Shown: positions 1-64,000, counted from the stretch's first letter. The stretch: 64,000 nt of DNA from Entomortierella parvispora E1425 (GCA_020891255.1 BQFW01000014.1:1860001-1924000), one strand, 5' to 3'. The notes: generated by a model not told the origin, from the sequence alone. Program-made: numbers and translations.

Positions 1-2496
1 TTTACTCACACCCTTGCCCCCCCCCCCTCCCCTACTGGGGCATGCATTGTTTGTTTGCAAACAACTTACAAACAACAACTCATAGTACCGATTCAAGGAA
101 AATGTGGGGAACGTGTCTGACGAACATGAAACGGTATCGCCATGTTTCCGTCCCACATGGTATCAAAACATGGTCAAAGCCATGGGAAGATCATGGTTGC
201 AGATGGTGTCCGCATACAAAACATGCGTCGGTTTGATTTTTATCTCACCCTCCCCCTCCCTCGCCGTCTACCATCGCTGCATACTTTTGGGACGGATCGG
301 CTCCCCGCATTCTACAAAGAGATGGGCAGGACACAATTAGGAGTGCCGATGTAAAAATAAGAGGCGAGAGTGTGGGGTTGGGAAGAGGAAAAATGCCTTG
401 TCAGCACAATTGGAGGCAAGCAAGGACCAGCCCTGCGCCTCCTCGATCCGAACAACGGTTCTGCCGTTTAATGATTGCCGTGATTTGTAAAAAAAAAAAA
501 AAAAGGAATCAGGGAGCAAGGAGAAATAAGAAGGCGTTTCCTTTTCAGCTCATTTCCGGGCCCATATAGCAGCGCCTCAAAGCCCAAATGGCCAGACCCT
601 TCCCACAATCTGATCAAGTGATCATCCCACCTTGTGGGTTTCGATCCGATCCCCCCTTCCAAGTTCGGGCCAGCATCGGGCCATCGGGCTTTCATTGGAG
701 ATATCACATTCTGCAAGCGAGAAGGAGGGAAAGAAAAAAAGAAAAAGGGGGGGAAAGGAAAGAAAGAACGAGAGCGAGCTCTTTTTTTCAATCTCGGAGT
801 GGGGTGAGGAGGCAGAAGGGCCTTGCATATCCTGCAAATCAGCCTCTCTTCGAATCGGGAAGAGCAAAATTGGGACCTCGCCCATCTTCTTGTACCACGG
901 GCAAAAGAGAAAAAAAAAAGAAAAAAAGAAATCACGGTCACCCTTCATGTGCAAAGTTGTTGACACGCGTTTTCAACGATCCGGGTTGGCCCAGAGAGTC
1001 GCAAGGAGGGAAAAGGGCAGTCAACAATATTGGTGTGCATTGAAGGACCATTGGCAGAAAAAGGAAAGTCATGTCCGAGAAGTGAAACTGTTAGAGCACA
1101 CCATGGCCAACAAGGTATGTCATCCTTTGCTACCCACTTGGGCTTTGACAGGTTGACAAGGAAAACAAACCCGATGGCAGATCGGACGAGCAATAGAAAA
1201 CAAAAGGGGCGCCGCCTACACCATTGGTCCAAAAATGTCGCTTTGCTCGATAACAAAGCAAGGGGATCTGATCGGGAGGAGAAAAAAGAGAAGGTCCGTG
1301 TTGGGCAAGATCTGGCCATGGGCAACGGCCTGTGCCTGCAGTTTGAGCCACTGTTTCCTCTCTTCTCTTTTTCTTTCCTTCCTTTTTGTTTCTTGTCGCT
1401 CATCTTTTCCCCTCCTTGTCCCTGACTTCTACCAGAGATTGCTTATCGTTTGTCGTTTATCGGGCAGACAGTACCTTTTTTGATTCATCCAGGTGCGCCT
1501 CAGTAACCTTCTTCACCAACCCCAACTGCAGGGACGGCTGCTGGTTGGCAGGCAAGAGCGTGTGCGTGAGAGTGTCTGTATGGTTTTTGACTTTTTGTTG
1601 ACAAGGCAGCAGCGACCGAGCTTGGCTTGCCCTCCGGGCGACCGAGGAGAGGAGAGGATGACATCAATTACATATCGGAACATCTTTTTTTGTCTAATTG
1701 CACACAGACGGAGGTGTCGGTGAGCCCAAGGCAGAAGGAAGGCAGAGAGGGTGTTTGCACTTGCACCATCACTTTGCACACAACACAAGGGAATCAGTGT
1801 TCAATTGAGTCGGTTTATTTAATTGAACAGTCATTCGATTCGAATAAAGTAAACCGGGAATGGGGCGATTGAATTGCCTGTGCAAATACATATGGCGCAC
1901 CCAAACTGAGAGGTCTCTCTCTCGTAATTGAATGCCCTCTGTATTTGATTTTGAATCCCATTTTTGGTTCTTAGTTCTTACTCCTTGCAATTCAATGGGG
2001 GTGTGTTGAACCATAAAGGCAGCCCGATGAAACCCCCCAGCGAAAGAAGCCAGACTGGCCTGAAGCATCGTTTGGGCAGGTTTCGCGTAATGAACAACCC
2101 TGGGCGAGCCAGCAGCGAGTCCACGGATGGTTGATTGGGTCAATGAGCTGCAATGCAGCCCTGTTCGATGCTTATTATTCTTTTCCCTCGCTACTCTATC
2201 AACCTCTCTCTCCTGGATCCTCATATATAATCGCGCCCTTTCCCCCATCAACTCAACTTTTTTTTTATCTTCTTCATTCACCTTCAACTTGAACTCGTCT
2301 TTCACATTTTCTCTTTGCGCTTGCTCCCCCTGACACCTCCTCATCGCATACACTCGTACCTTTGCACACACCCATCACTCACTCACTCGCTCAAACCAAC
2401 ATCTCCCTCACACACCTTCCTTGTTCCAGATTCTCGAGACATCTTCAGACATCTTTTCCCTTCCCAGCTTATTTGTTAGACCCCATTCATCCCAAT

Positions 2497-2670
2497 GTAA
2501 GTTGTTAGTGTGTGTGTCATGGACAGCATCGACTCGTTTCTTTCGTATTGAAGGAACCTGATCTGAGTCAAAAGAGCTTTATCAATGTACCTGCGAATGC
2601 AAGACAACTCACCAAAATGAGCTACTTTGTACGTCCCCCCCTTTGACTGCCCCTCCGTGATCTTCCTCAG
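2497..2670 (+). other. Probable 5'-UTR intron of the MedA-like gene
   Basis: GTAAGT donor at 2497, branch-like TTGAC near 2643, and a pyrimidine-rich CTCAG acceptor ending at 2670, with a single base separating it from the ATG at 2672. Confidence 0.55.
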
Positions 2671-2671
2671 C

Positions 2672-4862
2672 ATGGACATGTCCGCTATTCAAAGTAAGTT
2701 GCAAATCCTCAAAAATTCCTAGTTGCTTGGACCAATTGCTCTCATTTCTTCCTATCTCGGGGAGAGGGCCGTTGGCTTTGCCCAGCTCGTTAGCGCTTCC
2801 CTCCAACCGTCCACCCTCGAATTCTCCAACCTTCCAACCTTGCCACCCATCAACCCCTTCCACCTCCTTCCTCCCTTCCAAATCCCTGTTTGGTCAGGCA
2901 ACAAAGTTACAGGGAACCTAGACAATTAATCACCTTTCCTCCCCCCTCTCCTTTTCTTTTCTTTTCCTCCTTCTCCCTTCTCCTACTCTCCTTTGCCCTT
3001 CTGTCCAGACTTTGAACCAAGAAAGTTTGCATCAATGCCTGAACCACAGCCACAGCCACAGCAGCAGCAGCAACAACAACAACAACAATCAGCACAAAAC
3101 ACTATTCAAAACCAACAACCGATCCAAGTCCAGTCTCCTCAACAGATGCAACAACAAGTACAGCAACAACAGCAGCAACAACAACAGCAACAACAGTTGA
3201 CCAACTTCAAGAACTCCCAGCCCCCTCGTGTCCTCGAATACACTCCCCACTATGGCCCTGAAGGTCAAACTTTCACCGTCACCCTCCAAGCCAGCGCTGA
3301 CAAGCCCCTTCGCATTGGATTCGGTACCTTGGTCGTTGATACTAAGCAGTACGCCGCCAATGGTTACGTGACACTCAGCTGCACGGTGCCCAACTTTGCC
3401 ATCACAAAATGGTTTGTGAACAAGGTCCCCCTCTATGTCCTCCAGATGGAGAATGACATGGTGATGGAGAGCTGGCCTTTTGGCGATTACAGCTACTATG
3501 AAGATACCCAGAGCGAAGGTCTCAACAACGGCAATGCCGGTAACAACACTGTTATCGGTGCCAAGAGATCCAGCAGCGATAGCAATGGCAACAAGATGAG
3601 CTTGTATGGCCAGTCTCTTCATCAAACCCCTCTCTCCAACAAGAAGCAGCACTTGGTCACAAACTTGGATCTGTCCCATACTGCCTTGGCCACCCATCAC
3701 AGCCATCCCCAGCAGCAAGTCTCTCCTATTCCTTCTACCACATCCACTGGCTTGCATGGTATGCCTCCTCGTCGTAAGTTACTCCCCCTTATCACCAAAA
3801 AGCTCTTTACAGATGCTAAATTGTTGATGCTAAATTGTTGATCCGTCAAGATTCATGATGACCTGGTGCTAACAACCCTTGCTCTTAATTCACCTTACCC
3901 GCGTAGACGACGATTACTCCGGCATGGCCACGCCTACCAGTGCCACCACGGCCTATGATGGAGGCTTGTACTCTCAGCCCCCTTCGCCCTACACGCCCCG
4001 CACGCCCCTTAGTGCTTCCTACGCTCGCTCTGGCTACTACAACGGTCAAATGATCGCTCCCCACATGTCATCGTACTCGCAGTCGGATCTCCCTGCTACT
4101 TCCCCCTACGGCATGTCCCCTGCCCATGGCAACGGTTACCTTCACGGTCACCATCAGCAGCCCGTGACCCCTACCTCGTACATGGCCCAGGCCCACCCTA
4201 ACGCCAACATGAGCCCCAACTTGCCCATTGGCAACTACAACCCCTACACCAGTCTCTTGAACAAGGCCAACCTCAAGTTCACGGGCAACATGGACGATAT
4301 GGCCATCAACTGGAGTGGAGAGGAGTGGGAGTCCCACCGCCGCTTGGTCCAGTTCTGGAGAAGACAAGAAGGCAATGACATCCATTGTAACTTTGCTCCC
4401 TTGGCACCTGCGGATCGTCAGCCCAACAGCATCGTGGTCTCTTGCATTTACTGGGCCGAGAAGAACGATTGCTTCCTGACGTCGGTCGATTGCATCTACT
4501 TGCTCGAGTCCTTGATCGCTGTCCGATTCACGGTCGAGGAAAAGAACCGTATCCGCCGTAACCTCGAGGGATTCCGTCCCATCACGGTCTCCAAGTGCAA
4601 GCCCGAGTCGGCCGAGTTCTTCAAGTTGATCATGTCCTTCCCCAACCCCAAGCCCCGCAACATTGAAAAGGATGTCAAGGTCTTCCCCTGGAAGGTCCTG
4701 GCCTACGCTCTCAAGAAGATCATCAGCAAGTACACGGCCTCCTACAGCAGCACGGCCTCTATCCAGACGGACGCGTTCCACAACGCCAACTTCCCTCATG
4801 GTTCGACCTTGCCTATCACCCCTCAACAACAAAGCATCTTGGAGTCTAGTATCATTGTATGA
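2672..4862 (+). CDS. MedA/Medusa-like developmental transcription regulator (polyQ N-terminus, IPT/TIG-like segment, C-terminal DUF7082-type domain); 3 coding exons
   Basis: Exons 2672-2693, 3009-3773 (alternative donor at 3759) and 3907-4862 join in frame through phase-1 GT-AG introns. The C-terminal block RRLVQFWR...SCIYW...TSVDCIYLLESL...FTVEEKNRIRRNLEGFRPITVSK...PKPRNIEKDVKVFPW is the MedA-family signature. Confidence 0.8.
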
Positions 4863-6146
4863 TAGTAGTTGCCGATCTTTTTCTTCTGTTCTTCATTTTC
4901 CTCATTGTAGTCTAGTTTCTTTTTCTTTGAATCAATCATGTACATTATCTCATCAACTCAAATACAGCTGCTGTTTTCAAAACAAACAAACAAAAAAAAA
5001 AAAACAATCCAGTCTCTTGTATGACCGTTGTTGAAACGGCACCAACTCTTTGGAAATGAGCGATCTTCAATTTTGTGTCACCCGAACGCGTTTCCCTCTC
5101 TTACATATAAAATCAGTCTGGAACGGGGATCCAGGGGGTGTCTCCTTTTGAAAAGAAACTGTCGAGACAATTTCAAGATTCATTCAGGAGTAGATCGATA
5201 GAGAGAACATGTTCATTTACAAAAGAACAAATGGGAATGATCCAAGAGATGTTGGATCGATAGTGTGACCACCCATTAGGCAGCGTCTGGACCGTCTCTT
5301 TGAGCTAGAGAAGGAACTGAAGGAAGCAAAAACTCGCCAGGGAGATGATGGGCATGGGGATACTTGCAATGAGCATGTATGGGACATGAAAGAAATTTGG
5401 CTGAGGTCCGTCCTAGCGACGCGTCCCTGCCTCCAGGGCAGCCAATGAATAAGCTTATTGTCAACGGGCGGGTGCACGGTTGTCCCATTTGTGCATGCAC
5501 CGAGGAAAATGACTTGTGCAACCTAGATGGATTGGCAGGGGTTTCTATTCCTCCATTCTTTCACTCCTGTTCAATGTTCACACACTCTCCAGCCGAGACG
5601 ACCATCCAATCGATCTATGAAGGATACTCTGTGGGTTTTTGAAAGCAGCCGAGAAAGGAAACACGAAAGCTCGGTGCGACATTGGCCAGATGTATCACAA
5701 GGCTAGTGACCGCCAAGGATACGCAAGGGCACAATGCTTTATAGGTGTATTATACCACAATGGAGTGTGTTCCTCAGGATTACCATAAATCTATGGAATG
5801 GAACACGAAGGCAGATAAATGTTGGCCAGCGCCCAGCACAACATATGCATGACGTATTTGGCTTGATGTACCAGGATGACAAGGGGTGGACACCAGAAAG
5901 TTATGTTATAGTATCCGAAGACTGCCGATCTGCAGTTGCCTAGTTCAACATAGGGGGGGCCCCAGGCAGTCGAGTGGCATCGGAGAGCACTCAAAAATTA
6001 TCCCCGTTGACCGCGCAATAATTTTTACGGTGACGTAATAATAGCGCTGGATGTGTGGGCGCAGTACAGGTATACGAATGCTTCGCATGCGTGTGTTTCG
6101 ACTTCTCTTCTTCAAACGCCATACCCAGAACTCATCCTTATACAAC

Positions 6147-6711
6147 ATGTCCAGCTCAAAGCCAACAGAACAACAAAAGCCAGAGGCCAATGTGCCACAG
6201 CTCAATGGACTCGAGGAAGACGATGAGTTTGAGGAGTTTGCCGCTCAAGGTAAATGGCGAAACAGGAGACTCATCAACTGTCCCTTGCGCGAGGCGAGAC
6301 ACGTCGCTGCAATACCCTGGCAGCACCTGGAGATCACGATCATATCCCGCAACTACACAGCACGAAGATCTTGTTGACAGCCCTTACTGCCCACCTCTCG
6401 TTAGCGGCGTGTTTTCTTGATTTTGCTTTTCGATAGAGGTTAACACTTTTTTTTGGTTCTTCGTGGTCATAGATTGGAACGAGGCTGAAGAGGAGAAAGA
6501 CGCACATCAATGGGACGATAACTGGGATGATGACGATGTCGAGGATGACTTTTCACAGCAGTTGAGGTACAAACAGGGCGTCCAAGAGTTATCCACCCTT
6601 GATCGGCTTTTTGCTCTACCGTAAGCTAATTTTCTCACGTCTTTTTTTTTTATTCTTCTTGAACGTTCTAGGGCCGAACTTCAAAAGTCAGCCACAGCTA
6701 TGCAGACGTGA
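6147..6711 (+). CDS. SEM1: 26S proteasome lid subunit Sem1/DSS1
   Basis: Exons 6147-6249, 6473-6566 and 6672-6711 give [15 protein letters not shown]...[22 protein letters not shown], the DSS1/SEM1 signature. The ORF track does not recover this gene intact. Confidence 0.95.
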
Positions 6712-7681
6712 GCAGGATTATGAAAAAAAGGATGCAATCAACCTTGGACAGCCTTTAGCAACTTCTTTATCGTACATAAGCCGGATTAAAAAAAAAAACA
6801 AGGAAGTTTCTTCAGCAAAGGCGAGCTTTTTCATTCTTGCATACCTCTTGACGCATGGGGAGTGTTCAGGGGCGTTGCACTTATGGCCAGGAATGGTGTA
6901 GGGCAATGATCAGCTGTCATCAAGACACCACCAATAGTTCTCTTGGGGTTTTCTTGCCAGGGGACAGTTCGGATTTCTGTAAAGTCATCTTGTTGGGTTG
7001 TCTAGAGGTAGAGGAAGGCAGACACGGTGTTTTGGAGCTGGATATTGTTCACAAACGATGAATGCCTCAACATCCGCCCACATCTTGTGCTCGTATATTT
7101 TTCCAATGTCCCCGGATGTCTTGAGGTCAGGAATCTTTCTCAAGATGCTTGTTGTTTGAGGTGGACAAGAAATCACTTTTTTTTATTCTATTTTTTATTC
7201 TTATTCTTTGAGCTGAACAACTCTGAAGCTCTGTACACTGTGTTCGAAGGAGGCCTAGGTTACTTGTATTTTTTTTACATATGGAGAAAAAGGAAGGAGC
7301 AAGTTTACTATACTGTTTATCCAGAGTATAACGATGGCCCATTGCCCTCCACCCCACAGCACCCCGGGCCGACCCATTTCTGCTTAAAAGCCAGGCCCGG
7401 CAATACAAAGTGAATACAAAGACAGCCTTGATGACCTTTGTATCCCTGCAATTGCGTCAACTTGGTAACCAGCAGATGGCTGTTGATAGCCCCCTCCTTC
7501 GTGTTAGTAGGCCAAGGCCCGCTTGGTAGATCTTTTGTCTTCTATAATTGTCGTTGATCCTGACATTAACCTGTCTCCTTTCTTCGAGTCCAACAGAATC
7601 ACTTTCTTGATTCTTTGAGTTGATTAGCCCTTCTTTCGCTTTTGTGTTACTTGATTCTTGCTGGAAAGCAGGAAAAAAAGC

Positions 7682-7766
7682 AGATTTCTAGAGAGAATCA
7701 AAAAGTGATTCTCTTGGGCAGAAGATTTCTAGAGAGAATCAAAAAGTGATTCTCTTGGGCAGAAGA
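7682..7766. repeat. Perfect 41-bp tandem duplication; each unit contains a 9-bp hairpin
   Basis: AGATTTCTAGAGAGAATCAAAAAGTGATTCTCTTGGGCAGA occurs at 7682-7722 and 7723-7763. Each copy has AGAGAATCA-AAAAG-TGATTCTCT. Confidence 0.95.
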
Positions 7767-8456
7767 ACTTGGCGGCGCTGAAAAGCAGTCTAATGATGGA
7801 AGCTAGTTTGATCATTAATGCATCCAACGTAAAGACCATCCGGCTGGATGATATCGGCAGGTTGAAGGATACAGTTTCGGTAACCCAAATCCCCCAGCAA
7901 AAGAGTTGACAATCATCATGAGGAATATTATAAAGCTGATTGAGCATGCGCGATTGTCTACTAAAGATCATACCTTTGGTCAGCTCAGCAAGAATATGGA
8001 CTGTGTCTTTTCCCAGGACGTCATGGAGGGCTTTGGAGAGCACTGTGCATCCCAGGAGAGTATGTTTGTTTTTAGCTTTGTCTGCTTCGATGTCTTCCCA
8101 GCGCTTCACGTTCCGGAGGGAGTAAATTCCTCGTCGCTCTGCAAGATGGTATCCTTGATTGCGTTCACGCTCCTCTCGGCAGCATTGTAATATGGACAGC
8201 CTGTGGTAGCTCTTCCCCGCTGGTGAGCAGATTGAAAGGGAGAAAAGTGTGTGTGTGTGTGGGAGACGCGTTGCTGTGCCCAAAATCAAGCACGTGCAGG
8301 CCACACCTGGATATTGGGTGGCTTAGCAAAGTAAACAACCTCTTTTTTTCTTTTTTTTGGGCATCCTCCCTCACCACTGCATTCATTGGACGCTCTCCTC
8401 TTCCATCCATCCATCCCCCCTTTATCATCACCCTCCCCCTTCCACATTTCACATTA

Positions 8457-10627
8457 ATGGCTGTCTCCAAGCGTAAATCCACCAGCATCACTGCCGAGGC
8501 TCCCGCCAAAAAGGTCAAGGCCCCCAAGGGCGAGGCCAAGGCTGCCCCTGCTGCTCCCAAGAAGACCCTCTTTGGCAAGGTTCTTGGTGAGGAGGAGGAG
8601 GCCCAGGACGACGACGAGGACGAGGGAGAGCTCGAGGCTGAGCCTATCCGTGATGACGATGAGCAGAGTAGCATGGATGTCGATACCAATGCCAGCGCAG
8701 ACCAGACCCCCCAGAGACCCAAGATTCGTACGTCTGACCTTATGCTGTATTTTGTCGATCCACAGCTCTGACTTTATGAGTTTTGTGCCTGCATACTAAC
8801 CATATTATACGTGCTATTCCTTCCGATTCCCCTCTTTTCCCAACCTCGCAACAACCCACTTTTGCAACGAAAACAACAACAGCCACCAAGGAGCAGAACG
8901 CACAAAAGAAGGCTCTTCGTGACGAGCGTCGCTCGCACAAGCCCAACGCAGAGTTGATCTACCCAGCAAAGAAGATCTGGGAGAAGCTTCGTCTCAAGGA
9001 GTTGCCCAAGGCCGAGCGTCAGCAGGTCATGAAGGAGATGATGGATTTGATCACAGGAAAGGTTCAGGAGTTGATTTTCAAGCACGACATGTCCCGTATT
9101 ATCCAGTCTTGCCTCAAGCACGGTAACGAGGCGCAGCGCAACGTTATCGCCGGAGAGTTGGTCGGTCATTACTTGACCTTGTCCAAGTCGATGTATGGAC
9201 GTTTCATTGTGGTCAAGATTCTTCACTACTGCCAAAAGTACCGTGAGGCCATCATCAAGGAGTTTTATGGCAAGGTCCGTCAGCTGATCAAGCACAAGGA
9301 GGCGTCAGAGATCATTGAGGATGCATACTCGACCTATGCCAACTCTGCCCAGAAGGCTGCTTTGATCCAGGAGTTTTATGGACCCGAGTTCCGTCTTTTC
9401 AAGGTTGAGGATAAGAAGACCTTGGCCGAGATTCTGGAGCAGAACCCCACAAAGAAGGACAACATCATGAAGCACTTGTTGGAGACTTTGACCGGATGCA
9501 TGGAGAAGGGCACTGTTGGATTCAGCATTGTTCACCGTGGATTGCTCGAGTACTTTGAGCATGCCGATGCCAAGGGTATCCAGGTATGTTTTTGTGTGTT
9601 GATATAGAGGAGGATGTTCTTTTTTATGTAGCCTGGGATGTTGGTTTCTAACAGGAAATATTATAACTTGGGGTCCTATTAGGCAATGTTGGATGTCATG
9701 AAGGAGCAGGCTGTCGAGATTTTGCACACAAAGGAGGGCGCTCAAGTGGCTATGCTCTGCTTGTTGCACGCATCGCCCAAGGATCGTAAGGCCATGTTGA
9801 AGACCATGAAGCCCTTCGTGGTCAAGATCTGCAAGGAGGAATATGGTCATATGGTCATGTTGAGAATGTTTGACGTCGTGGACGATACCGTGTTGATGAG
9901 CAAGGCTATTTTGGCAGAGATTATCAAGGAGATGGAGGACATTGCTAAGGACAAGTTTGGTCGTCGTGTGATCCTGTACTTGCTCGCTGGACGGTCACCA
10001 AAGTACATCTCTCCCCAGAGCATTGATTTGTTGGCCAAGGGCGATATTGTCCGTGCCAACACCAGTAAGAAGGATGCCGCCGTTCGTGCCGCCGAGTTGC
10101 TCGGTTATATCTCCCCTGCCTTGATCTCTTTGATTGCCACCAAGACCCGTCAGTTGACCAGCGAGCCATTGGCTTGCCAGGTTGTTCTCGAGACCATGTT
10201 GCATGCTGCAGGTGACAGGACTCCTGCCATGCAGGCTCTGATTGATTTGGCTGCTGCCAACCCTGCCGAGGCCACCTCAGACGAGCCCCACCCATTGTTG
10301 AAGATGCCCACGGATCGACTTTACAAGACTTTGGTCCAGTCGGATTACAAGGCCCCTCTTGCCGAGCCCAGTTTACACTTTGGCAAGGCGTTGTTGCAAA
10401 AGATTTCGCCCTTCATTGGATTCTACATCAACCACGGATCAAGTGCTTTTATTTTCTTGGCCTTGTTGGAGAACCCCGAGACTGCTGCGGAGACCAAGAA
10501 GTTGTTGACATCCAAGACCCCCGGATCATCAATAACCGTCCAGAAGGAGATGGAGAAGTTGATCAAGGGCAAGGGTGAGAAGGAGCACCAGGCCGTGCGT
10601 CTGATTTTGGAGGTACTCTCCAAGTAG
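8457..10627 (+). CDS. PUF6: Nucleolar Pumilio-repeat protein Puf6/PUM3
   Basis: K/E-rich N-terminus. Puf repeats (FKHDMSRIIQSCLKHG, LSKSMYGRFIVVKILHY, EILHTKEGAQVA) and a CPL-type region (EEYGHMVMLRMFDVVDDTVL...DKFGRRVILYLL). Introns at about 8728-8882 and 9583-9681. Confidence 0.9.
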
Positions 10628-10959
10628 GAAAACAAATCAACATTGGCGCTCTTTTCTGCACGAGCGCACCCTATATCTTATCTCTAGCATAGCATGTACA
10701 AGCATCTTTTCACTCTTTCAACCCATTAAAAACAATTGAACCCAAGCACGCACCCAACCAGTTGACCATTGTCCCCCCCACGAAACGCACGTGCCACAGT
10801 CCTGCGGAATGGATTGAAATTTGAGATGGTCCATTTTTTGTTGTTTTGTTCCTTCTACTTCCCCACCTCTTTCCCAATTGCACAGCAGCCTCTTTCACCA
10901 CTTGTGGATGATAGTGGCCCATAGGACAATTCTCTCCCCTTGCACGACTGCATGTCTTG

Positions 10960-12734
10960 ATGACGCTTTCTCTCTCTTATCTCAGGCCGGCCCTGATCGT
11001 GGTTTCCCTTCTAACAGCCCTGGGATTCATTCAGTTTACCCTCTACAACTTTGGTAATAGAATGTCACCATCAGAGTGGATGGGCCGCCTTTTTGTTGTC
11101 GTTTTTAGTCTTTTAATCACCCTCTTTCTTTTCTCTCGAACTTAGACAATGCAACATACAACCCCAGCATTCCATGGGGCAGACTGGGCAGCGGCGCAAA
11201 GGAAAAGAGACCCAATTTATTGCATCCACCTCCACGACTCCGAACCCCTCTCACGATCGTGACCGCCGCCAGTGAGAACCATCTCTGTGCTTTGGAAGCG
11301 TTCCTGTACGATATCGACCGGGTCTATGCGCAGATGGGATTCGATCGAAAGCAGGCCTTGGCATCCTCACTCGAGTCGAAACAAGGCGACGGCGTCGACG
11401 ACGACGACGGAGCCGGATCGGGATTGGAATCCAAGGCGAGAGGCAGGTCAAGGAGGATGAGAATCAAGAGTTTGAAACGACTGGAAGAAAGAATCCGGAA
11501 CGGACAGAGGTATATCGAGTCCAGTGCCGATTTGGCGTTTCTTCGGCAACACACAAAGTCGGATCGTCACCGCCCCAACCAGGGGAAAGGAAGCGGGAGG
11601 AAGCGCGTGCACTCAAAGGAGGACGGGGCTGAGGCGAGGATCCAAAAACGTCAGGACGAAGAGGAGGACGAGCAGGAGGAGCGCGATGCTGATGACGAAG
11701 ACGAGGATGACGCCGAGGACGAAGGCGCTCTGGACCAGGATGTGGAACTGAATGACGATGATGGTGAGGACGAGGTCTGGCCAAGGCTGATTGTTTACAA
11801 CATGGGCATGGGTATCAAATTACGAAAACTTCGTCGCTTCCAGGCCCTCATCCAGGCCGGTTACATTGACGAGCTCTATGACTTTGACTTTGACAAGCAC
11901 CCAGACTTTTGGCGGCTCGGGACCGCGACCCGTGGACAGTATGGATGGAAGGCCGGGATCCAAGAGGAGGTCAGTCAAAGGATGTTAGCCCAGGACCAAA
12001 ACAAAGTTCAAGCCAAGATCGACCATATGCCTGCTAGCGCAAATGCCAGACTAGGCAAGAGCAAAGTCCTCCCTCTGGATCTCGCCAAAAACAGCAGCTC
12101 GGGTCCAGAAGACCTCTTTTCTTCTTCCAGCCATCCCCAAACCAGAGACGCTCCTCAGGAACAACAGGCATCAAAACAGCACCAACCACAGATCTTGCTG
12201 TGGCTCGATTCTGGGGATCGCATTTCATTGCCCATGTTACGGTGGCTCCCTACGTCCTTCTCACTTCGCCAGTTGGGCGTTTGGTCCCCTCAGTCCCCGG
12301 ACACACTTCATAAATGGACCCATCCAGGCTTGGCAGAATACTTTGATGACTCTCTGGACAAGTTTGAACCGGACGAGACCAACTGCAATGGAGCCGTGAT
12401 CGCCTGGGATCTCAACCACAGGGGCGTCCGTAGCATCAACTACCATCGCGACCAGACATTATCCGGCAACAATCTCTTTCTGGACTGGATCGCTTGCGCA
12501 AAAGACGAGGCGTGTATTGCTCCCCAAGGCTCCTCTCGCTCGAACCATCGGCAGGATCAGGCCGCCTTGACGTATCTGATCAAGAAGCAGTTCAATATCA
12601 CGACGACTCCAGTTCATGAGAGCCAGGACCGTATTTGCTTTGGCTTGCCCGATCAGTTTGGAATGCTTGCGAATCAAGATAAATATTGCAAGGAGAGTAT
12701 TGAAAGAGACCCCAGTCATATCATATCAGATTAA
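10960..12734 (+). CDS. Type II membrane DUF1647-like (glycosyltransferase-like) protein
   Basis: Exon 10960-11053 encodes a hydrophobic anchor (ALIVVSLLTALGFIQFTLY). A phase-1 intron (11054-11145) joins it to ORF 11220-12734. Motifs LIVYNMG, YGWKAGI, LLWLDSGD, NCNG, CIAPQGSSRSNHRQDQAAL resemble DUF1647. Confidence 0.65.
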
Positions 12735-12871
12735 AAAGTATGTGTTTGTGTTATGTACAATGCTAGAGGTTTATTTTTTCCTTTTTCCCTGGGAATGGGG
12801 TTAAAAAATCATAGACGGGGGATGTGAGCGGGGGAGAATGGTGTCCAAGCTCACAGTTTGGAGGGTCCAAT

Positions 12872-14768
<1,897 letters not shown>

Positions 14769-15988
14769 GTCTGATGTGCGGAGGTAGGAAGGGTGGGGAT
14801 GGAGGAATGGGGAATGAGGAATGAAGGAAAAGAAGAAGAAAAAGAAGAAGAAGGGAAGGAAAAAAAAAAAAATAAAGGAATTAAAAAGAACAAAAAAAAA
14901 AAGGTGTGCTACGCAGTGTGCAGTGCAAGTGTTCATTTGTTGCCCTGAGAAGAAAGCTCAATCAGCATACCATCATCCCGCAATCGCAGGTTGCAATCAG
15001 TCGTTTGTTTGCAAACACCGCTCGCTCTTTTCTTTACCTTCTCTCGATCTGCTCACTCGCTCGCTTTGCTATCAATTGGCCGATCTTTGTCCTTGTTCTT
15101 CCTCTTTGGCCCCATCCCCCCATCCCTTTCTGGGTCTCTGCCTCTTTGCGTAATGGATCGCATTCTGACTTCAAGACACGAAAATGGAACACTCCAACGT
15201 CCGCCCCCGGGTCTGTTTCCAGCTGTTTCCAGAACAATGGCCACCAACCCCACAACTTGTTCTATAGCTGTCCAACAAACCAACCTGCTCTCTCCTCACC
15301 ACCGCGTCCCAACCTCCGCTGCTTGCTGACTGTTCTGTTCCTTCTGCCTCGCCATAGAGCATGGAGGTGAGAATAGAAATAGCCAGGGCGGCTTGTCACG
15401 AATATTTTTATGCCAGCCACGCACGTCAACACGAAGAACCTTCCCCACCAAAATAATTTGTCAGCTCGGAAAGAACGAGGATTAAGATGGTTACAACAGA
15501 AACGAAGGTAATCTCACGGTCGAGTGTGCGCAAAGCCCAGTCGGGTTGCACTTCCACCCCCCTCGAAAAAGAGGTGCCCAATGCTCCAATCTGCCCCCCC
15601 TGATAAGCTCTGGACACAGAGAGACGAAACTCTGTGTTGGGTTTCGTCCACCTGGTGTGGATTGGGGGGGGATCAGTTTCTACAGGCCCGATAACGGCGC
15701 GAGATAAAGTCACCAGTTCTCATCTAATCTTTTGCTCACTCTCTCTCTCTCTTTTTTTTTTTTTTTTTTGCTCGAGTCTTTTACTTTCCCACACCCTTCA
15801 TCCAACATTCTCCGCCAGATCGAGAAGAAAAAAAAAAGCGGCAATAACAAAATGTGATGTTTTTTCTTTTTTTATCAAGAGGACAGAGATGGCCGCTGTG
15901 CACTGGCGGTTCATCTCTCTATCGTGTCTAGCTTTTGTCTATACAAAAAAATGGTTTGGGGGGAATGTAGGGAAAAAGTGGCGGTTGT

Positions 15989-17906
15989 TTACTGCTGGAG
16001 CAAGCTCTGTCCGTTCATCTCAGCGGGGATATCCAAGCCCATGACCTTCAACATGGTGGGTGCGACATCGCAGAGAGCTCCCTTGGTGTCGTTGAACTTG
16101 AAGTCCTTGCTAGTCATCACGAAAGGCACACGGGCGCAGGTGTGGGCAGTGTGAGGGGTCGAAAAGTCGTCGGACAACATCTTCTCGGCGTTACCGTGGT
16201 CAGCGGTGATGAACAAGATGTAGTTGTGCTTCACGCAAGCCTCGTAAATGGTTCCAATGGCAGCATCTGTAGCCTCAACTCCCCTGATGGCAGCCTCGTA
16301 GATTCCAGTGTGTCCAACCATATCTGGGGGAGCAAAGTTGCACATGACGAAGGGGAACTTGCCGGTGGCAATCTCCTCGGCAACCTTGTCTCCGACAGCC
16401 TGAGCAGACATCTCGGGCTTCAAGTCATAGGTGGCGACCTTGGGCGAGGGGATCAAATCGCGGTGCTCACCGTCAAACTGAGCTTCGCTACCGCCGTTGA
16501 AGAAGAAAGTGACGTGAGCATACTTCTCAGTCTCGGCAACGTGGCACTGGGGAATATGCTTCTTGGCCAACCACTCGGCGAGGACATTGGTCATAGACTG
16601 GGCAGGGAAAGCAACGGGGAAGGGGAAGTCGCCCTTGTACTGGGACATGGTGGTGATGTGCAAGTTCTTGGGAAGCTTGACGTCCATGGGAGGAGGAGCA
16701 ATTCCCAGGACGGAAGAAATCTCACGCATACGATCCGAGCGGTAGTTGAAGCAGAAGACAGTGTCATCATCGCGGATCAAGCCCTCCTTGTTGACAATGA
16801 TGGGCTTCAAGAACTCGTCAGTGACATCGTTCTTGTAGTTGTCCTCAATAGCCTAGTGAGTGCGGTGGATATCAAGGTTAGGACACTGTTGAAGACAGTA
16901 AAGGTGAGAATCGGCGGCCATTATCAAGGTACCTGAACAGGGTCGTTGGTCTCCTCGCCGACTCCGCTGACGATACCATCGACAGCAATCTTGATTCTCT
17001 CCCAACGCTTATCGCGATCCATGGCATAGTAACGACCGGTGATGGTGGCCAACTTTCCGTAATTGATCTCCTCCATCTTTGCCAAGAGTTGCTTCAAGTA
17101 TCCTGCAGCAGAGCGAGGGGAAGTGTCGCGTCCATCGCCAAAGAAGTGAATGTAAACCTCGGGCACCTTGGCCTCCTTGGCAGCGTCCAAGAGAGCAAAG
17201 AGGTGGTTCATGTGACTGTGGACTCCTCCGTCAGAGATCTATTCGAGATAGGAAGAGATTAGTATCGACGGACGGACCAATTGATACCGATTGTATTGTC
17301 CTTACCAAACCCATAAAGTGGAGACGGCCATTGCCAGCCTTGGCTTGTTCAAAGGAAGCCTTGATGTTCTCCAACTGTCCAAATTGGTTCTTGGAGGCGG
17401 CAAGATCGATACGGACAATGTCCTGAAGAAAGAGCAATCCGCCACCAAACAAACAAGAACGTGCATGTTAGTGGCTTTCAATCAAAATGTATCGTTGGGG
17501 TAGATACGACAAGTTCGTGTGCGTTTCCCCTTCCTTTATCCAGCTTCCAAGCTCTGTTTCGTGAGAATGACCTCATCTCACGTTGGACAAGTGGAGGCGA
17601 GCCAAACCATCGACTGAAAGCTTGGTTTTCGTTCGCCCAGAGAGCAGCTCCTACCTGGTAGACAACACGGCCAGCACCAATGTTCAAGTGTCCGACCTCA
17701 GAGTTGCCCATAAGGCCATCGGGAAGACCGACATCGAGACCGTGAGCGCCGAGGGTGGTGAAAGGGTACTCCTTCTCGAACTTGTCCATGTAGGGGGTCT
17801 TTGCGTTGCGAATGGCATCGCCACGGGTGTCGGCTTCAGGGGAGATTCCCCAGCCGTCAATGACGACGCAGACGACGTTGTGCTTGACCGATGCAGCGGT
17901 AGGCAT
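15989..17906 (-). CDS. gpmI: 2,3-bisphosphoglycerate-independent phosphoglycerate mutase (iPGM)
   Basis: Motifs [16 protein letters not shown] (catalytic Ser), [38 protein letters not shown] and TADHGN. About 4 exons. Confidence 0.97.
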
Positions 17907-18138
17907 GGTGATGATTAAGAATGAGGATGGGAGGGAGGGGAAAGAGGAATGAATGAAGATTGAGCAAAAGAAGGGAAAAAGAGAACTGAAAAAGCCCGAC
18001 GCTGTCTCGCATCCCTCCTGCCCTGCCCTGCAACACAGACAGTTCAAAGCCACCCGCTCGCGTCCCTTCCGTCCTCCAAGGACCCAATGCCATGCCCATT
18101 GGCTACTCCTCTGTCCTCCATTCCCTTTGCCAGACACC

Positions 18139-19402
18139 ATGATCACCCTCTCCAGGATCGCCCTGGGCCCTGCCCGCTCCTCCGCCTCCCTCTTTCCCCG
18201 CACTCGCCCATGTAAACCCTGCGCCACACAGGCCGTTCGAACCTACTCTAAATCCCACTCTTCGCTTCCTGCCCGCTCAAAACCAACGCCACCACCGTCC
18301 AACAGGACAGCATTCACTCACGGTGATGGCTCCCGCGCCGCTCGACCCTCAACAACCCGTAATATGGTCACCTTTGTGGCTGCCTCCGCCCTCGGTGTTG
18401 GTGCCTATGTCTACCAGTGGCAAAAGCATCGATCCGGCGATATCTTTAAAAACCCCTTCAGCTCTCCAGACACCCTCACAAACGAAAAATGGACGCCGAT
18501 CCTCCTCAAGAAGATCACGCCCGTCTCGGAGCACACATCTCTCTTTGATTTTGAGTTGGCTCATCCCTGCTCGATCCCCATCAGCTCCGCGATCTATGTC
18601 AAGGACGATGAGATCCAGGCTATGCGTGCCTACACACCCGTTCACTCGACCGAAGCCGAGCAGTCTTCCTTTCAATTGCTGATCAAGCGCTATAGTGAGG
18701 GTCAGGTCTCGAGATTTATGCATGCAGCAAGACCTGGACAGAAGATCGAGATGAGAGGTCCCGTCGTGATCTGGCCAGGAAGTCAGGCCGATCTGGAGCA
18801 GTGGGATGAAATCGGCATGGTAAGGAGATCTGACAAATATTTTCAACCCTGGTTTACCTGGATCAAATTTGGACGTGCATGGTTGTCCATTGGCGACTCT
18901 CTTTTTTTAACGCATGTTCCTTGTTGACAACGTATAGATTGCTGGAGGAACTGGAATCACGGCTGTTTTGCCCATCATTCACTCGGCTTTGACCCACCCT
19001 ACTAAGAAAATCAAGATCTCGCTCTTGTTCGCGGCGCATTGTCCCGAGGAGCTTTACTTCAAGGACGAGCTGGATCAATTGGCAAAGACATACGGCGGTC
19101 GGTTTGTCGTCTCCTATGCCATTGATAAACTTCCAGCAGCATCTACAGGATCAGAAGTCGTACCATGGAAGGGTCATGTCGGATTTGTGAACGCAGATAT
19201 GCTCAAGGGTCTTTTGCCTCAACCTCAGACTGAGACTCCTTCAGAAGGCAACCCCACAAAATCCATTGTTTTGGTCTGTGGACCAGAAGTGATGGTCAAG
19301 CACGTAGCAGGTACTCGAGGCTTGAGCGGACATGAGCCTGTGCGGGGCGTCCTCGGTGCAATGGGATACCAGCGGGACCAGGTTTTCCGGTTCCCAAACT
19401 AA
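18139..19402 (+). CDS. Mitochondrial NADH-cytochrome b5 reductase-like flavoprotein (FNR family)
   Basis: R/S-rich presequence and a hydrophobic segment ([17 protein letters not shown]). FAD motif RAYTP, and GQVSRFMH. Intron 18820-18937 precedes the NAD-binding IAGGTGIT; LVCGPEVM lies near the C-terminus. Confidence 0.85.
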
Positions 19403-19517
19403 AGGCCGTGTAAGCGAAATAAAAGACAGTCACGTCTCGTAAACACATTCGCTTTGAAAGCAACCTTTCTTCCACTTCATTCATTACCACCAACCACCAC
19501 ACACCATTACCACCGAC

Positions 19518-21593
19518 ATGCCTTACAGAGAGCGCGTGCCAGAGTTCCAGGCCATCATCATGGCCGGATACGGCAATGGGTAATTACATTCACAGGACAG
19601 CTTCCGACAAGGATGACTGACATTCAACCCGCAGCTGTGCTTACTCACGTTCGATGCAATCGCGCCACTAGATTGTACCCATTGACCGAGGAAAACAACA
19701 TGCCCAAGGCCTTGCTTCCCATTGTTAACCAGCCAATGATCTCGTACCAACTCTCATGGCTCGAGTCATCAGGTGTCCATGGTACAGTCTCTTTTCCCCT
19801 GACAAAGGCTCCGGTTTCCTTAGTCTTAACCTGCTTTTGAAATTCATGGAACAGGATACACGACTGACCAATTGTGCCTCAATATTGTTTATTTTTTTTG
19901 CAATAGATGTTATTGTGGTCAGCTTGAAGTCTGGATCTGACAAATTGGGACATTACTTGAAGAAGGTCTACGAAGGACCATTGCGCATCAGCATCGAAAT
20001 TGTGGACGACAACACTGGAACCGCCGATGCTTTGGCGTCGATCAAGGATAAGATCAAGGTATATAGACCCAAGAGCTGCATCTTCAAGGGACAAGCTTCG
20101 ACCGGCTGGCTCAGGAAATGACACAATTGAGAACAGTTGCAAATCAAGACAGAGTCATTTTGACTAACTATGTCTTTCTTCATTTTAGACCGACTTCTTG
20201 GTTATCAGCTGCGACCTCATGACGGACCTTATACCCCATCAGTTCTTGGACATGCATCGTTCTGAGGATCCTACTGTCACAGCATTGTTCTTTGAGCCCA
20301 GCAAAGGAGAGGGTGGACCATCTGGATCAAGCAAAGTCAAGGGTGAGGCCTCCAAAGCATGTTTTTTATTTTGCATGGCCGATGAGTCACTCAGACTCAA
20401 AAAAAACTTGATTCTTGTGGTGCCTTTGTTTTAACTCTTGTTTTTGGAAACAAAAAAAAACTATAGATGTCACGCAGTATATTGGAGTCGATGCCAGCAA
20501 CTCTCAATTGGTCTACTTGAATAATGCCGACTCTATGGCTGAGGACGAGTTCTCATTAAGGATTTCCCTGTTGAACAAACACCCCGTGATGAACATCAGT
20601 CGCTTGTTGCAGGACGGTCATTTGTACGTGTTCAAGCGCTGGGTCGTCGACTTGATCTCTGTTGTTTCACAAAAGAGGACTATGGCCAGTTTGAAGGAGC
20701 ACGTTTTGCCATTGTTGGTCAAGAGTCAGTATCAGAAGGTTTTGGCCGATCGCGAGGGTGTGACCAAAGGTATGGGACATCATGGGATTGTTTCCTTTGC
20801 ATCGTGGACTATGGCATGGATATTGAGCCAGAAAAGGAGGAGATGGATTATCTGCTAAGCACATCTTTTTCTATATGTTTCTCTGAAATAGCTGTCAAGG
20901 CATCCATGGCAGCACACCCCAACACACAGAAATTGGCTTTGAGTCTCTCAACAACCCAGCCAATCGCCACAGAGGAGGAGGGCAACGGAGAGGACAGCGA
21001 TGAGGACGAACAGACTGGCGAATGGAAGAGCCCAGTTCACTGCAAGGCCTTTGTCTTGCCCAAGGAGATTTACTGCGGACGCGCCAACACCATCCCCAAC
21101 TACTTTGAGGTCAACCGTTATGTAAGTGTCTTTGATTTTTTGATTTTTTTTTTTTTTAATTCCCCAGATGAAGTGAGAAATTGGTCGTCCTTGTTACGAT
21201 TGATTTCTAATCGCTCTTACTTTTGTGCATCCACAGTACACAAAGACCACGGATAAGGTCAGGAACCCAGGAGCCAGCAGCCAGGTGCAGACTCAGGTCG
21301 GAGCAGATTCTTTGATTGGCGACGACACCAAGCTTGGCGAGAGATCGTCGGTCAAGAAGTCGACTTTGGGATCCCATATTACGATTGGAAAGAACGTCAA
21401 GATTGTCAACTCGATCATCATGGACCACGCTATTCTGGAGGACAATGTCAAGGTTGAGGGATGCATCATCTGTGCAGGCTCCAAGATTTGTGAAAAGTCG
21501 ACTCTCAAGGACTGTGAGGTTGGTGGAGGATTCAGAGTCGAGAAGGAGACGACAGCCAGGAATGAACAGCTCGTCGACTTCCAGGAGCAGTAG
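19518..21593 (+). CDS. GCD1: Translation initiation factor eIF2B gamma subunit
   Basis: NTP-transferase-like N-terminus (FQAIIMAGYG..LYPLT....PKALLPIVNQPMISY), DFLVISCDL, and a C-terminal hexapeptide left-handed beta-helix (VGADSLIGDDTKLG..SVKKSTLG). Multi-intron model with approximate internal exon limits. Confidence 0.9.
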
Positions 21594-22111
21594 AAAAACA
21601 AATTGTAGATAGGAGAATGTAATACAGGAAACTACATGAAAAGTTACCATTTCGTCACACTGTTACCATCAATCATACGCCCTTTTTATTTGCTATCGTT
21701 GCCATTCTTGCGCGCTCTGCATAATCTCCACGAATTCTCCTTGGCGTAGAAAGGTAACGTTCAAGCACTCAATTCTGATAAATGGCACTAAGGTGGCGGT
21801 TGATTACCAAGTGGTGGAAGGATCGACTTCGCAATTGCGGAAATACGACAATGCCTGAGTTAACTCGCACCGAGAAGATGCAGAACGGGACCTTTTCGGA
21901 CCTCATTTCCAAAAACAAGTTTTCACGCGTTAAAAATCTCTGTTGGTGGAAAGTAGGCGCGTACTTTACTGAAAAAAGGCAAGGCTCGCTCTCTCTCTGA
22001 TGGAGGCGCGGGAGCTGGGTGCGACTGCCAATAATGGGTGATATCTACGACTCCTGCCCGGTGGCGAGCGTGCATCTGAGGGGACGGAGGGTCGGTAGCC
22101 CCTCAGTGCCT

Positions 22112-22474
22112 CTACTGGTCAAGCAACGACTCTCGTATCTCCCACTTTGATTTATCCTGCAAATCCTTGGAGAGAACACGGAACGTGTAGTTCTTCCTAA
22201 AGTACTCGAAATTCTGAGCCTTTTGCTCTCTATCCAGTTCCTCGCTATCCACGGTCTCAGAGTGCAACAGGTACATGATCCCATTTTCTCTATCGTCAAA
22301 AAAGCTGTATCCACCAGGAAGAATGTTCTGCTTGTCATAGGCCTCAATGAGCTTTTCTCCTGTTGACAATAAAGAGAGAAGTGAGTATCCGTTGTCAGTG
22401 GAGTAAGTTAGATTCGTTATTAGGCGACAATCAGCAAATTCAAACCTCGTTTACTTACTTGTGAGTTTAGCCAT
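22112..22474 (-). CDS. Small (~87 aa) hypothetical protein, 2 exons
   Basis: ATG at 22474, exon to 22459, GTAAG donor, CAG acceptor at 22361-22360. The in-frame product is MAKLTREKLIEAYDKQNILPGGYSFFDDRENGIMYLLHSE...SLLDQ. No family recognised. Confidence 0.55.
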
Positions 22475-23009
22475 GACTGAAGCTAAGTGGAGCAAAGATG
22501 ATCTTAGAGGGTGATATGTGGAGGGGTGGTGGAGGCGAAAAAAAAATGGTAGAGGTAAAGAGGATGGCAAATGGATAAATTCAATTTTCGGAAAAAAGAA
22601 TAACTGAGTGTATGTGCACGAGCGTGAACAGGGCGAAGGAGGGCGGACGAGGGCGGAAGGGATTCTCTCTCTTTCGCGTCATCATTTTTATAATTCATAT
22701 AAACCAATGTTGCCGCTGCGTCATCGATGGACACACTCGCATTGCAACAGCCTACCATCTCTCGAAGTGCTTTGCAATGAAGGCAGTGCTAGATGATACG
22801 ATAAAGCCTGAGGGGCCATTTCTTCTCGCCTGGCTTTCGATTTTGCATTTGTGAGAATAGTGCTACGCCACCTCAATGATCTGTAGTCCGTAGCTACCCT
22901 CCGCCCTGATGAACTCCAACCTATTGTATGACAAGCGGTAACTCTTCATTCCTAGATGACTGGTCTTTTCTCACATTTATTTGTTCAGCAGAATACAATT
23001 GCGGAAAGT

Positions 23010-24387
23010 TCATTGCTCCCGTTGAGCCAGTGCCTCAAGTTTCCTCTGGGCAATGGCAGATCCTTGAGCAGCGGCCTTCGAATACCATTCAAAGGCTTGC
23101 TGGTTGTCTTGAAGAACACCATGGCCGTGCTGGTACATCATGCCTATGTTGACCTGGGCGTCAGCATGTCCTTGCTCAGTGGCCCTCAGATACCATTCCA
23201 TTGCCGTCTGGTAATCCTGTGGAACACCCTTGCCATGGCGGTATGTCTCACCTAGGGCATGCTGGGCCTCGGAATATCCTTGTTGAGCTGCCTTCAAATA
23301 CCACTCTGCTGCCTTGTGATGGTTTAGAGCAACGCTGTCCCCATCATCGTACATCACACCTAGGTCGAACTGAGCATTGGCATCTCCTTGCTCGGCAGCT
23401 TTCAAGTACCATTCCATAGCCTTGAGCTTGTCCTGTGGAACAACATCACCAACGTGATATAGGAGACCCAGGAAATGCTGAGCTTGAGAGAGCCCCAGGT
23501 CTGCTGCCTTCCTATACCACTCCACAGCCTTGGGGATGTCCTGTGGCACACCTCTGCCATGGTGATAAAGGACACCAAGGTTAAACTGGGCATTGGCGTA
23601 TCCTTGGTTGGCCGCTTTGAAATACCACTCTGCGGCTGTAGAGTAGTTCTGACTTACATCTTCACCACCGTCAAACATTGCGCCGATACTGAACTGAGCA
23701 ATGGAGTATCCTTGAGCAGCCGCCCTTTTATACCATTCCATGGCCTGCGACAAGTCCCTTGGCACAACCTCACCCACATAGAACATCGCGCCAACACTGA
23801 ACTGAGCCATCGCGTGTCCTTGCTGCGCTGCCTTGATAAACCACTCCATCGCTTTGGAGAGATCGTTGCCTTGCTGATACATCATCCCCAAATTAAACTG
23901 GGCAACGGCGTGTCCTTGATCGGCGGCCCTGAAAAACCACTCCTTGGCTTCAGAAGAGTCTTGCGGAACGCCCTTGCCATCACGGTACAGGATACCGATG
24001 CTGTTCTGAGCAGAGGCGTTTCTTTGGCGGGCGGCTTTCATATACCAATGCATGGCTTTGGTGTAGCTTTGGGGAATGTCCTCACCCTTCTCATACATTT
24101 GGCCAACATTATACTGAGCGATTGAGTCCCCTTTGGCTACATCGTCCAAGCTGTATAGTTAAACCATGGCAACGTTAATACGCAGTATGTTGGAGGTGTG
24201 GACTCAATACATCAATTACATGGTTGTCCCAAGAGGTACTGATTGTCTTGCATTGTTACCTGTTGCCATTCAAGTCGTCTTCCAAATCATCACTGACTAG
24301 ATTTGTGCTAACCCGAAGGCTGTGCCTTCCGCTGGGGTTGGCGTTGAGATCCTTGACTCCATCTGGATTGGGAGCGGTATGAAACAT
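23010..24387 (-). CDS. Sel1-like repeat protein (10 tandem ~36-aa SLR repeats)
   Basis: Repeats of AQxNLGxMYxxGxGVPQDxxKAxEWYxKAAxQG. Upstream exon 24387-24260 joins 24150-23010 via a phase-2 GT-AG intron. Confidence 0.92.
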
Positions 24388-24673
24388 GAGCTGAACGGGT
24401 CTTGATGAAGTAGAGCAGTCGTGGAATTTGTTGAATGCGAGAGAAAGAGGAGAGGAGCGAAGAGTGAAAGAGTGAACCATTGAAGGTTCCCGTCTTCTTT
24501 CTTATAGAAGATGCAAAGTGGTCTACTTTGCCTTTTGATCCGCAAACAAAAAGGAGCAAACGACCTACTTTGCCTTTTGCCCCACATCGCAAGAAAGAAC
24601 ACAGCAGCTTCCTTTGCCATTTTTTTTTATCACGATGAAGGCTAGTTTTATTCATGGATTCAATGGCCGCCTT

Positions 24674-26736
24674 CTAGTCATCGTGGGAGTCGATTCCAAA
24701 CTGGTCGAGATATGCAACACGTCGGTGCTCATAGATGGTGACAGCATCGCGAGTATTTTGCTGCTCCCATTGAAGGACAAATGGCGAAATGGTTCTGGTA
24801 GACACTTTGGAGGTCTTGGGGGTCTGGGCGTTGATTTGAACAATGCCATCGCCCTCCAGCGATTGAGTGCTGACTTCGCCCCATGAGGACTCTGAAGGTG
24901 AGGGGGAGGCCCGGATCATGTCCACCAGTTCCTCGCCCACCACCTGGACTAAATCCCTCATTTCTGGGACGATGCCAGTCATTTGCATGAACGCATGGGA
25001 AACACCAGACACGATTCTCAGAGTGGTATCGCTGTGATCATCCTCAGACAAGGTCACCCCAGCAGCCGCAGCCTGTTTGCGCTTGGCCTGACGCAGCTTT
25101 GCCATAAAGATAATCGAGTCGTCCACAAGAGGGTCCTTTTCGCCTGTGATAATATAAGTACGAGGGTATTGGGCCAAGATATGGTCGGGTGTGTGAATGG
25201 GCGAGACCAAGTAGTTGGATTTGAGGTCCAGAGTAGGGTCACCGCCAATATACATCACCATTAAAGCGCGCATCTAAACAGAGAACGCAAGGAGCAATGA
25301 CGGATTAGGAAACGCCAACGTAAAACTTTCTTTTTCCTTCAGTTATAATAACTTACAAATGCTGTGCCGAGAACAGTATCATCCATGAACGCGGCTTTAC
25401 TGTTCAGGGTCATACCATCACCTCGACCTGGCCTGGCCTTCAAGGCATCTTCAGGGATGGGGCCTCGAGAAATCTCTTCCTCAACCACAGCCAAATCCTT
25501 GTTACTGATCCAGAAGTCCAATCCAACTTGCATGCATGGGTAGACCATCAGCAGTCCGACTGGGAGAGGGAGTCGAGGCGAGTGTTCAATGATCATGTTG
25601 ATCACAGAAGCCGACAAAGTTCCACCACTATGATGCATGTCACAAAACCAGACCGTTAATTACCAAGAGCAAACTACGTCGCACAATTACGAGAAAAGGG
25701 ATACTTACGCAGAGTCACCAGCAAGTGCAATGCGGGGCTGAACTGATCCATTGAGACCGATGCAGGCACCTCTGGTGGCGACAATCATCTTGTAGACGTC
25801 AAAGCACTCGAACAACCCATGAGGGAAAGGGTACTCTGGCGCCTTCTTGTAATCGATACTGACGATAGGAAGACCAGTTTGGGCAGCCCAAGCCATCAGA
25901 TAGTCTGCATGGCAAAGGGGGTTCATCGCAACGAATCTATCGCATAGGGAAAAGGACGGTAAGCTTTCATACATGACGGTACAGGCACAATCTTGTTACC
26001 GGTCTCTGTTGTCTTACCCTCCTCCAGGAATGTCCAGGATGAAGGACTCTGCAAGGGCAAACTCTTCCTCGGTACCCTTGAAAAAGATAGTCAAGGTCAC
26101 TGTAGCGTCCGAGTGATAGCCCTTGCCCTTCTCGAGCTGCACCTGGATCTCACGACGGATGCCCAACTTGGGGGCGTTGATCCAGGTCATCAGTCGGATG
26201 ACGGGGTGCAGCATTTTCTCCCAAGATCGACGCATGTGGACTGGCGTAATAGTCTTTAGCATCATGTTGTTCTTCTCCAAGGCTCTCTTGGGGAAGAAGA
26301 GATAGTAAATACTAAAGATGGCTGACATGGTGTCCCTCAAGGCCTTTGGCTGAATGTTTTGCGACGTGAAGAAGCCTGCATCCAGCGCCGACAGGATCCA
26401 GAGACCACGCGTGTATCCTCTTGTGTACCGACGGGAGAACTAATTGTGTTGAACGCAAGGATTGAAAAAAAACACGCGATATGTTGAATTAGTCGCCTGT
26501 TTTCTTTCGCCCTCCTTTTCTTCCATCTTTCATCTGCAGAACAAAAACAAATAAAAAGAGATCCATGGGGCACAATACCATCTTCTTTTCGGACTCAGCT
26601 GGCGTCAGTCCAAGAAGCAAATCCGCGTGATGAGCAGCATAGAGCGTTGTCAAGGCCCCTATGAGGATCTGCCAAGGCGTGTATCGTTTCAAGAGGCGAT
26701 GGACACGCTGGAAGGGCCCGGGGCCAGCTGCAGGCA
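24674..26736 (-). CDS. Hormone-sensitive-lipase-like alpha/beta hydrolase (family IV esterase)
   Basis: Oxyanion ILDIPGGG|FV, SIDYKKAPEYPFP, nucleophile GDSA|GG split by an intron, Asp in GEKDPLVDD and His in GVSHAF. Confidence 0.85.
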
Positions 26737-28109
26737 TTTTGCGTAACGCGATATAGCTGGATGAACAGAGATGCATGAAAAGAGACAGATCGGCGGTTCT
26801 TTTTTAGTGGCGCTGACCACACGACATCCTCATTCAGGAAGACTTTGGATCTGCAAAGATAGCGAACGGTACCTCATGAACAGCACCACCACAGCCTGGA
26901 TTTTATCCCAGGAGGGCGAGGGACGACCGGCAATGTGACCCAGCATGAATGGAGGCGAATGTTGGAATGGAGCGGGAGAATGAGAATGACAGCGCTGAGT
27001 AAAGAGAGATGGAATAAACGGATGTGGAGAGAGAAACAAGAAAGAGAGAAAGAAGGGCAAAAAGGGGTGCAGAGGAAGGGGTATGAAGGAACGAAGGAAC
27101 GAAGGAGCTGGAGGGACAAAGAAGCAAAGAAGAAAAGAAAGAAAGAATAAAAAGACGGCCTCATCCCTTCCTACTCCCACTCGCTCTCTCTCTCTTTTTC
27201 TGTCATTCTCCACAGTCCAACGCCACGCGCCAGTCGCTGCGAGGGATGTCCCCGGACAATGGCTCCCGTTGGCTGCCCCTGCTCTCTGCCCTGTCCTGCA
27301 GTCCTGTGGAGAAGGGTGTCCCTGTCCATGGCTCAGAGATGTGACCTTCCTTTGCTCCTGGCCACTCACGCACGTCCAGATCGGACAGATCACACGTGAA
27401 AATGAATTGGGCAGCGGGGACTCTCATTCAGGTGCAACCTTGAATGGCGATGTATGTACTCAAGCACGAGTACCCTCCCTCGTCCTTTTTCCTCTTTCCC
27501 TCTTCCTCGGTGCTAAACACTGGTGATATGAAGGCGGCCTTCTTGGGAGCGTGCAAGTTGATTTAGTGCTGTTTTTGCTTTGTCTATCTTGTGCATCTTG
27601 TGCATTTTGTGCTTTACTCACTCTGCGGATAGCTTCATGTTCTTCAATGGATACGTGAAAGCCTGATATGGAGGAGAGAACGAGAAGAAAGAGAGACACA
27701 CAAAGGAGGGACACGAAGAGAAAAAGAGAGCAGGCAAATGAAGAATCGGTCACGCATCTCCACTCAAGCGGCCGCGTGGCAGTTACCGCAACCCAATTGC
27801 ATTCCTGTACGACTAGGACTCTATGCAGCAGGACACTATGCAGCAGTCAGCAAACGCGATGACATGGCTGCCACGAAAATCGACTTTTTATTCATCTAGC
27901 GCCTTGTCTATGGAATTATGAGGGCTTCACCACGTATTTGGGTGAATTCGGGCAGGTTGTTGATTGTCCACAAATGACCCACTCCATATGACATCTAGGG
28001 CAAGTCGAGCTTTCTGCTACGATGAGGAAAAGAGCCATTTTACTATGATTTTGGAGTGTTCGGCGGTCACGAGCGACGAGCGACGAGCGATGGTAGGGTT
28101 ATCGAACCA

Positions 28110-28455
28110 ATGCAGGTAGGTCGTGGGATTTGAGCGTGATGGTGGCGAAAAGGAAGTGTGTGTAGCTTGAATTTGAAGAGATAACAAACGTCAGCAGGTT
28201 ATTTTTCTATTGGCTATATGTGCAGCATGTCTTTTGCTACCCGTTGTCCTGTTGATCAACAACAAAGATTTCTTTGGAGCTGCAAACATCGATGTAACAA
28301 GTCTTCTGAGTTTTATATTTTTATTGCTGGGCATCATTGTATCCTACGTGAAGCAGCAGGTACTGGAAATCAATACATGGTCCGATTTTTGGGCTATGCG
28401 CAAAGTAGCAGACACGATTGAGTTGGTCGACAAAAACGTTCAAAAGTCAGCATGA
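28110..28455 (+). CDS. Possible small two-TM membrane protein (or the last exons of a decayed gene)
   Basis: ATGCAG|GTAGGT at 28110-28121 and acceptor CAGCAG|28198 are in frame with ORF 28210-28455. The product has two long hydrophobic stretches. No family recognised. Confidence 0.3.
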
Positions 28456-29044
28456 AAGAGACAGATATATCGCCACGCTGATGACACCTGGATACGCCGG
28501 TCGCGGATTGTTGAAGGGAGAAGGAACATGCTTCTTTGACTGTGATGATGGAGTGACTGGATGCAAGAGTTAATATCGGAAAGTGATGTCTGAATGATCG
28601 GTGGTCATATTATCATGGACAGGTATGACAGGACAATAGCACTGCCGACAGCGTATACCACCTTAGGATCGGGTCTAGGAACATACAGGGGCTACAGACT
28701 TGGCTCTGTGATTTCAGATGGGATACCACATTTCGGCAATCAGATCGAGACACTCCACAGCAAGTCGATGAGAGTGAGATTGGGAAATCTCCACATTGGA
28801 AAGATGACTGCCAGGGTATCGACTTCAAAATACGAGAGTATAAAAATCCATAAACACTTTTCTACTGGGAAATCTCCCACTTTTTAATAATATTAGGTGC
28901 GTATATGTTTATATGATGTTGTTCCCTTCGTTCGTTCTTTCTCTCCATTTCAAGCTGCGGGTGGCCTCATGTGCTTCAGCGGATGCCCAAAAACTTGAAC
29001 AAAGTCCCTGAAGCCGCTGGTGAAGTCACTGCTTCTACTCCGGT

Positions 29045-31183
29045 TCACTTGCGACGGCTCAATGCCTTCCCGAAAGCAGCCTTAATGGCCTGCGCTGCCT
29101 TCTCAACCTCCTTCTTGTTGTGGGAAGCACAGATCGAGATGCGGATTGAGGGGCGAGGAAGATGAAGTTCCTGAGACTCGACATACTTGGCTCTGGTGAT
29201 CAACAATCCATCCTTGATAGCAGCCTCGTCCACAATCTCTTGCAAAAGCAACTTTTCATCATCCCGGCTCATCTGCTGAGAAGCAACCAAGGATGAAGGG
29301 AATCGAAGATGCAAAATGGGCGATCCGGCATCAGAGCTCAACTCGATCCATTGTGGCACGGCAGTCAAAATCACATTGCGGAACACGCTGGCGTTCTCAT
29401 GGAGCGTCTTCAACAATGATTCTCCTTGAGGGGTACTCAAGATCTTGATTGCCTCTGACGCGCAAACGGTGAGCATAGCAGGGATGGAAGCAGAGAATAC
29501 AAAGGCCTGGCCAGACAAGCGTTGGTGGTCAACCACCTCCTTGGGTCCAGCGCAGAATCCTCCGGCAGCAGAGAGGGTGTTGGCCATTGAGCCCACAATC
29601 ATGTCGATCTCCTTGGCAGGAATGTTAAAGACCTCAGTCAAACCACGTCCAGTCTTGCCCAAAAGTCCAAAGGAGTTGGACTCGTCCAAAATCACTCTGT
29701 ACTTGTACTTGTGCTTCAGCTCCATGATCTTGTCCAAAGGTGCAATATCGCCATAGTTCTGGAACAATCCTTCCGTAACAATGAAACGACGGGTCAGGGG
29801 TCTCTTCTTGTGCTGTACGCAGGTAAAGAATAAGAGGAGTCAGCAAAAAGCTTTTTCACACAGAGTTCGTGTGTGTAACGACCAGTAAGCAAAACATACT
29901 GCCTGTGTCTCCACGCGAATCGACTCCAAAACTCGCTCCAAATCTGCCATATCGTTATGCTTGAACCACTTAATGGTCGATCTGGAGATCTGAGTACCCT
30001 TCAAAACAGCAAAGCTGCAGCCATCATCGCTATGATCCATCCACGAAAATAAAAGAAAGTAAGTTTTCATGCTTCTCTACACAGATCGGGTGTGTCCCCG
30101 GTACAGAATGAGGTAAAAAAAAGTCCTTACGCGACAATAATATCTCCGCGCTTGGAGAAAGCAGAGACGACAGAGGCGATGGTTGAAAATCCCTGGGCAT
30201 AGATGATAGTAGACTCGACGCCCAAGAAGCGAGCAATATCCTTCTCCAGCTCGATGTGGACATCTAGAATGATAATAACAATCAAAGACCTTCACCCGTC
30301 AGTACTTGACTATGCGTAACCCGTGTTTAAGCGGTTCTACCGAAACGTGTCTTACCGAGTGTTCCATAGAAACCAGGGGGGCCGCAAGAACCCACTCCGT
30401 AGTTGTGGAGAGTCTCAATGGCTTTTTGCTATAGGTTAAGGCACGACAAGACACAGCGCAATGCAGAAAGGTAGAATGAGCGACAAACATCTCGTTAAAC
30501 CAAACGGACCGCTGCGCGATCAAAAAGCCTGAGCCCTGACAAAAGATTCCCCTCAGAAACGGTCCCGCTGGTGTTACCTTGATGTCTTCGTTCGTGATGT
30601 AGCCGAGGTAGTTGGCACTGGCCAAGTTCAGCAGTGTCTTGCCAGACGACAAGACCTTGGGCTTGGGTCCCTGGGCACTATAGAACAGGACAGGAAAAAG
30701 GTTCAGTTTCATGAATTGTGGATGGTCGCCATTTCCGCAAACGAGTCCATCGGGTCAACTTACCCGACAATGACCTGAGTCTTGTCCAGTTCCATGCGCT
30801 GGATATCCGACAGAGGCTGGACCAGAGGCTCAGGCTGCCATTCCGCCACAAGCTCATCGATTTCCTATCATGTTGAAAAAATAGATGCTGTCGGTAAGGA
30901 AGGAAGGATCCGGGGTAATCATGATGCCGATCGTCCGTCATCTAGCGCGAGTGACTACCTTCTCGGTCAACTGGACGTGGTTCTGGTCGATGCGGTACTT
31001 CTTTGACAGCATGTACTTGACAGCATAGATCGCCAAACCCAACTCGAGCACGACACGGAAGGGATCGTTCTGGTACGAGTTCTTGATGTAGTCGATCGCG
31101 ATCGCTGAGCCAGGCACAGTCTGGACAGCAGATGCGACGGTGGCAAAGGTCGTGTTGATGGCGGACAGGACAGGGTTGTCCAT
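29045..31183 (-). CDS. LCB1: Serine palmitoyltransferase subunit Lcb1/SPTLC1
   Basis: N-terminal anchor ([15 protein letters not shown]), [71 protein letters not shown]. It lacks the PLP-binding Lys, as expected for Lcb1. Confidence 0.93.
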
Positions 31184-31582
31184 GATGATGAGGGTGACGG
31201 TTGAAGGGGGGGGGGGGGGGACTCGATCAGATTCTAGACGGGGTGGTGAGGAAGCGCTGAGTCGTTGCAGCAAACAAGGAATAAAGAGGAAGGGAGGGAG
31301 GAACAGGAGGAAAGAGGAACGAGATGATGGTGAGATGAATATGGAACTTGGAAAGGGACAGTCGGTGTCGGTCAGTCCCGATCATGTGACTATCGATTTT
31401 TGCATCGCGCATGGAGTCGCAGTGCGTGAAAAAGCTGCCACGATCTGTGCCGCAATATCGGCACCAGGAGATTGCTGTTGCGTGCCTTAAGGACTTGAGG
31501 AGGAAACAGAGTGAACAGAAAGATGAGTTCTTTTTTATTGCTATCGATTTGAGAAGGGACGACATTGACGTGTCTGAAGATA

Positions 31583-34500
31583 CTATTCTTTCTTGCCCTT
31601 TCTTGCTCGTCGCGGAGTCTGCGGAGGCATCGCTTCCCCAGCCGCCCCGCCATTCTCTTCTTCATCCTCTTTCTTCTGCTGATCCTCAGACTGGCGTCGC
31701 CTCTTTGCTTTTTGGTTGGACTCCAAAGTCTCGATGGCGCGCGCAGATGCTTCAATCTTCTTCAACAGCTCCTTGCTCTCATCATCGTATCCTTGACCTC
31801 TCTTCCGCGAGCTCTTTTCCTGTCCTTCCTCCTCCTCTTCTTTTTTCTTTTCCTCAGTGCGCTCTCTGGACTTCCGCTGAGTCGCCTCTTTTCGGCGATC
31901 TCGAGCCGCAATCTTTTCCAACGCTCTCGAGATCTGGACAGAGACTGGAGGATGCTGCTCGCGCTTGTGACGTAACAGATCGTGGTTACGCTTGTACCTC
32001 TTGACCTCAAAGACCTGGGGCGGCATGCCTGGCATCAACGGCGGGAGACTCGGTCGAGGGTGGACACCGTCCTCGGAACACTCATCGCACCAGAATGGCT
32101 TGTCCTCAAAGTGGGAAACCAAGTGGGATTTGAGGAGACCTTGTGAGATAAAGCTTCGTGGACAGGACGGAAATGTACAAGGGATATCACCGCTGCTGCC
32201 GCCGTGGTCGTTGCTACCTTGCTGGCGGTCCATGGACTGATGCTGATTTGCGTGATCGCGACTTGTTCCGGCAGGATTGGCGTCAGCAACACTACCACCA
32301 GAGAAACCGGGAAGAGTATAGGTGCCTTTGATAAGAGCCTGGGCTCGAAGCACTTGGTTCTGCATCTCTCGAGTATACTCTTCGTGAAGTAGTGGCATCG
32401 AGCTGGTGCGGGAACTTGGTCCTACCACTGCAGCTGTGGGCAATTGGGCCGCCTTGGAGAGTTGGAACGACTGTCCTTGAGGTCGTTTATGGTTCTGGCG
32501 GCGGTTCTGCCCCTTGATCCCGGTCGCAATTCCAGATGATTTTCCCCTGACCTTCTCTCTACCCGACAGCACTTGATCGTGGGCCTTTCTTATACCAAGA
32601 CCTAAAGCTGCGCCGCTGCTTCTGGCAACAGCCTTTTCTGAGGCACGCCCTCGTTTGACTTGGCGACGACTACGACGAGGACCGGAACCTTTTTCGCTGT
32701 AATCGGAACTAGAGTCATCGGCCTCGCCACCACTCTCGGTGTCTTCCTGGCCGTATTCATGGACCGTTTTGAGCTGCTCTCCGGGGATTGAATGTGCCTC
32801 GGCCAGTCCCTCTATATCCACGTCATCCTTTTCAGGATCATCACTGTAGCCGAGACTTCGTCGACGCCCGTTTTCGTACAGCTCTGCAAGGGATCGCTTT
32901 GGTCGTCTGACCCTTACAGGTCCGCTGATTTCTCCATAATCTGCTCCTCGGGAATAGGCGGGGATCCTGGGCAGAGTCTTAGAAGCTAAGAGCGAGACCA
33001 AGGAAGTTGTAAAGAAGTTAATGTTCATCCCATGCATATCATATAAACAAAGAGCCAATCGACAGTCGACAACGTCGGCTAACAAGCCGTACCATGATTG
33101 GCAACATTCTCCTCCATCTTGACCTTAGGATTGTCTTGGTCGAGTTCAGGTGAGGCAGTGCGAGATTCGTCGCCCAATGACGAAGAAGAAGACGAGTACG
33201 AATCGTGGGGATGGGACGATGTCACAGCTGTCGAACTGGGCCGGTAAGCAGGGGCAGCAGGGGCTAAGGCATAAAATGTCATAGAAGATACAGTTAACAC
33301 CAATGGAACCATACCACGAAAACTCGTAAGACGTTTCTTTCATACACATACCACGATGACCCCCGTGGTGTTCTCCAGTGCCCTCAATGTCGTGAAGACT
33401 GACATGGAGTTCATGATAGACGCGCTGGACCTCGTAATTTTCGTGACCAAACGAATCCTCGGCTGAAATCGTAGACTCGTTTTCTGTCTCAGTGTCTCCT
33501 GTCGGATACCTCATGTCACCACTTTCGTCGCTAGTGCCGGCCTGACCCTGCAGAGGTTTGAGAAGAGACACACCGCCTGCCGTCAAGCTCCTCTCCGATG
33601 TACCAGATTGAGGGGTAGTGGAAGGCGAAGGGATCTGGGACGCAGAGAACTGAAGCGATGACGACTCTGCGCTTTCAGCTGTGATCTTTGTGAGCGTTTG
33701 AAGGATACGAGCCTGTGCAGCCAGCAAGGGCGAGTCGCTGAGTTTGATAGGGGCGACATCCCGGTCCTGATCGTCTTCGGGCGTCTCCATCTGCTTTTGT
33801 TTTTGCTTTTGTGCTGGCCTCCGTCTCTGTCTTGGAGCTGGCTTTGGAGGTGAGGATTTGTGTTTCTGTTCCCGAACTTGCCTCAGTCGCTCCGCGAGTT
33901 CTTCAGCCTTCATAGTCCTCACGTACTGAGTGCCAGATGCGGGTGTGTGGACCTCTAGATCTCTGTCCTGCTGTTCATCGCCTGTGGTCGCGGGAGATCC
34001 TTCGTAAGAGATAAACTGTGGATGGTGAGGTTGATCACCAAAGGTGATGGCTGCAGAGGGGTTCGAATCGGAGATCTGTTCGGCCGAGTAAGCCTGTTAG
34101 AATCAACAGTCTGTATAAAAAAGCCTCCTGGGTGATAAAGAACTGAATATATCACTTACCAAAACCCGAGAACCGAGCATGCGCTGATTGTGGTACTGAC
34201 ACGGATACCCATGGAAGGATGTTGTAAGCCCAGGTGAAGAGGTAGATGACACTGAGGACGACAGTGAGGAAGCAAGGGGTCCCAGAAAGGTTGTCTGCAA
34301 CTGCTGCTGATGCAGGGAGCTCATCAGCTGGGGATCTCGATGTCCGTTAATAGACATGGAGGCGGACAAGCTGTCGGTAAAATAATCCATTTGAGCTTGA
34401 CCCTGGTTGCTTTGAAAGACCTGCTGCGGCGGAAGTGGCGGCAGATACTGGTTCGCATTCAGAGACGCGTGCGGAACCATGGCGTGGAATGGCGCATCTG

Positions 34501-35494
34501 CAAGTGGGTGCGGATAAGGGAATGGAGGCAGGTGTCTGGGTTGCTGTTGCTGCTGCTGGTACTGATGGTGGTACTGCGCCTGACGACTCCAGAGTTCCTG
34601 ATGTTGCTGAACCATCTGTGGAGAGGATTGAGGAAACACCTGGGAGGAAGAGTAGGGATGTGGATGAGGATGTGGATGCGGATGTAGTGGATACGGCTGG
34701 GGTGCAAGTGGAGGGAAAGAAAGAAGGGTGCCAGCATGATGAGACGCTTGTTGAGGCAACTGATGGGGGAGCAGTTGAGGGTGTCGCGACAGCTGAGGCT
34801 TGTTTGTCGCTGTGTGTCCAAAGTCTGTGTGATTCACCATGTGGGCTTGATTTTGCTGATGCTGCTGTTGTTGGAGTCTCAAGATCGAAAGAGGGTGCAT
34901 CTGAGGATTCCGGCGGTACTGGGGCTGGACCTGAGGCTGGGCATGAGACTGGACATGAGGCAACAGTGTCTGCTGAGTAGGCTGTCTCTGCTGCGTCTGT
35001 AAATGTGGCCCATGCTGCTGAGAGTACAAAAGACCGGTGGGTGAGGTGGGCGAGAACCCTCCGTGTGGATCACAATGGTCACCAGGACCGTGACCAGCAC
35101 GGATAGGCGACGGCGACGTGGGGGAATACAGTGGTCCGGAAAAAGAGTGGATGTCCGCACTCACCGAATCTGTGGCAGATGTCAAGGACACTTGTCGGAC
35201 AATGGTCTGCACTTCCGAAGAAGACAACGAGGTACCAACCAAAGAGGCATTTGTTCCCTCAGGATGAAGAGTTCCCAATGGCTGTGATTGTTCTTGACAA
35301 TCGGATGTCGGCGCCATTGAGGAGATGGACAATGTGCTGACGGTGAGAGTTCTCTTCAAAGCTTGCGTGGTGGGAACGGTGGTAGGAGAAGCCAAGGACA
35401 TGGCGGATTCGGTTTCGACAGAGGAGGGAAGGGTGACTGCCTGGGTATCCACAGGGCTCTGGTCACTAGCCTGAAGGATCGAGTCACTATTCAT
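31583..35494 (-). CDS. Large C2H2 zinc-finger transcription factor with Q/H/P-rich low-complexity N-terminus; 4 exons
   Basis: Exons 35494-34160, 34093-33352, ~33263-33092 and ~32987-31583 splice in frame. Fingers: CTFPSCPRSFISQGLLKSHLVSH, and FWCDEC...KRNHDLLRHKREQH with an insertion. Confidence 0.75.
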
Positions 35495-36884
35495 TGGTCG
35501 TCATTGACCCGAAGTAGATAAAACGAAAAGTGAATATCTGTGATGGCGGAAACGTGTCGCGATTTATCTATTCAGTCCAATTGTCACGTCTTGTCTTACG
35601 CTGGAGGTTCGATGGTGGAAGTTAAGCTTGGCAAGAAAAAGGTGCTGAGGTTTGAATCGCAAGAGTCAAAGTCAACGCGATCCATGTTGTCCAGATCAAA
35701 CAAAGTAAGGTCGATTGGAGCGGGGTCCGCCATTGGGTTCACGGTGCGTCGTAATGTCAGTAGAGCAAATGTGGATGTAAGATGAGAGACACTGGTTAGA
35801 GACTTTTCTAAATTCAGTAGTGAAGAGAAGATGGTATGAAGGGTGGAAATGAGAGGGTACAGAGGAGGGTGGAGAACGAGGGAAAGGGGGAGGATCCAAG
35901 AGTGCTAGAACAGTGTACATTATATAGTCCCCAGCAAACTGTCGCCACAAGTCTCAATAATTATCCTCGCATGGTTGCTCGCGAGTTGATTGCCGCACCA
36001 CGAACCCAGGCGTCCATAGAGACAAATGAACAGGTAATAAATCAGCAACGGCACAAGTGACAATGAACGACAATCGGTCGCTCCAAATGATGCTGAAAGA
36101 GCGACTATATCCCTGCTTTTCTTGCCTCTCCCAAATTAGTACCACAGGCAAAGTGGGAAAAACAAGCCTTGGGCGGTTTGTGGATTGTTCCTGAAAGGAG
36201 ATTTGACGCCTTGGAAAACACGGCTTGTTCTGCATTTGGATCTTTGCGCTCACTCAGACATTATCCAAGGAAGATAAAGCTGCATTCGTAGGTCCCGCCT
36301 AGGTTTTCCCACCACTCCGCCCTCCAATCACGCAAAAAAATATGCGCCCACTTTTGCAAAAGTCAACCGCACCAGAAACAACTACTGTAATAAGATACCA
36401 TGCTCGGTGATGGAATAAATAATGGTGCTTTTGCGAGCCCTTGTGCCTTACCGATATTGCTCTGTCTGAGCTTGCCTCGCGAAAGAAAGGTCTTTGATAA
36501 GAATGACTTGTAGAAGTATGCTGTGGTGGAGAAAACGGGTGATTTGATTTAGGGCAAATGGGTGTATGTGGACGACTCTGTGGTAAAGGAGGAGACTCAC
36601 GGATGTGAGGAAAGGTGCGGTGGAGAAAAAAGAGAGAGAAGGAGAGAAAAAGAAAGAAAGCGATGGGGAACCACGCCCTTTCTCAGTGGTTGAGGGTGGC
36701 GAAAAAGGAGGGCAGACACGTCGAGCATCCAACTCGAGACCCCAGCGCACAGCCATTATCCTCGAGATTGGTGGCAAAATCGTGACTGTGATTTATCGTG
36801 GCTTGTGTGTACGGTTGCCTCTCGGTGTGTGCACAGTCTGCGCACAAGACAAAGCGCGGTTCTTTTTGTCTCGTCTCGACTCGC

Positions 36885-36929
36885 CTTTTGTCCTTTTGTC
36901 CTTTGTCCTTTTGTCCTTTGTCCTTTGTC
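36885..36929. repeat. (CTTTGTC)n 7-8-bp minisatellite in the GPN1 upstream/5'-UTR region
   Basis: About six tandem copies of C(T)TTTGTC are visible directly. Confidence 0.85.
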
Positions 36930-36970
36930 TCCACTACGAACAACCGCCCACGCTCGCTCCTTCACCGACA

Positions 36971-38396
36971 ATGTCTGCCCCTGCACCCTCCACAACTGCT
37001 GCCCCTGCCGCTGCTGCAGGTGACAAGCGTCCTCCCGTCATTCTCTGCATTGGCATGGCTGGCTCTGGAAAGACAACCTTCATGCAGGTACAGCCAACAA
37101 CTGACACCCCAGGCATGCAAACATCCTCCCAGACGCACTATGAATCGTGAACTAATGCAGGAAATCACAAAACAATCCTTATAGCGTCTGAATGCTCATT
37201 TACATGCCAAGAAGCAGCCTCCATATATCCTCAACTTGGACCCTGCTGTTGGTCAACTTCCTTTTGCCGCCAATATTGATATCAGAGATACCGTCAACTA
37301 CAAGGAGGTCATGAAGCAGTATGTGTCAGCCAGGATGCGCGAGGATTGTCGGTCATAGCGATTCATTCTTTTTGGAGGGCATGTTGTTAACAGTATCAAC
37401 AAACATTCTCTTCGATAGATACAACCTCGGACCCAACGGAGGTATTCTTACAGCATTGAACCTGTTCACCACCAAGTTTGACCAGGTCCTTGGATTCGTA
37501 GAGAAGCGAGCACCCACCCTGGAGTAAGACTTTATATTTGAATTGGATGCGTTGGCTAAACAAGGATCAAATGGACTTACCTCTTTTTCGTTCCGATCCA
37601 TAGCTACATCCTCGTTGATACTCCTGGACAGATCGAGATTTTCACATGGTCAGCATCAGGATCCATCATCACAGACACACTTGCAGCCACATATCCCACC
37701 ATGATTGCCTACATTATCGACACACCCCGTACCGCCGCCCCAGCTACTTTCATGAGTAACATGCTCTACGCCTGCAGTATCCTCTACAAAACCAAGGTGC
37801 CTTTCATTTTGGTTTTCAACAAGACCGATGTGAAATCCCACGACTTTGCTCTGGAATGGATGACAGACTTTGAGGTTTTCCAGGAGGCATTGAGGAAAGA
37901 TTCATCCTACATGAGCTCCCTGATGACCTCGATGTGTTTGGCATTGGATGAATTCTATGCTCATCTCAAGGTCGTCGGTGTGAGTGCAGTAACAGGCGCG
38001 GGAATGGACGACTTCTTGAAAGCTGTAGATGAAGCTGTGGTGGAATACGATCAGGATTACAAACCAGAACTGGAGAGGCTCTTGGAGGAAAGACGTCAGA
38101 AGAAGGAGGCCGAGAAGGAGGAGCAAATGGCGCGCTTGATGAAGGATATGGCTATGGACGAGAAAGGAAGGGAAGTCAAGTTTGGAGCTGGATCTCACAA
38201 GGGCAAAGGCAAGGCTGTCTCAATGGAGGATGACGAAGAAGAAGACGAGGACAGCGACCGTGAGCCTTCATACAGGGACGACTCTGACTCTGATGGTGTT
38301 GATATGGACGCTTTCGCTGCAGAGGAAGAAGAGAGACGCGACAGACTTGAGGAGGAATCTCTGAAGCGCTACCTTTCTGGTCAACGTCTTGAATAG
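36971..38396 (+). CDS. GPN1: GPN-loop GTPase Gpn1/Npa3
   Basis: P-loop [15 protein letters not shown], the GPNGGI loop ([16 protein letters not shown]), DTPGQIE, FNKTDV and an acidic C-terminal tail. Confidence 0.97.
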
Positions 38397-38569
38397 GTTT
38401 GCACTTTCAAGCACGACTTTCATTCTCATTAAATAAAACCAGAAAAAAAAAATCGCGGCTTCTCTTTACTTTTGATGTCACAATATTGTCAAGTAGAGGC
38501 CGTTCTGTATCTCTTTATTACAGGTCGCAGGTAAATACTTTTTTTTTTGAGATTTAATCTGGGTGCCAA

Positions 38570-41347
38570 CTACATGAAGATTGCTCTACGGCCATGCCAG
38601 TCCTCCTGTCGATAGGCTCCGATCATGGCTGCAGAACTGACACGAACGCCGATCATGGCTTGGGCCTTTGCCATGAACAATTGCTCAATCATCTGGGCAC
38701 CAAAAAAACCGAGGACACGACGCGAGCCCATAGCTTGGTGGTCCAAAACATGCCATCCCATTGCCCTGAACTCGTTCAGCTCTCTTTGATGCTCCTCGCG
38801 GTCGGCCATGTAGGCAGTGCCCTCTTGCAGGCGCTGACCATTGTTCACGCCGCCGTCCTCGTCTTCAAAAAGCGTGGTCTCTCCGGACAACTCTTCTCCG
38901 GAGGATGAAAGGAGATTCGAGGATGAGTAGGAGGAGGTCGTTGATGAGGACGCTGTGGATGAGGAAGAGACGATCACATAGACAGGTAGTCCTTGCAACT
39001 GAGGATTGTGGACCTGAGCTGTGTGTAGCTTCAAAGCGAGCTCCTGAGCCGTCGGGAGACAGGACGAGAGCGACGACGAAATTTGGTGTTGTTGAAACAA
39101 ACGCCTTTGGTATGGAAAGTGCAACTGGCAATAGTTTGCAAACTCTGGACCTCGGACAACATGAATGGCAATGTAGGAGCCCAGAGCGGGGACGGCGCCA
39201 TGATCACTATTAATGCGGTGGTCGGTATAGTATCCGTTGTTCAAATGGTTGTTGCTGTGGGTGTGTTCATAAAAGTCATCACGGTTGTTGTTACTAACGT
39301 CGTTATGGCTGGCACCTGTGTTCACCGGCCTGGTCCTGTCTATCGTCACTGCCATATCTTGGTGGTCTGCATGTTCGTTGTAAGGATAGATCATTGCTCG
39401 GGAGGGGCGATCAGTCAAGTCGTCGTGCTCGCCTCCTGCCTGCTCATTCACATATTTTCGCTGAGCCTGCATCTGCTCCTGCCATGATCGCAACTCTGCT
39501 GTAGAGGAAGAAGAGGAAGGAATGCCGTCGTATCCATTATTCAGTGCTTGGACCAGCTCAACAAAGAATTTTTGAACCCGAGGTTTAAAATACAGGTAAC
39601 GACCAAAGAGATCCCAATCCTCCCTCTCAGGAACCTCCACCTTGAAAGCGTTCGTGATGCACACGAGTGAGGGCTCGTTCTCTTCTTGGACTCTGAGACT
39701 TTGAACAAGGCCATTGAATCCTGTCAAAGGGGTACCCTCGGCCAAGGTCGAATCCAATGTGAGGTCGAACTTCCATTCCCGAAGAAACGTTTTTGCTGTG
39801 TTGTCCAAAGGATGGGTCGCTCCGACGTCGCAAGTAACATGGCAACGAAGACCCTCGCTGGGATGAGAGATATCTCGAAGATCCTGGAGCTCTATTACTT
39901 TGGCGCCGGTGAGTTGCATGAAGGTATCAAGATCAAAGAAGTCGGACCAAGGTTGGCTATCGCGCGAAGGCGAGTCTTCCAACCTGGAGGCCGTGATGGG
40001 TGGCAAGATCAAGGTCCGGCCGAGAGACTTAGCCAGCATCACAGCACGCAACATGCCATAGAATTGAAAGTTGAGGCCTCCAGAGGGCAAGTAGACCATG
40101 TACTTTGTCGAGGGGTCGAGACGTGACCTTAGAGAGATCCCTACGGTGGAGGGCTGGGGCTGTTGAGGGTGGCTCCCGAATGGTCGATTCCGAAACGGCA
40201 CCACGTAATCCTCCTCGAGTTCTAAAAAATCTTCCTCCGAGAGCGACTCGGAGCTGCTCTCGTTCCAAATATCCACAAGGGCCTCGTCCTGTTGTGCGGC
40301 CTCTTCGTCCCAGGAGGATTCTGAAGGGTCCACATCTGAGCCGTACTTCTGTGAATCCTCATCCAGGGTCTCATCACCACTATCTTCGGCTGCGGCCACA
40401 ACTTTTTCAATTTGCTCATTGTCATCATCCATGATGAGCATCATCAACGCAGAGTCTGCGTTGATCTCTTTCCCTGCAGCGTTTCTTCGATCCTCGCCCT
40501 CCTCTTGATCCTCCATGTTGTCGTCTCCAGCGTTCTCATCGTCACTGCCTTGATCATCGTTTCTATCCACATCGTTGTCCTCGTCGAAATAGCCCTCCGA
40601 TCGACCATCATCAGAGTCGTCCTCGTCCTCGTATTCATCGTCTTCTCTGTATTCTTCCTCGCCCTCGCTGTCGTCCATGGAGGAAGGCTGAAGGGTATCG
40701 CCATGACGGGCTCCATGAAAAAATCTCCAAGGATCTCCGCGACTGGATGGATTAGGGTGATTCCCGGACGTGCCCGCAAAGAGGCCCTTGCCCCCGAATG
40801 GCAGTGAAGAGGTGATCCCTTGTCCTTGCTGTCTTTGTCCTGCAGAGAACTTTGAGGCTTGATCCGTAACAGAGCGTTTACAATAGCCAGTCGAGATGTT
40901 GCAACCAGAGTAATGATAGAGCACCATTGTCAATGATGAAAATGAAAAGAGGACGGAGAGGAGAAGGAAGATCTGGCGGTTTCGCTTTGCGCCCTGCCGC
41001 TGATTCACTGATGGATGCCAATGCACCTGCCTCTTTTTTGGAGATGTGGCTGACTTGAGCGATGTTGGAGAAGAAACAAGGATCGACGACGAGGATATTG
41101 ATGACCGTGATGTGGGCGAAGGCAAAGGCAAAGGTGAGGAGCCATTCAGGGAAGAGTTGTCATGCATGTTGATGATGTGTGTTGAGATTCTCATGTTCTG
41201 ACTCGGGGGGTGGTGATGGCTGTGATGGTAGTATGGCGGAGGAGATGGCCTACGGGTTGGGTAGAGCGCATGTTCTTCTGGAGACGAGTCATCGTCGGTG
41301 ATTGTTGAGTGAGGATACGAACGGGCCTGGGAGTAAAGGTGGGCCAT
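38570..41347 (-). CDS. O-fucosyltransferase-family (GT-B) type II membrane protein; intronless
   Basis: Likely ATG at 41347 (MAHLYSQARS). TM segment IFLLLSVLFSFSSLTMVLY, acidic stem, then YLPSGGLNFQ...LAKSLGRTLILPP...WSDFFDL, YIAIHVVRG and EQLFMAKAQAMIG. Confidence 0.75.
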   Translation of the reverse strand: MAHLYSQARSYPHSTITDDDSSPEEHALYPTRRPSPPPYYHHSHHHPPSQNMRISTHIINMHDNSSLNGSSPLPLPSPTSRSSISSSSILVSSPTSLKSATSPKKRQVHWHPSVNQRQGAKRNRQIFLLLSVLFSFSSLTMVLYHYSGCNISTGYCKRSVTDQASKFSAGQRQQGQGITSSLPFGGKGLFAGTSGNHPNPSSRGDPWRFFHGARHGDTLQPSSMDDSEGEEEYREDDEYEDEDDSDDGRSEGYFDEDNDVDRNDDQGSDDENAGDDNMEDQEEGEDRRNAAGKEINADSALMMLIMDDDNEQIEKVVAAAEDSGDETLDEDSQKYGSDVDPSESSWDEEAAQQDEALVDIWNESSSESLSEEDFLELEEDYVVPFRNRPFGSHPQQPQPSTVGISLRSRLDPSTKYMVYLPSGGLNFQFYGMLRAVMLAKSLGRTLILPPITASRLEDSPSRDSQPWSDFFDLDTFMQLTGAKVIELQDLRDISHPSEGLRCHVTCDVGATHPLDNTAKTFLREWKFDLTLDSTLAEGTPLTGFNGLVQSLRVQEENEPSLVCITNAFKVEVPEREDWDLFGRYLYFKPRVQKFFVELVQALNNGYDGIPSSSSSTAELRSWQEQMQAQRKYVNEQAGGEHDDLTDRPSRAMIYPYNEHADHQDMAVTIDRTRPVNTGASHNDVSNNNRDDFYEHTHSNNHLNNGYYTDHRINSDHGAVPALGSYIAIHVVRGPEFANYCQLHFPYQRRLFQQHQISSSLSSCLPTAQELALKLHTAQVHNPQLQGLPVYVIVSSSSTASSSTTSSYSSSNLLSSSGEELSGETTLFEDEDGGVNNGQRLQEGTAYMADREEHQRELNEFRAMGWHVLDHQAMGSRRVLGFFGAQMIEQLFMAKAQAMIGVRVSSAAMIGAYRQEDWHGRRAIFM

Positions 41348-42540
41348 TACGGTGGTGCAAAGACGAGGGTAAAGATGGTATAAGCGTCGAATGTACAGTA
41401 GAGAGAGAGAGAAAGAGAAAGAAAAAGAAGAGCGGAAAAGAGAGGAAGATAGAGAGAAAGAGATAAAAAGAGAGAGAGAGGGAAGGAGTGAACGACAACA
41501 TGAAGAGCATTTTGTTGTCCCGACCGCGTTGTCTAAACAGTTTTCGGTGCGCACACGCCGAAAGGGTCCCGCTTTGTGCGCTGTGTGTGCTGTGTGTGTC
41601 CATGCCTGGCTGTCTGTGTGTGTCTGTCTGGGTCCGTCGGACGCGCTCTTTCTACCTGCCTGGATCGCGCTGCTTTCGTGTCCGTGGCTCCAGAGCTGCC
41701 TCCTTTCCTGCTCTCTCGCCTTCAATTGTTCTTTTGCTGCTCATCGATGTCTCTCTCTCTCCGTCACCTCCTTTCTTTTCCCTCTCGCTCTCTGTCTTTT
41801 TCTATTTTTTCCTTCTTGTCAGTCTAGATCGACTCGGTGCTAGATGCATGACACAATCTTACCCCGGAGCCGCCCCCTTGGTCGTTCAACCTCAACCGAC
41901 CCCTTTCTCTCTCTCTTGCTGTCTCTCCTTCTCATACTGGACACTGGTGGACACAAAAAAAAAAAAAATCAAGCAGCAAGCTCCTGGCTCTTGGCTCCGC
42001 GCGAGACTGCAGTTGAGGGTCAGGGGGACAAGGTTGCATCCCTTTTCCGACATCAACGCTTTTGCGTGAGGACACATTCCTCGACCAACGCAGTCATATC
42101 TATATGTGCTCTAGTGTGGACAGTTGGCAAACTGGCTTGGTAGGCAGGGGAAACAAGAGAGGGGGTCAGGGCAAACAGGCACCCTATGCCATAGGAGTTG
42201 AAGAAAGCAAGAAAGGCAAAGAGTCCCTAGTTGGCCCTGCTGAACGATGTTGTTGAGGGTGGCTCACTGTTGTCTGCATGTTGAACAGGAACTCGAGATT
42301 TTGTGTCCGAAGGATTTTTTTTTAATGAACCAGCATGGACTATGGTATGGGATTGGATCGTTTAGTCTATCCTGAAGTCGAGGGGGAGGAGTTCAAAACA
42401 GGGGTTCGTCTGCTTGAAAGAGGAAGACTATCGGACTAGAAGCACGAAGAAGGGAAACAGAGACACGAATTGTGAAATCCAGGAACAAGAACCCAGGAAC
42501 AGGCTGGCCCAGAAAATTTGGTGGCTGCAACGTAAGCAAA

Positions 42541-43440
42541 CTACTCTTCGATTGGACGCAACTCCTTTAGCATCTCTTCCAATCTTCCATGGATGAATCC
42601 AACGCCACCAGCAAACTTGACCACGTTGTCTACCAACAGCACAGCACACGGAAGCCCGAGGAGCTCTACTTTCACAAAAGAGGCTAAAAACGTTTTTAAG
42701 TGATTTAGTGAACACCCTTTCTTTCCTCTGAAAAGAGGGCATTTGCAAGTACTTACAGTCTCTGGCAAGATTGTCTACATCAATGTAGGTTGGATAGCGA
42801 GCGCTTTCTTTGTGAGTTTTCAGGGATTCCTTGATCGCTTCTTCATTATGATCCATTCCCTTGTTAAACATATCGTCATTGACCACGCCAATGACTGCAA
42901 CACGCCCTGTGTATCTTTCATAGATATCCGATAGCTTTGGGGCAATCATGATGCATCCTTGGCACCTATAGATTCCATAAAGTCAGACTAGGTTAGTAAG
43001 GCGAAGGATATTTTCTTAATTACAACAACAATAGGAAACAACCACGTTTACCATGTGGCCCAGAAATCGAGAATAACAACTCGCTCCTTGCCTTCAAATT
43101 TGGGGCCTGAACCATGGTGGAGCTTTTCAACAAGCGCCAAAACATCCAACTCAGCTCCAGTGTACGGGCTTACCCAGCCGTCTCTGAAGCATGGTTTAGG
43201 TCCAGCCTTGAGCTTGTCGCGAATGTTTTCAAAACTGCCGAATCCACATTCGACAAGGATCTCACTTGGATCTTCACATCCGATCTTCTGGGACTCGTCT
43301 TTGAAGGTCTTGACAGCTTCCCAGTAGGCTTCTTCTTCCCATTTGTCATCGTATTTTTGGCGGAAGGGAATACCAATGATTCTTGTGAAGGCGCTGCGAA
43401 CTTGAGACTTCGTGTCTTCGGGAGAATGTTCGACAGACAT
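42541..43440 (-). CDS. TlpA/AhpC-TSA-like thioredoxin-fold protein with WCQGC active site and N-terminal extension; 3 exons
   Basis: VILDFWAT W|CQGC is assembled across the intron at ~43049-42966, followed by VAVIGV...YPTYID...LPCAVLL. Confidence 0.8.
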
Positions 43441-45179
43441 GGAGGAATAGACAAGGGAGGGTTGGGTTGGATTGGGTAGAGCGGGAGAAAGAACAAGAAG
43501 ATCAGAGAATGATGTTGGGGCATGGACGATACCTCAGCGTCCTTTTTATCCATTCCCAGCAATCTTTTGTGCATCTTGTACCTTATGGCATACTCTTTGG
43601 AATTGCACAAAAAAAGTGAGCACACCAATCGTTGTGTTTCTGATTTCCCAGTGACCCTCGATGTCCAAAGGTCTCTCTTCTCGCCATGATCTTGGGAGCA
43701 CAAAATCATGAAAACGCTTGTGAGTACATTATTGTTTCGCCCCTCCTCCGAAATAGGGGGGGGGGGGGATATCGAAAAGATGCCCTCTATTAGCATTTGT
43801 GCCTACTAGTTTGACACACGTTCATCGTTGTCAACAACTAAGCTGGCAGATACAGATGAGATGAGAGTAGCTCTGTTGCCGATAGAAATCAACTCCAGGG
43901 CTCCCTTGTATTCCCAGCCTTTTTTCCTACTTTGTGTTTTTGTGCTTGTGGCACTCCTTGCTCTCAAAATAGAAAGCAGAAATTTGGTCCAAGTGAACAC
44001 GAATGAATGTCGCGCGTGTTCATGTCGACTGCACTTTGTTAGTATGGCTTTGTTGGTTGGATTCCTGCAAGAAAAGATTGATCGTGATGCACAGCACCAA
44101 GATAATATTGCCGGTTATTTCGGAGCTGTTGTCCTTTGGTGCATGTATGAATCGAATTACTGTGGCTGTATGAATAACAACCCTCCTGTCAAGGGACCTG
44201 GCAACCCGGCAACCCGGCACCATTTGAGTGACAACTAGAAACAAGATCGCCCACAAGTGTCCCTGACGACAAGGGATGCCTCCCATAGGCTCATCGTCGA
44301 CAGATCAACAATTGGGAAAAGTAAGAGAGGATCGTTCGTAATCCTGGGTCTCCATTCCCTCTTCCTCTTCCCAATGCCTCAGTTCGTCCTGGCCGACAAC
44401 TGTTGTTGTCTCCAGCAGATGCGCCGTGTATTCTTCTGCCATCGACTGTTCTTTCAGCTCAATAGAGGACCACGGCAACAAAGATTCCTGTGGTTAGTGC
44501 AATCGCCTGCCACAAAATGGACATTGGTCCACAGACATTTGAGCACGACTTGGGCAGGCGTGGTGAGAGCCCTGCGTGTTTAGGAACTTGACCACATGTC
44601 ATTGAGCAGAGTCGAATGCCGCAGTCCCATTCCTTGCATGTGTGTCTGCAATTCCAATGTCTGCGTAGGTTGGACTGTTGCTAATGACATCGGCAAGGAG
44701 AGTGATCTCAAAGACAGAGACTGGATCGAGTGAATGCATGGGGCAGAATGAATGCAGTCGAGGAAAACGGGCTGAACGAAGGGGGAAAAAAAAAGAGGAT
44801 TTTTTGTGATCAAACATCTACTGTTCCTCTGTCCTGCATGCCTCGCCCCTTTCAGGTCCTGACTCTCTCTCAGCCAACCAGGACCAAGGGGAGGGGAACG
44901 GATCGCAAACATCGCGTTCATGGGCAAGTTCATAGCGCGCTCTTTGTCTGCTTCTTCCCAGATCACCCTAGAAAACAGTTCCTCGTCTCGTACGAGCCAC
45001 AATACGCACAGCAGTGGTGGAAGATGCCAGCGAGGCAGGAGGGCAGACAGAGCTCTCACGAGTCTGAATAAAATTGATGTGCTCTTCCCAATCTTGTCTT
45101 TGACCTTTGAGATCCACCACCGACCTCCTAACCTGTCAGTTTGCTCCCTCGGTCATCAACCTGCAACGACCGCCCCACT

Positions 45180-45731
45180 AAAAACGCGAACTCTGAAGCA
45201 CTATTTCTTCTCCAGTGACTATATTTTTGCTGTCGACTCTGGCGCGAGTGAATACATCCTCGAGTGCATCCCTGGGTGATACATGTAGCCAGTTCTATCT
45301 TCAGTTTTTGGGCTTCAACACACGCTCAGGCTTGCCACGCCGATCAGCCGGTAAATTTATTTATTGGCCCTGTGTCAGATTCACACCAAGACTCAGGGCT
45401 ATGGCCACGGAGTTGTTTTCAGCCATTTCCACCGTCTCGGCGGTCCTGGGAATTCGAATTCAACATTGAAGGTGTCGACTTCTTGGAATGGCCGCCTTGT
45501 TTTACATGCATGGGCGCGTGGATGGACACTGACAATGCATGCAAGGAATGACTGGACGGACGGAGTCTGAACACAGTTGACACGCGCTGGAAACCAAAAA
45601 TCGAAAAAGCCTGGAATGAAATCGACCCGCTTCTTCCTGACAGGATTGCCGAGCTTTTTGCGTTACACAAGCGTGTCCACCGTTGCAAACGTGTCCCCCT
45701 CTGTCCTTGGTTTCCAGCTTCAAGTGACCGT
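45180..45731 (+). pseudogene. Decayed Tc1/mariner-like (DDE) transposase C-terminal fragment
   Basis: The frame of ORF 45264 reads NIEGVDFLEWPP...CKE*LDGRSLNTVD...KIEKAWNEID...IAELF...KRVHRC, with one in-frame TGA at 45549-45551. This resembles the Tc1 pattern IxVLxWPP...LKxxL...I..xWxxI...L..M.xR...C. The upstream YIFAVDSGAS may be the degenerate FQQDxA motif. Similarity judged by eye only. Confidence 0.4.
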
Positions 45732-46354
45732 CTCTCGACTCGACAGGTATAAAAGGTGGCCTGGGGACCAAGTTTTCTTTTTTTCTTCTTCATTGCAATC
45801 TTGGTTGACCTGCCCACACGGGTCGGAAAAAGCGCGCTCCAAGGGAGAAACCCACTCCCAGTACAGGACGGGCAGACAACTAAACCCATTATTTTTGACC
45901 TCGGTAATACCGCGGGTGTTATACACACTCGTCAGCCGATGGATGCTTTATTTTACAAACAAACAAAAAAAAAAGGAGGAATGGGGACAAGGACCATGCG
46001 AGATGCATTCACTGGCACATGGAGCTTGCTGAGGGAGGCGTTCCATGCGTTTGCATGGAGTGCACCTCACTACACTTGCATCGGGGGAATGGATAACCGA
46101 GGGGTCTGCCCCATTCCATGGGTGAGACTGAAAGGCATTCCTCCACTCGCAATTCGACCCGGGCTTTCTATGACATGCGAAACAGAACAGAACCGTGAGC
46201 CCTGATTTTTGGCGCACCGACTTTTTGCAGGGACCCCCCACAACGGCCGTGCGCTTGGCTGGCGGGCTCTCGGACCAGCTCTCCACCTCATGGCCCATTG
46301 CTGTAGCAATGGAGTTTGACATTGTTGGCTTGGCGCACTCTGCTTCCATGACCC

Positions 46355-46432
46355 CATGCACGTGTTGCATCAAGTCGACTCATTCTGTTTCCATAACTGC
46401 ATGGACGCGTTACATGAAGTCGACTCATTCTG
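46355..46432. repeat. Degenerate 33-bp direct repeat at 45-bp spacing
   Basis: CATGCACGTGTTGCATCAAGTCGACTCATTCTG (46355-46387) versus CATGGACGCGTTACATGAAGTCGACTCATTCTG (46400-46432): 4 mismatches, and the last 16 nt are identical. Confidence 0.9.
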
Positions 46433-46709
46433 ACTGACGGACCAAAGCCCAAATCAAAACGATATTTCAGGAAATAAGGCATGGGTGGCCATGTCTTTCT
46501 CCTTTCTTTCTCCTTTGGTTCATAACAACCCTATGTAGGTAATCACGGCACTTGGGGGACCTCAGCTCGTCGAAACTTACTTTCCACTTTGGTTGGACAT
46601 ACATCCAACTGACTGGATCAGGCTCTCGCAATTCCCGAGATGTTCCTTTTTGCATTAATGCGAACCATGCTCATTTACTAACCTTAATCGTCGTTTAGTT
46701 GTGGCATCC

Positions 46710-48784
46710 ATGAAACAGACTATATCTGAAGCGTTCCCCGGAGGTACATATCCAATACGTTCGTGCCTACAGGAAGAAGTTTAGTTCCTAGCTTTTAAAT
46801 ATATCTATGTATATTTGCTATTAGGATTGCCCTACCGAAATCCAGCGCCTCTACTCAGAACGACAGGCATGAACTGGACTTACCAGCCTGATCCGAAGCT
46901 TTATGGCACATTGCGAGAATCGATCAAGGATCATTATAGTGACTTTTTTAAAGGACTGCGCGATAAATCGACGATCCCGTTATACCTGTTCCTTTGCGGA
47001 GCAGGAACAGGAAAGTCTCGCAATGCGCAGGAGTTTCACCAATCTGCTATATTATGTCTCACCGAAGAAGAAGATCAGGAGCTGAGAAGCAAGATCGAGC
47101 ACGCCTGGGTGTTCCATGTCAGTCTTGAAAATGGCGTCAGTCCTTTGGAGAAGGAGGTCTATCCAATCGAAGCCATAGGTACCCGGATGCTCTTGCAACT
47201 TCTACCTGACAAGAGACTCCGCGACGTCATGGAGGACTACAAGGAAGTGCACCCGATGCACGTCCTGGATCTTGTCGCCAGAGGGAATGGTCGAGATTTG
47301 AGATCGGCTACTGTCATTCTAGTGGTGGATGGATTGCAATCCTTCATGAGACACCCCAAGGATGGCCACAACAAAGACTCGGCCTTCTATCGAGCTTTGA
47401 CAAACATCGGCGATCTTGCGTTTGAGGACGTGTTTCTGATGGCATGCTGCACCGCTACTGTTACCACTCCGGTCGATAAAGCTTTGGCGTTCACTCATCG
47501 GAAACGTGTCATCTTGCCTGTCGCGTCATTGGAACCTCCGTTTATCTATCGAAATGGCTTAGCTTCGCCGGTCTTTGATGAAGATGATCATATTACCAAG
47601 GTGCTTGTGAGCGACTGTGGAGGCCATGGAAGAGCCCTCGAGTCTTTGCAGCAGGTCATGGAGGCAGCAGGCACGGACTTTAATGTCGATTCGCTGATGA
47701 ACAATCTACTCCACAAGCTTAAAGATCTTTACTCGGAGGCACTTTCCATTTCGTCTTCGACAGTTCAAGCCATAGCACGAGCGATACTTACGCGAGCTTA
47801 CTTGGACCCCAACCAACCGCTTTTAGGAAGTGGCGAATTGCCTGGCGAGCTTGCCATTCCGGGATTAATCCGGTATGAGCAGCCAAATGGTCTCGGTTCA
47901 GGAGGATATCTTACCGCGCCTTACATCTGGGTGTGGCTCTTTTCATACCAGTCCACAAAAGACGTGGATCCTCTCCTTGTCAACTGGCGTTTCTGCGACT
48001 ACTCAGATCTCAAGTCAAAGATGGATCCAAGATCGCCACCAGGAGCTCAATTTTGGCAGCACTTTGAGCATTTCCTTGCAACCTTTCGCTGCCTCAAGTC
48101 ACGGGTGCTGGGGGATGGCGAGCCCACAGCGATCTCGGCAATCCACATAGGAGCACGTTTGCGTGGTGACATCCATTTTAAAAATCATCGCCTAAAGGTA
48201 GCCATCTCGTCTAAACAGGTCGATACCAAGTCCACGGGCTATGGACGAATGACTTCGTCCATTCTCTGTGAACACCAGATGCTGAACATCCGCCAGTATG
48301 AACACTGTGTTATCAATGCACCGTCAGCACCCTACGGCGATAGTTTCCTTGGATTGGATGTACGAGGATTCCGCACAGAAGTCCACCAATGCAAGCTGAT
48401 CGCCGATGGCGGCAGGATCGATTACCAAGCTGAAAGAGAAAAAGCTGCATCCGACAAGGATTTCTTCATAATGTTCACCTCCAAAGATCGGCTTGAAGTT
48501 GATTTCCACCACTTTCGGGAATTGTGGACGGATCAAATTGGGCACTCTACTTTGGACCATTTGCCGGCAGAGCGTCCGTTTTCGCTACAACTGGTGCCCT
48601 CGATATCAATCGAGCACAACGCAAAGATCTCAAACGAATGAGTGGCATTGATGACACGAAAGCTGATTTGATCATCGCCGAAAGAACCAAGAGGAGGTTT
48701 GACAGCTATGAGGACGCAGCCCTAAGACTCCATGGCGTGGGCGACACTGTGCTGAGAAGATTCAAGTTCTCACGAACTGCGTAG
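46710..48784 (+). pseudogene. Crinkler (CRN)-type effector-like gene: P-loop NTPase + PD-(D/E)xK-like REase + helix-hairpin-helix; carries a 1-nt frameshift
   Basis: Exon 46710-46743 joins 46825 onward in phase 1. Walker A GAGTGKS at 46998-47018, Walker B VILVVDG near 47328, REase-like GDSF...EVHQCK at 48336-48395. After the shift near 48505 the frame reads PPLSGIVDGSNWALYFGPFAGRA and the HhH motif DINRAQRKDLKRMSGIDDTKADLII...R..FDSYED. Confidence 0.75.
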
Positions 48785-49571
48785 TGTGGATAGTTCGATC
48801 ATGTTTCCTTGCTTGCTTTTCTCCTGCCTTGGTTGTTGATGACTTGTTAGAAACAAATTTTGCTGGCAGTTGAAGAAACGCACGGAAACCTCCAAGAAAA
48901 ATAAATCGCAGTTTTGACGTGCTAGAGCTTGAATCCAGTCCTCTCTGCCAAAGCGTAACAAACGAAGGGACTTGGGAGAAAGGGGTTACGGTACTCCACC
49001 TGGTGTGGCAACGCTCTCCGCATGCCTACATCAGGCTGCACATGTCCAAGTAGATATGGAGGCACACTTTTCTGCTGCTGGCACCAAAAAAAAAAAAAAA
49101 AAAAAAGAAAGCAGGGACTGATCGTCCCTGAACTCTCTTTCGCATCCTTCCCTCTCTGCTCTATTCCCTTGCTTGCCTTTAGACAACTAATTTTTTTTCC
49201 TACATACACCCATACTAAATCCTGCGCACTCATTTGTTCGGAAAAAGCGGCATCAAGGGAATCCTTTGCCGCATGTGGGGGGTCAACTGGGAGGACATTG
49301 AAAAAGTACCTCCCGTAATAGGTCATGTTAAGAAAACGTCTCCATCACTTTTCTGAGAACTTACACAAAGTTCAAAGGATCGATGATTGTTGATGTGAGC
49401 CTGGATGGGAACCTAAAAACGCCCACCGCTTGGCAACTTGGTCACAGTATGCCAAGCCATTTGCGACAGTATATAATGGCTGCCCAGGGAAGGCAGACGG
49501 AGAGTTTTTTTCTTCTTCTTGTTACCATAAAAGCACCGCCCAGCACCACTGCCTCCAGGAATTTACTTACA

Positions 49572-51465
49572 ATGACAAACACCGCAGGCGCATTTCAGGA
49601 ATGGACTGAAGATATTGGAAAGGCGCGAGCCAACCTTGGCATTCAGGGAATGAGTGTGGCAGTTGTTCACAAAGGCAGGATCATCTATGCTCAGGGTTTT
49701 GGCAAGAGAAACGATACGGAACCTTTCACCCCAGAGGTACAATTGCCATCCGTTCGAGGATTGACCCCCCTGATCCTCAACTATGTTACTTGTAGAGAAA
49801 GAAAAGTGAAAAGAAGTGAAGAGGAGTGGACTGCCAATGTAACGCTGAAGACTAATAGCTTTGTTTGTCTTCCCATTGTTTAAGACAATCGCCAACATTG
49901 CCTCAATGACCAAGGCCTTCACTGCCGCCGCAGTTGGGGAGGTGATTGAGGAGAGTACAGCAAAGTGGGATTCTCCTGTCAGCGATTATCTTCCCGAGTT
50001 CAAACTCAAGGATCCTCGCCTGAATGCTGAGATCAACTTCATCGACTTGCTCGCTCACCGAACAGTATGTATATTTCATACTCAAAGGCGTGTGTACATT
50101 CACATTCTCATAAACACTAACCCTCTAGCATGGCTCTTCCTGTTGACTCTGCATTGATACTCTAGGGCTACATTGGGCAGGACTTTGAGTGGTACCAACG
50201 GTCCGAGGACTGGATTGAGCTCATCAAGCTGTTGAGATTTGTCAAGCCAACGGTGCCTTTGCGATCAAAATTCATCTACACAAACACCATGTACTGCGTG
50301 GCGGCCGAGGCAGCGGCAAGGATTGCTGGCGTCCCCTTTGAGCAACTTTTACAGGACAAGTTATTTCAACCTATTGGCATGCAGTCGACAGGCATGCTGG
50401 TGACGGACATGGTTAGTCGCCCGAACCACGCACTGCCTTACACAACCAAGTCTTTTGAGGCTCTGCAGCGTGGAGAAACGTGTCCAGTTCCGCTCAAGCA
50501 CTACCCCATCCCGACACCTCCTTCCGGCGAAATGTACTCGAACGTGATTGATCTTGCTAAATGGGCCAATGTGATGCTGCATGGCGGACAATTGAATGGA
50601 GTGCAGGTGCTACACAAAGAAACGGTTGAAAAGGTGACTACTCCTTGGATTACTCAGAAAACTCTTCCACCTCGGGATACAGCCTCGAGTCTTTCAGCAT
50701 ACGGCTTGGGCTGGTTCATTGAGCAGTACAAAGGGCATCACACCGTTCTTCATGGTACGTATAATATTTATTCATTTTTGTTGACGGCGTATCATCTTTA
50801 TCATGAAGTACTGCAGACCAGGTCCTTATGAGTCCTGACCTCTTCCATGTTGTGATATATCCATGCGTATAGGTGGACAGAATCCTGGCTATCGATCCAA
50901 CCTGGTTCTCTTTCCCCACGACGATCTCGCGGTAATTGTTCTCTCCAACACTCTTTTCAATGAGCTAGTCAATGCAATCCCATACTACATTGCCGATCGC
51001 GTTCTCCAACTACCCAAGACAGAGGACTGGCTTTTCGATGTTGCTGTCAAAGAAACAAGGGATCTGTACAGGATATTTGGGGCCGACAATAATCCTGAAA
51101 TTTTGGACAGTCTCTTCCCCCCACGTTTGCAAGATCGGCCCCCGACGCGCCTTCTTGAGGAGTTTGCAGGCGAATACACCCACCCTTACTCCCAAAAGAT
51201 CCATGTACGAGTTGCTCCCGCCACAGGCGCAGTGGACGGCGAATCCGCATTGTCATGCAAGTTTGGCGCTTTTGATCGTACCTTGGAGCACTATCATTAC
51301 AACACCTTTCGCCTCCAGCTGTTGGATGATCTATTAGATGATACGTTTGCTTATCCACTGTTGCTGACCTTTGTTGCAGGTCACAATGGCTTGGTCAGCG
51401 AGTGTCGGGTCCTCATGTTGGGCAGAGAGCAGGTTTATACAAAGATCCTGCCGGATGCTGTTTGA
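49572..51465 (+). CDS. Beta-lactamase-family (class C/PBP-like) serine hydrolase with C-terminal DUF3471-like domain; 4 exons
   Basis: Exons 49572-49736, 49885-50064, 50166-50754 and 50873-51465 are in frame. Motifs SxxK (ASMTK), LLAHRTG, YxN (FIYTN), PSGEMYSN and HGG. Confidence 0.9.
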
Positions 51466-51828
51466 ATAGTCGTATTAAAAGAAGAGACAAACCATGGACC
51501 TTTTTTCCACTCGGCGGATCTAGACATTAACATTGAATTGTGAGCGGTGCCCTCAAGACTGTGGATCTTATTCGGGGTACACTTTGTGCGCTTGCAAAGA
51601 TGGAAAATGTGGAAAGAATTTAGTCGGTCATATGGTTGAAGTCATCTAAAGACGAAACCACGTGACGACACACGAGGTGATCAATAAAACTGATCTCAGA
51701 TGAAAAAAAAAGACCACGAGCACAACTCTGTTTCTTTCCTCCTAGCCCAACGCGCAAACGAAAGACACAGATACACGACAAGGAGCACTCACATACGCAC
51801 TAGAAGCACGCACTACTACATACACAGC

Positions 51829-54800
51829 ATGGAGAGTGGAGAAGAGTCGTCGATCGTTGATCTGGACCCTTTGAACTCAGTCAGCCAGACAGGTTCATTA
51901 TTGAACTCTGGGGATACGCAGATGGAGTTCCTTGAAGAGGTATTGCCAATACTTGACTTAAAGTCAGTCCTGGCCATGAAATGGCAAAGCTGATTTCGCA
52001 ATGCTGATTGTACATTTCGCTGCTCCATTAGATTGCACTCTCATTCGTTACGGACGCGCTTTTTTTGGAGAAAGCCAACGCGCTCCTTTTGAACGAACAG
52101 CAGCAGAGTGAAACTCTACAGAGTCGAGCGGAGAGTATTGTTCGGGATGGCGGGGCCAGCTTTCCATTAAACGACAACGTCGACAAAACCCTCTACATCC
52201 TCCAACGGCAGTTTGGCCTCGTTGTTGACGAAACCAGCGACACTCTCTCCGCGTACATCGCCGCACTGATGAACAAAACCGTTCATGCAACCTTCCAGCT
52301 GATTGCACCCGAGTCTAATATCGACATTCCACCATCAAACCTGCTTTTACGCGTCATCGCCCAACAGCTTGGTTTGACCATCATAGTGCTGTCAACGAGG
52401 TCAATGGCATTACAATATGGAAACGATCTCTCTTCGACCATCGTTCTGCTGGAGGCTGTGGATGCTTTCAAAAGCGTGCGAACCTACACCCCTCTATCAT
52501 GCGCGTCGTGTACACCTGTCTATACTGCCACACCCTCTCCTACCGCGGAATTATCTTTGAATCCTATCGCCAAGTTCCGGGATCATAAAAGGGCTCGACA
52601 TACCAAAGACAAGGGCATTGTCAATGTTGTGGTTGGAAAGAAATGCATCAGAGAAAGATGGTACGTTGAATTGATATTGAGACACTGCTCTGAGCCCCCA
52701 GCACATCTTACTAATCCGCCAATTGTAACAACCCTAGCGAGATCGTACTCCGAGGACTTGTGAAGGCCGCTGCACAGACAGCCTTCGACACGGCCATGAA
52801 AGGCAAGATTGCGTGCCCGCCCGACCTGTCTTTGTTGATGGAGCAGAAGTTTCCAGCCTTAGAGAAGAGGGAACTGGGGCGCAATCGGGTTCCGCCACAC
52901 ATTGTTCAGGAAGCTGTGCGGGATATGGAGCTTAAGACTGGCCAGCCCGTGGGATCTGTTACGACTCAAGCCTTTAAAGCCAGACTCTGCGAAGAGAACT
53001 CTGACTTTTCATCGATAAAAGTATATTTGGAAACTGCCGAAGAGAAACTTCGACAGATTTGGGACGGTTATGTGCTGGAACACCAACACAATGGCACTCA
53101 GGCATCCGTTGTAGCCCCAGCAAGCACCTCATCGTCCCCCTCATCAGGCAGCATTCAGAACTCTGAACCATCAAAGGAGGGAGCCGACGAGGAGCAAGAG
53201 CTGCGCATGTGCGATGCATCCCTTGGAAATATCCTCCGGCCAGGAATGTACAAAGAAGCTGAGAGGATACTTACGGACAAGCAGACAAGAGTCTCCAACT
53301 ATGTCGACGAAGTGCAAGTTGCACTCCGGAAAGCGGCAATAGTGGTAAGAGACTGGCGGCTTGCTCTATTATCTCGTCATGTTACTTATTGGTTTATTTC
53401 TTTGCTTGACCAAACTATAGACATGTCAGGGACTTTTGCATACGCAGTCGGAAAACGTCGATTTGAAGTCGTTCCTTCCGAAAGATTTTAAAATAAGGGA
53501 TCTTTCTCTCGAGAAGAACCCGGTCATATTGATAGGAATTGTCTCCAGCACTTTTATGACAAAGTTTGTGAAGACAAAAGACCACGACAGCGATATCGAC
53601 TCCGACCTCCTCAACCTCTTTGATCAGGCAACCATCCAACATCTTTCTTCGAGACTTATTTCAACAGCCTCGGCTTCCGAGCCCCCGCCCAAAAAGCAAA
53701 AGCTGGACAGTGGGGATAATGCTCCTGCTGATGATGAAGATGACGAGGAGGAAGATAACCAGGAAGATGATGATGACAATACTGAGGTCAAGGATGTCGG
53801 TGGTGCAAAGACCAGTAAGGGAAGGGTCCATCCAGCTTGGGACACATTGGCGTCTATTGTACAGCAAACCACAACCACCACCATCGACTACACTAAAGCG
53901 CCGCAAGGGATGGGCCAGGTGAAAAACGAGATGATCCGGACCATGGCGACAAATATGAAAAACATTTGGAGCGGGGACATTTATGGTCACGTCAAGAAGG
54001 CAGTCGTTCGATACCTTGTCAGGATCCATCTTCGTCCTTTGAGTGAGAAGTGGTTTAGAGAGTATAAGCAAAAAATGGCCGAAGAAAAGAGAAAGGAAGC
54101 CAAGCGACGAAAGTCGATACCAAGATCCAGACACAAACAGGCGAGAAGGAGGCATCGCAGCCTGCTGAATCAGCTTGACCACACAATCCACAAGTGTGAA
54201 CTGCACTGGTCAGGATCGACACTCTACGTGCGGGATCAGGAGTCTGAAGCTACCGATGTGGAAGTCGAACATCCTTCGCTTTCCGACGGCATGGTCTCTT
54301 TGACCCCAAGCTCCCGTGTCTCTAGAGTCCAGAAGCTGCTCTATTTGATCGGGAACGGACCACTTCCTTTCAACGCCGAATCAGCTGCTGCTCCCACCGA
54401 GGGAGGCCACGATCTCTTGGACGCAGAGGGGATCGACGACCAGGACGATGAGGTTGGCTTTGAGTTAGATGGGATCGACTGCCAGGAGGAAGATGGCAGT
54501 GGGGCAGACGAGTTCTACGACCAGGACGATGAGGATGGCTTCGACGAAGTTGTTGCTGAGTTGGAGGTCAGTGAGACAGTAAACGAGCAACAGGCCAAGC
54601 AAGGTACAGTGATGGTGTGTGGCCACTGTATTTGTACTCGGTGAGTAGAGTATTAACACGTTTATTCATCTCATGATAGCGCGAAAAGCTGAGCCTACAT
54701 CGAAGCACGTGAAGGGGTTGGAAGTAGTCATCTGCAAACTGCTGGACTTGTCAGAAGCGGATCTTCCGACCGTGATCACGGACGATGACTTCCGCGCTTA

Positions 54801-57278
54801 CTTGTTCACGGGCCACAAGTTCCTGCATGACGAGATCAAAGTTGCGGCAGGAATTGTCAACCTGCTTCGCCCATTTGCCCCGAGGAAAGACAAATCTGGC
54901 CATATTCCACGGCACATACTGGCAACGGGACCATTCGTCTACTTGGCAAATCTACTTTTACGAGCAATGGGATTTCAAGATTTCACCAGAGAGATTTCTC
55001 CCATCTCGTCTGCGGGTAGCATCCATGCCATTCCTTTAGGATCGATAGGATTGACACAAGCCCTATGTTGTCCTGACAAGGGACACTTTGACGTCCACAG
55101 CCAGCGAGGAGAGTTGCTTTCCAAACCAGAGCTAGCAGTCGATCATTCCTCTCTGATCTTTGCCGCGTTCTTCAAAATGGAAACAGTAAACTCCATTTGC
55201 AAAGCACATGGACTCGAGTTTGCGAACAGGTAAGCGATGCAGAGGTGGTGAAGAGAGGCATGGTACATACAGAGCATTTTTTTCTAACGCACCTCATTTT
55301 CTATCGAACTTTAAAACGATCGTAGGATGATGTTTGTTGACCACCAGACTGTACGGATCCTGGGGCGTAAAACAAAACTAGGCGCACCTTCGGACTTGAC
55401 GAAAAAGAAAGGAGGCAAAAAGGCTACAAGGAAGAACTGGCAACCATCGGATGCAGACCTCCGACAGTTGAAATTGGAAGAGTCCAAGTTGGACAAGTCT
55501 ACGGCCAAGGAACGAGCGGCAGAGTTGGGAGAAGCGATTAAGGACAGCGAAATTGACATGAAGGGTCTAAATCGCCAAGCAGCAAAACTAGAGCTATCGG
55601 TTAAAAAATACAAATCAGAACTCCAGCAGCTCAAAGGAGACGATCACATGGCCGACGAAAGCGCAGAGGTCGAGGACTGCTTGAACAAGGATCGGCAAGA
55701 GCTCTACGACATACGACGTCAAATTATTCCGCAAAAAGTTGCCCTCAAAAGGTTGCGGCAGAAGAAGTACGACTACGACCGATACAGCAAATCCTCCTTG
55801 TCAGCACCGTCAAAAAAGAAGGACAGGGAGCAACCTGACGCTCCAACTATGACCACCCCAACTTTGAGCCGACCGGGCTGTATGAACAAGACCGAGTCCG
55901 TTGATATCAGCACACTTCTACGCGATATTGACGCCAACAATGCAGATCCAACGGCACGCAAAGTGCAACTTGTACCGGGGGGAACGGACCCAGGGTCCCA
56001 CATACTTTTTAACACCGTCCCAGTCCCAATGGCTTCGCTCATCAAACTTCGGAACAGATTTGAGGTCTTGGCGGATGGAAAGGACCCGGACGATGGACTG
56101 CCGTCACTTGAGAGTATGAAGTTCCCTGATGCGCACCAGACAACCACTCAGCAGCTACGCCACCATGCTGGATTGAATAAGAGGGCAAAGAAACGACGTC
56201 GCTTGATTTCATCCAATAGAGCCGTGTCAGACGCCCATTCTCTGCTGGCCGAACACTCCATTAAAAAAGCGCATTGCATCCAGGACGTTGAGCAAGCCCA
56301 GACAATCCGGAGAGGGACTCGCACGACTCTTCAAGGCTTTGAACAGTCAAAAAAAATGAAGAACAGCCGCCGAAGAGGAGAACTCGAGCTGAAACGCACA
56401 TATGACAGGGCAGCTGCTGAAGAGAGGAAAGCGTTCGGGAAGCAACCTTGCGGTAAGTCGTGCAACTTGCAACTTCAGTCTTTAGTCTTTAGTCTTCAGT
56501 CTTGCTTTTTTTTTTTTTTTGTGAGATACAACGACAAACGACATCGTACTAATTGCAAACTTTTCTGAAAATAGGTGAAGATGCGTTCACGAAAAAGCTA
56601 GAGAAGAACGGACAGTGCACCTCTTGCAATACACACCACCGACCCGAGCTTGTCCCAGATCCACAAGACCCCTCCAAACGTCGCCTAATCCTGAAGCACG
56701 TTACCGATTGTCCGAAGACCAAGCCCAGAGTAATACCCTTATTCTTACACGGCGCCGCTGGTTCTGGCGTAGGCTCCCGTCTGAAGGGTCGCGCTAAAAT
56801 GGGTGGTAGTAAAATCCCTCGGAGGCACATGTGCTCCTCTCCGGTTTGCAAGACCAACGAACATCTTTCTTCACAGACGTGCCCGCTATGCTTTCAGCTG
56901 CTTCGACTTGCAAGAGGGAGACGGTGGCGAAGAGGCATCCACAAGCTGGTCCGGCTACATGGGGCAGTCGAGTGTTTTAATCCAGATTGTGCTGCATTCA
57001 GGCGCGGATACACACAGAGAGGAAGAGACACGAACGCATCGATGAACATTGCTTTGGCAGGATTTTCGCTCCTGCTCTCACCAGAACGCCGCCCAATCGC
57101 GCCGTTCGACCCACAGGCCCCCGCTTGGGCGTGCCCAACAACAACAGACACCAGTGCGTCACCACCTGGATACCAAAAACTTTCCCCTCGCATCGAAGCA
57201 GATGCCGAAGCGGACGCGGATATCTGTCCGAGTTATGTAAGTACTCTAAGATCAAATTGCTTTCTGGCCCTATTATAA
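51829..57278 (+). mobile_element. Giant Fanzor (eukaryotic TnpB-like RNA-guided nuclease) gene, 7 exons, ~1,636 aa, reading frame intact
   Basis: Exons 51829-51939, 52032-52660, 52738-53344, 53421-54603, 54680-55229, 55326-56452 and 56575-57278 total 4,911 nt; all six GT-AG introns are phase-consistent. RuvC-I GTDPG (D at 55987), RuvC-II GAAGSGVG...TNEHLSSQTC (E at 56859), Zn finger CPLC...CFNPDC, RuvC-III RDTNASMNI (D at 57027). Confidence 0.82.
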
Positions 57279-57289
57279 TTGTTAGCCCG

Positions 57290-57470
57290 AGTTCAAATCG
57301 ACCCACTTACTTTGTTTACGCTTCCGTTTTATGCTGACAGACACTGTAAGAGCCAGAAACAGTTCCACAGGGTCGAGATGATTTGTATCTCTTCGCGTCC
57401 CACACATTCGCAAGAGAGGAGTCAGGGAGGGAAGAAAAGGAGCCAGGAGGGCGGGCACCCTTTTGGACAA
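57290..57470 (+). ncRNA. Candidate Fanzor omega-RNA scaffold (three consecutive stem-loops just after the stop codon)
   Basis: Stems found by hand: 57294-57304/57370-57385 enclosing 57306-57317/57339-57350; 57388-57397/57409-57417; 57443-57451/57458-57466. The position matches known Fanzor/TnpB omega-RNA loci. Confidence 0.45.
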
Positions 57471-57775
57471 AATGGTCAACTATCGGAGGATTCTTCCCCT
57501 TGAAACACTTTTTCATGTCACCTCATCCATCCAAACCCAGACGGAACCTCAGAAGCCGTCGGATGTTGAAAGCCTCCAAGGATCGACAACTGAAGAACAT
57601 GCAGTCTGCCCAACCCCCTTGTTGATAATCTTGTACCACCAACCGACCCAAGGGATCCAACGTCCACTTTGCTCTGTCTTTCTCTGTTTTGTTTTGTTGA
57701 TGTCTCTGTTTTGTTCTCTTGGTGAAAAACGATAATGTACATGTACATTGGGTAAAATATAGAGTGAGCACACGT

Positions 57776-58387
57776 CTATGATAATGGAACGTCTGCTGCT
57801 GCAAGAGCCGTCGATGGCGACAGCGAGGAGGGCTCAAAGTCATCCATCTCTATTGGCTCATCCAACTCCAGTCGCCGAGAATGTCGACTGCATGGCGAAG
57901 AAGAAACACTATACCGTCCTCCGAGCGAAACGGCCTTTTTGATGCTCTTTGTGGAAGAATTGATCATGAGCAGTAGCTGGATCTGTCTCTGGTGCTTTTG
58001 CCTACTGCTGCCGTTATCCTTGCTTGGGGGGAAGGGGGGAAGTGATCTCGCCCTGGCAGCCGCTCCTGTCCTTGTTGCTGTCGTTGTTTCTGCTATTGAA
58101 GAAGGGTCAAACGGTTGCTGTGCCAAAATGGAAGACTCTAGGACTTCTGCCGAGACCTTTTCCAGGGGAGGAGCGCCCTGCCTGCGTATCATTCGTGGCT
58201 TGCGAGCAGAAGTACAGCAGCAAGGACGATAGTCCATGTCCTCAAGCAAAGCTCGAGCACAGGTTGCACAGGGACAGGGCAGGTGGTTTGAATGATGTTC
58301 CAAGTAAGCAGGTGGAGGGGTCTGGAGCAGCGAGACGATCAGGGCCACGGACGAGAACGTGGACATGACGACGGCTGTGACAATCAT
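57776..58387 (-). CDS. Hypothetical protein with a Cys-rich N-terminal patch (CPCATC...RPCCC) and S/R-rich tail
   Basis: Long open frame with ATGs at 58387 and 58366, preceded by a pyrimidine-rich leader. No family recognised. Confidence 0.45.
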   Translation of the reverse strand: MIVTAVVMSTFSSVALIVSLLQTPPPAYLEHHSNHLPCPCATCARALLEDMDYRPCCCTSARKPRMIRRQGAPPLEKVSAEVLESSILAQQPFDPSSIAETTTATRTGAAARARSLPPFPPSKDNGSSRQKHQRQIQLLLMINSSTKSIKKAVSLGGRYSVSSSPCSRHSRRLELDEPIEMDDFEPSSLSPSTALAAADVPLS

Positions 58388-59044
58388 GAGGGGAGAGAGC
58401 GAGAGGCAGGAAGGGAGAGATAATGGGGGAACGTGACAATGTGGTTGAAGATGGGGAAGTGCGGTAGGGTCGGTGAGGTATGAAGAAAGGAAAGAAAGGT
58501 GAGATCGACCATGAAGGAGCAAGTTACCTGGTAAAAACAAAAAAGCTTTGAAAGTCAAAAAAAAGAAAAGCACGGAGCACAACAACTGCAAATGTGCACA
58601 AGCCACTATTGCTGTTTATGTCCACGAAAGTGGCTGAGACAGATCAAGGAATAAAGCCCCAGTGCTCACGTACACACGAGCACGGACACGCCACGCCAAG
58701 TAGGTTCAGTGTACGTACCGCTTGGATTTCCCGCAGCTCCAATCGTCGGAGCTCCGCTGCCGATGCAAGAGGAGCACCGAGGTGGGGTGTGAAAGGGTGA
58801 AAGGGGCCTGCGGCTTCGGGCTTTGGGCGCGTGTGAGTATCGTATCCTCTGTGCCTGTGCGCGCCTGGCCTGGCTTGTCTGTTACTGTTCACCTCCTTTG
58901 AGCATCCATCTCTTCTTTTCACCCCTCTCTCCTTCGCTCTCCTCCTAGTCAGATCCTCCATTCTCATCACTGGATCAGCTTCATCACCACCGTCGACCGT
59001 CGCTTATTATCTCCCAACGACTACTCTCTCCCCTCTCTCATCCA

Positions 59045-62000
59045 ATGCCCCCCCACTCGTCTTCAGCTGCTTCGGCGGCCCTTATGCACGCCTTTGGCAC
59101 TCAGCCCGAGGCCTTTGCCTTTGACTCGACCTTTATTCATCACCATGAGGTACGAGGATGTACCGCTTCTTGATGTACAGAACATACTCTTGCACGAACC
59201 TCTCATTGGGATCTAATCAATGCGCTCTCTCCCCCACTCTTGCATCCTCTCTTTCAGGATTCGACTATTTGTCTCGGTGACATGAAGAAGGCTCAGCTGG
59301 CCACGCCAGAGTGGAATCTCAACTCTCATCTCTTCTCCCTCGACGACTCCCTGACCAGGCAAGTTTTTGGCTGGGCCCTGCTTTGCTTATCCGACAACGA
59401 CGTCTTGATCTTTGGTTTATTTCTCGACCGAATCCCATTCTTATCTCTTTTACTGCTTCCTTCCTCGCCCTGCTTGTCAACCGATTGCCTCTCCTCCGCC
59501 TATTCTTTCGCCCGAACATAGCTTTCAAACCAATGCTTCGCCCATTTTGAGCCACCGCTTGAACGTCAAGACGCATGTCTTCAAGAAGGAGCTCCAGGAG
59601 TACATTCCCACGCAGATTGAAGATCGTCTCCGTATCGAGACCATCATCTATGTCGAGCTCTCGATCGTTGATCAGGCCACCGGCGCCGTCGTTAATTCGT
59701 ACGATTTTGTGCGTTTGCCCAAGGATCTTTTCTTGACTCAGGCTGACAAGCTCATGTCGGCTGAGGAGCTAGCGACCAAGAGCGTTCTCAACGTCCAGGC
59801 CACCCTCCAGTGCCCTTCCAACGGATGGCAGGAGGAGAAAGAGGCCTGTCTCCGCTGTGCTCGTCGCATGTCCACCAAGTTGGACCAGTCCGAGAGCAGG
59901 GTAAGTATTTGCCCCTTATTGAATCCCTGGCATATAAAATAGACTCGTGGCGTTGAATTTAGGGCGCTGACATTTCTTGGTTTCTGCTCTTTTAGATCAT
60001 GCACATGCTGCCAGAGTTGCACCGTGCGGAGAATGGCGACTCTTTGATTAGCTTCCGCTCCGGCGTCGCCAACATCCAGTTCAAGATTAATTGCTACTGT
60101 GGCCACAAGAAGGAAAAGGAGGGCTTTGTGATTCGTTTCGACTCTCAGTCGGATGCCTCCATTGCCTCCCATGTTACCCTTCCCTTGATGTTCTATCACC
60201 AGAACAAGAACAAGGCATCCACCCGCACTGTCACTCAGTCTGATCAGCAGCAGCAACAGCAAGTGTCTTCAGCGCGCAACATTGTCAAGTCTGTGACATC
60301 GATAACCAAACGGAATCCGAGACCCCAAAAGCCTGGGCATAGCCCTATAGGGCATCAGTTGCCTTCGCCTCCCAACTCTCTTTTGGATTCGCCAAATGAA
60401 TGGTCTTCTAGCCCAGAGCTGGATGACTTTATGGACAGTTCCGACATTCCGTTCACAGTACCCTCACCTCCTCCCCCAGACCCATTGATATCGCTCTTCC
60501 CCGACCTTACCGAGGAATCATCTTCTGGAACTTTGGAGCAACAGCAGCCAACTGTGGCTCTTATTAGCCACATGACTCCCAACACTGGATCCGTTCGTGG
60601 CGGTACCTTGGTGACCATCCACGGCACCGGCTTCTCTGTTGGAGAGGTTCTGTACGTTTGCTTTGGCGAGAACGTCGTACCCATCATTCCCCAGCACAAC
60701 CATGTGATGGAGTGCGTCACCCCTGCCTCGAACAAGGCTGATACTGTCCCCGTCTTTGCCATGAACGCCGTCGAGTCTGGAGTTGCCCAGACTACTTTCA
60801 CTTACGTTGACGACAATGAGCGAGAACTTATCAAATTGGCACTTCAGCGAATGATGAACATTACGGCTCGCATGGATGGACCTTTGGATTCCGTCATGAC
60901 TCGCGCCAACGAGTTTGCCATGTGGAACGATCTTTTGGAGGGTGGACTGGACGGCGTCTCGGCCGCTTCTGGAGAAAATTCGTTCTCGAGCGTGGAAAAG
61001 ATGGTCCTGCAGACCTTCACGCTTTTGGACTCTGCCTCGACAAAGAACGTGGAGGGTCTGAACATGGTCAACAGTACTGGACATTCCATGCTCCACCTCG
61101 CTGTGGCTCAAGAGTTCCAGGCTCTTGCCCGCGAGTTGATCGCCCGCGGCGTGGACAAGTCTATTCAGGATAAGAACGGCATGACTGCCTTGGACTGGGC
61201 TCATACCGTTGGTCGAAACTCAGCCATGGTTGATATCCTCACTGGTATCGAGGGTGAGATGTCTGCTGTCAAGGACACCGATGTTACTCTTTCTGAGGAT
61301 CTCCTCACCAAGAACGGTGAGGTGGCCCTCGGTCTTCAGTTGTCGGTTAATCCTGGCTCAGGTCAGGATCATGACCCATCAGGACATGGTCAATCCGACG
61401 GCCCAGGCGGCATAGGCGAATCAAAGAGCATGGACAACCCCACAGAGCTTGCATTGGATCTATCGGATGATCCCCACATGGACATTGAATGGGAGGGCTT
61501 TGGTCAGGGACCAGGAAAGTCGATCGCCGAGTCCGACGATGTGGCAGGCTCGAAGATCCTTGAAATGAACAAAATGACGGGCTTCCTCTTTGATGGCGCC
61601 TCGAACTTTGCTCTGCAGGATCTAAAGAACCTGCCACAAGGGGCAGCGACAGATCTTTCCAGCACCTCGACGACCACTGTCGACAAGGACACGCGAATGG
61701 CCCTCCTTCAACGCCAATATGAGCTCCGCAAGACCGCCATCCTCTCGGCGATCCCCACCCTTAGTGGAGCTTTGGCGGACTCGTTGATGGAAGGTTCGAC
61801 CTCGACTTTGACCTCTGGTGCGGCGGCCGCTGCCGCTCAAGGCTGTCACTCCCCCGCCCCCCAGCGTCGTATGTTCATACCAGAGCAACAAGCTGAGGTT
61901 CCAGGAGCGGATGTCAGAATGGGTAAATTTGAACAAAACATCCCTATACAGACCTCCCGCTTCGTCGACTGCCCTATAGGGGAGACGCTTGCGCCGGCTG

Positions 62001-62524
62001 CGCGGCAGTCTCCAGTAGGAAATTTTGATCGTACTGCCCCTGTCGGTCAAGAGGAGGTTGCACAACAAGGGCGCACGTTCGGTGGCGAAGAATGGGTCCC
62101 ACCATCACAAGGCTTTACCCAGCCAGGGGAGAGATCATCAGGCGGTGCGAGCGCTGGTATAGCCATTGAGGTACCAGGGACGGGCCAACAGATCTTCTCC
62201 TACGGACATATAGAGGAATTCCCCCGAATGGAGGGCCTAGATGTCCGAGTTGGTCAAGAGATGGCCACTGAGCAGGCTGCAGATCAGAGCAGCCGATACG
62301 ATGTTGGATCTGATCATGAAGAAGAGGAGGAGCTCTATTTGGGTGGTCTCCTAGTGACGGCTTCGCCTCGATCCGCTCGAACATTCAATGCCATGCAATC
62401 TTTGAGCCGTAGATCGGCGGGACCTCTCACGAATGAGCGTGGTCAAGTTCAGCCTCAACAGGAGAACGATTCGCAAGGATCCGAGGAGAAGGTTGAGGAA
62501 AGGGACCAAGAAGCGGATGTGTAA
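59045..62524 (+). CDS. Spt23/Mga2-like transcription factor (N-terminal DNA-binding-like domain, IPT/TIG, two ankyrin repeats); 4 exons
   Basis: Exons 59045-59149, 59258-59358, 59522-59900 and 59997-62524. Motifs IPTQIE, ACLRCARR, FKINCYCGH, PNTGSVRGGTLVTIHG, and ankyrins GHSMLHLA and GMTALDWA. Confidence 0.82.
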
Positions 62525-63390
62525 AGGAATGAATGAATGGATGGATGGAGTGCCAAGTCCTTTCCTCCCCACTTCTTCAAACACTGCACAGAAGCCCTTC
62601 TTGGTCTGATCTTACAGATTCGATCCCTTATACCCGGCCCTTCGTGCTTGCATGTTCATGTATTTTTGTCTTTATGTACCCTTGTTTTCGTCGTTGTCAT
62701 ATTTGTAAAGTAGAAAGTCTTTCTTTTTTTGTTTCCAAACTTTTCCGTTCGCACTTTTGGTGGACTACAGAATAAATAATAAAAAAATTGGAACCTCACA
62801 TTTGATCTCATTGATCTTCAGACACGATCCTTGCTAGGGAGATGAAGTAGCTAGACAAAGATCAAGATCTTTATTCTGGGCGTCCACAGGTACAAAGAGA
62901 CCCGAGGGCGAAGGATCAGGATATGTGACCGAGGAGCAGCACGTGCGCTCAATATGGCGCAACGGGGATTGTGGGAAGGGCCTGTTCAAATGCTCCGCGT
63001 TGATCAGGAGGAGGAGCAGCGACATGGTCACGTAACATATCAGACATACAGCAGCGGTAAGGTGGTGGGAGGGGGAAGGATGAAGATGGCTGTGAGGGAA
63101 TACAGTAGTGATCCAATGAATCAAACATGTAATAGGTATATGCAAAAACAGCAGCAGTCAATGCGGATATCCTTCGCCTTGCAATATTTTCCAAGGATTC
63201 TCTTGTTTATCTATGCAGTACTCTTACTCAAGGACCACCACCATCATTTTGGCCGCCAAGGTTGATAGCATCATTTTCTATTGCTGTCTTTCGGCAGTCA
63301 GACTTCCAACACGTCCCCTTGAGCTGGATTTTTGATTTCGATGTATTCTTTATTAATAATCAGTTAAAAACACAAGCGACCTCGATGTAT

Positions 63391-63939
63391 TCAACAATAA
63401 TTGATGTCAAGGTTGACCTTCTCAAAGTACCCACAATAAACAATAATGCCTGCGTAAGGCATTCCATGCTCCCAGGTACAAAAATCATTTGACTCGACAT
63501 CAAATTTGAAGCCTGGTTCTTCCAAAGGAGGAAAATCCCTCACAATGTTCCAGCTCCCTGATTTTGACCACCCTGACCAATTGTTCGTGTATTGAAGTGC
63601 ATGGGGCCTGTCATAACCAGATGAGTGTCCTCCATAAGCTTTGACCCAGATGACTCCATTCGTAGAGTCTTGCCATTCAGACATATGGGTCCCAACGTTG
63701 ACCTGACAAGCCCTTGAAGATCTGGCAAGCCCATCTGTGGTGTGATTTTGGGCCACAGCACTTAGTTCTTTGCCCAACTTGCCACCATTTCTTTCAAAAG
63801 CTCTATGCTTCAGACTATCCGGGCAGCATCCAGAGAGCTCACTGAACCGCTTCCCAGTCAAGCTACCAGAACAGTCAATGCACTGCTTGGCCATTGACAC
63901 TGAAAACAGAGAGGCAGTCGTTAGGTATAGCAGTCTCAT
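63391..63939 (-). CDS. Small secreted cysteine-rich protein (182 aa, 8 Cys)
   Basis: Signal-peptide-like MRLLYLTTASLFSVSMA in an uninterrupted ORF. Cys pattern CxxC...CC...C...C...C...C, ending at the C-terminus. No family recognised. Confidence 0.65.
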   Translation of the reverse strand: MRLLYLTTASLFSVSMAKQCIDCSGSLTGKRFSELSGCCPDSLKHRAFERNGGKLGKELSAVAQNHTTDGLARSSRACQVNVGTHMSEWQDSTNGVIWVKAYGGHSSGYDRPHALQYTNNWSGWSKSGSWNIVRDFPPLEEPGFKFDVESNDFCTWEHGMPYAGIIVYCGYFEKVNLDINYC

Positions 63940-64000
63940 CCTGGTGGTGTTCTTGAAGAGTGCTATTTTTGAAAAAAGTTGATCGTTAGCTTCTTATTTT

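Follow-up and report, generated by a model that had tools for sequence, protein, structure and literature searches.

Gene structure of the locus

Within the window (the whole 64,000-nt stretch of Entomortierella parvispora E1425 that was analysed, GCA_020891255.1 BQFW01000014.1:1860001-1924000), a gene of seven exons and six GT-AG introns is predicted on the + strand at 51829-57278 (table 1). All the open reading frames named in the initial annotation are present, and mechanical enumeration of GT-AG introns compatible with the frame reproduced its six introns with phases 0,2,0,1,2,1. As had been claimed, the spliced coding sequence of 4,911 nt (1,636 codons and a stop) is free from internal stops.

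Table 1. Features of the locus. Positions are counted from the first letter of the window; residues refer to the spliced model.
Feature	Position	Strand	Description
Left end and 5' leader	51630-51828	+	starts ATATGGTTGAAGTCATCTAAAGAC; CCACGTGA palindrome, GATCA...TGATC hairpin
Exon 1	51829-51939	+	ATG at 51829; residues 1-37
Intron 1	51940-52031	+	92 nt, phase 0
Exon 2	52032-52660	+	N-terminal alpha/beta domain, weak OTU-like resemblance, ~residues 37-205
Intron 2	52661-52737	+	77 nt, phase 2
Exon 3	52738-53344	+	helical portion of N-terminal extension
Intron 3	53345-53420	+	76 nt, phase 0
Exon 4	53421-54603	+	remaining N-terminal extension: NLS-like PPKKQK, basic helix, acidic linkers
PPKKQK, NLS-like	53685-53702	+	exon 4; seen in sequence
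Intron 4	54604-54679	+	76 nt, phase 1; at junction of N-terminal extension and Fanzor core
Exon 5	54680-55229	+	start of Fanzor core: helices, putative WED strands
Intron 5	55230-55325	+	96 nt, phase 2
Exon 6	55326-56452	+	putative WED and coiled-coil REC, RuvC-I with GTDPG
GTDPG	residues 1246-1250	+	catalytic Asp D1248 at 55987-55989, RuvC-I
Intron 6	56453-56574	+	122 nt, phase 1
Exon 7	56575-57278	+	CxxCxxHH, former RuvC-II site, E1498, zinc-finger Cys, D1554, disordered tail
CxxCxxHH motif	56610-56639	+	exon 7
GAAGSGVGSRLKG	residues 1462-1474	+	motif in translated model
Gly-rich former RuvC-II site	56751-56789	+	exon 7
TNEH	residues 1496-1499	+	alternative Glu E1498 at 56859-56861
CPLC	residues 1505-1508	+	zinc-finger Cys codons 56880-2, 56889-91
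CFNPDC	residues 1536-1541	+	zinc-finger Cys codons 56973-5, 56988-90
RDTNA	residues 1553-1557	+	RuvC-III Asp D1554 at 57027-57029
Structured 3' element	57145-57257	+	three hairpins 57145-57233, then motif 57234-57257
Possible seventh, terminal intron	57237-57340	+	GTAAGT ... AG; conserved equivalent
Micro-exon	57341-57349	+	9 nt, ACA CTG TAA, after possible seventh intron
Right terminus	57341-57349	+	ends …GACAGACACTGTAA; conservation with relatives collapses beyond

Taken in its own frame, every exon has its homologous counterpart, in the same order, in the annotated protein P0152, placed in another genus (39% identity to model residues 37-1609, E=0), and the one-gene, spliced model is therefore not a product of chance. 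P0021 is also collinear with the model, over residues 98-1578 and at 26% identity. The codon positions of introns 1-4 are identical in the annotated E. parvispora gene, those of introns 1, 2 and 3 are identical in P0152, and introns 3-6 are common to P0021; these positions, shared among family members, support the earlier description of the introns as host-type. On this comparative evidence, the locus is best read as one intact spliced gene; sequencing runs compared with it showed nothing in favour of splicing or expression. A different intron 4 (54567-54648, phase 0, 1,634 aa) leaves the frame open too; it was set aside, as 54604-54679 fits homolog sequence and intron position better.

A Fanzor1 core at the C-terminus

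Fanzors are eukaryotic RNA-guided nucleases. The C-terminal region of ~790 residues is a Fanzor1 core with D1248, E1498 and D1554 intact, and modelling of a homologous core shows a RuvC fold split into I, II and III. The motifs quoted in the initial annotation, among them GTDPG, CFNPDC and RDTNA, were all located in the translated model, and the retention of all three catalytic acids is upheld family-wide, with the RuvC-I Asp present in 21/21 members, the Glu in 59/59 and the RuvC-III Asp in 57/58. The old RuvC-II position, 36 residues upstream of E1498, reads ‘HGAAGSG’; a relocated RuvC-II glutamate is a published trait of Fanzors (PMC10530073), with which the earlier choice of the Glu in ‘TNEH’ agrees. 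In the zinc-ribbon (TNB/OrfB_Zn_ribbon) between RuvC-II and RuvC-III, the cysteines C1505, C1508, C1536 and C1541 are nearly invariant across the family and align with the four Cys of SpuFz1.

The initial annotation had proposed searches against RuvC profiles of TnpB, Fanzor and Cas12 and a structural comparison with SpuFz1, and profile and fold matches bear out its assignment. Indeed, the family profile A3, compared with the PDB, matched SpuFz1 (E 5.8e-6) and PpFz1 (E 8e-4), followed by ApmFz2 (E 0.21) and a chain named ‘Transposase’ (E 0.78), the match list holding only Fanzors or TnpB-like proteins. In this alignment the family Glu falls on SpuFz1 E541, the Asp on D606 and the four Cys on the CCCC finger (active-site residues from PMC10432273). 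In a phmmer search of exon 7 against the PDB, SpuFz1 was the sole match (E 0.016), and Pfam PF07282 was detected in this exon below its cut-off (E 0.011, 16.3 bits against 26.3); four members show weak matches at this position. The search with a whole-core profile was swamped by coiled-coil matches.

The evidence on the fold comes from the core of P0152, the closest complete homolog, which is 39% identical to the window protein overall and ~50% in the RuvC C-terminus. With the AF2 model of P0152:770-1570 (pLDDT 81), Foldseek placed SpuFz1, PpFz and GtFz on top, then Cas12, with E-values down to 8.8e-6 and low TM-scores (0.24-0.32), and VIA-align gave Z 16.0 over 257 residues against 8GKH. Beta strands stand on either side of the helical/coiled-coil region, and one alignment, taking the putative WED and REC together, joins model residues 111-760 to SpuFz1 54-633. 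Identity to characterized Fanzors in the structural alignments is low (~12-17%). Profile E-values place the family nearer to Fanzor1 than to either Fanzor2 or TnpB, and the fold ranks concur.

The N-terminal extension

The size of the protein, announced as more than twice the usual, is confirmed: 1,636 aa versus 638 aa for SpuFz1 (PMC10432273) and 600-700 aa for most Fz1 proteins (PMC11423790). It reaches ~2.5 times the usual size through fusion of the Fanzor1 nuclease to an N-terminal region of ~840 residues that is conserved and matches no named family. The extension consists of an alpha/beta domain, helical modules, basic NLS-like stretches and acidic linkers; PPKKQK and the basic stretches form a candidate nuclear localization signal. 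Core and extension are permanently fused, and searches for homologs of the extension found only Mortierellaceae proteins that also bear this Fanzor core.

The first alpha/beta domain repeatedly resembled several OTU domains (Z 4.7-5.6, ~100 residues; Foldseek E at least 0.05). Pfam OTU gave no match in 18 extension members; in the extension alignment not one column is invariant or nearly so, and a conserved catalytic Cys or His is absent. An OTU deubiquitinase was accordingly rejected, the domain being at most a degenerate OTU-like fold. A fusion of Fanzor with an XPG/FEN1 (PIN-like) nuclease was also discarded, as XPG/PIN (XPG_N/XPG_I) found no match in the window exons, in 18 extension homologs or in the fold searches.

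The 3' end of the gene

The structured 3' element overlaps codons of the disordered C-terminal tail and ends in an invariant 24-nt motif, TATGTAAGTACTCTAAGATCAAAT, which all close loci have at the end of the gene; the same hairpin layout recurs in distant clades. A covariance model gave a 102.8-bit match and detected the held-out L005 tail (E 0.0017). In a set of eight sequences, two of them nearly identical, with an alignment fitted to the structure, the share of paired cells is 90% versus 80% in shuffles, compensatory double changes occur in 8 of the 16 pairs, and none of 500 shuffles reaches this level. The thermodynamic z-scores of the element are unremarkable and Rfam holds no match to it. 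The element may serve as an omega-RNA scaffold or as a structure by which the right end is recognized.

The intron count is perhaps seven rather than six. An intron and micro-exon equivalent to those listed at the 3' end in table 1 are annotated in P0152, and the layout is also seen in L003, the L002 solo copy and L008. If 57237-57340 is spliced out, the last 18 residues would give way to Thr-Leu-stop, and an ordinary terminal intron could account for part of the conservation of the 3' tail.

A sharply delimited unit

A ~5.7-kb unit (51630 to 57345-57349), set between host genes, carries this gene and no other. This sharp-ended and probably mobile unit had been overlooked in the initial annotation. 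At the left, the window and the E. parvispora locus L004 are conserved from 51630 exactly, short matches resembling the left end begin at 51629 in other strains, and the left-end motif occurs once in the window. Contig X5 joins 51629 to 57346 and is a candidate empty site; one side of this joint, seen in a single contig, is 24 nt long, with letters not known between the two sides. The joint sets the right end at 57345, a 4-nt ambiguity versus 57349. Among other strains carrying the same species label, none of the words sampled from the stretch is present. The ends display neither terminal inverted repeats nor a visible target-site duplication, and the unit contains no transposase (no TnpA-like gene).

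The window holds a single copy. Elsewhere, a pair of sharp-ended E. parvispora copies in different gene neighbourhoods show 98.4% identity along 5,477 bp, and this recent duplication shows that the family is, or was lately, mobile. The unit is thus most likely a mobile element, and we infer the same mobility for this particular copy.

Comparison with known systems

The Fanzor1 references are SpuFz1 (Spizellomyces punctatus, 8GKH), PpFz1 (Parasitella parasitica, 9CF0) and GtFz1 (9CER). With them the window protein shares its best profile and fold matches, a probable WED-REC-RuvC-zinc-ribbon order and a eukaryotic host; the Asp, rearranged Glu and Asp align with SpuFz1 D383, E541 and D606, and the zinc finger is of the CCCC type. 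As in Fanzor1 loci, a structured conserved region at the ORF 3' end reaches the right end, where omega-RNAs are encoded. In contrast, PpFz1 measures 865 aa or less, described Fz1 proteins have no counterpart of the conserved N-terminal extension, and the window core, itself ~790 aa long, has a long coiled-coil as well as a CxxCxxHH insertion and is encoded in a gene with six or seven introns. N385 of SpuFz1 has no counterpart either, D-P-G standing there in the window protein, and the unit lacks the 30-nt inverted repeats of Spu-1 elements.

The RuvC/zinc-ribbon core is also shared with bacterial and archaeal TnpB of IS200/IS605 and IS607 (e.g. ISDra2 TnpB; TnpB2 with a rearranged glutamate), to which direct sequence matches are marginal (E 0.2-0.8). 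TnpB elements likewise have no terminal inverted repeats and no evident target-site duplication, and their structured RNA region overlaps the ORF 3' end and stops at the right end; unlike them, the window unit has no TnpA-like transposase, its gene has eukaryotic introns and its protein is four times larger. The closest relatives are ‘hypothetical proteins’ of E. parvispora (EMPS_06637, EMPS_07617, EMPS_10880 and others) and of other Mortierellaceae, which are full-length collinear at 30-47% identity, share introns, unit layout and 3' motif, and belong to the same family. These proteins are unannotated, and a literature search found no paper describing them or linking them to Fanzor. Among OTU deubiquitinases (Otu2, OTUD1/3, DUBA, A20, viral OTUs), the likeness is limited to the first alpha/beta domain.

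Weighing of alternative explanations

The Fanzor likeness of the C-terminus could in principle be a chance or convergent zinc-ribbon match in an unrelated family, as the sub-threshold PF07282 hit and the low Foldseek TM-scores might suggest. This is scarcely credible given the A3 profile match and its exclusive list, the exact alignment of catalytic and zinc residues, the invariant RuvC-I Asp, the Z of 16 and the Fanzor1 structures filling the top ranks. The locus could also make two products, namely a protein from exons 1-4 that, with intron 4 unspliced, stops at 54642-54644, and a separate Fanzor of ~800 aa initiated at the 54673 ATG; the long models would in that case be prediction mergers. 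Both the in-frame stop and this ATG do lie inside or beside intron 4, and one E. parvispora locus is annotated as two genes, of 595 and 785 aa. However, the L008 paralog lacks intron 4 and its DNA reads from extension to core in one uninterrupted frame, with neither stop nor intron. A phase-1 intron occurs at the equivalent junction in three lineages, L005 among them, and splits the same GCG Ala codon in two of these, the window and L001. The spacer of only 76-91 nt is too short for a terminator and a promoter; moreover, core homology extends upstream beyond the start annotated for P0051, no Met lies close to the junction in P0152, and P0005, the other entry with a core only, is truncated by a contig end. 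We therefore hold two separate genes to be improbable. A second, shorter isoform through retention of intron 4 is possible.

Somewhat less improbable, though still unlikely, is that the gene derives from a Fanzor and is no longer an RNA-guided nuclease, being either a silent or decaying transposon copy or a domesticated gene to which the large extension lends another role (e.g. RNA-guided binding or regulation without cutting). The L002 paralog does have indels and a shortened annotated product, selection seems only mild (19 synonymous and 23 nonsynonymous codon changes between two recent paralogs), the window has one copy, and for at least one published intron-containing Fanzor1, CrFNuc, cleavage could not be shown (PMC10530073). 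Against this, the window copy has neither stop nor frameshift in 4.9 kb, it shares with nearly all relatives the retention of the three catalytic residues and four zinc ligands, the structured element at the 3' end has persisted too, and the recent sharp-ended duplication points to a family that is or was lately mobile.

We thus consider it probable that the locus is one intact spliced ‘giant’ Fanzor1 gene of ~1,620-1,636 aa, in a probably mobile unit and with an RNA-guided mechanism presumed from homology.

Proposed mechanism

By analogy, the protein is probably RNA-guided, the mechanism following from its homology to SpuFz1/PpFz1; we infer expression, cleavage and a role for the extension. 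A structured RNA from the conserved 3' end (three hairpins, 24-nt motif and tail to the right end) would bind the protein, the guide being the part of this RNA that runs on 3' into flanking DNA. DNA matching the guide would then be cut beside a TAM by the RuvC site, which may help the element to persist or spread.

A bolder and doubtful idea is that Mortierellaceae giant Fanzors are a self-contained type of mobile element. The extension would replace a function of a partner transposase or of the host (mobilization, homing or steering of the repair pathway), possibly via a ubiquitin-related OTU-like module. The intron within the omega-RNA/right-end region, with an invariant motif that contains GTAAGT and a 9-nt micro-exon whose TAA coincides with the element end, would tie splicing either to guide-RNA maturation or to a decision between mRNA and guide RNA.

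Significance

In automatic annotation such genes remain ‘hypothetical proteins’, are broken into two or are fused with neighbouring genes. For genome editing, their large size is a drawback; the ~790-aa core and the candidate RNA are testable. The giant Fanzor family is easily delimited, as a single-gene unit of ~5.5-5.7 kb with sharp ends, no transposase and the known catalytic features intact. Two questions are asked of Fanzors: how they persist and move in eukaryotic genomes, and which accessory functions they have acquired. A sharply delimited single-gene unit of this kind, with its large conserved extension and its conserved, covarying 3' RNA or DNA element, can therefore be used to test directly which requirements a Fanzor has besides its core.

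Gene model

All the open reading frames from which the giant Fanzor gene had been assembled were found on the + strand of the window, and the proposed chain of six introns was reproduced by enumerating frame-compatible GT-AG introns between successive open stretches (see table). As the initial annotation had claimed, the spliced model comprises 4,911 nt, i.e. 1,636 codons with 0 internal stops, and the quoted motifs are all present in the order and at the positions stated. CTRAY branch sites occur in several of these introns. An alternative intron 4 at 54567-54648, with a stronger donor, was dropped for the tabulated one on comparative grounds.

Introns of the giant Fanzor gene, in window coordinates
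Intron	Position	Strand	Donor	Phase
1	51940-52031	+	GTATTG	0
2	52661-52737	+	GTACGT	2
3	53345-53420	+	GTAAGA	0
4	54604-54679	+	GTACAG	1
5	55230-55325	+	GTAAGC	2
6	56453-56574	+	GTAAGT	1

At the level of sequence comparison, this splice model is strongly supported. Exon 7, used as query in an exhaustive phmmer search, retrieved 337 relatives; more than 10 of them are predicted proteins of 1,285-1,823 aa whose C-terminus contains the domain. Collinearity of the spliced model extends over residues 98-1578 with a distant homolog, P0021 (26% identity), and over residues 37-1609 with the annotated E. parvispora homolog P0152 (39% identity), the latter alignment crossing junctions 2, 3 and 5 gap-free. 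Indeed, P0152 mapped onto its own locus has introns at the same codons as introns 1-4 of the window, and introns 3-6 are common to the distant P0021 locus, in line with the host-type introns initially described. Matches to the locus from four sequencing runs of the same species label were confined to low-complexity or paralogous sequence and provided no transcript evidence. In run X3, a 434-nt contig reaches a word depth of 6,225 and aligns, with 6 mismatches, to the codons of the Gly-rich motif (window 56748-56803); that sample therefore contains a paralogous Fanzor that is either very abundant or strongly expressed.

Fanzor1 identity of the core

The C-terminal approximately 790 residues (the core) display those testable defining features of the Fanzor1 family that concern the RuvC fold, its catalytic residues and the zinc ribbon. 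In Pfam searches, the window exons gave a sub-threshold match to PF07282 (Cas12f1-like TNB; E 0.011), found at the same position in three relatives, and NCBIfam returned 0 matches. Exon 7 alone matched a single chain among PDB sequences, that of SpuFz1 (8GKH, E 0.016). Since coiled-coil matches dominated the search of the PDB with a whole-core profile, a C-terminal profile built from 48 family members (A3) was used instead: it retrieved SpuFz1 (E 5.8e-6) and PpFz1 (8e-4), the remaining matches being only ApmFz2 (0.21) and a chain named ‘Transposase’ (0.78).

In the alignment of A3 to 8GKH, the invariant Glu of the family falls on chain residue 935 and the Asp of its ‘RD’ motif on residue 1000. 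Once the 394-residue MBP tag is subtracted to obtain SpuFz1 numbering, these correspond to E541 and D606, which coordinate metal in SpuFz1 together with D383 and N385 (PMC10432273). The four Cys of the family align on the CCCC finger of SpuFz1. At the canonical RuvC-II position lies ‘HGAAGSG’, the Glu being located 36 residues downstream; this arrangement matches the rearranged RuvC-II site described for Fanzors (PMC10530073). The catalytic columns are conserved across the family (D in 21/21, E in 59/59 and D in 57/58), and the three catalytic acids said to be retained are D1248, E1498 and D1554 in the window. An additional conserved motif, ‘GxCxxCxxHH ... CP’, between RuvC-I and the Gly-rich site (window 56610-56639 and 56718-56723), may form a second metal-binding site, not described for SpuFz1.

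The structure was modelled on residues 770-1570 of P0152, the closest complete core, in place of the window protein, from a 64-sequence alignment (pLDDT 81.3, pTM 0.69). With this model, the top ranks of Foldseek against the PDB were SpuFz1 (E 8.8e-6), PpFz, a Cas12o and GtFz, with probabilities of 0.99-1.0. VIA-align superposed it on 8GKH with a Z of 16.0 over 257 residues, its top seven ranks being Fanzor1 and CasPhi structures. The Fanzor identity put forward by the initial annotation was thereby recovered by both the profile and the predicted structure. Its observation is confirmed and its interpretation of the gene is supported; expression, RNA guidance and cleavage are putative.

A probable single long protein

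Because a stop (54642-54644) and an ATG (54673) sit at the junction between the core and the N-terminal approximately 840 residues (the extension), it is conceivable that the two parts are encoded by separate genes. However, the same GCG Ala codon is split in phase 1 by intron 4 in both the window and a family locus, L001, and a phase-1 intron occupies the corresponding position in the P0021 locus (L005). The paralogous locus L008 has no intron at the junction, and a single frame runs there from the extension via an acidic linker into the core. Core-only proteins in databases do not favour two genes either: among the three (P0005, P0051 and P0060), the two that were checked are artefacts, P0005 being cut by a contig end and P0051 having the extension directly upstream at its locus, annotated as a separate gene, so that both were rejected as stand-alone Fanzors. 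As far as these loci can tell, we conclude that the long ORF uniting extension and core is a family-level feature.

The extension is homologous across all long family members (20-41% identity), and a word-indexed search found its homologs only in Mortierellaceae, namely Entomortierella and Gryganskiella. Pfam revealed no recurrent family in the extension of 18 members and no match in that of the window exons, and a protein atlas feature search gave scores all below 0.9. An AF2 model of moderate confidence (pLDDT 67) comprises a well-predicted alpha/beta domain at residues approximately 36-195, followed by helical modules with disordered linkers, acidic and basic, between them. Alignment of the alpha/beta domain with OTU deubiquitinases, though obtained repeatedly, was weak (Foldseek E at least 0.05; Z 4.7-5.6). 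The extension gave no indication of an XPG/FEN1 domain. The alignment of the extension has no invariant or nearly invariant column, and therefore no conserved catalytic Cys or His as an active OTU enzyme would have; ‘OTU-like’ is thus an unproven description of the modelled domain. The helical part (approx. 190-700) matches uncharacterised Mucoromycota proteins in the AlphaFold DB (E down to 6e-7), and at least that module therefore predates the Mortierellaceae. Acidic, GAT/GAG-rich low-complexity coding sequence (window 53729-53790, 54423-54463 and 54504-54544) attracted spurious matches from many contigs; the last two segments are direct repeats of one another (41 nt, 85% identical) and lie shortly before the core, within the acidic linker.

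A sharp-ended unit

The giant Fanzor gene is the cargo of a sharp-ended unit that is probably mobile. The loci of P0152 and P0153, recent paralogs, lie in different host-gene neighbourhoods of E. parvispora. They are 98.4% identical across a stretch of exactly 5,477 bp that starts 170 nt before the ATG and finishes with the TAA of the last annotated micro-exon; beyond either end the sequences are unrelated. Between them, exons diverge more slowly than non-exon DNA, 19 of the 42 codon changes are synonymous, and one of the two carries indels. Locus L002 holds a solo copy of the last approximately 165 nt of the unit elsewhere in the locus.

In the window, conservation with the E. parvispora locus L004 begins exactly at 51630, and short matches in contigs of other strains begin at 51629. 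In strain X5, one contig shows a joint 51629->57346 and includes the downstream flank; this joint is weak, its shorter side being 24 nt and the letters between its two sides not known. Apart from the source sample, no run labelled with this species contained any of the words sampled from the stretch. On the right, conservation with relatives collapses past a common terminus, which reads CACAATAA in the majority of copies; its counterpart in the window is CACTGTAA (57342-57349). There are no terminal inverted repeats around the gene and none at the ends of the E. parvispora unit (7/40 matches), no target-site duplication was found at the unit, and no paralogs or solo ends were found elsewhere within the window. 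The upstream neighbour (window 50232-51465) is a host gene coding for a beta-lactamase (serine hydrolase) family member whose C-terminal domain is DUF3471; it stops 165 nt short of the left end.

Strain X5 also carries, at the end of a 37.6-kb contig, a diverged partial copy (<90% identity) of the 5′ part of the unit (window 51750-52813); related units therefore exist in other strains, though the insertion of the window seems absent there. At L004:2795-2812, GCACAATAA, the right-end terminal sequence of another subtype, directly precedes the left end of the L004 unit; insertion right after the right end or solo end of another unit is therefore possible, which hints at end-directed targeting. 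A further PF07282-matching gene (L004:10370-11705; 1,074 aa, cut by the locus end) follows the L004 unit at a distance of 1.7 kb, which suggests clustering of Fanzor-type genes in E. parvispora. Upstream, a 1,484-aa gene on the other strand (L004:1-1250) has no Pfam match.

The 3′ element

The window contains a single instance of a 24-nt motif, TAYGTAAGTAYYMTMAGNTCAAAT (57234-57257; chance expectation 0). All close family loci have it where the gene ends, though the proteins are only 30-47% identical. A metagenome scan for the motif returned one contig only, and nothing in Rfam came near threshold for the 3′ region. Upstream of the motif, within the codons of the disordered C-terminal tail, three hairpins adopt the same fold in each lineage, with compensatory changes (CCAG/CUGG versus CCGG/CCGG; GCAUC/GAUGC versus GCACC/GGUGC) and, in the third stem, arms that differ completely between lineages; on visual inspection, distant clades show the same layout. 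When six tails were used to build a covariance model, it recovered the tail of L005, which had been held out, at the position expected (E 0.0017). The resulting alignment was fitted to the structure and comprises eight sequences, of which two are nearly identical; in it, 90% of cells pair, compared with 80% when shuffled and 19-41% with partners slid; double changes affect 8/16 pairs, and the observed covariation was equalled by 0/500 shuffles. As thermodynamic stability is not significant, the case for a structure rests on covariation. Hairpins at 57290-57480 were ruled out as omega-RNA, conservation ending at 57349.

These features fit a candidate omega-RNA scaffold or the right-end structure of a TnpB-like element. 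TAYGTAAGTAYYMTMAGNTCAAAT also includes a consensus 5′ splice site, and the annotation of P0152 renders the tail as a terminal intron of 94 nt and, after it, an exon of 9 nt whose TAA is at the last base of the unit; the window allows the same reading, with a putative intron at 57237-57340 and then ACA CTG TAA. The tail may be a structured RNA or right end, a terminal intron, or both. At the P0021 locus, the annotated 1,823-aa gene (L005:5602-7158) takes the conserved GTAAGT of the motif as donor and runs approximately 285 residues past a right-end-like CACTATAA (L005 5677-5684). This gene, probably an annotation chimera with neighbouring sequence, also illustrates that splicing from the motif, as a strong donor, into the flanking DNA is a possible reading.

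Relation to known Fanzors

Fanzor1 nucleases are a well-described group; most of them measure 600-700 aa, and the largest peculiarity described among them is the approximately 100-aa RuvC insertion of PpFz1 (PMC11423790); with 1,636 codons, the window protein is indeed more than twice the usual size. A published census reports Fz1 as abundant in fungi ‘incertae sedis’, and its supplement includes a 677-aa Mortierella entry. In the searchable literature, no connection between Fanzor and Mortierellaceae and no account of a giant architecture was found, and public databases hold the relatives only as ‘hypothetical proteins’. The family of the window resembles Fanzor1 in the defining features of its core; new relative to known Fanzor1 are its extension, its unit structure and its 3′ motif.
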